Of a DNA stretch of 64,000 nucleotides, positions 1-64,000 are shown one piece after another. The stretch comes from Eutreptiella sp. 'Long Island Sound 2002' (lineage: Eukaryota; Protista; Euglenida). Location: positions 165,664,001 to 165,728,000 of the forward strand of contig OZ038378.1 in the NCBI GenBank assembly GCA_964036045.1, read 5' to 3'. Position 1 is the first letter of the stretch; the number at the start of each line of letters is the position of its first letter. The translations under genes and the position numbers were made by a program. The notes beneath the pieces are model-generated. The model was not told the origin of the DNA. It worked only from the letters and a program-made list of their open reading frames with translations, and did not search any database.

Positions 1-768
1 CGGAGCTCTTCTACGGGTTTCACCCCCCACGAACTTTTCCATGGAGGACGACCTGCTTGGTTCTTCAAAACCCCCTTTCCTGAGGACTTCAAGAGCCCTG
101 TGGGAGATTGGCTGGAACACAAGCAGTCTCTGGCTAACCAGGCTGGTACTAACCTGAGACACATTCGTGACCGTGAACAGAGCCAACGGAACCGCCTACG
201 GCGACCTGCCAGCTTCAAGGTTGGTGACCTTGTTTTGGTACACCATTCACGCCTACCCTCCTGGCCACGTAACTGCCTACAGGACCCTTACTTTGGACCC
301 TATCGTATCATCAGGATAGATGGATCCAGGATCGATGTCAGGTGCAGTCCACGTCTAGGTGGTGAACTGCTGTGTGCACCTAAGCAGTTGAGGCACTATC
401 ACTCCCCTGACGACTTGTCTTGGGATGAGTGGCGCCTCAGCGACAGTGAGGTGGAGCGTATAGACCTAGAGAACGCTGCCAGTCCAGAGGAGGCAGACGA
501 ACTCGAAGAGATAACTGCCGATGAGATGGCAGTCGATGGTCACTACGTGGTTGCAGGTATTGCTCGCCACGAGTATAAACAGGGATGGAAATTCCTAACC
601 CTGTTGGATGGCTATGGGTTATCTGAGGCGACCTGGGAACCTATTTCAGCCTTCATACAACCAGATGGGAGTATCAACCCCATCTTCCGCACCTACCTCG
701 TTGAGAACAACGAGGGGCAGCTCCTGACCCGTGCTGAGACTATGTCCCAGCGTAAGAAGCGAAACTAA
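1..768 (+). mobile_element. Ty3/Gypsy (chromovirus-like) pol C-terminus: end of integrase core, GPY/F module and chromodomain; open from the window edge
   Basis: Frame 1 is open from base 1 to TAA at 766-768. It shows STGFTPHELFHG (integrase end), DPYFGPYRIIRIDG (GPY/F) and HYVVAGIARHEYKQGWKFLTLLDGYGLSEATWEPISAF (chromodomain). Confidence 0.88.
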
Positions 769-1148
769 TCTCCCTGTGTCAGTCTACTGACAGGTGCAGT
801 GAGCACTCTTCTGCAGACGTGCCTGTGTATGGGTGTAAGAGCAGTTGTCACAGTTGCCCCGCATTGCATCGCAGGACAGGACCGTTAGCCCCCCGTGACA
901 ACCACTCCCTGGCCGAAGGCCATTGGTTTTTTACACAGACTACTGCTTACTGAGCACTGCACTGACCCTGTCTGTACCCCTGCAGACCCATGCCTATGGT
1001 TTCCAGCGTGAGCCAGGTGGCCGCTTATCAGGATTGCAGCCACCCAGCGAGTGTGTGCCTTGTTGACCATGTGTTGCATGGGTACTGCCCTAATGTAATG
1101 ACCTTGGAGAGCCAACGAAGAACGGTGGCTTACTACACCAGGGGGGAA

Positions 1149-2126
1149 TGACAAGCAAGGTGTTATGAGGCAAGGTGTGTCTTCCCTCCTTGGGGACAAG
1201 CGAACCCACAGTTAGGACCCCTGACTGGTCCAGACCCATGGGGTTCTACCCTTCCTTACAGGGTTTACCATACCCCTATGTGTGCTACGTATGTCTGTGT
1301 GTGTCTCACTTCTCTCCCCGGCGTGGCTCCCGGAGACCGGGCTTCGCTGACGTCGGACCGAATGTCCTAATCAGGTGCTCTTACCACTCCTATGGCGCCC
1401 AATTTCTGTGCTGGCGCCTATCCTTGGGGTAAGACGGCAAAAGCCCTACCTACTAGAGGGGAGGGGTGGCCAAGTGTGCTATGGGCATACAAAACGCCCA
1501 TTTTTGCTACAGGCCAAAAGCTAACGCACTCCCCTGCCCACGAGGAAAAGCACGCGGGACAGGAGACACCACTACACTACACTCACTAACGCCAGCACCG
1601 GCCTTCGAAGGCAAGGTGGGCACTCATCACTTGCACTCCACTCCCGCCAGGCCTGGTGACCCTAAACCCTACACACGCTACTGGGTGCTGCTGTCGAAGA
1701 TCACTCAGGTCCTAATGACCCTCCTGTGAAGAAGGCAAGAGAACACAGCGCTGCTAAGCAACTGTGGCCTAACAGGGGACGCCACAACGTGTTTCCCCTG
1801 CTAGGGCTTGGAGGGAAGGGGTGCTCTCGTTGCGTGCACAGCGCAGATGTCGTTGAAGTCGAACTGCCCTCGCCAGTCCTGGCTGAGGCACAGTCATTTG
1901 GCTTGTGATCAGCGCCCCTGTTTTGCTGGGGCAGAAAAATGGATAGCCGCCAAGGGCAGCTGCTGCGTGCACCAATCACCCTGAACCTCTCCCACCTGTA
2001 CAACAGAGGCAAATGAAGGGGTGTTTGCGGCGGAGGAACCAAGCCACACTCCACGTATTATACGCTTCTCAGTGTGACCTATAATACACTGTCCGCAAAC
2101 ACGCCGAAGGATCAGCTCCCCTGTCA
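1149..2126 (+). mobile_element. Putative 3' LTR (~980 bp) of the Gypsy element
   Basis: Purine tract AGGGGGGAA (1140-1148) is directly followed by TGACA, and a matching TGTCA ends at 2126. The partner LTR is outside the window, so the boundary is unconfirmed. Confidence 0.5.
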
Positions 2127-3174
2127 AGCAAGCAAGCGTTAAGAGACTCCTCAGGTTCTCTTAAAGAACGTACCGAGGAGCCCCTGGGTAACCTAAACAA
2201 GGTTTACCGTGCGCAATTCGCGTGGCCTACCCTTTAATGCATCATGTGCACACAGGGAAGGGAGGCTTAACCATATCCACACTGACTCAACCAGGAGGTG
2301 AGCTCCTCCTGGGCTAACCTACCTTACTCACCATGCATCGTGTGAATGCCGAAGTAAAGCGAACACAAAACAAGCCTAAGCGTTTTAAGCAACCCTACTT
2401 TAACGCCACGGCCACACACGAACAAACGCTTTCTTTACTTACCTGTGGAGAAGAAAAAAAGGGTGAATTTGGGGTACAGGTAAAGCGTCACAGCGTGTGA
2501 ATGCCACGATTAGGCACATGCATGGCGAGCACAGCGCATATACTAACCCTACGTGCGCGCTGCGCGCTCCATTCGCATCGCATACCTTTCATTCCTGTGC
2601 AGACCTGTGCAGAGCACGAGGAGGAACACCCGACCCCCCAACGAACACAGCGTTGACAACCCTAACGTTTTGACGAAACAACCAACACGAACACAATGCA
2701 TGCGTGTGAGACGACACTGACATACCTGAGAGGTGGGTTGTTGACCTGCTCTGTGGTGTGGGTTGAATTTGAAGACTTTTCTCTAAAGTTTATAAAAATT
2801 TTGATGCAACTGTGCAAAAATTTCCTTTAGAACTTTAAAAACTACGGCTCATACCTTCTTTTTCAAAAGCCGTTTACGCTTGCGCAACCCTTTTCTTGGA
2901 GTCCGCTTCCTTTGCGCTTGTCTGCGACTTTGAGTTATGTGTAAAAATGACGATTTCCCGCGTGGTTTCGTGGATTTTTAACGATTTCACTTGCTAAATC
3001 GCAACCCCTTCCGCTAAACCGCAGGAATCACTCCCTGCTGGTTACATTTTCTTTTTTTTCCAGCTCCTGGAGGTTTGTGTCCTCCATTGGGAGTATTGCT
3101 CCGCCCTGGCCCCTGGACAGGACGTATACTAAAACGCTGTTTATACAGCAATGGCCGTCCGCATTAGAGCGTTG

Positions 3175-3240
3175 ACTGTACCCTAGTGGGCAAGCATATG
3201 TGCTCTAGGGAGGGAGTCCTGGGTTCAAACCCCGCTACCC
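3175..3240 (+). other. tRNA-derived (SINE-head-like) remnant
   Basis: TAGTGG near 3184 and GGGTTCAAACC at 3221-3231 give A/B-box-like spacing. No convincing cloverleaf. Confidence 0.3.
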
Positions 3241-5007
3241 CCAAACTTTTTCCGAAGGTTTTCGTCGCACGCCGGCGACTTTTGAGGAATGCCCCATCGA
3301 AGGGACATCATTCACGGTACATTACACTGTTTTTCAAGGGTACCTACAGTGTGATAGGCTTCTATGAAGTGATGAGGATGTTTTTGGTAAGTTTAATGCA
3401 TTTTCTGAGGTAATTTTGGGAATATTTGAGCCTTTTTCCTTGGTCCTACTGGCTTAGCTAACTAGTACTCCAGGGGGGAGTAAGAAAAAGTCACTGCCAT
3501 GTCTTTCTTGGAGGGCTTGATCCAGGCCAAGCCCCCCTTAAAACCCTTTTGTTGATGCTAAGACAAACTTAAGTGTTTTTATCTCTCTTTTGTTGCCTAA
3601 AGTACACTTTCTCAAAGTAACTAGGGTTGTGACCCTAGCCCCCCATGAAGTTCACCCCTACCACTCAACTGAGCGGAGGTACCTTCCTTCATTAAGGATA
3701 TACCGAAATAAAATAGGCATTTCATGCTTTAGGCCTTGGAGGTTAAGCCTAGTGGTCTCCCACCCCAAGACCCCCATACTCAATTGTTTCTACCACTTAT
3801 TGTGGTCCTACTTTGTAACTGTTTTTGAATTCAGTTGCTTGGCCAAGTCATTTTCTGTGCGGTCCTGACATCTATGCCCCACATTCCTAACCAGCACCAT
3901 TTCACCCAAAAGAGTGCACATGAAGTGCCTAATGCTATCTCTGAGGCAAGAGTCAGACCAATTTTCATATAAAATCTTTTGTATTATGCTTTTGTGATTG
4001 AATCTTTGTGTATAAACCTGCTTTGTCTATTTGCAGCCCTTTTGTGTTACACTGGATTCCAAAACCAATCATTGATTCGATCCACATCCTGTTCTTCCTC
4101 TACTTGCTGCTTTGGTTTGGGTTTTCAACTACAAAACCTGCAGGATTTCATCAAAATATCTAGGGCATAAATCAAGGACATCTTTCCACCCTCGCTGATA
4201 TGGCACAAAGAGAAGGTCAAAATATAGTGGCACAAGTGGAAAGAGTGCCCTTTGTGAATCAAAAGCACCCCGAAAAGAAGTGCGAAACGATGCAGCAGCG
4301 ACTCTCTGTTCAAAGACCGCGTGGAAAATCTGCCCGTGCCATAGATGAAGCCGGAGACCAACAGGTACAAAAATTGTCACGACCTCGGACGGATCACGTA
4401 CGCACATCAACTTGGAGATTGTGGAGTTTTGTAAAGGCTTGAGGGTAGAATTGGTTATTACCGTCCCCAAATCTTACTGATTGCATGCAACCCCTTGATA
4501 GAACAATGTTCAGAAGTCTGAAAAGCAAATTCAGGATGATAAAGAGTTTGCCCCGCCAGGTTTGTGCAATTTTTCAATAAGGCTTGGACACAAGCAGCGT
4601 AACCTGTCAATAATATTTATGTGGCCTCTTAATTTTGATTGGAAATATTTTGGCCTTGAAGCGTGAATACATCCGTGTACTTTTTTTCTGAACCGAAATA
4701 TATGTAATTACCCGGTACAGCTTCAGGAACTCTAGGTACTAGTTGAATTGCCCACAACAAACACCAAAATCTTTCTTCCCCTACATATGTCAGTTTGACC
4801 CAATGGTTCGTTATCGCGTTGTTCCTTCCGCTACTGTGGGCTAATGCGCCTGCAGTAGTGTGCCTTTGCACCCCCTTGGCCTTTTGCGAAATTCACATGT
4901 TTGTGTCTATGCTACTCATTGCTTGATGTTGACGGATAACCTTTATGTATGGGAAGGTCTGGACGTTCCATTTCCCTCCCTTCTCCTTCCCTGAGCTCCT
5001 AGTCCCA

Positions 5008-5224
5008 GGCATAAAACCACTCCCAAATGGGGGATAAAACCACCCTGGGTGGTTTCATGCCCACTTTTAAGGGGGATATAACCACCCCTGTTGCGGGATA
5101 AAACCACCCATTTGAGGGGATAACCCCGGCCCCCAAAGGGGGGGATAAAACCACCCCCAGGGGTCAAAAATGGCCAGGGGGGGGGGGGGGCTGGTTTTAT
5201 CCCCCATTTGGAGGGTTTTATACC
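5008..5224. repeat. Foldback/MITE-like element with subterminal GGGGGATAAAACCACCC-type repeats
   Basis: Perfect 19-bp inverted repeat: CCAAATGGGGGATAAAACC (5023-5041) and GGTTTTATCCCCCATTTGG (5193-5211). It extends imperfectly outward. Confidence 0.7.
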
Positions 5225-8200
5225 CACGACCAAGCTCCCTTCTGTGCGCACTGCAGCCAGCCTGGGCAACGTGAAGAATCATTCTCATTGTGCACAAAGG
5301 TCCGCGACCAACAGTGGTAGCAACCAACAGCTTGGGAACAACTGGGGAAAACCAGAGTGTTCTCCCATTTGCACAAAAGGCCACTGGTTAGCACCCACAA
5401 AACAAATGGGCATAAACAGATAACTGATGGAACACTGAATTGGCCAGAACTGATGGGGAATGCAACCCAGAAATTGCAATGAAGCACAAAAAAAAGGACG
5501 TTCCATTTCTAGTGAAAAAGAGAGGACACAACAGACAAATGTGTGACACACAACACACATACACATCGGTTGTTTTCGGCTGCCCTGGTGTAGGCTACCC
5601 TTCAAAAAAATGTGGGAGCATGCAGGAATATGTGGGAATATGCATAACCCCCCCCCACCCTCCCCAGCTTTATGGGATCTAATTTGCCGCGGCCTGAATC
5701 GTTCCTGGTGTCCCTTGACATGCGTCCTTATTCAGCTCCCCCACACTACCTTCCCAACTACGGTCCCAATCCAGTCTCGATTAGGTTAAGGGCCCACCCA
5801 TCCACCAGTTCCCATTGGTACGACATCCTACACAATTTCGATAACAGCCCTTTGCCCCCCCCCCCCCCCAAACACAAATCGAGCATGGCACAGAACATAC
5901 ACCTCCTGTTGCCACTGTTGCAGTGTGTCAAGTCGAGGATTGGACAAACTGGGGGTAACCTTGGACAAACTGATGTGAACTCCATCGAGTGAGGGGGTTG
6001 CAAAAGCTGGCATTGCAATTTGGCTTTCTTTTGAGTGCACAACAACACCAAGAGATATCTTTCTTCAGCACAATACAGTAAAGTGGGTTAGGCAAAATGG
6101 AAAGGTTGATTTACGGTCAGAGCAATCAACCATTGACAATGTGCTAAGGGAGCACAATCCAAAACAAATATCAAGGCAATGCAGCTCCAGGGCACGCGAG
6201 GCTTTGTGTGGTGCACTCACAAAATGGGTGAACACACAGCACATAGAAAAATGCAATCCGACAAGGCTCAGTGCCCAGTGCAGATCCACTAAACAAATGT
6301 CTACCTGCAGTGTAGTCGCAGGAAACACTGCCTGACACCCGATTAACAGTTGCAGAATATTGGATGCAATGGCTCTTACCCCCACGCCTCCCTTCTGGCA
6401 GAGGAAGGAGGGGAAAAAGGATGGACCCGTGACCCAATAGGTTTTGTTTTGCCCCCGTGGCCCCTCACGTTGGGCAAAAACTGGGAAGTCCTCCCTGCCA
6501 GAAACCCCAACCACTCTGAAATGCACTACAATAAAAATATGAAATGCATGGCCCACAGCAGTGGGTTGGCGAAACGGAGATACCCTGGTCAGACCCAGTC
6601 ACTACATGGTACCCGAGGCTGAAAATGTGAGGATGCACTGTGCAAAAAGTCACTGCACAGCAGAGCACATCAAACAATAGAACACCAGTGAGCCGGTCTC
6701 CTGTTACCCTGAAACTTGGCCGTATTGTAACAGGTCAGGGGACAGTAAAGACCCGGCAGACAATCTGATGGATATCTCATAACATCATAATATAAGCAGT
6801 TTTCCTGCCACAAAGGGGAAATTGGCGGAAATGTCCACAGAAACACCACCACTCTAATTTGGATAGTGCAGCTTTCGGGTGATGAGGCATGTGTGTCACT
6901 TGTGGATGCATACATTGTCCCGTTTGGGTTCCAAGGGATTCAACATTCAAGCACCAACCCCTGAACCTCATTTTTAGGGCTCTGACGATCCAAAGGCTCT
7001 TGGGTGACACTCGTACTCTGAGTGAAGGGGTCAGGCAAATTGGGAGGGGGGCTGAGATAGAGTCACTGAGGAGAATTCAAACAAAAGGGAAATCCCCCTT
7101 GCTGCACGGAGGCCTGCTGTGCTGCTAGTGCCTGCCTACCTTCGAAAAGGGCATACATTACACTAAAATGTTACCTCCTCTGACACGCATGCGTGGTGCA
7201 ATTTCAGCACCCTAATTGGGTTTATTGGGTGGAAACTTAGTTTATTTCCATTGATGGCATCCACGGGACAAGAATTTGTATGGAACGGTCATAGAAACAG
7301 TGTTTGGTGGTTGTTCAGGGGTTTGCCCAACACAAGTGACACACAATTGTTCTACAGCCATGTCCGGGGCGGATGGTGCGCTGTGCACACTTTTACCCCT
7401 TTTCACACCATTTGCACCCACCTTCACTGCTTCTTGTCCTTTGTGAGTGGAGATTGGATTATGACGAGGGGAATCACGTGACAACTAGTATATTCATGAC
7501 GCAGACAAGACTGATCAGTGTTTGGGTGGGCATTGATATTGAGTTCAAAGACGTACAACCAGATATCTATCAAGAGGTCATGGGTGGAGTGCCCATGCAG
7601 GGGGCACTTGGTACAATGATATCCCCTGGATCTGTCATCACAGCTTAGGTGGACCGGGGTGGCGTAACAGGTTTGCATGCAACAAAGGTCTCCTCCAATC
7701 CAAAGACCTCATCCCTTAGGTGCCGATGGTTGCAGCTGCCCACACTCTCCACCAAGGAGGCCATTCGCTTTAGATAGAAACAGAGCCATGGCTCTCACGG
7801 CCCAAGAAGCGCACAAGGAAGATGGAGCACCTAACATGGGGAACATGAGGTGGTCCAATGAGCAATCTGGATACAGCTGGAAATGGCCAGACTGTTCATA
7901 TTGGATTGCCACACAGTCTGGGGTGGATGATGGGCTCACAATGGCGGTGAGCACACGCTTAATCATAGTGCCTCGCAGATAGAAGACACCACTGCCGAGC
8001 TCCAATAGTTCAAAATTCATTGACACATGAGCTATTGAGGAGAGGGAGGCAACATGCTGCAACGTTAAACTTTTGTTCATATGCATGCATCCATCATGCC
8101 CAAATACCCAAAAATAATGCCCCTCATGAGTGTCTTACATGTACAAATAGCTGTATTAGCATCACCCAACCATTGCATTCAGTGTTCACCACCAACTTTT

Positions 8201-8805
8201 GAGCAACATTTAGCGTGACCGGAATTTGTGTGCGCACAGGGCTGATGGCACACCGTGCGCTGCACTGCGCACGCCGCGCACACCACATGGACAGCACTTT
8301 CAATACCATGTGGAAAATCCCAAAATCGGGTTCAAGAAGTGGTTGACGTCGAAAATTTCGCACTGTGTGCACACTGCGTGAATCACATTCCCCAGAAGTT
8401 GACAACTGCTGTCTCAGCTCTTGTACAAAGAGGGTGCATGAGAGGCACCTCAGGCGCCCTTGACACCGGGCAAAGAATTGGAGGGAGCACAACCCAAATG
8501 CAAACTCCCACACAAACAAATGACCGCACCCTCCCCAAGCGCACACACATCAACAAGCCCACCTTTGCCTGTGCACTAAGCCACGTCTCCTTGGGGTTTG
8601 GCTGAACTTTCTTGGCACCATGTTTGCACCCATTCTCTCCCCTTGGACAACAACCAGTTTGACCCGGGGTTGGGTTGGAGTGTGTTGTAAGGGCTGTTTC
8701 GCCGAGGGGCACTCAGATTGTGGATGTTCTGAGTTCAAGTTTCTTCCAATGCAATGTGCCCTTCACACTCACATTGATGGTTGTCATCTTGGTGCTTTTT
8801 TGTGG

Positions 8806-8847
8806 ACAACAACAACACCAACACCAACAACAACAACAACAACAACA
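8806..8847. repeat. (CAA)n microsatellite, interrupted
   Basis: Direct reading of the sequence. Confidence 0.9.
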
Positions 8848-9590
8848 TTCGTAACCAGTTCAGTCTGAGACTGGGCTTGGGTACCACCCCGCCCTGCGGC
8901 TGCATATGATACACTTGTACGCACTCACTCACATACAACCCGAAGTCCTGTGGGCGCTTTTACCTGGGTGCTCTGTGGTCTGAATGCTGAAAGAAATGGA
9001 CTGAAGTTCGCGATGTGTGGGCTTAGTGGACTGATAGGTCTCAATGACCAACATTTTTGGCTGCAACATGCTGGACCATGAAAAGAAATCCTTCAACTTG
9101 CTTGATACATACCTTCAAGGACACCTTCAATTTGTTTGGGATGGTGCCATGTCCCCTACGTGCCTCAAATGTCTGACACACCTCGACTTCCGTCTTACAG
9201 ATGTCACGAACGTCCACATTCCCCCACCGTGCAGCCCCACAGCCATCTATTTACAACACAATTGCAAGAAGCGCCATCTAATCCCAAGACCTAATTAAGG
9301 TGAGCTAAGCGAAGGTGTAGGTGAAGGACCAGGGTGGCCGTTGTGCATGGAAGGTTGTTGAGCCAAAGGATGGTCGTCATGCAGGGGGTAAATGGTAAGT
9401 TGTACCATTGTGCCCCACTTGTGCACCATCGTGTGCGACCACTTAGTCCTTCAGCAGCAATGGTGAGACAATTTGGGAATTGGAAGGATTTGCTTGGTAC
9501 AAAGCAGAGGTTCAAAATTCAGTCCCCGAGCTTGTGCTTTAGGGGGCAGGAGGCTGAAGAGGGGTTCAAAAGCGGGTGCAAAGATGGTCA

Positions 9591-10811
9591 CTGGCGATTG
9601 GACGAGCAGTTAAGGGACAGGATCCGGCGGTTACAAAACGGATGGAGAACTGTTGGGGGCGGACAGAGGCGGTTGGGTTGGGACGAAGTGTCACCTGCCT
9701 CCCCTTCCAGGCGCATGCCTGCTCGCCCCTGCCTTCCCGTGTGGGCCGTTCTACTGGTGATGGAGGCCTGAACACCATGTCTGTGCCCCCCCCACTCCGG
9801 CACCGCTGTGAATCACCCCCCCCCACACACACAGTGATTTCCGCCCCACGCTCTGGGATTTACACATCCCGGAAGGGCAGGCCGTTGATCGTGTTGCATG
9901 GACCCTCAACTGCCTGTGCTGTGCCCCTTCGTCCCATATGTCGGCCGCCCGCACACGCCCCAAAGGGACTCTTTCGGGCCCATACGTCCCCAAACTTGGG
10001 CCTCAGGCCGCCTGGACACTACAGCCAGGGGCGACAGCCTCCTCCACCCCCGGTGTGTGGGCGGTGCACCCCCCCACAACCCCTGTGGGTGCAAAGTCCT
10101 CCCGTACCGTGCAAAGTCGCTGGGGACGTCCTCCGAAGTCAACCATGCACCGATGATGGACGGCATTCTCGGGGTCGATGCAGGTGGCAGTCACGAGCCG
10201 GGCAGTCCAATGTCCCCATCGACCATCAACTGGTGCTCCCCCAGTGCACGTGCATCACCAGCACCGGGCACCACAATGCCACACGGGTGTCCAGGCCACT
10301 GAAGCGGACTGCCCAGGACCCCCCCCCCCGAAACTGCGGATGCCAAGTGAACTGCCTGACGCATGGTCAACGAAGCAGGCCCTGGGCCTGCCCACCAGCC
10401 CCAGGTCAGGGGTAAAATGAGCAGCACCCCCGGCCGGAGGCTTTTCCCCGGCCACTTTGTCACGGAGACAGTCCCCTGTGGCTGTGCCACAGGGGCTGTT
10501 CCTCAGGCTGCACAATGCTGTTCCAAAAGTCTGTGCCGAGGATTGGCCTTACTCTCATCCGCGGGTTGCCCACCGACCGCCCTTCAGTTGGGATAGTGCG
10601 GGTTGCAATGCTGGATCCCTTTCCCCGAAAGGCCCACCAGCCCTCTGGCGATTGGACGAGCAGTTAAGGGACAGGATCTGGCGGTTACAAAACGGATGGA
10701 GAACTGTTGGGGGCGGACAGAGGCAGTTGGGTTGGGACGAAGTGTCACCTGCCTCCCCTTCCAGGCGCATGCCTGCTCGCCCCTGCCTTCCCGTGTGGGC
10801 CGTTCTACTGG
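9591..10811. repeat. Pair of 167-bp direct repeats (9591-9757, 10645-10811) flanking ~890 bp of GC-rich non-coding DNA
   Basis: Both copies run CTGGCGATTGGACGAGCAG...CCGTTCTACTGG and differ at only ~2 positions. Confidence 0.85.
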
Positions 10812-10926
10812 GGGGTCCGCTCCCCTTTCCACGCTGTCCGTTGCGTTTTACCCTTGATCGACGCCAGGCGTTGTGGCTACAACCACACACTTGGCACATT
10901 GACACGTCACCATACAGGGGGAGGTG

Positions 10927-11442
10927 CAGGGCTCAGAAGTACCCGGCTCCGGTGGCGGGTACTGTACCCACAAACGTACCCACAATGTACCCATGGCAAG
11001 GAAAAATGGGGGAAAATGGGGGGAAATGGGGGAAAATGGGGGGAAATGGGGGAAAATGGGGGGGAAACGGGGAAAAATGGGGGAAAATAAGGAAACTTGG
11101 GTGGTGCAACTGGTCCCCTTTCCCCCCATTTCCTCCCCATTTCCTCCCCATTTTCCCCCATTTTCCCCCATTTTCCCCCATTTTTCCCCATTTTTCCTCG
11201 GGAGCTTTCCCCATTTTCCCCCATTTTTCCTCGGGGGCTTTCACCAATGCGCCCCCCCCACAGCCTTGTTGCCAACCTAAACCTTGATTTTTGGCCTTTT
11301 CAGCCCCTAAATTTCCCATTTTTCCACCAAGCAATCTGAATTTCCCTCATTTACCCCCATTTTCCCCCATTTTTCCTACTTTGGCCCATTTCCCGGATAG
11401 TGTTCCGCTAAACGTACCCAAACTGGGTACTTCTGAGCCCTG
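10927..11442. mobile_element. MITE, 516 bp, with 18-bp perfect TIRs and a 6-bp TSD
   Basis: TIR CAGGGCTCAGAAGTACCC (10927-10944) and its reverse complement (11425-11442). GAGGTG is duplicated at 10921-10926 and 11443-11448. The interior has opposed GGGGAAAATG and CATTTTCCCC arrays. Confidence 0.88.
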
Positions 11443-12845
11443 GAGGTGGGTGGCGGGGGTTTGGAACCCAGTGACAGACAAAGTGGGAAGTGGGACTTGT
11501 AGTGACTCGGAAATCGGGTGACCCGTCACCCACCATCATCATCGGCGACTCCAATGCAACACCCACATAAAATGACATGGGGGGGGGGGGGGTTGGCACA
11601 AGGCCTCGGTGTCTGATTGTTTGCCTTTGGCGGCGCCTATTGGCCTCTCGCCACCGCTCATTCTGACCCTCTGTGGGCCCGAACGTGTTTTGGTTGTGTC
11701 ACCGGAGCCCCTGGATGACTTGTCCTGTTTGACTACTCCGGGTCGGCTGTCCCGGAGACGGGCTGTTGCCCGTGCCGTTGACCAGGTGCATCCAAGGGGG
11801 GGGGGGGGGGCGGCAGTCGGGCAGAGATGGATCACTTCAACGTTGGAGTTGTTGTTTGTGTCAATTGGGGGCCACTCCCGGAGCAAACCCCCCGAGGCAC
11901 AGTTCCGGCCCTGGTTTTGGACAAGTTGCCTTGCCAGCCAAGCCATATTCTCAGGAAACACGCCTGCCTGAGACGTTCGGGGCTTTCTTATCAGCCCTTG
12001 TCTGGACAGTCCGGCACACGTTCTGCCCAGTGCGCACCGCCACCTGCAGCGTCGGTATGCGTCCTGCGGAGGGTGGCTGCGGGTGCCGTCCGGATGGGGG
12101 GGACCCAGGCATTACGTTTGGGGTGCTCGACAGCGACCGCGCCGCGCACCCCGGGGGATGCGGGTACCGCTCATCCGTGTCCGGTTTTGGGGTGCAGTCC
12201 GCTTCGCATGTCAGCGCCGCGCCCCGTTTCGTGGAGGCCGGTCGGCCATCGGAAAGCGCCGGTGCCGGCAGAGGCACTCGCGACTGCCGCCCTCTCGTGG
12301 CAGACACCCACGCGACGGTGGTGCTTTGCTTTGGGGTGGAGAGTCGTCGGCGTCCCTGTTCGAATGGCCGTGTGAGGGGTGCGTGGGGACTGGGTTTGCA
12401 GGCCCGGTCGGCCGCGTGCGCCCCAAGTCGCCCGGGTCATGTGGTCGGCGCACCCCCACGTAGGCCCTGGTGCACTGTGCGCACCCCAAGTGGGCCCGGG
12501 CATGTGGGGCAGGGGGGGGAGGGGGACGGCGATGCGGTTTTCGCTTCTAAATGTAATAATACAACTGCCCCGCTCGCCCGGGGACTGGCCCGGCTTTGTG
12601 GGCCATGGCAGGGCCATACCCGACAGCGGATGCTGGGCACCGACGGCAGTTGCTCGTTGGCGAACGGCGGGTAACGACCAATGGAGGGCGGTCGGCAACG
12701 ATCCGCGGTGCCGCAATGCAGGAATGTAGGAATAGAACAAACTCACTTAGCCGGGGACGGTCAGGGGGGTCCATAAGAGAGAGACAAAAAAGGTGTTCCT
12801 GAACGGCAGTTTTGCAAAAAGACCGCGTGTAGCTCATATGTTCAA

Positions 12846-13165
12846 CCATGGTTGGTGGCGATTGGCGGTTGGCGGTTGGCGGCGGTTGGTGGTGGTTGGC
12901 AGCGGTTGGTGGTTGGCGATTGGTGGTTAGTGGCGGTTGGCAGTGGTTGGCGGTTGGCGGTTGGTTGCCGCTGGCGGGTGGCGGTTGGCGGCGATTGGCG
13001 GTTGGCGGTTGGCGGCGGTTGGTGGTGGTTGGCAGCGGTTGGTGGTTGGCGATTGGTGGTTAGTGGCGGTTGGCAGTGGTTGGTGGTTGGCGATTGGCGG
13101 TTGGCGGTTGGCAGTCCCTTGGGGCAGTCCTTTAAAAAAAAAACTAGGTCCTAAAGGACCCCCCT
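12846..13165 (+). repeat. (GGCGGTT)n-like simple repeat ending in a short hairpin
   Basis: GGCGGTT/GGTGGTT array with an internal block duplication, followed by GTCCTTTA...TAAAGGAC inverted arms. Confidence 0.8.
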
Positions 13166-14661
13166 GGGGACGGTGAGCTAAACTTACGTTTCAGGTGTTA
13201 AAGTTTGGGTTATGTGGCAGCGGGGACTGGCTGCCAACTGACGGCGGTTGGCCGTGAAGCGGTTATCGGAATCAGAGGGAAGCGGTTGGTGGCCACGGAC
13301 CGACGGCTGTCGCCCGTGTGGTGGTCATGGGCGGGGGACTGCCGCTGTGTGAAGCAGGTCCCGCATACGCTCCCACAGGTCCGGCTGGTCAAGAAGCTCG
13401 CCAACTACTTTAACGGCTGCCCTACCCCTGGCCTACCCTTGTGCCAAGCGGCTCCAAAATGCAGGTGGACTCGGGCAACCCACACGACCGGACCCACGCA
13501 AGGCGCCTTAGCCCTGGCGGCCAGAACGGTCGTTGCCCGGCACGGACGGCCCTCCCTTGCGTGCCCCGGAGGTCGATGCCGCACTGCCACGGCCCGCCCA
13601 CAACCGCCCCCTTCTGACATGCAGAAGGCGTTTGTGCACACGTTGGGCTATGTGACAGGCTCTGGCGCCTCCTTGACGTCCGGGGGGGTGGGGGGGATAA
13701 AGGCCAAGTAAGTGTGCCGGTCGTACCTCCGGGTCCTACGTAGTGCTTTGGGGTTTCGGGAGGAAATTGCCGTTGGGGCGGGGGGGTCAAAGCCCGGAGC
13801 TCAATGGCATGCGGTGCAGCTGGGTTCCCCCCGGTTTCCCGCAGCCCTTCCCAAGCCACCGCTGAGTGAAACCCCGGAGAAGGGGGGGGGGGGGTCTTTC
13901 GGGGTCCAGGGGGCCCTAGCCAACCCACCCACCCACCCACCCACCCCTTGACCCACCCACCCAGTCACCCCCCTCCCAAGGGGGGGGGGGGGGTGAGCCC
14001 TTCCCCAAGCCCAAAATGGACATGAACCTTTGCACCCCAGAATCTTGGTTCGCTGTAGTTCGGAGGACCATTGCCGGGCCGTCCGGGACTCGTCCATAGC
14101 ACAGGGGCTGCGACTGGTCCTGGCACCACACTTCCAGACCTGCATTGACATGGGCGGAGGCAGAGTTGTCCTTAAAGGGGGGGGGGGTGGGGGGGTCCGA
14201 GGGGGGGGGGGGGTTTGGGGGGGACCCCCCCCCCCAGGAGACCCTGAGTTGTTAGAGGCGCCAAAGGTGCCGAACAACTTTTTTGTCCTAAACTGACTTA
14301 CGCCGAAGCCGCCAGAAAATTTTTTTGATTGGCCGAAGGACCGGAGACAAATTTGCCTAATCACTTAAGGGGTGGTGGTGGGGGGGGGTCCGAGGGGGGG
14401 GGGGGGGAGTCAGACCCCCCCGCCCCAAGGAGATGAGTTTTTAAGCAAAACTCTGGGCAGAGGACAAGAAATGAAGGGGAAAACAAACAAGAATCGGATG
14501 AGGGTGACGTCCATGAGCCACAGCCAACCATTTGTGTTCCCAAACCCATGGCTGGCCCAAGACCCCCCCCTAAAAGGACCCCCAGGCGGGGGGGGGGGGG
14601 GGGGGTTGCCAAAACTGGAGCCACCCGCCCCCTGTCCTCACGACGCAACGGTCCGGGCCCA

Positions 14662-15579
14662 TCACTTCTCCCCGAAGTGGAACACCCCGTCCCAGCTCGG
14701 CTGCGCCCCCAGCTCCAGCATCTCCGTCTGCTGCCTCAACATCCCCCAGGCCTTGTCCTCCGCCGCCAGCTTGCAGTCCTCCTCCTGCACTTGCTTGCAC
14801 TCGTCCGGCTCCCCGTCCGCCAGAGCGTTGTACGCCGCCTCATACCGCGCCACGTACGCCAGCAGCTCGGCCTTGTCCACCGCGGCCCAGTGGTAGATCA
14901 CCTTCTCGGCCTCTCCGTCGTAGACGCAGAGGGCCCGGTCGGACAGGCACAGCGGCACCGGGACCTCCGCCGTGGCGCAGCCCGGCAGCGGGATCGCCTC
15001 GAACTGGACGGTGGACCGCCGCTTGCGCGTGGGGGACGCGGCCGCGAAGGAGCGGGAGAAGTTGTGCCACGACGCCTTCGTGTGGAGCGGCTCGCTGAAC
15101 GGCCGCATGGGCGTGCCCAGCTCCAGCGCCGCGGAGAACTCCCCCCGTTGCACGGTCGCCACGGAGTCCCGCACCCCCATCCCGGAGGACTCCCGCTTGA
15201 ACACCGAGAAGCCGGAGGGCTGCCGCCGCGCCCCCAAATGGGAAGGGTTGTCCACGGGGCTGCGCGGGACCGGAGGGGGTGCCGGAAGGAGGGGCATGAC
15301 ACGGGAATCGCGCGGTGCCGGGGCCGGGGCCGCCGCCGCCGCCGCGGGCGGCGACGGGGCCATGCCGGGCAGAGAACGCCTCTCCAGGGGGCTGGGCACC
15401 AACGGTCGGGGCGCGGCCGGGGGGGGTGGGGGCTTGGCCGCTGGCGATGGGTCCTCCTGCGGGCCACTGGGCGCGTCCCGTGAGGGCACCGGGACGGAGG
15501 TGCAGCAGCCCCCGAGCCTCTGCACGATCAGCGAGTCCTCGCGTTGGCCGATCCCCACGTTTTCCATTTGGCACAGCAC
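14662..15579 (-). CDS. Cyclase terminal exon: end of catalytic domain, long low-complexity insert, helical tail ending WDGVFHFGEK*
   Basis: Acceptor tccag|GTGCTGTGC; continues PVYE|VLCQ; TGA at 14662-14664; high GC3. Confidence 0.88.
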   Translation of the reverse strand: MLCQMENVGIGQREDSLIVQRLGGCCTSVPVPSRDAPSGPQEDPSPAAKPPPPPAAPRPLVPSPLERRSLPGMAPSPPAAAAAAPAPAPRDSRVMPLLPAPPPVPRSPVDNPSHLGARRQPSGFSVFKRESSGMGVRDSVATVQRGEFSAALELGTPMRPFSEPLHTKASWHNFSRSFAAASPTRKRRSTVQFEAIPLPGCATAEVPVPLCLSDRALCVYDGEAEKVIYHWAAVDKAELLAYVARYEAAYNALADGEPDECKQVQEEDCKLAAEDKAWGMLRQQTEMLELGAQPSWDGVFHFGEK

Positions 15580-15965
15580 CTGGACGGACACAAGACCGCG
15601 CGGAGGGGCGTGGCGCAGCCCACCCCAATGCAACGCACCATAACTCAACGCCCGCCCCCCCCCCCCCGTCCGTCCGTATCTCTGCCTCTCCTTCCCCCCC
15701 TCACTTCGTTCCTTACTTCCTCACCGACCCGCCCACCCGCCCACGCACACCCGCTCACGCACACCCACCGACCCACTCACTCACTCACTGATGTCCCTCG
15801 ACGCCCCCCCCCCCCCCCTCCCTTGTCCTTTTGGGCCACGGTGAGAAGGTGCCCCCAGGGCTGTCCTGAAGGGGGGGGGAAATTGACCTTCGTAACGCCA
15901 CCAGGAAAAGAACGTTCACGGGGACGCTCTCTGCTTCCTGTTCATGGGACCTTCTCTACTTCAAA

Positions 15966-16168
15966 AGTTGGCGGTTGGCGGTTGGCGGGTTCGTGGCGGT
16001 AGGCGGTTGGCGGTGGGCGGCGGTTGGCGGCGGTTGGCGGCGGTTAGTGGTTGGTCGTTGGTGGGGGGTGGGGGTTGACGGTTGGCGGTTGGCGGTCCCT
16101 GGGGGCTGTCCTTAAGGGCTGGCCTTCGCAAAAAAGAACAAAACTGGCTTGTTAAGGACAGCCCTGGG
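15966..16168 (+). repeat. Second (GGCGGTT)n + terminal hairpin copy, intronic
   Basis: GGCGGTT array, then 13-bp inverted arms GGGCTGTCCTTAA...TTAAGGACAGCCC. Same layout as 12846-13165. Confidence 0.75.
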
Positions 16169-16189
16169 TGCCCCAGGAGGCAGAGACAC

Positions 16190-16651
16190 CTCGTACACCG
16201 GCACCACTTCGGTCTTCCCGGGGACGGTCACTTTGGAGAGGAGCCGGAAATGAAAAGAATCCTGGGCTGCCTCGTACGTGGCCTGCGAGACCATGATGTA
16301 CGTCCCAAACTTCTTGTTCAACGCCTCCAGTCGGGAGGCGAGATTCACCGCGTCCCCCAGGCAAGTGTAGCTCACGCGGTGGCTGCAGCCGAAATTCCCA
16401 ACCAGGGCCCCCCCAGTGTGAATGCCGGCACGGAACTTGAGCTCGGGGAGGCCTTTCTGGCGCCACACGCCGAGCCGCTCGTACACGTGGCGCTGCATGG
16501 CCAGCACGGCCCAGATGGCGCTTTTCTCGTGCCCCTCCATCGGCAGCGGCGCGTTCCAGAACGCCATGATGCAGTCCCCGATAAACTTATCGATCGTGCC
16601 GTGGAATCCGATGATCTGGCTGCAGGTCATCTCAAAGTATTCTGTGCACAC
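16190..16651 (-). CDS. Cyclase catalytic-core exon
   Basis: DKFIGDCIMAFWNAP, GIHTGGALVGNFG, YTCLGDAVNLASRLE, VTVPGKTEVVPVYE. Acceptor tttcag|GTG, donor GAG|gtgtct, 154 codons. Confidence 0.95.
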
Positions 16652-18603
16652 CTGAAAAATCAGGACAAAAAGGATCAGGGCAGTCTCCACGTGTAATGTG
16701 CATCAGTGAGGCGCACTGCAGTGGCAGCACGCCCTGCTCACTGCAGGCTGACCACAGGCACTGCAGCATCACATGTGAATCTCCTCCAAGAAGTGTCCAT
16801 CCTAAATTCGTTGTTCCTGCTATGCTGTATCAGCATTCCACCACAGGCACCCATGAAACGGTCATTACTCACATACTGCTGTGACCCGAGTGTTGACGTA
16901 TGCTTCCAGCGCTACATGGTGTTTGTGTATGGGAGTGCTTCTCTTGCAGCATGGTGCGTACCTTGCAGCACAGCGCATAGGTAATGGACCCAGAACAGGG
17001 TTCAACGCAGGACAGCCATTGCAGTCATGCAGGATGTCCTGAGCATTGGGGGGCTTGCGATCAGGCATAGAATGTTGCTTCAAAGCGACCAGCAAAGCCA
17101 TCAAAATAGGAGGGCATATTCCGAAGCAACCGGAAGATTCGCAGCCGTGTAAGATATTCAAGGTAAAATGTGCAAGCCCGTGTAGGCACCGTGCTTGGGA
17201 CCTCAGGGACAAAGGCGTCGGAAAAGATTGTTGGTATTCTGCTCAATCTTTCCCTGGCCCAATCCCCGGCTCACGTAAATGCGCTTCCGTGATTGGCTCA
17301 GGTGATTGGCAAAATTCAGCCCTTTCTCGGTCCACAATTTGCACTGCATTGTCCCAAATGAAGCCAAAATAGTCGCAAGTGTGCAATGACTCACCACCAT
17401 TTAATTTACCACCGGGGCATCATCTGCACACATGACAACACCCCTCCTCCTTTACATTGAGCAAGAATGAGCGCCATGTCCAGGCACTTTTCGAACATTG
17501 CGGGCCATATCATGGCTCCGAAGTGGTGGCCATGGTGGGCCCTACACAGACAATTTGATGCACTGCGCCCCACGAACACCATTAACTTGCCTTGAACATG
17601 CTTTGTGACATCGTTTGTTCTACTGTCAACGGCGCCAGTGCCTTACATATCTCAGCGTTGCAGGAGGGACCAATGTGAGACATTGCTGTGCGGCTGTGCG
17701 ACCTGAGTAATGGCAACGAAGTCTTGTGCCCTGAAAGACCACATGTTGGGGAACAAGGTGAGGCAACATAACAATGGTCATAAACGAAGGAGCATTCGGC
17801 CTGGCGGGGCACGCCTCGGCCTCAATCAGGGGAACGACACTTTGCGCTATATGGCAGTCATGCATGTCAAGAAATTGGACAAGAAGGGTTGGGATTGAGC
17901 AGAAGGAGTCAGCAACGAATGGATGACACTCCGTTTTCACTGGCTAGAGAGTTCTCAAAATGTCAAGGAGGTACTGGGTGGGTTCGCATGCAAGCATGCC
18001 GAAGCATGCCGAAGCATGGCGGGGCGTGCCTATGCATGGCGCAGCATGCTGAAATGGCTGGAGTGACCATTGGTGCCTGGAAGTCATGTTCTTTTCGAAA
18101 CCAGGTTTTCCCACGGTAGTGGCTATTTGCCCATTTCCCTTTCTGCACAAAAAGCATGTAGTTGGGATGTGCAACACCCACAAACAGTCACAAAGCCGAG
18201 CAAAGTTCAGCCCAGCATGTCAGGACATGTGTCGTCCAGTGGGCCCTTTACTTGCCTATGAATCGTGCTCTGATATCGATGATTTGGCACATGTAATAAG
18301 TTGCCATGTCAAGGCATGCTCCCGGCCAGGACTTGACCCCTAGGGGTATCCAATAATTTCAGGGGTTGTAGAGGGGGGGGGGCTTCGTTGACCCAAACCC
18401 AGGGGGTCGGCGGGTCGGGCGGTCAGCCACCGGGGTCCCCAGGGGGCCATCCAATACCGTCAGGTGACCGCCAACCGCCGTCGCTGAGACGCCAACCGTC
18501 GTCGGTCAATCACAATTCAGCCACCAGAACCGCCTTAGTCAAAAAGGAACAGCAATACTCATGGCCCTGGGGAAGTCGTACCCTTTTCCGCAGCACCCCA
18601 TAC

Positions 18604-18987
18604 CTCCGCGAGCTGCTCGCAGGAGATGCGCTCCGAGAGCACCGAGAAGCCGATGATGTCAGAGAAGAGGATGGTCAAGGTCTGGTGCGACATTGTGTCG
18701 GTCTGCATCGACCCAGTGAGGAGGACCTTCACCACGTGCAGCGGCACAAACTTGCTGAATGCCTGCAGGCCCCGCTCCATCATCATGAATGAGCGCTGGA
18801 AGCGGGACAGCTCATGCACCCACTGTTTGAAGTGAGGCCCGCTGTCGAACTCAAGGGCAGCCACCCTGTCAATCTTGTGAATGAGACTCACGATCTTGCG
18901 ATTCAGCCAGAAGCCCATGATTATGGGCGCAACAATGCTGAGCAGCACCACAACACCAATGGTCCCATACGTCACCCAGACGTTCTC
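18604..18987 (-). CDS. Cyclase exon: TM2, HAMP and start of catalytic domain
   Basis: VWVTYGTIGVVVLLSIVAPIIMGFWL (TM), ELSRFQRSFMMMERGLQAFSKFVP (HAMP end) and TILFSDIIGFS (first catalytic Asp). Acceptor aaacag|GAG, donor GAG|gtatgg. Confidence 0.9.
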
Positions 18988-21145
18988 CTGTTTGAGGATC
19001 GCAGAGAGCTGATTGCCTAACCCAACTCGCTCAACCCAATCCACACCAACCCAACCCTCTCCCCATATCCCTGCTCTGCATCCCTCCCTCCCCCTCCCCC
19101 CTCCATCTCCTTTCCCCACGTCCTCCTGTGGAGGGATACTGAGGCTGGCAGAACATTGGTCCCTGACTACCGCTCATGTTTTCACGCTGTTGCCACAGCA
19201 TTACAGCATAGGTGTTGACACATTGGATTCTGTTTGAGGTGCTGGATAAGCTGCCTGAGCTGCTGCACTGTGCTGAGGCACTTTGGATGACTGATGCATT
19301 CTCCTGCGGAAGCGAAATTCGAGGGTTGTGGATGGAGAGTTGTAGAAGGGATAGTAAGTTCTAAGTTTTGACGGGGGGCATGCATGTAGAGTCAACTTCA
19401 GGCTTGACGTCAAGAGCACCATGTTCAGCGTCACTGTCACAGGAGAAACCCTAGTTCCGCATGTGGGTCATGATTCTAGATTCTCAAGACAAAACTTACT
19501 TTTACACCAAACTGATGTCAGAAAAGGTCCATTCTAGACTGCTGCAGATATGTAGGTACACGCAGTTTTTTAGAATTGCTTAAAATTCAGCATCTCCAAT
19601 TCTATTGCCCTCGGCAAGACCACCTCGCGGAGAATATGCCAGAGGCAATGAACTCCCAAACGGCTGAGGTTGCAATCATCCACCAGGTCCATCAGCATCA
19701 TCCACCATACCAAGAAAAACGTCATTCTATTGCCTCTGGCAAGGCACCTCGAAGAGAGACACTACAGACCAATGATGTTGGAAACTTGGCTAAGTCCTCA
19801 CTGGTGGGGCCCTATAGGGGAGCCGATCTTGGAAAATTGAAGATAGCACCCCACAGTGCTATCTTTTTTTTTGCCCACCACTCACGGGCCCAAATCATCG
19901 CTCTTGGGGGCCAATAAGCACCACTAGGAGGGCCTAGTTGGTGCTACACGGGCCATATAGAAGAAAAGGTGGAATGGGACATCAATGCACAGTGGCGGCT
20001 ACAAGCTGGCCAACTTTTGACCCCCCCCAACCCACCCCATCCCCACCCCACCCCACCCCGACCCCCGCCCCGAAAAATGGGACCCGGATGCAAGCGGGGG
20101 GGGGGGTTGAAAATTTCATCGGGGGACCAATTTGTCTCCCAAAGTGATGATTTTGCAAAGGCTTCGACATCCAATATCACACCTCGGGGTATGCTAAGCG
20201 AATGACCCCAAAACAAAGGGGTATATGGCGCCTGCACATGTGCTTGATCTAACAACCTCTCTTCCACATAATTTTTACACCAAACTAACGTCAACACAGG
20301 GAAAGGTATTGGTTCAGATTAAGCATCTGCCATTTAGCAGTCATCCATTATCATCATGCATCGGTCCAATCCCAAATGAGGGTCATGGTGTTAGAGTCTC
20401 AAAGCAAAACTCACTTTCACATCAAATGACGGTAGGTAGGATAGTGCGGGTGGGGGGGTTGGCAGTCTTTCCAATGTACCCCACAGGCCTGGCCTTGCCA
20501 TCGTTCCCATGATGCTTTTGGGGGCAACAAATCCCATTGATTGAGCTACACAACTCCCCATGGGTTTTATACATACTCCCATTGTCACCAAATGATCACC
20601 CAACAGCAGCCCAAGGGTCCCTCCGCGTTGTCGGAGGTGCCCAGAAATGGCGATGTTTCAGCCAACCCATTCTCATCCATATGGGGGCTGATCTGTGAAA
20701 CTTGGAGATAGCACCCGGGACCCGTCATTGGTGAGGGGGTCCAAAAAGAAGAAAAAAGTGGAGTGGGACCAGGGTCTGAATCGACGCACAGTGGCGGCTA
20801 TAGGCCAACCAAGTTTCGCCTACTATAGTGCAAGGAAGCCCAAAACAACGCCTTTGGGGGCCAATAGGCCCCACTAAGAGGGCCTAGTTGGTGCTACATG
20901 GCTCCCCATGGGCTTGTACATACTCCCACTGTCACCAAATGATCACCCAACTACGACCCAAGTGTCCTAGAAGACCGTCAAGCGTCACCGGAGAAAGTGC
21001 ATTTTTCAGCCAATGCATGTCGGCCATTTTTAGTGGAAAGGGTCCTTTCGCATCTTTCACACGGGCCATGACTGGCCCTAGGCAAGGTTAGAGGCTGCAG
21101 AAAACGTCCCTTTGTCTCCTAGTATGTGTACAACATCCCCAGTTG

Positions 21146-21520
21146 CACCCCTCAGAGTGGGTACCATGGAGTCACTAAGGTCACCACAAATGCCGAAATA
21201 GCAAAAGTGGCTGAAAACTGCATGAATTGCATAAACTGCGCTCGTCGCACTCAGCCCACAAAAACCCTATGGAGTCGGGACCCAAAAACACTCTTTTGGC
21301 TCAAAATTAAAAAACCAAAATATTCGTGATTTTTTGACTCAAAAAAAAAACAGGAGTCACGTTTTGACACCCCGCCCCCCAAAAAACTGGCTTTCAAGTT
21401 GGGGGGTCCAGGGGGATCCCAACCAACAACTCATTCGAGGATGCGTTTCTTGGACAAAATAATGATTTACAAGGAGTCACCCTAACTTCACACCCAAAAC
21501 CCCCACCATTGGTTAGGCGG
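21146..21520 (+). repeat. Dispersed repeat family; reverse-oriented homologues at ~23690-24010 and ~62355-62800
   Basis: Shared blocks such as CCCCTCAGAGTG(G/A)GTACCA and GGACAAAA..ATGATTTTACAAGG. Confidence 0.65.
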
Positions 21521-22622
21521 TCCTTGTATAAGACAAAAGATATTCAGGACCTGGGTCTAAATTGACACGCAGCGGCCACAATATCCCCCCCCCCCCCATG
21601 ACACCCCCCCAAATGGTCCCCAGGTCCAGGGGGGTGGAGGGGCCGAAATCGAAAAATTCCTTGGGGGACCAGAATGTCTCCCAAAAATGATGATTTTACA
21701 AGGGTTTAGAAATCCGATCAGGGCTCCTTTGGGGGGGGGGGGGCGTGAGTCCAGCGGGGTGGGTGGGTGGGTCTGCCCCCCCCCCCCCCTCCCGGGTTGC
21801 CGAGTTTTTAGAGGTGCTGAAATGAATTTTTGGTGAAATCGTGAGACCCAACATGAAAAAACAGATCGCATCCCATGTGTGATGTAACAAACTGGCCAAG
21901 CCAAGAATTGAACCCAGGGTGACATGTCCCGAATTTAGGTGGTGAACTGCATTACCATCTGCTGTCACTGCTGCACTGCGATCAAGTACTGTGTAGAGCC
22001 TGACGTTCGACCTGCCAGTGCAACTGTCAACTAAGAAAACTGTGATTGTCCCTGCCGCATCGTGTCCAGTTTCTGTGAACCATGGAAGGGAAGTGTCAGG
22101 CAGGTACAGGGACCCAAAATACAATGAACAAAGAGAGGTAACAACGGCAGACCAAGCAATGCAGTACAGAGTACAAGGACGGCGACTACAGGGATCAACT
22201 ACACTGAAGGCGCCCAGGGAAAATTTTGGCCCAATCTTTTAAGGAAGGGGGGGGGGGTCTATGGTGGCTGGGTGGGTGGTATGGGACCCGGGACCCCCCG
22301 CCCCTGGGGTGCCGAGTTGTTAAAAGGTGCCCTGCATCCGATATCACCCATTGAGTTGCTCAGCAAATGACTGCAAAAAAGGGGGGGTATATGGTGCCTG
22401 CGCGTGCGCTTGATCTAACAACCTCTCTTCGAGGTGATTTCACAAGGGGAAAATGTCACCACCTTCCTTAAGGATGAAAATTTCCGACAAAATTCCCCCT
22501 ACCCCCCCCCCCCCTGTGGCTTAGGGTCACCATGTGCAGGGTGCCACGAGGGGGTCATGAGGTTACAGGTGTCGAGCAGCGGCGAGGGCTGCGAACTGCT
22601 GTGCAAGGATGTTGAGGGGCAC

Positions 22623-23141
22623 CTGGATCTCTCTCGCAATCTGGTGATTGTCCCGGGTGATGTTCCGCAGCTCACTTTCCCGGTGCTTCAGCACTACGAC
22701 AGTGGCATTGGACATTGTGTGGCCAATCGACACCCAATAACTGGACGTGTTCAATTCCATCTCGAAATCGCCTGCTGGCACGCCCGGGAGGCTGCCGAAC
22801 CTGCGCAGCAGCACGCGACACGCATGGGAGATGACAGGGTCAGTGGAATCGACGCAGCTGAATCCGTGCGAGAAGCGCTCCGGTGGTGGTGGCTGAGGAG
22901 GCTGGGCCAAGGGGGTAGTATCGCAATGTGCATGCTCCTGGTGGCTGTGGAACTTGCCATGCGAGGCCGCAATCATGTGGCTGTGGGGCTCGCGGAAGAA
23001 CACAAAGGCTCGATCCAGGGACGAGGCTTCGTGCAGCCCCCGCCGTAGCTCGCTGCTGATATCCTGCACGCTCAGAGCAATGGTGACGTGGAAGTATGTA
23101 TTGTTCTGGCAGGCCAACCAATGGCGCAGACGCAGCTCAAC
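22623..23141 (-). CDS. Cyclase exon: distal extracellular Cache-like domain
   Basis: 173 codons, VELRLRHW...AFVFFREPHSHMIAASHG...VVVLKHRESELRNITRDNHQIAREIQ. Acceptor gcacag|GTT, donor CAG|gtgccc, joins ENVWVT before TM2. Confidence 0.82.
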
Positions 23142-26100
23142 CTGTGCACAGTGGGGATGGGGAGGAGATCAGGCAGAGGGGGGGGGGAGGCAAGGCAGAC
23201 CCAAAATAAAAGGTGGGGTGACTACAGGGCACAGCGCTCTCAAACCCCCGGACTTGTTTCACGAGGCACACAGGGGGGGGGGGGGCAGGGGGCACATGCA
23301 AGGTGCACAGGAGGGCAGATTGGGGCATAGAAAGCGCACACGGGGGCATCTTGGCAAACAGGGCACAATCTGGTGAAACACTCATGCAGACATAGACACA
23401 CCACCAACCCGCCATTCTACGCGTAATCAACTCCCATTTTGCGCTAATTCATCTGCTCATTGATTTTCAGGGGCTTGACAGTCACCCATCATATCTGAGT
23501 GGACCATGCCACTCACACCGCATTTGCTATCCTCGGTTACTGATACGCCACAACTCTGGGGCCACTTGGTGGTGCATTGCTCAAGGCAAGTCCTCCGCGA
23601 GGTGGACTGGCCAATGGCAATAGAATCACCTTGCAAAAATTGTTAGACCAAAACCACGCAGACCTGCATATTTGGGAAAACACTGCATACCCCCCTCTTT
23701 TGGCCTTTTGGGGGCCATTCGGACACCCTACCCCAAGGGGTTGTTGCATTGGTGGTTTAAGCCCTTGTAAAATTGTCATTTTGTCCTGAACACATCCCCC
23801 AATTCATTTTTGGTTGAGGACCCCCCTAAACCGCATTCCTGAAATTCTTTTTTGGGGGGCGGGGGTCAACAATGTCAAAAAAAGCCCCCACCCCCCTTTT
23901 TTGGTTGAAAATGAGAAATATTTTTAGGTTTTTTCCATTTTGAGCTGAAAAGGTGCTGTCAGGTCCCGACACCATAGGGTATGGCTAGGCGCAGCAGGAC
24001 GAGCACTTGGGCCACGCTTGGGTGGTCATTTTGTGACAATGGGAGTACCTCTAAAGCCATGCGAGCCATGTAGCACGAAATAGGTCCTCCTAGTGGTGCT
24101 TCTTGGCCACCAAAAGGTGGTTGATGGGCCTGGTCCTTGGGTACGAAGACCCCAGGCTAGACTACCACCATTATGCTTTCCCCATATTGGGATGCCCAAA
24201 TGTTGGGGCCCCACGACAACATGGAATCTCTCGCTATGTTATTCTTCTCTACAATGGGTATGCATGGACTGCACGGGTTATGTAGCCGTTTTGATTCGCC
24301 ATCTTGGCGACCTTGAGATTCTATGGGTCAGGTAACCCCTTTATTTCAAACATGAATAACATGTCGATAGAAACCATGATGTCTTGGGCTCCCGGCATAT
24401 GGGCATGAACATATGAACATGGCTGCATCAGCCTGCTGTATTGGGCCTCTAGAAGGAATGAACATGGCTACATATCCACCACTGTCTTGAGGTCCCCAAC
24501 ATGGGAAGACCAAAATGACTACATCAACCATGTTGTCTTGGGGTCCCCAAGAAGCGTGCATCAAAGTGGCTATGTTACCCCTACCATCTCGGCATCCCTG
24601 GCGTGGGGGACTCCAGCAGGCTGCCTCGGTTGTCCGTGGTTTGGAGGTCCCCAAGGTTATTCAAATACAGTGGGTATGTAACCTGTACAGTCTCACCATC
24701 AATAACGGGGAGCAATTACAATGGCTCAGGCGGCTTAGGCCGCAGTCATGTTGAAACCCCAAGAGCGTTCCAAGCCATAGTGCAAAAACGAACATTCTAA
24801 ACTTCCATTTTGCGTGCTGTATTTTTTTTGTGACTGTGATTATGGATTGTGGGTATTTCAGACCTCTGAATGACAAAAACCCCAGGTGCCCCCAGCTACA
24901 ACGTAGCACCCACTGAAAGCCTCTTCGCTGCAAAAAGAAGCCCCATGCACCATGCACCATGAATGGGGTGAGAACCCATGCAAGCAGTCAGCCCACATAT
25001 TCGGACTAGTAACAAACATATTTTGTATAGTGCCTTGTCTTGCCGATTCTGGCGCTTCAGATGATATCTAGGTCATGCTCTGAACCTTTTTAGGCACTCA
25101 CAAAAAAATGTGTGTTCAGATCAAAAACAAACGAAGTTTGTAGTCTTACTCAAAGTGTTGTTTCAAATGACAAGACAATCTTGCTGGCACATGGACTCCA
25201 CGGCAAAGATAAGCAAAGTGGCTACAGAACCCTTGCTGAATTGGGAAAGGAGCAAAGGTGGCTGCATTTCCCCTGCTTGCCTCAACATGTCTGCCCAGTG
25301 CTACCTTATGTCTTCAAAAGGCTGTGACAGCGAAAACCTGTCTGTGTGGCCCCCACCGACCCTCAACCACCAAATACACCCAATACCACCAGCGACTTCT
25401 GATGTGAAGAATCGTGTTGGGAAAGGGCGTTGTTGGTGCAAACATTTTGCACCAAAAGTTGCAAAGATGCAAGGGGAGGGCAATTGCGCTCGGGGAGAAT
25501 TTCTAAGTTGGCGAACTCTTCGCTGGTAAGAAAACTGGCGAAACTTCCTGCTGGCAAAATTCTGTGGATTGGGCCCCGTACAGGTGATACATTTGAAGGT
25601 TTGGCCTTGGGGGGGTGGGGGACGGGGCACTTACGAGGTCATATGGGCAACGACAAGGCCTGGACTGGAGCCAAGTGGCCTGTTTCAGGGCTATCAGGCT
25701 TTGGGAGCTGTATCCGGCACTGCTCGCAAGGTGAACCTCATGGCACGACCGGGCTGGCCACCACACTCACCAGGTATCGTCAGACCTGCAATCATGGGGG
25801 CATATGCCGTTGGAGCCCGCCTGATGCAGGGGCGAACCATGCAGGCGCCCAAAGGGGAAGGGAGGAGAAGGCGTCTGGAAGGGCGGTTCTTGTGCCATCG
25901 GCTTTTCGTTTCCCCCGTGGTCTCCAACTTTTCGAACGTGTGCTGTTCACCAATTTGATCCACAGATAATGAGGTCTTTGACTTCCCAGACCAGTTCTGT
26001 TTTCTCCTGTTTTTTCCTGCTCTTTGGATCAGGAAACTAAGTGTTATAAGGATCACAGAAGAGAACATGGTCTGTGAGTCGACCAAGACGGGCCATTACT

Positions 26101-26237
26101 ACCTCTGTACTTCTTGGGGGGTCAAAGCCTTTGTGGAGTGAAGATTACCCTGTGAGGCCAGCCACACCGGATCCCGCCTGCCAAACGCCCCGACAAATCC
26201 CCCTACCCTTTGGACAAAGCTGTGGAAGGGCGGTGAC

Positions 26238-26418
26238 CAGTCCGGTATCCGGCTGCAAATGAAGGTCCTGGGCCCACCCAGGCTGCACTTTCGGCACGTC
26301 AAATACATCTCGCTTGTACATGCGGCTCTGAGTGGGGACGGTGGCGTCGCCAGTGGTCTGGTCAACCACCAAGTTGACCAGCCTGTAGTCAGCCAAATTG
26401 GGCTGCATGTGGAGCTCG
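26238..26418 (-). CDS. Cyclase exon: extracellular domain
   Basis: Phase-2 acceptor cttacag|C completes AG|C (Ser) from the upstream exon. Reads ELHMQPNLADYRLVNL...PGWAQDLHLQPDTGL. The donor CTG|gtcacc is weak. Confidence 0.72.
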
Positions 26419-28144
26419 CTGTAAGTGAGGTTCCGCTTGCATCGCTTCATCCTGGGCCTTGGGCTGCCAAGTGGCTTTGTGGATTCCCATGAGTTAGCAC
26501 TTGCTGCTGCGCCAGCCCACCCTGTCATAGCGCGTCTACAGTGCGAGCCCCACCTGATAATAGTGAAGAGTGGGGCTGTTCTGTCCACGGAGACAATGTG
26601 CCTCGGGGGTGCAGAAGAGGGGAAACTACTCACTTCATCAGGCGGCAGGGCCCACCTCTCCGATGCCAACTCCTGTCCCACAGTGTGTCCCAATTTTGGG
26701 CAACCACTGCCACATGGGGGGCCATCAGGTGCAGTCCTTACAATAACCCTCCTCCCCAAAACACTTTGGCCCTCCGAGTGGTGGTGGGGGGGCTACAAAA
26801 CTGACAGATGGCGCAAGCCACCGCAATAGTGGGGCAATATTGACATTCCCCCAGCCCTTTGCGGCTACGCATCCCCGGCCGTCTCAGGGGAAAATGACAT
26901 GGCTTTGTTACCCCTGCCGCATGTGAAAAAAATGTGATGGCTATGTAACCCCATCTCAGGAAAAGCAAAACCCCTGCCGTCTGGGGCTCCCCAACTCGAG
27001 GCCAGTTCCCCAATTGGGGAAAATTGTCCTCTAGGAGAGCCCCATCCCCGGTTCCTGGATTCGGGATTGCTGTCCTTAGAGGGCAGAAATCCCCAACTCG
27101 GGAACCTGGGAGGGGGGTTTACAGTCGGGGACAGAACTCCCCCATTCAGCAACTGGAGAGGGGGCTCTCACACGGGGACCATTTTCAGGCCGGTTCCTGA
27201 ATGGGGGAAATTGTCCTCTAGGGGCAGAAGTCCCCCATTTCGGAACCAGGGAGAGGGAGGCACCCGGCGATTCATAGCAGTCATCACTTTCCCCCAATCA
27301 GGAATGGTATCTACTAGGGCCGGTTCCCGAATGGGGGATGCGTCCTCTTCTTCACCCTGCACAACCTCGCACATTGATAAGAGCAATTGAGGAATTGAAA
27401 CATTGATGAGGGGAGGGGGGGAAAGAATGTAATGGGTTCCAAAAAACCATAGGCGGGCAAGCAGGTAGGCAGGCAAGCAGGCAGGCAAATAGGCAGGAGA
27501 AACAAACAGAGGGAGGGGGGGGGGGGGGCGGCTAAGCTCCTACACAGAATTGGCGATAATGCAGCACCTGTCACCCTCTCACCCTTGTCTTGCCCTTATG
27601 AGGGAGGTACTAGCCCGGGGGTACTAGGGTACATTGCCCTGGGATCCCGGCTGGTGGGGATGAGGAAGGTCCAAGTTCCCCGTGCCTCCCGCGTTTAGAG
27701 GATACAGGCATGCGGCATTGCCCCAGGACCAACCTAGTCTCCAAAAATCAGATCCCCTTTTTTCCCTGGCCCACCGTGCAGGAGGTGGGCACTGTAGGCC
27801 TCCCTTACCCCATACATTTGGGACTCAGGCAGTAGGTGCAAATACGCACGCAGACAGGAAGCAGGCACGGCAGACCAAGCGGCAAGCAGGCAGGCAAACA
27901 GCTAGAAGACTATTTCCCCCCAATCAATCAAAAGGGAATGGACCCGTTGAAGTTTCCCCCCCATTAAACAATACACACAACACCACCATAGCCTCCACCA
28001 CAGGCAGGTTATAACAACACCTTGCCTAAGGGTGCTGAGGTCCGTGGTCCCACCTTGGCTGGTGGCCAATATGACTCACCGGTGAAATGCATAGCCAAAA
28101 AGAAATCAGGAAGAGAGTGAGGGGACGTACCCGTGGGACTTCTC

Positions 28145-28212
28145 AACCCACTAGAATTCGAACCTGCAACCTCTACCTTGTTGAGGTATTGCACTACTGC
28201 GGTGCTAAAGCG
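28145..28212 (-). other. tRNA-derived remnant
   Basis: Minus strand reads GAGGTTGCAGGTTCGAATTC (T-arm/B-box at 28154-28164). No complete cloverleaf. Confidence 0.3.
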
Positions 28213-29651
28213 GTAAGAGATCGAAAATGGCGTGTGCTGTAAGGAACAAAGAACAACCCACTGGTCAAAATCTGCATGCACTCAGGCAGGCAAGCCACGC
28301 ATTTCGTCCAGGAGGCCCTCATCCTCCCGCAAGGCCCGGCCTCACATGGTGGCAAGTGCAGAGCAGCAACTAGTAGGAGCGCCAGGCGGTAGCAAGGGGG
28401 AAGGAACCACACACCTGGACCCGCGAATGTCAAGGACAAAACCCCCCAATTAAGTAGCTATGTATCCCTGCCGTATTGGGGTCTCTAAAAGAGGAAATGG
28501 CTACAGAACCCTTGCTTCCCAATTTGGGGAAGAATTCAAGTGGCTTTGTATCCCCTGCCACCTTGGGGAGACCAGCGTGGGCTGGGCTGAAAATGGCTTC
28601 AATGCCAAAAGTCACAAAATTCGGACTGGATATTTAAAATCTCAATGAGTTTTGAACATTTGGAGTATGGTGAAATAATGTCTTTACAATATCACCTGGG
28701 ACAAATCCTAGCGGTACGCGCTGTCCCACTATTTTGCCCCACTCTTTGGACGCTCCTTTGCTACGTGTGCGCCACCCCAGTCTCCTTGCTGTAACCCCCT
28801 TCTGCACCTCTCCTATGGACCCGAGGATGCCCCCACTGTACCCACCTCCTCTACCACGTTTTGCCCCTCCTATGACAGCTCTGGTGTGCATAGAAAGAAG
28901 GGACCAAGGTGAGCACAACACATGGCACAGGGCTCATGGGGCAAAAAAAAAATCCAAGGGCCAATATGGTCTCAAAAATTATCACGGCAACAATGAATCC
29001 GGGTGTGGTAATTTGCTCTGTTCTAGACATTTTGTGCCACGCTTTCATGTTTTTTTTTTGGGGGGGGGGCACGAGAAAAATACCAATTAATCCTATGGTC
29101 CCCTGCCCTATGCACACTTGAATGCCCCTCCAATGCCACCTCTTGTCTTGTCCCCACTCACAAAGCTCTTATGTCTCCTCCCATGCCCCTTTGCAGCCTT
29201 TGCCACTTGTTAAACCATCTATTGTGAACCCTCATGAGACTCCTTCTACAGACGCGGCTATATCACCCACATGCCCCATTCTGCCCCACTTGTCTTGAGC
29301 CTAGGCCTGCAGTAGTCACCGCAGAGTCAGAAAAAGGATTGTTGTCGTATCTACATTTCAAACGCCCCTACGGTGGGGTATCAGAACGCAAGAAGGAATT
29401 GCAAGGGTGCCGTTGCCAAGAGCTATTGGTCAACAACCATGAACAACCAAAGGTCACCACCTAGAGCATGAAACGGGCTAGAGCACATAGGAGTAGGTTT
29501 GTGGAGGTCTTTCCTTGCCAAATAAGCAATACAAGTGCCTACTAGCCAACACTAGCAAGCACCACTGCACATTGGTAACCCATCTTGGCTTGCGATTTGC
29601 CGGGCCCGATCCTCAGCACCCTAGGTGTGCCAGCTCTGTTTACTCCGCTGT

Positions 29652-31478
29652 AGGATGTGGCTAATTCTTCTACTGCCGGTTGCCCAATGTGGCTTAACCC
29701 TCTACCACAGGCAGCCAAATGTGGCTCAAACTTTTGTGGCTCAATCTTCTACTGGAGCCTGCTAGACGTGGCTAAATCTTTTCCTAAAGGCTACCGGACA
29801 TGGCTCCATCTAATGCCAACTACCTAGTAGGGCTCAATCATCTACTAAAGGATGCTAGATGTGGCCCGGCCATCTGCCGGAGGAGGCTGAATATGGCTCA
29901 ATCTTCTGAACACGGCTCAATTGTTTGCTGGAGGCTACCGGATGTGGCTCAATCTTCTGCTGAGAGCTATTGGATGCGGCTCAACGTTGTGCTGGCAATT
30001 GCTGGTTGTGGCTCGTTCTTTGGTTGGAGGTGGCTCAAGGTGGCTCAATATTCTGCTCTAGGTTGCTAGATTTGGCTCTGTTTGGCAGAGGGCAGGATGT
30101 GGCTTAATCTGCTACCAGAAGCTGAGGGCTGTGGCTCAACCATCTAATGGAGGTTGCCGGATGTGGCTAAACCCTTCAACTAGAGGCAACCAAATGTGGC
30201 TTAATCTTTTGCTAGCGGCCGCAGGATGTGACTCAATCTTCCACCCTCGGATGCTGGTTGTGGCTCAACCTTTCTACTAGAGGCTGTTACATGTGGCTTA
30301 ACATTCTGCCATCAGTTGCCACATGTGGGTAAATCTTCTGCTGGAGGCTAGATGTGGCTCAATCAATGGCGGTTGCCGGATGCAGCTCAACCTTCTGCTA
30401 GCAGTTGCCCAATGTGGCTCAATCTGCTGCCCAACCTTCTAACATAGACTACAAGATGTGGCACAACTTGCTACTGGCATTTGTTGAATGTGGCTCAATC
30501 TTCTTCTACCGCAAGCGACCGTATTTGCCTCAACCTTTTGCCGGTGCTGCCAAATGTGGCTCCATCTTCTGCCAAAGGTTGATGGACAAGGCTCAACCAT
30601 CTACCGGAGGTTGCCGGATGTCAGTTGCCGGATGTCAGTTAATCTATAGCTGGGGACTGCTAGATGTGGCTACCGGCTGCCGGATGTGGCTCAAGCTTCT
30701 GAACGCAATTGCCAGACATGGCTCAATCTTTTGTTGTAGAATGCTTGATGTGGGTCAATATTCTGCCGGAGGCTGCCTGGTGTGGCTCAATCTTCTACCG
30801 ACAGTTGCTGCATGTGGCTCAACCTTCTACCAATGGCTGCCAGATATGGCTCAACCTTAATTGTTGAGTAGCTCAATCTTCTACCGAAGGCTTCTGCATG
30901 TGGCGCAATCTTCTGTCGGAGGTTGCGGCTCAATATTCTACCGGAGGTTGCCGGATGTGGCTCAACTTTCTACCTGCGGGTGCCGAAAGCCGCTCAGTCA
31001 TTTGCTTGACGATGCTGGGTGTGGCTCAACTTTCGGCCACAGAAAGTTAGATGTGGCCCAACACTTCATCCAACATTTCAATGTTGGATGTGGCTCAGTT
31101 TTCCACCAGGTTGCTGCATGTGGCTCAATCCTGTGCCAGAGGTTGCCGGATGGCGGTTGCCACATGTGGCTCAATCTTCTGCCAAAGGTTGACGGCTGTG
31201 GCTGAATCTTCTGCCGGCGGTTGCTAGAAGTGGCTCAGCCTTCTGCAAGAGGTTGCCATATGTGGCTCAACCTTCTGCCACAGAATGCTGGATGTGGCTC
31301 AATCTTCTGCCGGAGGGTGGCGGATGTGGCTCAACCTTCTGCTAGAGGAAGCCATATGTGGTTCACCCATCTGCCAAAGGAGGAGGTCAGATGTAGCTGA
31401 GTCTTCTGCCAGGGGTTGCCAGATGTGGCGCAATCTTTTGCCAACGGGCGCTGCATGTGGCTCAATCTTCTGCCGAAG
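29652..31478. repeat. Degenerate ~32-bp tandem satellite (~55 units), consensus near GATGTGGCTCAATCTTCTGCCGGAGGTTGCCG
   Basis: ATGTGGCTCAA core recurs with ~32-bp period (e.g. 31291, 31323). Lies inside cyclase intron 26419-32432. Confidence 0.9.
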
Positions 31479-32432
31479 TCCTGGGATCTATCTCCATGAC
31501 TTGGCCAATTTCACACTTGCATGGGTTGGCTGAAAAAGTGCGATTTTGGGGTGACCTCCAATGGTTGCTATGTGGCCTTGGGCCAGACTTGAGCCCTCAT
31601 TTGGAAGCACAAATAAAAACATGGGGAGCAATGTGGACAGTGGGGGGGAGGGGGGCCGTGGGAGGCAAGTGGCGTACAATGGGAGGGGAGTGGTGGAAGT
31701 CGTAAGTCGTAAGTAGATTGAATGCGATGGGATTGCTTCCAATACTGGGGTTGACATTACCTGAAGCACCCTGTGTCACCTCGACCAAGGAGCTGACCGG
31801 TCACAACATCTCAGTACTGGCATCAATAATGCCGGCCTAATGGCCCCCATTGGCCCCTAAAGCGCCATTTTGGGTTCTCTTGCACCGTGGTGGGCAAAAG
31901 TTGGTCGGCATTTTGCAGCCACTATGCATCGATCAATACCTGGGTCACATTCTGTTTCTTAATTCTTTATGGGCCCATTAACCAATGCTGTGAGTCCAGG
32001 GTGAATCCCCCATCAGCACTCCTGCGGGGACGTACCTGTGAGGACACCTTGGGCCAGGCTTGGCATTATTTGGTGACAATGGGAGCACATGTAAACCCAT
32101 GGGGAGCCATGTTGTACCAGTTAGGCCCAACTATTGGGGTCCATGAGCCTGTGAAGGCTGTTTGCAGGCTACATCAGGCCATTTGCACAGATGTAGACAA
32201 AACACTAGGGCCACTCTGCGGTGTGTTGTTCAATACAATTCGTTTTGAGGTGGACTTACCGAGCCAATAGAATTCCTGTCTGGGCCGCTTTGCAGCTCTG
32301 GTGTTCTTTATCAACAATCTGCCTTCGTCACAGGAGCCCCTTTTCCAGACCCCCCACATTTTTCGCGCCCCCCCCCCCTCCACAAATGATTTTTTCACTT
32401 TCCCAGTCTCTGCACAAGCATGACACACTTAC

Positions 32433-32779
32433 CTGATTTCCCATGGCCTGTAGCCCGTTGTGGCAGTGCCGTTGGGAAACACCGCTGTGCCGAGGTGCAT
32501 GCCTGTGAAGCAGTGCCCACGCATGGCCGCAAAGCTCTGGGGAGCCAGCCTTTCGATCACATCCCGCGGCAGGGTCACCTCAGCCCGAAGGTCGCGTTCC
32601 CAAATCCGGAGGGTGTCCAGGAATGCCACTTGTGCAGTCATTGCCATCTCCACCCCGTACAATCGGACATCGAACTGGTCCCGAGAGGTCATCAGCGCCG
32701 CCTGCTGCGCACGAGTGGACAGGGCCACGATGGACTCCGTTGCAGTGGAGTTGATGGACTTGATCGATCGCATCATCAC
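32433..32779 (-). CDS. Cyclase exon: end of TM1 and start of extracellular domain
   Basis: VMMRSIKSINSTATESIVALS...TTGYRPWEI. Strong phase-2 donor AG|gtaagt. Acceptor ttgaag|GTG (alternative at 32795). Confidence 0.82.
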
Positions 32780-35700
32780 CTTCAACCAGCAGGGACTGAG
32801 TGAGGCTTAGGCCCATTTACGTTCATGAGATCATGGGCCTCCATAGGCCTGGTTTAGTGAAGGTACAGAGTAAGGGCATAGAGTGACGGTGTAGAGTGAC
32901 GGTTTACAGGGACAGAAGAGAGTGACTGAAAAGAGTGAAGGTATGGAGTGAGGGTTAGAATGACGAAAAAGATGAGCGGTATCAAGTGACGGCATGAAGT
33001 GATGGTACAGAGCGGCAGTGTAAAGTGGGCAAAAAGTGACGGTAAAGGCTGATGGTACAGAGTGACGGTCGTGAGTGACAGTGACCTGCAGCCCCGCCTC
33101 AGTCTCCCCTGGCCCGCAGATTGCGCTCTGAACACACTACACAATGCACACTGCACACTGGGACCAAGACAGTGGAGCGGGTGGCGGAGAGTGCCACGGC
33201 ACAAGTACACTACAACCGATGGCGAGGCCACTCTGGCGGTGGGTGCCAGGGAGGGAAGAAATTGGAAGAGGTGGACGAAAACATTGTTTCATTGATGTAT
33301 AAAATTTGAACTCTGCCTTGACTTTTTTTTTTCCACCAAAATCAAACCAAAATCTTACACCCACGAAAAATTGCCCTGCGACCCACAGAGGGAGAGGGAG
33401 AGGGGATGGGAGATTGAGGGACTTGGTGACATTCACGGCTGAGTGGCAACGCCAAGGAGATGGAGAAAGTGAGAATTGATGTGTTATTGCCATTTGCATC
33501 ATTTCATTGCTGCCATCATCAGGCACAAGGGGATGTGTAGTGCAACACAGGGACAGGCTCAATGGGTTGTAGGTCTGTAGATGGCAATCTGGGAGGGGGG
33601 TTGATGACCGTACACGCAGAGAGGTTAATTCCCGGGAAACTCTTAAGTGACCTTGGAATGCAGGTGAACTGGTGACCACTTTGCAACTGGCTGAGGCGTC
33701 TGTATGGATGCTACTCACCAAATGCCCCCTGTTCTGACATTCCCTACTTCGCACCAGCATCTACGAGCTGTATCTTGCTGTCATTTTCATAGGCTTCATC
33801 TCCTACGCTCCATGGCTGTTGTTTGCGTATTGGGCTTCACCATCCACTGCTTATTCCATGTGGTTTGCGGCCCCTTGCGTCCTCTGTTTACTGTCCTTTG
33901 CCATCTTGGGTGTGTGTCTACTCCACCTCCAAGAATACTTCAATCTCCTCAAACTGTGCGTGCCTCTGGCGGTCTTTGCGCAGCCATTGGATTTCACCAT
34001 ATGTCGCAAGATTATGGTGTCGGAAGTCTTCTTCTACCTCCTGTTTTAATTCATTCTGTCTGCAATGGTGACGTACATCTTCTTGAGGTCAGTTTCTTTG
34101 TGCCTCCCAATGCGCACCTCCATCACAGTGTTTCCATCTCTGCCAAAACATATCAATTTCAGCAATCTCCACGGTGGTGCACAACACTAGTTTACTTATT
34201 GGCAGCCCTTCACTCGGGTACGGAATGTGGGAGTGACTCCCAGCAGTCATGTCTGAAACAGACCTATGAGAGCTGCCCCCTTACCCGTATGTGCACCTCC
34301 CTCCCTCCTCTCAAGCGGGCTCGCGTCTTCGAAGGCTCAGGTTCTAAGGTTATAGGAAAGGGAATTAGGGCGGATGCTTCCCTCCCGTAAGTATGTTGGA
34401 CATCTCTACAGATCGTCCACTTGGGGGGGTATCGGCGAGTGTGTACAACAGGTACAAGTTACTTCGGACAGTTCGAGGACATGATCCGGAGTGGATTGTT
34501 GTGGACTACACTAGTTGGGACTAACAGTCTACGAACAAGAACGAGATCAGGGGCTTATGCTGCAGATCATGATCGTGGTCACGGGCTGTCCTTGGTGGTG
34601 TTGGTGTATGGATATTTGGATAAGTTGCTGGTTATCAGTGGCTGGAATTGGGGTTATGAATTATCAGCTATCTCGTGGAAACGTAAAAACAAAAAAATCG
34701 TATGTCGTGCCTTTTTTTGTGTGGTAAATATGAGTACAAAAAATTGCACTATCGTGTAATTCTTTTTGCGGTAAACACAAGTACAAAAAACTCATACTGT
34801 CAAAACCATACCGTCGCACAATTGTTTTCAGTAAATGCGAGCACCCGGTTTTGTATTACTCGCCAGTAAGATTTTTTGTGCTCGTTTTGACTGCAAAAAA
34901 AAAAAATACACCACGGTGCAATTTTTTGGGTACTCGCATTATTGCAAAAAAAATTACACGACTCACAACATACACATTTGGCATTGGAAAAAAAAATAAA
35001 TGAGACAGATTTTTGGATCAGGGCACCCTCCGAGCAGGGGTAGGGGTGGCCAGCCAACCCCGGCCTTGTCTTAGTGCAACTATGCAGCGAAAAATTCATA
35101 GTGTACTTAGACTGATCTCGGAGAGGACATCCATTGTGGGGCGCGCAGTGGAGAACATTAATTGTTTCCAGCAATAGAACACTTCTCGCTCCATACACTT
35201 TCTTTTTGATGCTATGAAAACAAAAAAATCCAATTTGGCGAGAATGCTCTTTGCTAGAAGACAAGGTGTGCCCAGATTCAAGTGTTTACAGCCTTGACGC
35301 TGATACAACTTGAGGCGCTCATCTCTGATGAAATGCGGGCCTGTGGTGGCATGAAGTACATGGAAAGCAATAGAGATGGCAAGCCCGAAGTTTTAACAGG
35401 CAAGACAACAAGATCGAGAAAGTGAAAGCATCAAAATCTCCTCCCTTTGGATGCCAATTTGTTGCATTTCATTTCGTTTACATGAGATTTTGCATGCCTT
35501 GGGCTGCCTTGGGCTAAAACTTTTTGGGGTTGCTTTGTTTCTTGCTCTTCCGCGACTATGTTGTCATAGGATTGTGAAACCCCATGGCTCTGGTAATTGT
35601 GACTGCTCCTTCAAAAGGAGTTGAGAGTCAAGATTAACTGCTGGAACAGTCATTGAACTAGTCATTGAACTGTAGGATCCCAATCAAGCCAATCAATTCT

Positions 35701-36159
35701 AACATATCCAATCTTGTTTCAACAAGGGACTCCCAAAAAAAATGTAACCGTTGAGCAAAAGGTGTGGTACAGTGGAGGTCGAGTTTTTTCCCACTGTTGT
35801 GTGGGGTTGGTTGTGGCGCTCCACCCTCATGCCCTGCAATGTGTCTGTGCATGCTTTTCAATCAGGCACCAATCAAAGCAAAACATGCTTTTTACACGGG
35901 CACCAATTGAGGCCAAACACTATTTTCTCCCAGTTGATCTGCGATAAGTGCAAATGTGTCACACCCTACTAGAGTAGAGGGGTCATTCTCCACTTTGACG
36001 AGCCTTGCCAAGTGCCTGCAATGGAGGCATTTTGGCCAGTTCAGTGCGAAAAGATAGCAAACCACTGAGAGAATCAAAAACATGGTCTGTTTGAAAGCAC
36101 CAAGGTTTAGGAACAACGATTCCTCCTCAAGCAGGTATCCATGCTTGCATGCAAAGGGT

Positions 36160-36680
36160 AGACATGCTTCAAAAATGCCCCTAGCCCCCCTCGAGGGTTG
36201 CCAGCGCCTTGTACCGCTGCGACTCCTACAGCCTATGGCACAGCCGACCCCAGTCCTCAAGGATGAGGTGCAGATCCTCTTGTTGCCCCAACACGTGCCA
36301 AAGCCACCAGCCCTGGCAGGCCTCCCACCGCAATTGCCTAACATCTTGCCCCACCCCCTACCGCCCTACGGGCCCCTCAATCGGCAGGCAGCACGTCATT
36401 TCGAGGACCGCTTGGACAAGTACCTGTTGTAGTAGGTGCCTGTGCTTGGCTGCCGGAGGCGTGCTGCCGCCAGCCACTTGAGCTGCAACACGCACTCATC
36501 CAGCTCCGCGGCCCCCCCAAGGGTGGCTGCCTCTACCTGCGCCACCCGCACCAGGCCCAACAGGAATCTGTCCAGCCCCGGCAGCCGCAGCTCGTGCAGC
36601 CTCTACGGCCACCTCCACACCGAGGCCCACAACCCCGCTACACTCCCCACTGCCCCCCGCCAGGCCACCAACGGGTGTCG
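36160..36680 (-). pseudogene. Degenerate coding fragment, probably TE-derived
   Basis: Codon-like stretches on the minus strand (VELHELRLPGLDRFLLGLVRVAQVE; DVRQLRWEACQGWWLWH) broken by stops and frameshifts. No diagnostic motif. Confidence 0.35.
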
Positions 36681-36866
36681 TTTTGAAGTACCCCCCCCCC
36701 TTTGTAATAGCTACGCAAAAGTACCAAATTAATACGGTCCCTACGCCGACTGTAGCTTAGACAAGGGCGTGGCTTGTGCACAACACATACAACTACCGAC
36801 ACACACGTGGGTGAGTGCATGGTATGAGTGCACCTTAACCTCCGCCCACATTCCCAAAGGCATGAA

Positions 36867-36924
36867 AACCTGAAGTTTCATGTTTCAAACCCAAGAAAGG
36901 GTTTGAAACATGAAACTTCAGGTT
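36867..36924. repeat. Perfect 26-bp inverted repeat with 6-nt loop
   Basis: AACCTGAAGTTTCATGTTTCAAACCC-aagaaa-GGGTTTGAAACATGAAACTTCAGGTT. Confidence 0.95.
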
Positions 36925-37254
36925 CACACCCATGTTCCTACAAGCAATGAGGCATGAGAAGCCTACAAATGTTCGGCTTGGAAACCCTTCTTGCAATCAT
37001 ACACCATGCGGAACAACTCCACATGCTCACTACTTGAAGATGCCTTTGAAGATGCCTTTGCCTGAGGTTTAGGGGCTGGTTTGGGCTCAGGCAACTTCAA
37101 GTTCTCGGGAATGAAATTGCCTTGCATGTGGTCTCTTGTCAAGTACACTCACAACCCTATGTAAGTGGCAAATTCGTCACAAAACCCATGTCTTGGGTGG
37201 CTGCACTACATTTGGTATCAAATTAAAATTAGGTACCAAATTAATACGGTCCCT

Positions 37255-37272
37255 ACGCCTACTGTAGCTTGG
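37255..37272. repeat. Target-site duplication, left copy (ACGCCTACTGTAGCTTGG)
   Basis: Identical 18-mer at 43227-43244; its 15-nt core also occurs at 40702-40716. Confidence 0.9.
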
Positions 37273-40200
37273 CCATAGAGCAGTGGAAAGTTCAGCAATA
37301 GGTCCCCACCGACAGACCTATGCCCTCAATCAGCAAGTATCACGCGGCGGAGCCGCGGCACACATGGTCCCATCTGTCCAGCGAAGCGCCACAGCCCTTC
37401 CTCGGATACGGCGCCGGAGGCGCCGCCACAGTTCTTCTGAATAGGTCAGGTCGCCCTCCCTACCCTCAGCAGGAACTGGGTTGAGCTGTCTGGTGCCTCC
37501 GAGCTGAAAATAAAACCACCCCCCGTGTCGACCACTATGATGAACCCCCAGCGGCCTGTCCGCCGGGTTTCGAACCCACGACCCATGCCGTGGGAGACAG
37601 GCGTGTTTCCAATATGCTACTGTCCGATGTGCTGTGTACCGGCCGTTTCAACCACCAAGTCATTCCCCCCCCTGGAGCCCCACGGCTGACGCTGCGGTTT
37701 GCACTTAGCGTAGACCTTCAAAACCCAAATCGACCGTGGAGGTCGACCCCCGGCAGCGTGTCCGCCGCCTTTGCCACCAAACGTGGCACGTCGTGGGAGC
37801 CACGCGCGTTTCTGGTATGCTCCTCCCCTATTACATGTCACCGTCCAACGGGATTTGTACCGACCGTAGGAACCACCGGGTCTCTCCCCCCCCCCCCGCC
37901 GACCCCAGCGGTTGCTGCTGCGGTGTGCACTTAGTGGAGACCTTCAAGGCTCAAATGCCCGGCTGTGTGTCCGCCGCCTTCGCCACCGACCGTGGCTTGG
38001 GAGCCGCGCGTGTTTCTGGTATGCTCCTCCCACGTTGTTGCCCCGTGCTCCAGAGGCGCCACTGGCGCCCCTCCGCCTCAGGACTCGATCCCCCCCCGCC
38101 GCCTCTTCCTGCTCTCACTCACGTCCGTACTGAACCCATCAATGTCACTGTCCCACGTCCCCTGCAACCGCGTGTCATTGACATCGGTACTAAATGACAC
38201 GTCTTCGGAACTCTACAGAAAAACGTCTTCGTCGCCCGACGTCAATGACGCGGCCGAACTGCCGCTTGACGTCCCCCCAGAGTCCACCTCTGACCCCAGG
38301 TCCCGGTCGGACACTTCTGCCATGGGTTCCAGCCCCAACGCATCCCACTCCGTGACTCGGCGTCGTTTGGACAGGGGCAGCAGGTTATAGGGGTGCAGTT
38401 CCCGGCCCTGCCCCGCTAGTTCATCGGCTGCCTCATTACCGGCCACCCCGAGGTGCGATGGCACCCAGCGGACCTGTAACTTGTCCCCCGCCTCCCCGCG
38501 AAGCCAATCAATGTGCTCCCACAAGTCCCTATGCCCTACCTCCCCTGACGAAGTGCGCCACCCGTGCCTCTTCCACTTGTCTGTCCACACTGTGATAGCC
38601 TTAAAAATATATTCGGAATCCACCACCACCACCACCATCCGCTCCCCCGCCTCCCGACTGAGCATCGCATGTAGCACCCCTCGCAACTCCCCCCTACTGA
38701 TACTCTGTCGCTCATGAGGTGGCACGTGCGCCCGAAGATTACGACTACCGTTGTCCCCGAACCAGACCCCATACCCCGCTTGCATCCAACCCCGGACGCA
38801 TTTCGCCGAACCATCCGTGTACACTACCACCCACCCCTCACCCGACATTCTCTCCAGCTTCGCCAACAAAGATCGTTTGTGGCTACCCCACTTTTCCTCC
38901 TTTAACTTCAGCGGGTCTGGTCGCGCTGACGGCAGCTTGGCCGTCGTGGGCAAAAGGGTCCGTCGCTTCGCCCACTGCAACGACCAATTATCCATCGGGG
39001 GGGTCGCCGGGACCGCAAAATTGGGTTCGTACATCCCCACCACCCTCAAAGCCGATTCCTCATAGATGGCACGCCATGTGGGGGCCACCGTGCCTAACAG
39101 CTGGGGTGGTATCTTGGACCCCGAGATGAGGTCACACCAGCGCAGCACCCCCCTCAGGTGCAGTGCCGGGCAGTAGTAGGTCAACCAAACCTTATTACGA
39201 AAAAACACGCAGTGCCAAACGCCCAAGGACCACAATTCATGCAGGGTGCGCGCCCGCGCCAGCATTTTTGCGACCACGGGTGCGTATGCACCAGCCGTTG
39301 TCACATTACCCAACTGGATGCCCAGGTACTTGAGATGTTCCTTCACCGTCAACCCCGCCAACGTGGCCGGCCGTGGGGCATCCGGGTCCGAACACTTGAC
39401 TACCGCATATGTTTTCGAAAAATTGACCCTCAGGCCAGAGAAATACCCGAACACGTGCAACACATACAAAACCGCCCTCAGATCGGCCACGTGTTGCGGC
39501 CCCCGCCCCGGCAGCGCCAACAAAATATCATCCGCGTATAGCAACACCACCACGGTAACATGCAACCGTTTGAAATCAAAAATAAGCAGGACCGTTATCT
39601 GGTCAAAAAGCAAGGGGGATAGCGGGTCCCCCTGTCGGATGCCTGAGCGTGGGCTCAGCTCCACATCGGCCACAAAGCCCCTCCCCACACAAAATAAAAC
39701 GGGCCCCGCCGACACCGACATCAACAAGCCAACGTACGCCAGGGGCAACCCCAAGTGGATCAGGGTGACTCGCAACAAAGTGAAGGTTACCGAGTCATAG
39801 GCTTTCTGAAAATCTACCGCCACCATGATCTGGTCTGGCAGCCGCTCCCACTCTGCCCTGGCGTAGATTATATGATCCAACATCTGCCGCCCCGGCACGA
39901 AGCCCTTCTGACAGGGGGGGATCACCTGTGGCCACACGTCCGAGAGCTGTAACATCACCGTTGTGGTCACCCACTTCAGGCATACCTGCTGGAGGGCAAT
40001 GGGTCTCATATCTTTGGGCTGCTCCGCCCCACAAAACTCAGGCAGGCACCGCATCAGGGAGACCGACCACTCCGCCGGCACCCCCCCCACCCTGAGGAAC
40101 TCCTGCATGGCTGACAACAACCACGGGGCAAAAACAGACGGAAACGCCTGGTATAGCTCCGTTGGTATACCATCCTTACCCGGTGCCGATCCCCCTTTTA

Positions 40201-40701
40201 GCCGCTCGAGCGCTGCCAATACCACGTCCAGCGACAGTGGCTTCATAAGCAAAGGCAACGCCTGCAGGATCTTCGGGGGAATGGGAAGGGACCTTACATA
40301 CCGCCAACACTCCTCTTCGGTTACCGCGTTCCCCGCCATGACCCCCGGCCAATAGTCCCGCATAGCCTGTGTGATCGCCCGCACCCCGGTGTGTACCCCC
40401 CCCTGCGAGTCCCGAACTCGTGCCACGTGTTGTCGCTCTCGCAACTGCCGTACCAAGTTGTGGATGGTCCGTCGCCGGTTTGCCTGACCTTGGACTCGCA
40501 CCTCCCGCGGCTGTAACTGCCGCTTTAGCCTATCACACATATCCGATTTGAACATGGCCTCGCGCTGGTTCGCCAGCAGGGATACCAACAGCCCGTACCC
40601 CTCCCCCACTGTTCTCGGCGAATATCCCAGCTCCTCTAGGTAGTCCAGTGCCCCCACCGCTAGTTTTACCGGGGTGCTCTCGCGTACCAGGCTATGCAGT
40701 T
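37273..40701 (-). mobile_element. Non-LTR retrotransposon copy A (L1/Tx1-like), 5'-truncated, with internal in-frame deletions
   Basis: Flanked by CCTACTGTAGCTTGG on both sides; carries RT + RNase H ORF; 3' UTR homologous to copy B; no poly(A). Confidence 0.92.
38213..40657 (-). CDS. Non-LTR reverse transcriptase + RNase H1 (partial ORF2, copy A)
   Basis: APGKDGIP, RPIAL, QKGFVPGR, DFQKAYDSV, GIRQGDPLSPLLF, YADD, YLG. RNase H motifs YTDGSA, RGELRG, VDSEY, WVPSH, GNEAADELA. Confidence 0.93.
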   Translation of the reverse strand: MGALDYLEELGYSPRTVGEGYGLLVSLLANQREAMFKSDMCDRLKRQLQPREVRVQGQANRRRTIHNLVRQLRERQHVARVRDSQGGVHTGVRAITQAMRDYWPGVMAGNAVTEEECWRYVRSLPIPPKILQALPLLMKPLSLDVVLAALERLKGGSAPGKDGIPTELYQAFPSVFAPWLLSAMQEFLRVGGVPAEWSVSLMRCLPEFCGAEQPKDMRPIALQQVCLKWVTTTVMLQLSDVWPQVIPPCQKGFVPGRQMLDHIIYARAEWERLPDQIMVAVDFQKAYDSVTFTLLRVTLIHLGLPLAYVGLLMSVSAGPVLFCVGRGFVADVELSPRSGIRQGDPLSPLLFDQITVLLIFDFKRLHVTVVVLLYADDILLALPGRGPQHVADLRAVLYVLHVFGYFSGLRVNFSKTYAVVKCSDPDAPRPATLAGLTVKEHLKYLGIQLGNVTTAGAYAPVVAKMLARARTLHELWSLGVWHCVFFRNKVWLTYYCPALHLRGVLRWCDLISGSKIPPQLLGTVAPTWRAIYEESALRVVGMYEPNFAVPATPPMDNWSLQWAKRRTLLPTTAKLPSARPDPLKLKEEKWGSHKRSLLAKLERMSGEGWVVVYTDGSAKCVRGWMQAGYGVWFGDNGSRNLRAHVPPHERQSISRGELRGVLHAMLSREAGERMVVVVVDSEYIFKAITVWTDKWKRHGWRTSSGEVGHRDLWEHIDWLRGEAGDKLQVRWVPSHLGVAGNEAADELAGQGRELHPYNLLPLSKRRRVTEWDALGLEPMAEVSDRDLGSEVDSGGTSSGSSAASLTSGDEDVFL

Positions 40702-41009
40702 CCTACTGTAGCTTGGCCATATAACAGTGGAAAGTTCAGCAATAGGTCCCCACCGACAGACCTATGCCCTCAATCAGCAAGTATCACGCGGCGGAGCCGC
40801 GGCAAACATTGTCCCATCTGTCCAGCGAAGCGCCACAGCTCTCCTTCGGATACGGCGCCGGAGGCGCCGCCACAGTTCTTCTGAATAGGTCAGGTCGCCC
40901 TCCCTACCCTCAGCAGGAGCTGGGTTGAGCAGACAGGTACCTCCGAGACGAAAATAAAACCACCCCCCGTGTCGACCACTATGATGAACCCCCAGCGACC
41001 TGTCCGCCG

Positions 41010-41063
41010 GGTTTCGAACCCACGACCCATGACGTGGGAGACAAGCGTGTTTCCGATATGCTA
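41010..41063 (-). promoter_or_regulatory. tRNA-type (Pol III type 2) A-box/B-box pair in the LINE 3' UTR; also in copy A at 37566-37619
   Basis: TAGCATATCGG (41053-41063) and GGTTCGAAACC (41010-41020). The T8-to-T54 equivalents are 45 nt apart, against ~46 in a canonical tRNA. Confidence 0.6.
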
Positions 41064-41297
41064 CTGTCCGATGTGCTGTGTACCGGCCGCGGAAACCACC
41101 AGGTCTCTCCCCCCCCCACCGGCGCCAGCGGTTGCTGCTGCGGTGTGCACTTAGTGCAGACCTCCAAGGCGGAAATGCCCGGTGGCGTGCCCGTCGACCT
41201 CGCCACCGACCGTGGCTTGGGAGTCACGCGTGTTTCTGGTATGCTCCTCCCCCGTTGTTGCCCCGTGCTCCAGAGGCGCCACTGGCGCCCCTCCGCC

Positions 41298-43022
41298 TCA
41301 GGACTCGATCCCCCCCCGCCGCCTCTTCCTGCTCTCACTCACGTCCGTACTGAACCCATCAATGTCACTGTCCCACGTCCCCCGCAACCGCGTGTCACTG
41401 ACATCCGTACTGAATGACATGTCTTCCGAGCTGGACAGAAAAACGTCTTCGTCGTCCGACGTTGACGATGTGGTCGAACTGCCGCTTGACATCCCCCCAG
41501 AGTCCACCTCTGACCCCAGGTCCCGGTCGGACACTTCTGCCATGGGCTCCAGCCCCAATGCATCCCACTCCGTGACTCGGCGTCGTTTGGACAGGGGCAG
41601 CAGGTTATAGGGGTGCAGTTCCCGGCCCTGCCCTGCTAGTTCATCGGCTGCCTCATTACCGGCCACCCCGAGGTGCGATGGCACCCAGCGGACCTGTAAC
41701 TTGTCCCCCGCCTCCCCGCGAAGCCAATCAATGTGCTCCCACAAGTCTCTGTGCCCCACCTCCCCTGACGAAGTGCGCCACCCGTGCCTCTTCCACTTGT
41801 CCGTCCACACAGTGATAGCCTTAAAAATGTATTCGGAATCCACCACCACCACCATCCGCTCCCCCGCCTCCCGACTGAGCATCGCATGTAGCACCCCTCG
41901 CAACTCCCCCCTGCTGATACTCTGTCGCTCATGAGCTGGCACGTGTGCCCGAAGATTACGACTACCGTTGTCCCCGAACCAGACCCCGTACCCTGCTTGC
42001 ATCCAACCCCGGACGCGTTTCGCCGAGCCATCCGTATACACTACCACCCACCCCTCACCCGACATTCTCTCCAGCTTCGCCAACAAAGATCGTTTGTGGC
42101 TACCCCACTTTTCCTCCTTTAACTTCAGCGGGTCTGGTCGCGCTGACGGCAGCTTGGCCGTCGTGGGGGCTTGGGGCGCCCTGTGGAACATCGTCTTATG
42201 GTCCGCCCAGCTGTGGAGCTGTGCTATCAAATGGCGCAGATCGACTCGACTGCACGACATGTTGCGCTCCCCCCTCCAGATTTCCAACACACCCACCCAA
42301 ACAGCTACAAACTCCTCCAACGAAACCTGCCGACGCTGATACTTTACCTCGCACCGCAGCTTCCACTGCGCACGCAGGCCCGCCCACAAAACGAGGCCCT
42401 GCGTTGTCTGCAGCGATAGCAGAGGTTCCTCCAGCAGAAGCCTGCTGGGCTCCACTGCTCCCCCCCCCCCCTGCGCCAGGCCAAACGCCTTTCTCACCGT
42501 ATCAAACATAAATGCCGAGAAGTAGCATCGCTTCAGCGTGTGCGCGTGGTCCTCCACCCGCCCGCACTGTGGACACAGTTTGCCCCCCAGCCGCTCCATG
42601 CGAGCACCAACTGGCAGCTTACGCCACAGAACCCTCCGTATAAAATCCAAATCCCATTTGGGGAGGTGTAGGCACCCAAACACACGCCAAACTTCCTTAG
42701 GCTGACGGGCCTCGTGGCGCGTGCGCTGCTGCATGGCCAAAAGGGTCCGTCGCTTCGCCCACTGCAACGACCAATTATCCATCGGGGGGGTCGCCGGGAC
42801 CGCAAAATTGGGTTCGTACATCCCCACCACCCTCAAAGCCGATTCCTCATAGATGGCACGCCATGTGGGGGCCACCGTGCCTAACAGCTGGGGTGGTATC
42901 TTGGACCCCGAGATGAGGTCACACCAGCGCAGCACCCCCCTCAGGTGCAGTGCCGGGCAGTAGTAGGTCAACCAAACCTTATTACGAAAAAACACGCAGT
43001 GCCAAACGCCCAAGGACCACAA
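41298..43022 (-). CDS. C-terminal ORF2 of copy B: CCHC zinc knuckle, RNase H1, acidic tail
   Basis: CPQCGRVEDHAHTLKRC (CX2CX7HX4C), then the full RNase H motif set and a D/S/E-rich tail. Confidence 0.9.
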   Translation of the reverse strand: MWSLGVWHCVFFRNKVWLTYYCPALHLRGVLRWCDLISGSKIPPQLLGTVAPTWRAIYEESALRVVGMYEPNFAVPATPPMDNWSLQWAKRRTLLAMQQRTRHEARQPKEVWRVFGCLHLPKWDLDFIRRVLWRKLPVGARMERLGGKLCPQCGRVEDHAHTLKRCYFSAFMFDTVRKAFGLAQGGGGAVEPSRLLLEEPLLSLQTTQGLVLWAGLRAQWKLRCEVKYQRRQVSLEEFVAVWVGVLEIWRGERNMSCSRVDLRHLIAQLHSWADHKTMFHRAPQAPTTAKLPSARPDPLKLKEEKWGSHKRSLLAKLERMSGEGWVVVYTDGSAKRVRGWMQAGYGVWFGDNGSRNLRAHVPAHERQSISRGELRGVLHAMLSREAGERMVVVVDSEYIFKAITVWTDKWKRHGWRTSSGEVGHRDLWEHIDWLRGEAGDKLQVRWVPSHLGVAGNEAADELAGQGRELHPYNLLPLSKRRRVTEWDALGLEPMAEVSDRDLGSEVDSGGMSSGSSTTSSTSDDEDVFLSSSEDMSFSTDVSDTRLRGTWDSDIDGFSTDVSESRKRRRGGIES

Positions 43023-43299
43023 TTCATGCAGGGGGGGGGGAGCCGGTGCCCCCCCCCCCCCCCCGCCGAACCACCGAGTACGCCTTCACTGTACCCTGCA
43101 AAAAGGTAGGCTTGGGCAGATAGGCTTGGCTGGCTAGCTGCAGATAGGGAAGAAACGCCGGTTCCAGCACCAACCCCACGCGGTCGGCCCACCCCTGGAA
43201 CGGCCGCGCATGTTGTTCTGCCAACGACGCCTACTGTAGCTTGGACAAGGGCGTGGCTATTACAGGGGGGGGGGGCGTAGCAAGGAGCGTATGGCCCGC

Positions 43300-43620
43300 T
43301 GTGCCGCGTGCACCCAGGCACTGACGTTCTGCCCCCCCCCCCCCCCCCGGTGGAACGCTTCTGCCAGGGCCCTCCTTCAAGAGGTCCGCCGTGCCCCTCC
43401 CGTGCTGGAGCGTTGCCACGGCCGCTGGCAGCAGCCACTGCCAGTTGACGTCCCCTGGCTGCAAGGTTGGGGACACCAGCGCCAGGAGGGACTCCTCTGT
43501 GGTCCAGGTCCAGAAGGCGCAAAGGAAGTGCACATTGCCCGCGAGAAGCAGCTGCTCCCACTCTGGCTGGAGGGGGGGGCATCCACCCGTTCTGCTGAAT
43601 CAGAACCTCGGCACACCGTC
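43300..43620 (-). pseudogene. Unidentified coding-like fragment next to the LINE target
   Basis: Open GC3-rich frame EWEQLLLAGNVHFLCAFWTWTTEESLLALVSPTLQPG. No recognisable motif. Confidence 0.3.
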
Positions 43621-46600
43621 AAGCTTAGGTGTGTTTGTGTGTGCGTGTGTGTGTGTGTGTGTGTTTGGATGGTGGATGGGGATATTACTCTTTTTACAAA
43701 GTATGCACAGATGAACAGCCATGCACTGAGATCATTGGCTTGGGGTTGTAGCCTCTGATTGGTACTAGCCTAATGGGCCACAGTGGCTGTCTCCATGAGA
43801 TCCTCCTGCCCCAGGCAAGGTTGTGCAAGGGCGGAATTATCAGATACCCTCCCCCCCCTCCTGAATAGATCCCCCTGGGCGTGATGGTATCCCCTGGGGG
43901 GGCATTGCACCACACATTCACTACACATTGGTTGAAGCAAATGTCACTTTCGTGTCAGTGCCCTTTCCACAGGCACTGTGTGAAACTTCTTTTTACAAGA
44001 CCAAACAACCTTGATTTCTTGGACACACTCAGTGGGCAATTCGGGTATGCGTTTAGGGTTGGATGATGAACCAGAAGGGGACTGTGCAGCCTGCTTTGCA
44101 CCCCTTTAGGTAGTTGGCTTGGCCGGCTTACGCTTTGTGGGCACCCTTGCTGCAACAGTGGTACCAAACATAATCGTCTTGAGCATACATTTGTTTTTGA
44201 ATGGCAAAACGACAGACACAGATATGCACAACATGACCAATCTCAGGAGAGGAGATTACAGAATGTTGCAACCATGGATTGTTGAATTCCTGAAGAAAAA
44301 AAGGTCAAAGTGACGGTGCACCCCCCCCCCCTTCAGCTGGGGAGGGGGTGATTATGCAAAGGGGGCAAGGGTACCTCAGAGAGCCGCATCCAGGTGAACA
44401 GGGACGGAAATAAAGTGAAGATCATGGGAAGAACTGCCAGGATGTACCAAAAGTGGATGCGGAACACCATTGTTGCTGATCCGCAGACACACCACAGCCC
44501 CGTGATGCTCGGGCAGGGTTCAGGGACGTTGTGCGTGAGCCAGTCTGCAAACCCAACCTCAATGAGCAAAGCGGGGCGGCTCCAACATATCAACACAAAT
44601 CAGAGGTATCAGAGCAGATGCATCATGCCTGAAGTGCAAGAGGAGCGCGTACTGGACACACTGTTCGCTGGGAAGGAATGCATACTATAAAGCGGCTATG
44701 TATGGTCAGGGAAGTATTGGAAGAGAGGGGGAGGGTTCAGGGGGGGGGGGGGGTTCCTCTTACGTTGTACGGCCGTTCTAATACATCCCCGGGGGGGCGA
44801 CTACAAGTGGTCCTGATGCGACCCCCCCCCCCGCTATCTGTCAAAACTTGCCCGGGGGGGGGGGGGGGTTGGCGGGAGGGTGGGTGGGGGGGGGGGGGTA
44901 TTGGCAGCTCAGCCGGGGGTGGGGGCCTGCGCGCAACCACTACTGCCACATGCATACCTCAAAGGGGTGTGTGTGTCTGGGGGCATGGGGGTATAGAGGT
45001 ATGTATGCGAAAATGGCGGTTTCTCGTCTTTGCCAGGAAGAAAGTCTTAAGGATCTTCAGGACTAAAGGCACAGTACCCCTCTCAACTAAGCATGGGACA
45101 AAAAATTTGGCACCGCTATCTTTCAAAACTCGGGGGGGGGGGGGGGGGGAAGGGCTGGGGGGTGTCGCATACAAGGACCGGGCCCGGCCGCCCCCCCGGG
45201 AATACATCCCCGTGCATGGTTCAGTGTTTGAAGTGGCCCTTACCATGCTTCAGGAGCTGGTGTCTGTCCAGTGACCCACCTGAACTGTCGCCACCTGAGC
45301 TTAGGTCACATCAGTGCTTGCTCTCCACACTTGCCAGTGGTGACCGATGGGGTTGTCCTCCTTTGCCATGGGCAGTGCGCACGATGCGATGGGTGCGCTC
45401 CTGAGTCATTGGTTTTCCCTCCCCCCTCCTCTTTCTGGTGGAATGGACATACTATGAGCAACTGCTTGCAATGGCAAGCATCTGCAAGCGCCAAAGGTTG
45501 TCCGGGCAAGCAATGACCTTGGCATTTGGGTTGTCCACCATGATGGTGCACATCCAATTTATCCTCGGGGTGCACTAAGCACATGGGTAGCTCCGTAAAG
45601 CCCCCAAACAGAAGCACCGGAAAAATATTCCTTTTTGCAGAAACGTGAGCACGACACTGGCTTTGGCCTATACGACACAAAAAGGCTGCCACCGAAAATT
45701 TTACAGCACCAGCAGCGCAAACCCTTGGATATTACACCTGATTTCCTGATGGATCGCTACTCCAGGTCATTGAAAAAAGCACAAGTCGAATGGTACTTTA
45801 CTCAAAATTTGCAGGATTCTGGACCTTGTGAAGAACGGCACAAAATCCAATTCACCAGAAATGGGCAAAATGCTAGGAAGTTCCCTTCAAATAAAAGGAT
45901 GCAAGGCAAGTATTTGCAGTAAGCAACTGCTTGTTTCACTTGACAAAGATGTACAATTGGAAAATGCAATGAAAATACATGATTGAACCTCCGAAAAATA
46001 GTGTTTTGCCTCCCCATAGCTCCAGGCACACCTTTTGGAATACTGCATACAATTTTAGGGTATTTGGTGCGATTTTTGCAGCAACTGTTAAATTGAAGAC
46101 TTCTCAAAGCATGGACTTTTGGCAGGAGGCAGAGATAGACGGAGGGAGAGGGGTGTGCATGGTCCATTCTTGCTACCCAAGTATGCCAAATTCGGTCACC
46201 CATCATCTGAATTAAGACAGCACTGACCTTACCTGGAATTCAGCACAAAAATGCTGATCAAAACCCCTGAAACCCCTGCTCTTTCAAGTAACATCTACAA
46301 ATTTGCCCTTTGTGCAATGCCTCAGTTTGGGTTGCTGTGCCCTCACAACTATGCAGCACCCTTCAACTGTTTTATGATTGATTACCCAGGGGGATCACGG
46401 CACCACTGCCGTAAAATGTGAGGGGGTAGTTCAAACAAGGGTGTACAGGTGGTAAGCAGTATCCCCCAAAAAAATCTTGGGGTTGCATGTTTGCAGGTTT
46501 GGGGGTGCATATTTGAGTTCCTCCACACAACACCTCCCCTACCTGCTTGTTTTATTTGTCAGCCCCTGTCACAGATGATGTTGACTGTATAATATCATGA

Positions 46601-49389
46601 ATTGCGCACAAGGAGAACAGGGATAGCCCCCCCCCCCCCCCCCCCCCACATCCCACTTCTCATTGCACAGCAGTTTCCCCTACCTGTGGTCAAGTGCATG
46701 TACACCGCGAGCGAGTTATTGTGCACCCCTGCCTCACGGCCATGAAATGACATGGCCCGTTTTAAGTCCCCAAAGCTGGGTGTCCAGCTTGAGCCTTTTT
46801 GCTGGTCGTGCGATCAGCCTGAGCCCAGGCACACCGCATCTGTGACGCCGGTTGGCTATGGACAGCTCTGCGGCCCTGGGCCCCGCCGTGCGGTGGGTGC
46901 CATAAAACACAACTGTTGTAAGGCTCTATGCATAGAAAGGATGCATTTATGATTCTTAGCCGCTACATTTTGGCAATTTGGGGCAAAAATGTACCAGCTG
47001 AGAATTAGTAGTTCCAAGCCGGTACATTTTAGCCAAAAAATGTGAAAATGTACCTGCTGAGAATTTTGTGGTCGTGAAGAGAGTGCAATAGGTTTGCCAC
47101 TTGCTCCCATGTGCTCAACCCGCACCGTGTTGGACTGGCCACACAGTCCACGAGGGATTGTAGGAGCTGGCGGTAAGATTTCTAAGGCCACTAATCATCG
47201 CAAAACAACAATTTCACGGGTTTTGGAGTGTCCATGGCCCTAGCCACATGGGTCTAGCAAACAGTATGTAGGTACCCATGGGTGGTAGAGCACCCGTATT
47301 ATCAATAAAAAAAATGACCCAAGCCCATCCCAAAGCCCACACAAGGTTTTTGAAGAAAAAAATCAAACTTTCAAAAATTTTCCGGTACCCCAAGAGGCCC
47401 CCGCAACAAGGACCACCACTGTGTTTCTTTGAAATCCCAAGGGCTGCTGGGGCATCCCGCCTATGACCTCGGCCGAAGCCACCTCCCAGGTCACACACTC
47501 TGCTGGGGTTTCCCGCCAGGCCCCTTCAGCGACCACAGAGTATCCTTGATTGTGTCCACGTTGCCCCTGTCCACTATTCCAAGCATAGGGGCCGTGCGAT
47601 GCATCCCATATTTTTTTCATCAAAAAGGCCAAACCCAAATGTGCCATGTGCCCCGAGGGCACTGTACTCGCTAAGTGCAGATTTAGGCAATGCATGGGTG
47701 TACATAGGGAAGTCGGCTCTGCCCATGGTTCCCCGTTGAGGTCGGTGTGTAGTTGTGGATGTGGATTTCCCACTCCGTTGGATTCCAGTGAGCCTTGTGT
47801 TGTTTGGGCAGGTGCTGTAGTGGCACCCCCCACAAGCTGGGGTCCCACTCCTCATGCGCCGTTTACATATGAGGTATAAGGTTTGGCGGGCCATTTTGGT
47901 TGTGTGCGAATACCCTGTTGTTTTCCGTTCGCATGCCCATGTATAGGTGTGCAGCAATCGTGTCCACTCATGCTGTTGGCGCAGCAAGTAATGACCATGT
48001 TCGTTGCGCGTGGAGGTAGTCGTCCCCTCACTTTTCTATATTCCTATAGCAGTCATGCAGGTGTACAATGTGTTGGGCCATATTGTAACGGCGGCGCATT
48101 TCTGTTTTAGCCAGTGTGTATGCCTTTCGTGCGTCATCGCACGCCTTGTGCAACGCTGCACCCACTTATCGTTTGCATACATGAATTTGTAGTTGGGTGG
48201 TGACCACTGTGTATAGTCACGCTTTGCTGGGTCGGCTTGCCCATAGATGGCCTTTAATCCTCTGACTTGGTGCAATGAGCGTCCGCACGTATGTGTGCAC
48301 TGGTAGGTTCTCATCACCACATGCATGTGTTGGTGTGCCAACTCTTCCAGCCGGTGTTGATGGCAGGTCCATCCGTTGCAGAGCTACACAGCATTCAAAC
48401 AAGGCCGCTTGGGCGGGATGGTCAGGTTGTCTAGCGGTTGCTGTAGGATGGTTCTGGTGAACCAATGGACAACGTCGCTATTGTTTGCGCACCGTGCCCC
48501 CGAGAGCCACACCTCAGTTTTAGCAAAAAAAAAAAATGAAAGCACACAAGCACAGACACCAAAAGCAGACAAACAACTCGACAGTGTGCCGCGCCCCCAT
48601 GGGGGGAATGTCACTGAAGCCCGAAAGGGCAATAGAAGGCGCTCTCAGCGTATAGGGTGGGACGGGTGGATTGCAGGCTCAAATGCAAAAAATTGAACTG
48701 CACCAAGACACACACACATGCACACCACACGCACACACACATGCACACCATGAACAGAGCTAAACCATAGATCAGAACGTGATCTAAGATTTAGCAAAAA
48801 ACGAAAGCACACAAGCACAAACACCAAAAGCAGACAAACAACTCGACAGTGTGCCGCGCCCCCGTGGTTCATGCCAATCCTTATGCAACACATACCCACA
48901 CAGACAGCCACTCACGTCGGCAACTGCAATGACTACACGACCTGCCCCGTGCCCCTCAACAACCATGAAGGCCAGAGGGGTGACCAAGGCCAACCCCAAA
49001 ACCACAAGACATGCCGGTTGTCTCCACCTCACAACCCAATACCGCACTTCCAACTGTGGGCCTCGCCCCCGCGTGTCTGTTCCATGCCAATCCCTGTGCA
49101 AGACATACCCACATAGACAACCACTTACGTGGTCAACCGCAACGGCTACGCGATCTGCCCTGTGCCCCTCAACAACCATAAAGGCCAGGGGGGCGACCAG
49201 GGCCAGCCCCAAAACCATAAGATAAATCGGCGGTCTCCACTCCACACCCCAAAACCGCACTTTCCCGGCAAAGGTGCAACCAAATGGGGTGCGCAGGACC
49301 AAGATGAAAAGCGCCGCCAACCGGCGGCCTGAACAAAACAAGCACGCAGGCCGGGCATCACATCCCGAGGGGGGGCCACGTCGCCCCCC

Positions 49390-49865
49390 TCAAGGGTCGA
49401 ACAAGCACGCCACACCCACCACCGGCCTTACAGACCCCTGCACAAAAATGTAGGGCATGCGTCTGCCCTGGTACATGCGGTGCTGGCTGAGGGTCAGGTA
49501 CCCGTCCCCAAGCCGTACACCACCCGCCACTTGTGCGAGCACATGTGGTGCTGGCCCGTCCGCTTCACGTTGGGGGTGCCCTCTGGGCGGAAGGCTTGGG
49601 CAGGCTCGTCGTGCAGGCGCCGCGCTATGTCGCACACAGCGTCCTGCAGCACCGCCGGCGCAAGGGGCTCCGGGATGTCGACGTGGAAGAAGATCTTCAC
49701 CGCCGACGCCAGCAGCACACGCCGCACTGGACGACGGGCAAGCAGCCCGCGGAGGGCCCTACGTAGCCGCTCCCCGCCCCGCATTCGCCTTCGGGCGACC
49801 GCCGCCGGGGACCAGCGGTGCGTGCGCCGAACCCTGTTGCGGCGCTTGACCCTCTTCCTCGCCAT
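49390..49865 (-). CDS. Cargo ORF of the split-repeat element (~158 aa once one G is restored at 49506-49509): Arg-rich N-terminus plus small alpha/beta domain
   Basis: ATG at 49865; strong GC3 bias continues across the one-base frameshift to TGA at 49390. Confidence 0.65.
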
Positions 49866-49950
49866 GACAAGTGTAGTGAAAATTGGGATGCAGGCACACA
49901 GGCATGCCCCACAAGGCCACAGGCAGGAAACTCACAACTGAGCCCAGACC

Positions 49951-51160
49951 CTAGGTCATGACTCCCATGGATCCTGTACTGCAAGACAACCTCATGAAAT
50001 TCCGCCCCAGCCTGGAGAGCATGCCATCGGAGGCCTGACTGCCAAGACTGGGGGCAAATGGACCCATGGGAACGCCCAAGGTCCACAAAAAATCTGTCTT
50101 GCGGTCTGGAAAAGCCCATAAATTGCCTACTCTACGTGTTGCAGCTTCACGTGCCAGGGCCAAGTTCCAACCAAACTGGTCATGCAGTTTGCCGATGCGG
50201 TCCGCTGGATTCGCCGTCCCACGCACCCAGTGGTAATACACAGTAAAGCCCGGGCAAGAGGCCCAAAGGTACCCGAAGCTCTTCAACAAGCGCTGCTGAT
50301 ACACCCTCCCTACACCCGCCTTACACCTTAGGAACTGGACCAGTGCCGCCGCATTATCCCCAAACAAATGTGCCTCTCGTATTCCTACATTCAAATTAAT
50401 TTCACGCCCCACAAGAGGGCTCTCGCCTCTACACATTGCTTGTTCGGCGGCTGTTCAGGGTGCACTGCCGATCTCGAACCGAGGTCGAGTGAGAAAAGCC
50501 CCAAGCGGTACACCCCTCCATCTAGCACAACATCCACATACACGAACACTGGCTGTCTACGCACCACCCGCGGATAGAACACCACAGACCAACCCGGCAA
50601 CACCATCACACACACCACACACATAGAGCGCAGTAACTTGACAGGGGTAAACTGCAGGCGAGGGGGTCCCCACAACACATGGGCCTAGACCCCCGACAAA
50701 TGGGGGCTATGTCCAAACCAGGTCTACGAAGCCACTGCGCATGCCCCAAAAATTGTTGGAAGTGCCGCATAATACAGCCACCAACAGACAACCGCAGCCA
50801 GTGTGCCACCAACGCTTCCCAGGTACTTCCCGCCGTCCGCAAGCTGCCCCCACCCAGGTCTACGTCCTTCCCAAGCCACACCAGGCGTGTAACCGGCTCC
50901 AGTGTGCTCTTAGGGCTTATAACCCCACCCGCTGCACGCAATGCCTCCATTGCACGCCGAGCCTGTTTACGCACGCGTGCTTTACCCCGTCCCACAATGA
51001 GCACATCGTCGATGTAGATTAAAACCAGCACGCCCACCAAACCAATCTCCTCTACTAACCTCTCCAAGACTTTCTAGCACAAAATTGGACTATACTTCCA
51101 CCCAAAAGGCAAACATCTGAAGGACAAAACGCCTCCATCGCCATCCGAAACACGGAAAGT
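49951..51160 (-). pseudogene. DIRS-type RT-RNase H, disrupted by stops and frameshifts
   Basis: SFRCLPFGWKYSPILC*, LIYIDDVLI, LVWLGKDVD, VFVYVD, CVEARAL, LFGDNAAAL, HWVRGTANPAD. Confidence 0.85.
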
Positions 51161-51199
51161 GCCCTTGGGGCTTGGCATCCAGTTCTCTAATTTTCAGCA

Positions 51200-51660
51200 A
51201 CTCAGCCTTGCACAATGGGGGCACCCCCGCCATTTTTCTCTTTGCCGCGGTCTAGGACTACGCACTCACCTCCGCCAACTCCCTGCGCGGCTGCTCCATC
51301 GCCATACGCTGGTCCTCCACCAGCTTCTTCTACTCCTGCAACTTTGGCGTGGCACTGTGAGGCGGCGCTGGCTTCATGAAACCCACTCCCTCCACGTGGA
51401 GTCTGCACTGCGCCATGACGCAAAAAGCACCGATCATTTTTGGAAGACCCACCTTGCTGTCCACTGGTACCCCAAATCTCTGCACAAATGTGTCCTCCGA
51501 TTCCTTTCTTCTGTCTAGCAAAATTGACAACGCCATTTCAACCGTCGACGTTGCCCGTGCGATTTCGATGAAGGGAACCGAGTCGATAAAAGTGGAGCAA
51601 ATATTGCCCTTGGCAAACGCCGCGAAATCTGTCATCGACATATCTGCTGGCCGGGTCTAT
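51200..51660 (-). pseudogene. Gag-like/ORF1 remnant of the split-repeat element
   Basis: Directly after repeat A1; codon-like with a coiled-coil-like stretch and internal stops; abuts mid-RT, implying an internal deletion. Confidence 0.45.
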
Positions 51661-54600
51661 GCTTAGATATCATGGAGCTTGACTCTACGTGTGACCCGTT
51701 GTTGGCCTGCAGGCTCAAATGCAAAAAATTGCACCGCACCAAGACACACACACATGCACACCACGAACAGAGCTAAACCATAGATCAGAACGTGATCTAA
51801 GACTTAATGGCTGGGCTTGGTCCGCTTTCTAATTTTGTGATCCGTGTCAACTTGGAGGGCACCCCTACCTACTAACGTAGGTTTTTGGTGGCTTCTTGCT
51901 GGTTGTGTTGTGGTTTGGACAATTACAATGGTGACTTTAGAGCAGCCTTCCGCGTCCACGCCCCACAGCAAGTTTACGGGGCCGAGACAATGGTGTGTGC
52001 CCTAGCTTCCAACATGGATGGGGAGTGGGACGAAATCATCCTCAACAACCAGGGGCCAGAACAAGACTACCAAGACACCATAATGTCATAACCAAACAGT
52101 TGACCGTACGTTGGACCCTGGATAACGGGACCCGTCCACAACAACTACTCATAAAGACCATAAAGACATGTAGGGCAACAATGAATCTGATGCTCTAGCC
52201 ATGCTCTAGCCAACATGGGCGACAACCGTGCCATGCACGCCATCACGCCATCCCACCTTGGCTCCGTCGGCTTCCAGGAAATGGTCTTGAACGCGCCCAC
52301 GTTACCCCACCCCTGTACCGGGGCATCTACAAGCCAAGGCCATGGAATGAGGTAAAACAGCAGTTTCCAGGGTTTGGGAGGCCCATGGCATTAGCCACAT
52401 GGGTCTAGCAGCCATTATGTGGGTCCCCATGAATGCTAGAGTACTTGCATTGTCACCAAAACATGACCCAAACCCATCCCAAAGCCCACAAAAGGGTTCA
52501 GAAAATAATCAAGTTTTCAGGTGCCACGCAACAATGAAAACGGGCAATTTTTCAAAATTTTTCAGGGGCTTTGGGTGGCGCTAGTCACATGGATCTAGCA
52601 ACCACTACATGGGGCCCCATGGGTGCTAGAGTCCGTGTACTGGCACGGCTGGGTCAAATGAAAAACAAAGGGGGGGGGTAGTTGTTGTGACGTAAAATGA
52701 TGCTTTTACAAAAAAAACGTTTAAGATTTACCCCTTGGGGTATGCTATGCGAAGCCCCCCCCAAAGGGGCCTATGTGCACTTCTGGTGCCTGTGTGTGAT
52801 CTAACAACTTCTTTGAGGTGATTTTGCAGAATTCTTGATCCCATCCAGGAAAGGGTGGGGTTGCTTCCTATGGGCACTTATGGTCACGGCTGGAAATTTG
52901 AGCCATTGAAGCAACTGCAACCTGCTTCATGCTTCGGTCCGTAGATGGAGGGGGGGGGGGGGGGGCGTTCCATGAGGAGTGGTACATTACCATGTTCTAC
53001 AACTGGGGGGGGGGGTCTAAGAACATGAGCCAAGCAAAGGTACAGGTGCAACATTTGGTGGACTTTAACACAGCCACCTACCAAGAGCTACTGAATTGCA
53101 ACCACTGAAAGGCACATAACTGCAAGGAGGAGTTACGCGGGGGGTGCAATAAAGGCCGTGTCAGTGTGATGGTTGGCACTGGACAGTTTGGGGAGGGGGG
53201 GGGGTCTAAAAGCTGTAAAGGCACTAGAACTTGTTTGAACAGCAAAAAAAAAAAACCTCTTTGACACATGTGGGTAAGAAATACAGCAGCCCACTGCTTG
53301 TCACTGGAACAGATCAAAAGGGAGTAGCTTGTACTTTTTGATGCAAACTGCTGCTACATCCACTATCTACATTTACATTAGTGATGAACCACAAGATAGC
53401 CAGGGCCGCTGCATACTGCTTACAGTGGGCTACTAGGGAATGTATTGCGTGCCAGGAAACTGGCACAAACACTCCAAAATGAGCCGCAGCCTTGGAAACT
53501 GCACTGTATTCTGTGGTTCACAACAAAGCATATCCCCAGGACCATGTCTTTGGGGAAGAAAGTGAAGCAGGACAACAGTTGCTGCCTGGCAGGTGTAAAA
53601 GAGATTGGAGCAATTGTTGTACGCTTGCGCAATTGCCCAATTGGTGCACCAAGTGGTGTCAATTTCAAGGTGCTGCCATGGAAAGGAACAGGTCACTAGT
53701 GACGTCAAAGAGTGAAAAGAAGGAGGAAAACATTCATCTTGTAGTTGAAAATACCCTGGCAATTTGAATGTTTCAAACTTACAAGAGGTTGGTGTTGCAT
53801 TTCCTACACTGGAGAGTAGTGTTGTTCACACATATGCTGTTTTGCAAATGTGCAAATTTCACGCAGTCAATGACAAATTGCATACTTTCCTCACAATTTT
53901 TTTTTGCAAAATATCCCAACCGACACTTGAGTGGGATTGAAAAAAAAGAAATTCTGTGGAACAACAGTCCATGTGTGCAGCTGCATATGCACTGTAACCA
54001 TTTTGGGCTGTTGTGGCATGATGCAGCATGCTGTAATATCCCCACGTATGCGTCTGAAAATCTAGTGCTGCGGCATGCTGCGGCGGCAGGTGTCAGCACT
54101 CCAATACAGGTGATGAAAAGGCGGGAAATGGCAGGAATAAAACAAAGTAGCAACACACTGGTGCATAATAATAATATCTTCACTACTGCGCAATTGATAA
54201 TCTTCTGCACATCATAATTTCCTTAAGAGTGCTCGAGTTGTGCCTTGTGCATACAGAGTCCATAATGACTCATCACATGAACTCGTCATGCGCCACCCAA
54301 TCACAGGCAAAAAAATACACAGAGCAAGGCAAATACAAAGAGCACTATGTAAAGATGATAACACCAGGTCGTGCAGTACATCACTTTGAAAAGTAACTCA
54401 AAATCACAGTATATTCTTAGGCTGGCTTCATAAACCTCTAACACACATCAGTGTTGCCGGCCAAAATCCTCAGATTGTAGCAGTACATATCATCACCATC
54501 CATCAACTTTTTACTCAATACCTTGCCTCCATTGATACACATCCTGTCCTCCACAGCCCCAGTCTGCCAACCACAATCCCATGCAACCCACACCTAACAT

Positions 54601-57600
54601 CCCCACATCCCCATACATCCCCACAACATACTTTCTCAGTGCTGTTGCACACCGCTGCAAATCAGACAAGAGCCCAGCATCCTAATGAGCCCCTTCATCT
54701 ATGGTTGTTGTTGAGGATTGCGGGTAACAGCACTGCCTAGAGGGCTGGTGGATGGTGGATGTGGCTGACCAAAGAAGAAAGAAATGTGCTCTCTGTTCCA
54801 TAATGCTGTGTGTTTCTTCCCACAGTGCTGTGTACTGCCCTACGTCAGCAAAACGTGTACCGCTTCAATCTCAGAACTGATGGACAGTGAACTGCGTCAG
54901 AACTAAGGTAGTCAAGACTGCATGATTGGTAAACAAAGGTGAGGAAATGCACCCTTCACGGACCTTGACATTTGCTTCACAAAAGGGTAGAAATTCATTT
55001 TGAAAAAAGAAATTGCCCCTCCAGAGGACCCTAACCCTGACCCTAACCCAGAGGAGGGGGAGGGGGAGGATGGCCAAGCAGCCAAAATGGGGTGGGTTGG
55101 GGTGAGGGCAGGGGTCCAATTTTTTTTCATGTTTTTCAGAAATATTTGATGTCTCCATAAAATTCTCAGCATTTTGAGTATACACACATGGGGTGAAAAA
55201 AAATTTTTAATCCTTGCCATGCAACAAAAAAGAACTTGGCGCCTTCAGTGCCCAGGTTCTGAGCCAAAATCTGAAATTGGCGAAAGGCAAGTTCGAGAAC
55301 TGTGGGGGGTCTGGTGTGGGGGGTGTGACCAAATTAAAAAACAGACAAATGCAAACCAGAGGTAATGCACTCCACAGTGAGGCATAAGTGCATCTTTATT
55401 CTCAATGCCAAACCTGGTTAAACCTCAAGACACACACTGGAGTCTGGAGTGGGGGGGGGGGGGTGCGAGTTCTGAACCAGGGTGCCCCCCCTTTTTGGAG
55501 CACTGCAGTCACAAGCGGCAGAATGCCAGCACAAACTCACGTTGCGCTCACCACCAACCCAAGTCTCGCGAAGCCACGTTGCCAAATAGGTGCACCTGCA
55601 GCGGATAAAATTTATTGGTAAATAACATGGGCTCTCTTGGCTGAATTCTCAAACAGATCAGGTGCCCGGAGCTAAAGTAGCTGTGCAGTGCGCAGAAGAC
55701 CACTACAGACCTCAACACAACCTTTCACCACCCTCTCCTTTCCAATCCTCCTCAGCCCTCAACGATTCCTGTTCCACCGACCCCCGTGCTTGCGGCAAAG
55801 CCTTCAACCAAAATCCTCTGCAAGGGCCCCCAGCTCTGCATTACCCTGGATAGGCCTCAGGCACAAGCGCGTCGTGCCTGCAAACCGACCCCCATCTGCT
55901 GGATTGCGAAACACATGCCAGAACTGCGTCTTGTGCACAGTCAGAGCAACACTGAACACACAAATCAACCCGCATGTGTTTTTCCTTTTTTTTTGTGGGC
56001 CTTTGGTTTGGGCTTTCCTTCGCGTTTATGGCCCCACCCCCGATGGAGAAGGGGTACCACCCCTCCAACACTCTATAACCTTCACATTCCTCTTTTACTG
56101 TCAAATACCAACACCCCACCATGTCCGTCTATGGAATAATGAACCATGCTGAACCTGGGTGGGGAAAACGGCCAGTGGCATAGCTGACGCACCAACAATA
56201 TCAATATCAGATTAAGTGGCAAGAATCGTGATGTGGGGCTTCTTCATGCATTGTGTTTGTGAATACACCATCAATTTTGCATCAACATTTGTATCGTCCC
56301 TGGACGCTCTCCCTTCGTGCTTCCCCACCCTTTGTCTTTCCCCAGAGGGAAAAACCATCACTTTGGCCAGACGGAGCAAAAATCGTGCCATAGCCCTCAG
56401 GCACCAAGGTCTGAAGTGTACCATATTTCGCCATTTTTGGGGGATGCCCCCTCCCTTCTCCCCCGCAGATGGTTCTTTCCGCTTCCCCCACCCTTCGTCC
56501 CGATCCCTTGGGGACGCTTGGGGTGCGTCTTTTTTTTTTTGCACCGGCACTCTGCTTTCTACTCCTTTCCTGCGGATGCCCCCCTGCCGCCCACTCTTCA
56601 CGTCACGTCACCGCGGATGATTCTATCCACGTACCCCTGTTGCATTTGGATACACTCCCCTGAGGAGGAGGTGGGGTGGGGTGGGGTGCATGTACACAAT
56701 ATATAAAATCCCTGCGGACTGCCACTAGGCATAGACTCTCCCCACTGGGGCCCATCAATTGCTGCTCACATCGCACACTTGCTGCAGAAATACCACAAGA
56801 CAGAGTGCGGGGCGGAAATGCGTTTTACTTGTGACCCCAATAGACCACTGGGGATAACTTCCGCTGTTGCACCCATTTTTTTATCTATCGTTGTGCTCCA
56901 TCAGTGCACATATAGTCTCCGTGTTCCAGGTCCACACGCCAAGAGCAGAGCCAAACCTCCCGGGGCACCCAATGTGCTGAGTGCTGACGCACCAGGGCTG
57001 TCTGGAAGCAAGTTTGCTGACCCCCACAGGTCCACAAGGGCCTGCAACCAATCGCCATCATCAATATTCAATCAACTCCTCAATTCCTTCAGGTGCTGTT
57101 GCATGCCTCCTGTCAATGCCCCTCAGTCCCACCCAGCCGCATCCAATGTTCTGCAATGTAGAGGTGTGCTTACTTCTTCTTTTCCTTTGAATCTCCACCC
57201 CCACCAAAGTATTTGTTGATGTAAAACCGTTGCAACTGCTTGAGGTCTTCGAAGCCCTGAGCACAAAATGAGGGCGGCATGCAGGGTTGAATTCCTTGAC
57301 CAGTCCTACGCCCCTACCCCCCCAACCATGAAATGTGACGCAGCAAAAGCACCAAAAGTTGCAGAAGGGCAACCATCACGTTTTTTGCATTGTTTCTACA
57401 AGTTGTTGTTTGTAAAGGGGCCAGGGTGTGTGTGCCGACAGGCTTCACGTGCAGTCTTTCCCAAGACCACCGCAGTAGAGGGTGCTCTGAACAGCCGACA
57501 TGCGACACGTCACACAAGGCCAGGGATCAAAAGGGGGCAAGGGGGATAGGAGTAGCGGTTGTGTACCTGGGCAGGTGCAGGCTTGGCATAACGATCAATT

Positions 57601-60600
57601 ACATGTTACCTACCTCCTCCTTTATCCAGGGTCACACACGGGACTTCCCAGCACGCCATGACAACCCGTGTGCTGCCCCAGAGAATTGAACCTGGGCTTC
57701 CTGGACAGTTTGGGACAAAAATTAGATATGACCTCCAAATGATCATTTCATTGACGCCCAGTTCTTGCTCTGCACCGCAGAGCGCACAGTTTCACCACTT
57801 CGCATTTGTTTCGTATTACAGCCAAAAAATTCGGAAAGCAGACACAGTCTAAAGACCAAAGGCCAGTCATGCCACCAACATCAGGAGTTGTGTCACAAGT
57901 CATCCAACACACCATGTCACAAGATGGGCAACATAGGGTAGAGACTTCCTTGGCTAAAAATACATGGTATGGTCTGGATTTCTTTTCAGAGGAAGGGCGG
58001 CATCACTTTGGCAAAATGTATCACAGCTCCAATACTGCTTCTTCCCCAGACCCCAAGGGGAAAGATTGAGTACAAAGACCGCAAGGGCGACAATGCACCT
58101 CATATTATCATCCTACCAGCATGAGTACCTCTTGATGCCACAGGAGGAGTAGGTGACACAGTCTGAAACGGAAGCAGGAAAAAAAAAACCTGCACTGTGC
58201 ACTGTAGCAGAAAATGTGGTCCTTGCTTGCACTTGGCCAGCCATTGGCTGGATACCAACGGGTTGACTAATCAACCAACAGGGCTGGAGGTTAATGTACC
58301 GCTGTGAGTTAACTTCCACATTCAGCGGCAAGCCTCATCATAAAACCGCATCACAATTCTCATCACAGCGCTTGCGCTGCATGATCACACTGACCACCAA
58401 GTACAGGGCCTACGTCTGTCTTAATTTGTCCAAACAAGCCTAAAGGTCAGTGCGTTTATTTTGTCAGATCTAACAATCACGGTCATCCATATCTTCAGTG
58501 TACTTGACATTATAATTAGTAGAAGACAAACGATAAGGAAAGCCCTACCAGAGGAGAACAACCAATTGGCTGTCAATCAACACAGAAACATCAACATGGT
58601 GACATAATCAGGGATAGTGGTAAAATTCTAGGATATCACATGCTGCAGCATTTTAGTTGACTATACAGCTGGTGCTTGCCCATTCACACCACTCCTCCCC
58701 ATGTCCTTGGGCATTCACAATTGATAGCATACCACCTTTGATGACAACACATCCAAAGTCACCCTTAAAGGTGGATTGGACATCAGCTAGAAGTAAAATT
58801 ACAGGCCAATTTGAGTGCTCATTCTGAAATGGTACATTTACACAAGCTGCAGACAAAATTATGGGCACGTTTGATAGCTCATCCTTGAAGGTGGCACCTA
58901 CATGAGCCGCAACCAAAAATATGGGCATGTTTGATGCGCTCAACTGAAGGCAGCATCTCCAGCCCCCAACAAGCAAGGGTTGAAGGAATAACCCCAACTG
59001 GCCGTGCCCTTGCAGGAGATAGCTCTAGCTGTGTACTGGGCTTGCCGCATCTGTGGTACTGGGATTTTGGAATGAGCATCAAAATCTGATGCTAGCTCTA
59101 TGAAGGGGACCTGACCCATACGTATTGGTGCCCACATGTCAAGAGTGTGGTGCTGGGATGCATCACCCAAACAAGGCCAGTTCCATGCATCAAAATGGGG
59201 ATTCTCTGTTCCCCAGACACCACTTTCTAGAGGTTCTCTCAGTTGCGGCCCCATGAATTGTCACTGAAATGTTCATTGACTGTGGCTGTACATTCAGGCC
59301 AACGAGAAATGGTGGAGTCCTGGAATCCGCCTGCTTGCACCAAGGGAGGTAGTAGATGTTGAGCAGATTACATGAGCAAACGCGCGCATGCTCAACTCAC
59401 TCTAGCGTCAAACTGGTCATCAACTGTTGCGATTGTTGCCAGTACCTCCTCACCATACTCCTGTGTCAGCTTGGTTATCCCACTGGCATGCTTGTTTGCA
59501 AGAGGGCCATGGGCACTTTTCCAAACAAGCAAGCCAGCCAATCTTGGAGCTGTACGTGTCAGCCGCCACAATCACTTCAGTTTGAGATGGCTGAGCGTGT
59601 GGTTGTATGCAAGCAAGGTGAGCAAATGAGCAACTGCACCTTGCACAAAAGAATGGTATTCCTCTGAGGTGTAGAATAAGATGCAATATACGGGGCAAAA
59701 ATAACGTGTGTGGTATTGCACGGTCATTGCGCTCGAAATATAGTAGAACGTTTTTGGCACTTGGAGGTCCAAAACATGAAAGGCTGCACAATTCATGAAC
59801 GAAGATTTTAGGGGTGCAAACATCATTTTTGGTGAAAATTTGTATTTTTGTGGGTTTTTGTGTCCTTTTTCTACAACGTGACACGTATGGTGTATGTCTT
59901 CAGGGGTTGGAGTTCATCCAATGGAAGCAGTGTACTGAGATCTATGATGTGACAGCCTATATATTACTACACCTCTTCCCCATAAATCCGCCGCAAGCAA
60001 GCAAGCAACAAGCAACATGCACTTAACCAATCCGTTTTGTGAATTACTCTGTCATAGCTTGGCGCCAGTCGCAATTCTAGTGGCTTGTACCCCCAACTGT
60101 GACCTTGTCGGATACCAAAGTTGAGCCGAAAAATCACCCTTGCGGTCCGGGGTGCCAGCCACAAGTCGGGAGGTGCCCTCCCAAATCTGCACACTTTCAG
60201 GCCAAAAAAAGCCTTTTTTGGCCTGAAACAGTCCAAAAGTTCCGCAAACCGGCCAAATAAAGGGAACAAGATGGCATATGCCCCAACCGGCTGGCTCTTT
60301 CTCAAAAACGTATGTGCAGTGTATGTACAGTGTCTGTGCAGTGCTGCAGGCCCCCGTCTGCGCCTCAACAAGCAATACACAAGCAAATCACATATCTCAA
60401 AATGATTGCCACATTGCACTGACCATTTTCAGATAGGTATGTGCTGGGTTGTGTTTTGTTTGGTTTCTGAAAATTTGACTAAGCTACCCCCGAGGCCAGT
60501 ACCTCCAAACACTTGGGTATGCAGACCATATTTTTGTTACCGCAACATTCACAGGAAACCTCAATCCACCACATTGCCACATTGCCACATTGGGGATCCC

Positions 60601-60861
60601 CAGAGCAAGGAGCATGTGATGGGGCTCCCCAAACCACGGAGGCATAGCCACATCACCACAAACATATCGGGGCTCCTCACTGAAATGTGACATGTGTCGC
60701 CGACAAATAAATCTCCTGCCCGCACTTCCTCTTGCCTCTTGCACACAACATCGTTCACAATTTCTGCACCAAAAGCGGTGGGGGAAATCAGGTCTTTTGC
60801 AAACCGTCAGGGCCTGGCCATCTTTTGCCCCCCTGCCAGCCGCAGCCAAAGCCAAGCACAC

Positions 60862-61053
60862 CTTGAAATACACATGGATGCCCAAAAGGTAGACACAGAT
60901 GGGGACGAGCAGCACAAGGTCAAACATCAATGGCTTTGTGGTGTGCAGATGCATCTCAGCCGCAGTGCGGGTGTAGAATCTAAAATCCGTCCGCAACTCC
61001 ACGGGCTTTGGTTTGTCATCGCGCCGCACTTCAGCTGTGTACCTCTGCAGCAC
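60862..61053 (-). CDS. Probable 5'-most cyclase exon in the window: cytoplasmic segment + TM1
   Basis: tttttgcag|GTG...AAG|gtgtgc, 64 codons, phase 0-0. It ends PLMFDLVLLVPICVYLLGIHVYFK, which joins VMMRSIKS to complete a TM helix. Confidence 0.68.
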
Positions 61054-61415
61054 CTGCAAAAATGCATTGGGAAACTTCCAGTCTCAGGTATTCCAGCGGT
61101 ATCTAAGACGCAGGTCCTGCAGCGACTCCTCACATGCTCAAAAGGAATCAGTCAGCGGAGCCTTTGGACGACATGTAATTGTGATACACCTGTGCAATAC
61201 TGTGACTGTGCCATCCACAAATGCCATTTGCACGTTGGGCCCCCGTACTACTATACTGCTGTGAATTTCATGAAAACTCCAGAAATTCACACCCATCCAT
61301 TCCATGGACTGTGGTCTGCCCATTTTCCTAAATAAGTAACAACTTGGAGATGCCCAGTCTCTTCACACTGCGTGTGCAAAAGCCAGGCACAACATCCGTG
61401 TCCAATTCATCAAAA

Positions 61416-61444
61416 ATTCATTCATTCATTCATTCATTCATTCA
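61416..61444. repeat. (TTCA)n microsatellite
   Basis: Direct reading of the sequence. Confidence 0.9.
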
Positions 61445-62947
61445 AAGATGCTAGAAAATGGTACTTGTGACATCAGGTGCTTTGCCCTCCTTAAGGCTCT
61501 TTACAACTTGTGACTGTTTGTGGCCAGCCTTTCGGGAGCAGGGGGAGGGGGGCATTGTAGGTGGTGTTGCAGGGGTTGTGGGTGTGGGGGTGGGGATACA
61601 TCGCTTGCTATTCAGAATTGCCTTCGCTGGATGCTGACAGATATTCAGTGGCAAGTGTTGGTGCTGGCAGGCTGTCCATCTTAGTTCTTTCAGAATGCCA
61701 CTACAACCAGGATCCGAAGCTGCAGAATGGTCCCCTCACCTCATTGCCATTTCCTTGTGGAGGTTTCCTCGAGAAAATCTGTGTCTGAAACCATGCCTGC
61801 CCCCTGAATACTCAGAGGTGGCCTCATGCCAGAAATGACTTCAGCTTTCCCATCCCTTCCGCTCGTCCTTGCTCCCTGCATCCACTGTCACAGTTAAAAT
61901 GCTGCAGCGTTCATGATAGCAAGCCTGAATACTACCACTGCATGCCTGTCGTCTCAGCCTTAGACTGCAATGAAAAGCATACAATGGAGTCCTCTGCTGA
62001 TGCGCTGCCAGTCATTCACTTTCCCAACAACTAACACTTATCAACTCATCATCTGGGCTGACTCTGGCCTCGGGAGGGGCCTGCAGGTAACAAAGCAATA
62101 TTCATTCTGTGCCTGCCTGCCTTACTGTTCAAATGCCTGGCTGCTGCAGCCAGGATGCCCTTACAACCCTCCCCTGCATGCACCCATCAGGGGGCAAGCC
62201 CACTTGTGACCTTGACTTCATCGGGAACAACCCACAGGGGCTGGATTCAGTGACAAAAACGTACTGACCACCAAAGTGCCATGGTGCAGCCGCGACATTC
62301 CAACCTTGATGTAAATCACCTCGCAAAGGTTGTTATTAAAGCCAGGCAGGCGTATATAGGGGAAAACGCCACATACCCCCATTTTGGGCCTTTTTGGCCC
62401 TATTCGCGTACCCTACCGCAAGGGGTTGAATTGTTAGTTTAACCCCTTGTAAAATCATTGTTTTGTCCAATAAACGCATCCCCCAATGAGTTTGGTCCGG
62501 ACCCCCCCCAGACCCCCCCCACTTGAAACCCACTTTTTGGAGCTTGTGAGGGAGGGGGGGGGGGGGGGTCAAAAATGTCGAAAAAATGAACCCCCCTCTT
62601 TTTGGGTCGAAAATCATGAATCTTTTGGTTTTTTTCGATTTTGAGCCGAAAAAGTGTTTCCGGGTCCCGACTCCATGGGGTTTGTATGAGGCGGAGTGGG
62701 ACGAGCGCTTAACGCAGTTTCCACACTTTGCAGCCATTTTTGCTATGTTGGCAGTTTCGGCGACCTCGGTGACCCCGTGGTACTCACTCTGAGGGGTGTG
62801 AGTGGGGATGTTGTGACAGTATATGCCTACTAGGATATGGAAGGACGTTTTTTGCAGTCTCTAGCCCTGCTGAGAGCCGGTCACAACCCGTGCCAAGGAT
62901 GCGAAATGACTGTTTCCACCAATAATGGCCTAGTGAACGGGCCAGCC

Positions 62948-63265
62948 CACAACCTGCTCATGCAGTTTTTCACCCCGGGCAGCTCAAAAATCGAAGTTTT
63001 CGAAACTTGTTTGTATGATATGGTGATCACCTAAAATGACCATCAAAGCTATGTAGAGCATGTTTTACGCCGCATTTACATGTTTTTCACCCTATTTGGG
63101 TATTAGGTCCAAGGGGGGGGGGGGGGTGTCCCAATGGATTGGTACACAACCTGCTTATGCAATTTTTCACCTTGTGCAGCTCAAAAATGGAAGTTTTCGT
63201 CATTTTTTTTTTGATACCATGATCACCTAAAATGACCATCCAAGCTATGTAAAGCATTTTTTAGT
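62948..63265. repeat. Diverged tandem duplication, ~198-bp period
   Basis: CACAACCTGCT..ATGCA.TTTTTCACC...GATCACCTAAAATGACCATC.AAGCTATGTA at ~62948 and ~63146. Confidence 0.75.
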
Positions 63266-63328
63266 CCGTATTTTTATCGATTTTCCCCTATTTTGTGTGT
63301 GCGTTGCTTGGGGTAGATTCTCAGCAAG

Positions 63329-64000
63329 CCCCCTGTTCAGAAATAATTCGCACGCGCCACCCCCCTGTCAGGAAATAATTCGCACGCGCCACCCCCCTGT
63401 CAAGAAATAATTCGCACGCGCCACCCCCCTGTCAGGAAATATTTCGCACGCGCGACCCCCCTGTCAGGAAATAATTCGCACGCACCACCCCCTGTCAAGA
63501 AATAGTTCGCACGCACCACCCCCCTGTCAAGAAATAGTTCGCATGCGCCACCCCCCTGTCAAGAAATAATTCGCACGTGCCAGCCCCCTGTCAAGAAATA
63601 ATTCGCAGGCGCAACCCCACTAGCAAGAAATAATTCGCAACCGCCTCCCCCCTGTCCAGAAATAATTCGCATGCGCCGGCCCCCTGTCCAGAAATAATTC
63701 GCACGCGCCACCCCCCTGAAAGGAAATAATTGGCACGCGCCACCCCACTGTCAAGAAATAATTCGCACGCGCCACCCCCCGGAAAGGAAATAATTCGCAC
63801 GCGCCACACCCCTGTCAAGAAATAATTCGCACACACCCCCCCTGTCAAGAAATAATTCGCACGCGCCACCCCCCTGTCAAGAAATGATTCGCACCCGCCA
63901 CCCCCCTGTCTAAAAAAAATTCGCACGCGCCACCCCCCTGAAACGAAATAATTCGCACGCGCCACCCCCCTGTCAAGAAATAACTCGCACGCACCACCCC
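63329..64000. repeat. 32-bp tandem satellite (~21 units, runs off the window): GTCAAGAAATAATTCGCACGCGCCACCCCCCT
   Basis: Head-to-tail units with only scattered substitutions. Confidence 0.95.

What the first reader, a model, noticed from the sequence alone, without database searches (positions are those of the whole stretch)
37255..43244. Apparently sequence-specific non-LTR retrotransposon: two successive insertions at the same nucleotide with nested TSDs
Seen: CCTACTGTAGCTTGG occurs at 37258-37272, 40702-40716 and 43230-43244, exactly bracketing copies A and B. The outer pair extends to 18 bp. Both copies have their 3' end at the same position of the motif and have no poly(A). Known: Tx1-clade L1-group elements are sequence-specific and can stack in tandem. 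Inference: B inserted first (18-bp TSD), then A re-targeted the regenerated site (15-bp TSD), which points to a target-specific LINE family with an uncharacterised target.
Basis: partly seen in the sequence, partly recalled or inferred. Interest (0 to 1): 0.82.

Follow-up and report, generated by a model that had tools for sequence, protein, structure and literature searches.

The report
MITE-targeting LINE stacked twice
Two broken copies of a jumping gene (a LINE) sit head to tail at one exact base inside a small cut-and-paste transposon; across the genome this LINE nearly always lands at that 15-base site, a habit already known from frog and crocodilian Tx1 elements but seen here in a euglenid alga.

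Summary
CCTACTGTAGCTTGG occurs exactly three times and brackets two minus-strand, poly(A)-less LINE copies. A is 37273-40701 and B is 40717-43229.

The core reading, a target-specific LINE, is strongly supported across the genome.
- The family is about 7.0 kb, with ORF1 and an ORF2 carrying APE nuclease, RT and RNase H.
- It has 691 recognisable 3' ends. At least 545 abut CCAAGC(T/A)AC.
- 10,391 uninterrupted copies of the site exist.
- Full-length and variably 5'-truncated copies all carry the same 15-bp duplication.

The "uncharacterised target" is position 35-49 of a roughly 595-bp, TA-flanked inverted-repeat element (a MITE). In the window this MITE spans 36691-43277.

- The outer "18-bp TSD" is 15 bp plus CGT. 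That CGT is B's own sequence at its truncation point, so the TSDs are serial, not nested.
- The insertion order is unresolved. A looks older, if anything.

Tx1-clade membership is not shown. RNase H is present, the host is a euglenid, and the clade is unresolved.

The closest analogues are Tx1L/Tx1D and crocodilian Tx1-Mar/SINEU-3 in Mariner-N4_AMi.

The scan had already noted MITE-targeting LINEs elsewhere in this genome (s1-197876, s1-219446). This is a new member of a known kind.

The parts
36689..36690 (.). TA flank (target duplication) of the host MITE, right end
   Evidence: Read directly. TA/TA flanks occur in 8 of 17 other full MITE copies.
36691..37257 (-). Host MITE: body and right terminal inverted repeat (poly-C/G + TTGTAATAGCTACGC)
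   Evidence: Same about 595-bp element in 18 other loci. This side of the target continues the LINE's 3' flank in 27 of 30 sampled copies.
36746..36760 (-). Second, empty target-like site of the same MITE (CTAAGCTACAGTCGG in element sense)
   Evidence: The C-to-T change at position 2 is common in empty sites and absent from 35 of 35 occupied sites.
37258..37272 (-). 15-bp target duplication, 3'-most copy in element sense
37273..40701 (-). LINE copy A. It is 5'-truncated and corresponds to positions 2717-6968 of a 6,968-bp full-length copy. It has private deletions of 473 and 568 bp and an extra 3'-UTR repeat. It belongs to the A-type subfamily.
   Evidence: The ORF at 38213-40657 carries RVT_1 and RNase_H.
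40702..40716 (-). 15-bp target duplication, middle copy between B and A
40717..43229 (-). LINE copy B. It is a plain 5'-truncated copy covering positions 4454-6968 and is 97.2% identical to the full-length copy.
   Evidence: The ORF at 41298-43022 carries RNase_H. The CGT at its 5' end is LINE sequence.
43230..43244 (-). 15-bp target duplication, 5'-most copy
43245..43277 (-). Host MITE left end: terminal inverted repeat plus CTTGT
   Evidence: The same left end precedes the 15-mer at the 5' junction of full-length copies L085-L087 and of about 20 truncated copies.
43278..43279 (.). TA flank of the host MITE, left end

Best explanation
**What it is.** A family of about 7.0-kb non-LTR retrotransposons. 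Each has ORF1 and an ORF2 with an APE-type endonuclease, reverse transcriptase, a Cys/His motif and RNase H. There is no poly(A), and the 3' end is fixed at …CTATGG. The family inserts site-specifically into a 15-bp sequence, CCAAGCTACAGTAGG in element sense. That sequence lies 34 bp inside the left end of an abundant, roughly 595-bp, TA-flanked inverted-repeat element (a MITE). A second copy of the sequence lies near the MITE's right end.

**How it works (inferred mechanism).**
1. The element's nuclease nicks the bottom strand exactly at the 5' edge of the 15-mer (…GCTTGG^ACAAGGG).
2. The freed 3' end primes reverse transcription of the LINE RNA.
3. The top strand is cut 15 bp downstream (…GTAGG^CGTAGGG).
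4. Every insertion is therefore flanked by a 15-bp duplication, which regenerates the site on both sides.

**This window.** One MITE (36691-43277) received two independent 5'-truncated insertions of two subfamilies. The result is MITE-left – 15 – B – 15 – A – 15 – MITE-right.

**Shown.** Site specificity, the 15-bp TSD, empty sites, variable 5' truncation, recurrent stacking, and the requirement for C at position 2 of the site.

**Inferred.** The nuclease is what confers specificity. The stack arose by two sequential insertions. The order of those insertions is also inferred and remains unresolved.
For: **Element**
- APE motifs are present: NVNG, QETH, DHN, RID and SDH. Exo_endo_phos is a weak hit and RVT_1 is clear. 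RNase_H scores 1e-24.
- The closest solved structure is human L1 ORF2p, at 1e-28.
- A full-length copy is 6,968 bp.
- 5' truncations fall at many different positions.

**Specificity**
- 27 of 30 copies picked only by 3'-UTR similarity share the same flank.
- Genome-wide there are 691 LINE 3' ends.
- 251 are followed by the 15-mer plus the MITE right flank.
- 10,391 intact LINE-free sites exist. All reversed-pattern controls gave 0.

**TSD**
- Three full-length copies at unrelated loci start right after MITE-left + 15-mer.
- About 20 truncated copies do the same.

**Sequence requirement**
- 35 of 35 occupied sites begin CCAAGC.
- 33 of 72 empty sites carry another base at position 1 or 2 (29 of them CTAAGC). 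Among loci picked by LINE similarity the figure is 5 of 19.

**Stacking**
- Other stacks occur in L011, L024 and L074.
- 10 of the first 100 perfect 3' ends lie in 4 same-strand clusters spaced by less than one element length.

**Independence of A and B**
- They belong to different subfamilies.

**Precedent**
- Sequential tandem insertions sandwiching a 16-bp TSD in a mariner-type element are described for crocodilian SINEU-3/Tx1-Mar (PMC4494074).
Against: - No biochemical evidence shows that the nuclease itself is sequence-specific.
- Annealing of read-through RNA to the target could contribute to targeting or replace nuclease specificity.
These were not examined, and they may be mutated sites, rearrangements or off-target insertions.
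- The tandem arrangement in this window was not checked against reads.
- A carries a 300-bp island (38947-39246) that is 99.7% identical to B and sits between two private deletions. This means gene conversion or a local assembly problem.
- The insertion order is unresolved.
Confidence: 0.88

Rival explanations
1. The stack was made in one event or by recombination, not by two insertions. One route is reverse transcriptase jumping from one LINE RNA to a second RNA that carried the read-through 15-mer. Another is unequal exchange between two occupied MITEs at the 15-bp repeat.
For: - Every donor copy is followed by the 15-mer, so read-through transcripts would carry it.
- A is a mosaic with an island nearly identical to B, so the two copies have exchanged sequence at some time.
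- All three 15-mers are identical, which fits either model.
Against: - A and B belong to different subfamilies and have different private divergence.
- The share of stacked ends, about 9-10%, is close to the share of sites that lie beside an existing LINE. That is what simple re-targeting predicts.
- 15 bp is short for homologous exchange.
- The literature on the crocodilian analogue favours sequential insertion (PMC4494074).
Confidence: 0.1
2. The 15-mer and the sequence beyond it belong to the LINE itself, as a long 3' tail or 3' transduction. On this view the 'TSD' is only the element's terminus repeated.
For: The homology of the 3' flanks runs far beyond the 15-mer in most copies.
Against: - 10,391 sites have the 15-mer between MITE-left and MITE-right with no LINE (examples).
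- The MITE has its own inverted repeats and TA flanks.
- LINE 5' junctions carry MITE-left + 15-mer.
- The same LINE also sits in a second, related repeat with a variant site, CCAAGCAAC….
Confidence: 0.01
3. The tandem arrangement in this window is an assembly artefact.
For: - Repeats of this kind are hard to assemble.
- A contains a 300-bp stretch almost identical to B, flanked by two deletions seen in no other sampled copy.
Against: - A and B differ by 6-9% elsewhere and in structure.
- Junctions are base-exact and match the rule seen at many other loci.
Confidence: 0.03

Closest known systems
Tx1L inserted in Tx1D, Xenopus laevis (Garrett et al. 1989; Christensen et al. 2000; as summarised in PMC1950540 and PMC4494074)
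   Same: - An APE-type LINE of about 7 kb with two ORFs.
- It inserts at one defined sequence inside a non-autonomous DNA transposon, giving composite elements.
- For Tx1L, the specificity is attributed to a sequence-specific endonuclease.
   Different: - The host is a euglenid, not an animal.
- The target is a TA-flanked MITE, whereas Tx1D is called piggyBac-type in PMC4494074.
- ORF2 here has an RNase H domain. By my own knowledge Tx1 lacks one.
- The clade was not determined.
Tx1-Mar LINEs and SINEU-3 in Mariner-N4_AMi, crocodilians (Kojima 2015, PMC4494074)
   Same: - The target is a mariner-type (TA) non-autonomous transposon.
- The TSD is about 16 bp and defined.
- Tandem insertions sandwich a TSD and are read as sequential events.
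- Several related families share one target.
   Different: - The crocodilian insertions are ancient and eroded.
- Here copies are 95-99% alike and full-length copies survive.
- The host kingdom and domain set (RNase H) differ.
R1-clade site-specific LINEs (R1Bm in 28S rDNA; TRAS/SART at telomeric repeats), summarised in PMC1950540 and PMC1919474
   Same: - An APE nuclease makes specific cuts on both strands.
- The element has an exact 3' end without poly(A).
- The TSD is defined.
   Different: - The target is a transposon, not a host multicopy gene.
- There is no evidence of relationship to the arthropod R1 clade.
ingi/L1Tc of trypanosomatids (from my own knowledge)
   Same: - They are Euglenozoan LINEs with APE, RT and RNase H.
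- They show some insertion-site preference.
   Different: - Those elements show a loose upstream motif, not a single base-exact site in a transposon.
- Relationship was not tested, because no reference sequences were available here.

Membership tests
APE-type non-LTR retrotransposon (LINE) | ORF2 with an apurinic-endonuclease-like domain and a reverse transcriptase | tested here: met
   RVT_1 scores 7.8e-23. Exo_endo_phos scores 0.0012, below the Pfam cut-off. The catalytic motifs are readable, and the alignment to L1-type ORF2 runs over residues 33-869.
APE-type non-LTR retrotransposon (LINE) | No LTRs, variable 5' truncation, fixed 3' end, target-site duplication | tested here: met
Site-specific LINE | Most copies are inserted at the same nucleotide of a repeated target, and uninterrupted targets exist | tested here: met
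   545 of 691 3' ends lie at CCAAGCWAC. There are 10,391 empty sites. Kojima's criterion is more than 20% of flanks (PMC4494074).
Tx1 clade (L1 group) | RT groups with Tx1 references in a phylogeny (RTclass1/Repbase) | not testable with these tools
   No labelled Tx1 reference was obtainable. The best named distant hits are vertebrate L1-type ORF2s at about 24% identity. Other hits are unnamed or mixed.
Tx1 clade (L1 group) | ORF2 architecture APE-RT-CCHC without RNase H (from my own knowledge) | tested here: not met
   RNase_H (PF00075) scores 1e-24 to 1e-25 downstream of RT in both window copies.
Tx1 clade (L1 group) | Found in animals (PMC4494074) | tested here: not met
   The genome carries 5,458 copies of a 24-nt sequence that I recalled as the Euglena spliced leader, against 0 in the control. 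The host is a euglenid by inference.
TA-flanked MITE (Tc1/mariner-like non-autonomous DNA transposon) | Terminal inverted repeats, TA duplication, small size, high copy number | tested here: met
   The inverted repeats are about 27 bp. TA/TA flanks occur in 8 of 17 copies and in the window's copy. The element is about 595 bp and has thousands of copies.
TA-flanked MITE (Tc1/mariner-like non-autonomous DNA transposon) | An autonomous partner encoding a matching transposase | not tested
   Not searched for.

The most novel reading that the evidence does not exclude
A LINE lineage outside the animal Tx1 clade (APE-RT-RNase H, euglenid host) evolved base-exact targeting of a MITE independently. 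One nuclease would recognise two similar half-sites, TTGG^ACAAGGG on the bottom strand and TAGG^CGTAGGG on the top strand, 15 bp apart. A single C-to-T change next to the first nick would be enough to protect a site.
Probability: 0.35. Interest if true: 0.55.

Novelty: new member of a known kind. Interest (0 to 1): 0.42.

Why it matters
Site-specific LINEs show how a retrotransposon can multiply without damaging its host, by landing in other selfish DNA. Their nucleases are also studied as natural tools for targeted integration.

This family offers three things:
- a young and abundant example outside animals, with full-length copies still present;
- about 10,000 natural target variants;
- a clear single-base discrimination between CCAAGC and CTAAGC sites, which makes the specificity directly testable.

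The habit itself is not new. The same scan had already met it elsewhere in this genome. The held paper library has no paper combining Euglena with target-specific non-LTR retrotransposons.

Tried and rejected
- **Known RNAs.** Rfam found only weak microRNA-like hits on the MITE's own hairpin. ARAGORN found no tRNA gene.
- **3'-terminal RNA structure.** Folding the last 80 nt gave a z-score of -0.4, so no structure is claimed.
- **Clade placement.**
  - The word-based protein search gave only 4 hits.
  - The protein atlas gave only generic APE/RT clusters.
  - The full HMMER search gave 113 hits below 1e-30, and most were unnamed.
  - Name look-ups showed vertebrate L1-type, plant, and one 'type-1 retrotransposable element' label. 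The clade is left open.
- **Fetching longer genomic stretches.** The full-length copy was pieced together from overlapping loci of one natural copy on C19.
- **c18 as a copy truncated at position 157.** Rejected. It carries a 212-bp insertion with an 18-bp duplication there.
- **Christensen et al. 2000 (PMC85248).** The paper is not held.
- **Earlier notes by sequence.** The search returned nothing.
Full report
**1. The observation**

The 15-mer CCTACTGTAGCTTGG occurs exactly three times on the + strand, at 37258, 40702 and 43230. A 2-mismatch copy lies at 36746. Shuffles give 0.07 matches at that tolerance.

The stretch between the copies is C-rich on the + strand, and the coding sense is on the minus strand. 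An 814-aa ORF at 38213-40657 carries RVT_1 and RNase_H. A 574-aa ORF at 41298-43022 carries RNase_H.

In element sense the layout is 15-mer – B (43229→40717) – 15-mer – A (40701→37273) – 15-mer. Both copies end …CTATGG directly against the motif and have no poly(A). The outer pair does extend to 18 bp.

**2. The host genome**

The window lies on contig C1 of a 2.28-Gb eukaryotic assembly. Earlier notes of this scan called the genome Euglena-like.

I tested that lead with a 24-nt sequence that I recalled as the Euglena spliced leader. It occurs 5,458 times, against 0 for the reversed control. The host is therefore a euglenid by inference. It is not human.

**3. The element family**

A search with A's last 288 bp found over 1,200 first-look candidates. 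The 40 scored hits were 95-98% identical.

Overlapping loci of one natural copy on C19 give a full-length element of 6,968 bp.
- ORF1 is 538 aa and has no Pfam match.
- ORF2 starts with an APE-type nuclease. The motifs NVNG, QETH, DHN, RID and SDH are readable. The Pfam hit is weak.
- The RT domain follows.
- Next comes a Cys/His motif, which I read by eye in the translation of B.
- RNase H is last.

The closest solved structure is human L1 ORF2p, at 1e-28. R2 proteins score about 1e-13.

B is a plain 5'-truncated copy covering positions 4454-6968, at 97.2% identity. A covers positions 2717-6968. It has two deletions (4177-4649 and 4950-5517) and an extra 3'-UTR repeat unit. No other sampled copy shares those deletions.

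**4. Is the 15-mer target or terminus?**

In 27 of 30 copies chosen only by 3'-UTR similarity, the flank beyond …CTATGG is the same for far more than 15 bp. That leaves two possibilities: a long LINE tail or a repeated target. Four results decide for a target.

(a) The flank is an independent element.
- It is a repeat of about 595 bp with roughly 27-bp terminal inverted repeats (a poly-C run followed by TTGTAATAGCCACGCC).
- It usually has TA on both sides and occurs in thousands of copies.
- The 15-mer sits at positions 35-49.
- A second, often slightly different copy sits near the right end, at positions 526-540.

(b) Uninterrupted sites are abundant. The sequence MITE-left – 15-mer – MITE-right occurs 10,391 times at up to 3 mismatches in 34, with 0 in the control.

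(c) LINE 5' junctions carry MITE-left + 15-mer.
- Three full-length copies at unrelated loci (L085, L086, L087) all begin GGTGGGCGC… immediately after it.
- About 20 copies truncated at different positions do the same.

(d) The window itself fits.
- 43245-43277 is the MITE's left inverted repeat, with TA at 43278-43279.
- 37257→36691 is the rest of the MITE, ending in the right inverted repeat, with TA at 36689-36690.

The three 15-mers are therefore one target sequence that has been duplicated twice.

**5. Strength of the specificity**

| Count | Number |
|---|---|
| LINE 3' ends, 24-mer at up to 2 mismatches | 691 |
| Followed by the 15-mer plus ten bases of the MITE's right side | 251 |

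All reversed-pattern controls gave 0.

About a fifth of the perfect matches listed carry the variant CCAAGCAAC. That variant belongs to a second, related repeat.

A related but distinct LINE family shares the last 55 nt at 93% identity and uses the same site with the same 15-bp duplication (L037).

In the sampled loci all 35 occupied sites begin CCAAGC. By contrast, 33 of 72 empty sites carry another base at position 1 or 2, and 29 of those read CTAAGC. Among loci picked by LINE similarity the figure is 5 of 19.

Insertions do occur in right-end sites when these read CCAAGC. The base next to the first nick therefore matters, and the position within the MITE does not. The window illustrates this. 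Its right-end site reads CTAAGC…, lies 500 bp away at 36746-36760, and is empty. Its CCAAGC site holds two LINEs.

**6. Mechanism**

What is shown is a fixed 3' junction, a 15-bp duplication and variable 5' ends. Most 5' junctions lie within a few bases of the end of the 15-mer, consistent with 0-3 nt of junction overlap or a few extra bases.

What I infer is target-primed reverse transcription:
1. A bottom-strand nick at …GCTTGG^ACAAGGG.
2. A top-strand nick 15 bp away at …GTAGG^CGTAGGG.

The two nick contexts agree at 8 of 11 positions when registered on the nicks. I read this directly from the sequence and estimate the chance probability at about 1e-3. One nuclease may therefore cut both strands, as R1Bm's does (PMC1919474). 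This remains a hypothesis.

**7. The stack and its order**

Each insertion regenerates the site, so stacking is expected.
- Other stacks occur in L011, L024 and L074.
- 10 of the first 100 perfect 3' ends lie in four tight same-strand clusters.

Other copies read …CAG-CGT-CGTTGG at B's truncation point. The CGT is therefore B's own sequence, and its match to the target is a 1-in-64 coincidence among about 27 junctions examined. No other junction gives clear evidence of a duplication longer than 15 bp.

A tree of the last 1.07 kb puts A and B in different subfamilies. Their private branches are 0.022 for A and 0.012 for B. That points weakly to A being older, which would mean that B entered the upstream copy of the site. 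The upstream copy is the one that keeps the whole first-nick context.

I regard the order as unresolved. A one-step origin by template jumping or by unequal exchange is a minor rival.

**8. Comparison with known systems**

Tx1L of Xenopus inserts at a defined sequence in the DNA transposon Tx1D and has a sequence-specific APE nuclease (PMC1950540, PMC4494074).

Crocodilian Tx1-Mar LINEs and SINEU-3 target the mariner-type element Mariner-N4_AMi with a 16-bp TSD. Tandem insertions "sandwiching a TSD" are read there as sequential events (PMC4494074). The present case works in the same way.

Membership in the Tx1 clade is not shown.
- RNase H is present.
- The host is not an animal.
- No labelled Tx1 reference could be obtained.

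The nearest named relatives are vertebrate L1-type ORF2s at about 24% identity. Other hits are unnamed or mixed. The clade is open.

**9. Novelty**

The held library has no paper combining Euglena with target-specific non-LTR retrotransposons. The kind of system is well known.

This scan's own earlier notes (s1-197876, s1-219446) already report MITE-targeting LINEs elsewhere in this genome. I could not check whether they describe the same family. Another first-reader note (s1-228192) pointed to the empty site at 36691-36775, and I confirm it.

Verdict: real, well supported, and a new member of a known kind.

Noticed in passing
window 38947-39246 (copy A) and 42734-43033 (copy B): A 300-bp island of A is 99.7% identical to B. 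The rest of A is 91-94% identical to B. The island lies exactly between A's two private deletions. This suggests gene conversion between neighbours, a recombinant template, or a local assembly problem.
   Followed up: partly
window 36867-36924: A perfect 26-bp hairpin with a 6-nt loop lies inside the MITE body. It is the source of the weak microRNA-like Rfam hits.
   Followed up: no
genome-wide (listings on C1-C5): LINE copies, and on C1 also the MITE target sites, cluster in the distal tens of Mb of the large contigs and are sparse in the middle.
   Followed up: no
L037 (minus strand) 388-1049: A 661-bp truncated copy of a different, related LINE family sits in the same site with the same 15-bp duplication. 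It is 72-93% identical in the 3' UTR and 93% identical over the last 55 nt.
   Followed up: partly
L026 about 1190-1320: About 130 bp of T/G-rich sequence of unknown origin lies between the 5' TSD and a truncated LINE copy. It may be untemplated or template-switched.
   Followed up: no
L030, L074, L081: The same LINE family also occupies a variant site, CCAAGCAACACT(A/G)(C/G)G, in a second related repeat with different flanks (CGTTGGTTC…). L081 also shows an inverted 41-bp 3'-end fragment abutting a truncated copy.
   Followed up: partly
window 37500-38010 and 40960-41260: The LINE 3' UTR contains repeated units with a T-arm-like GGTTCGAAACC motif and an internal near-copy of the target (CCAAGCCACGGTCGG). 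ARAGORN calls no tRNA.
   Followed up: no
G000 C18:28064188-28064400: A near-full-length copy carries a roughly 212-bp insertion in ORF1 flanked by an 18-bp duplication.
   Followed up: no
whole genome: A 24-nt sequence that I recalled as the Euglena spliced leader occurs 5,458 times and is dispersed on both strands.
   Followed up: no
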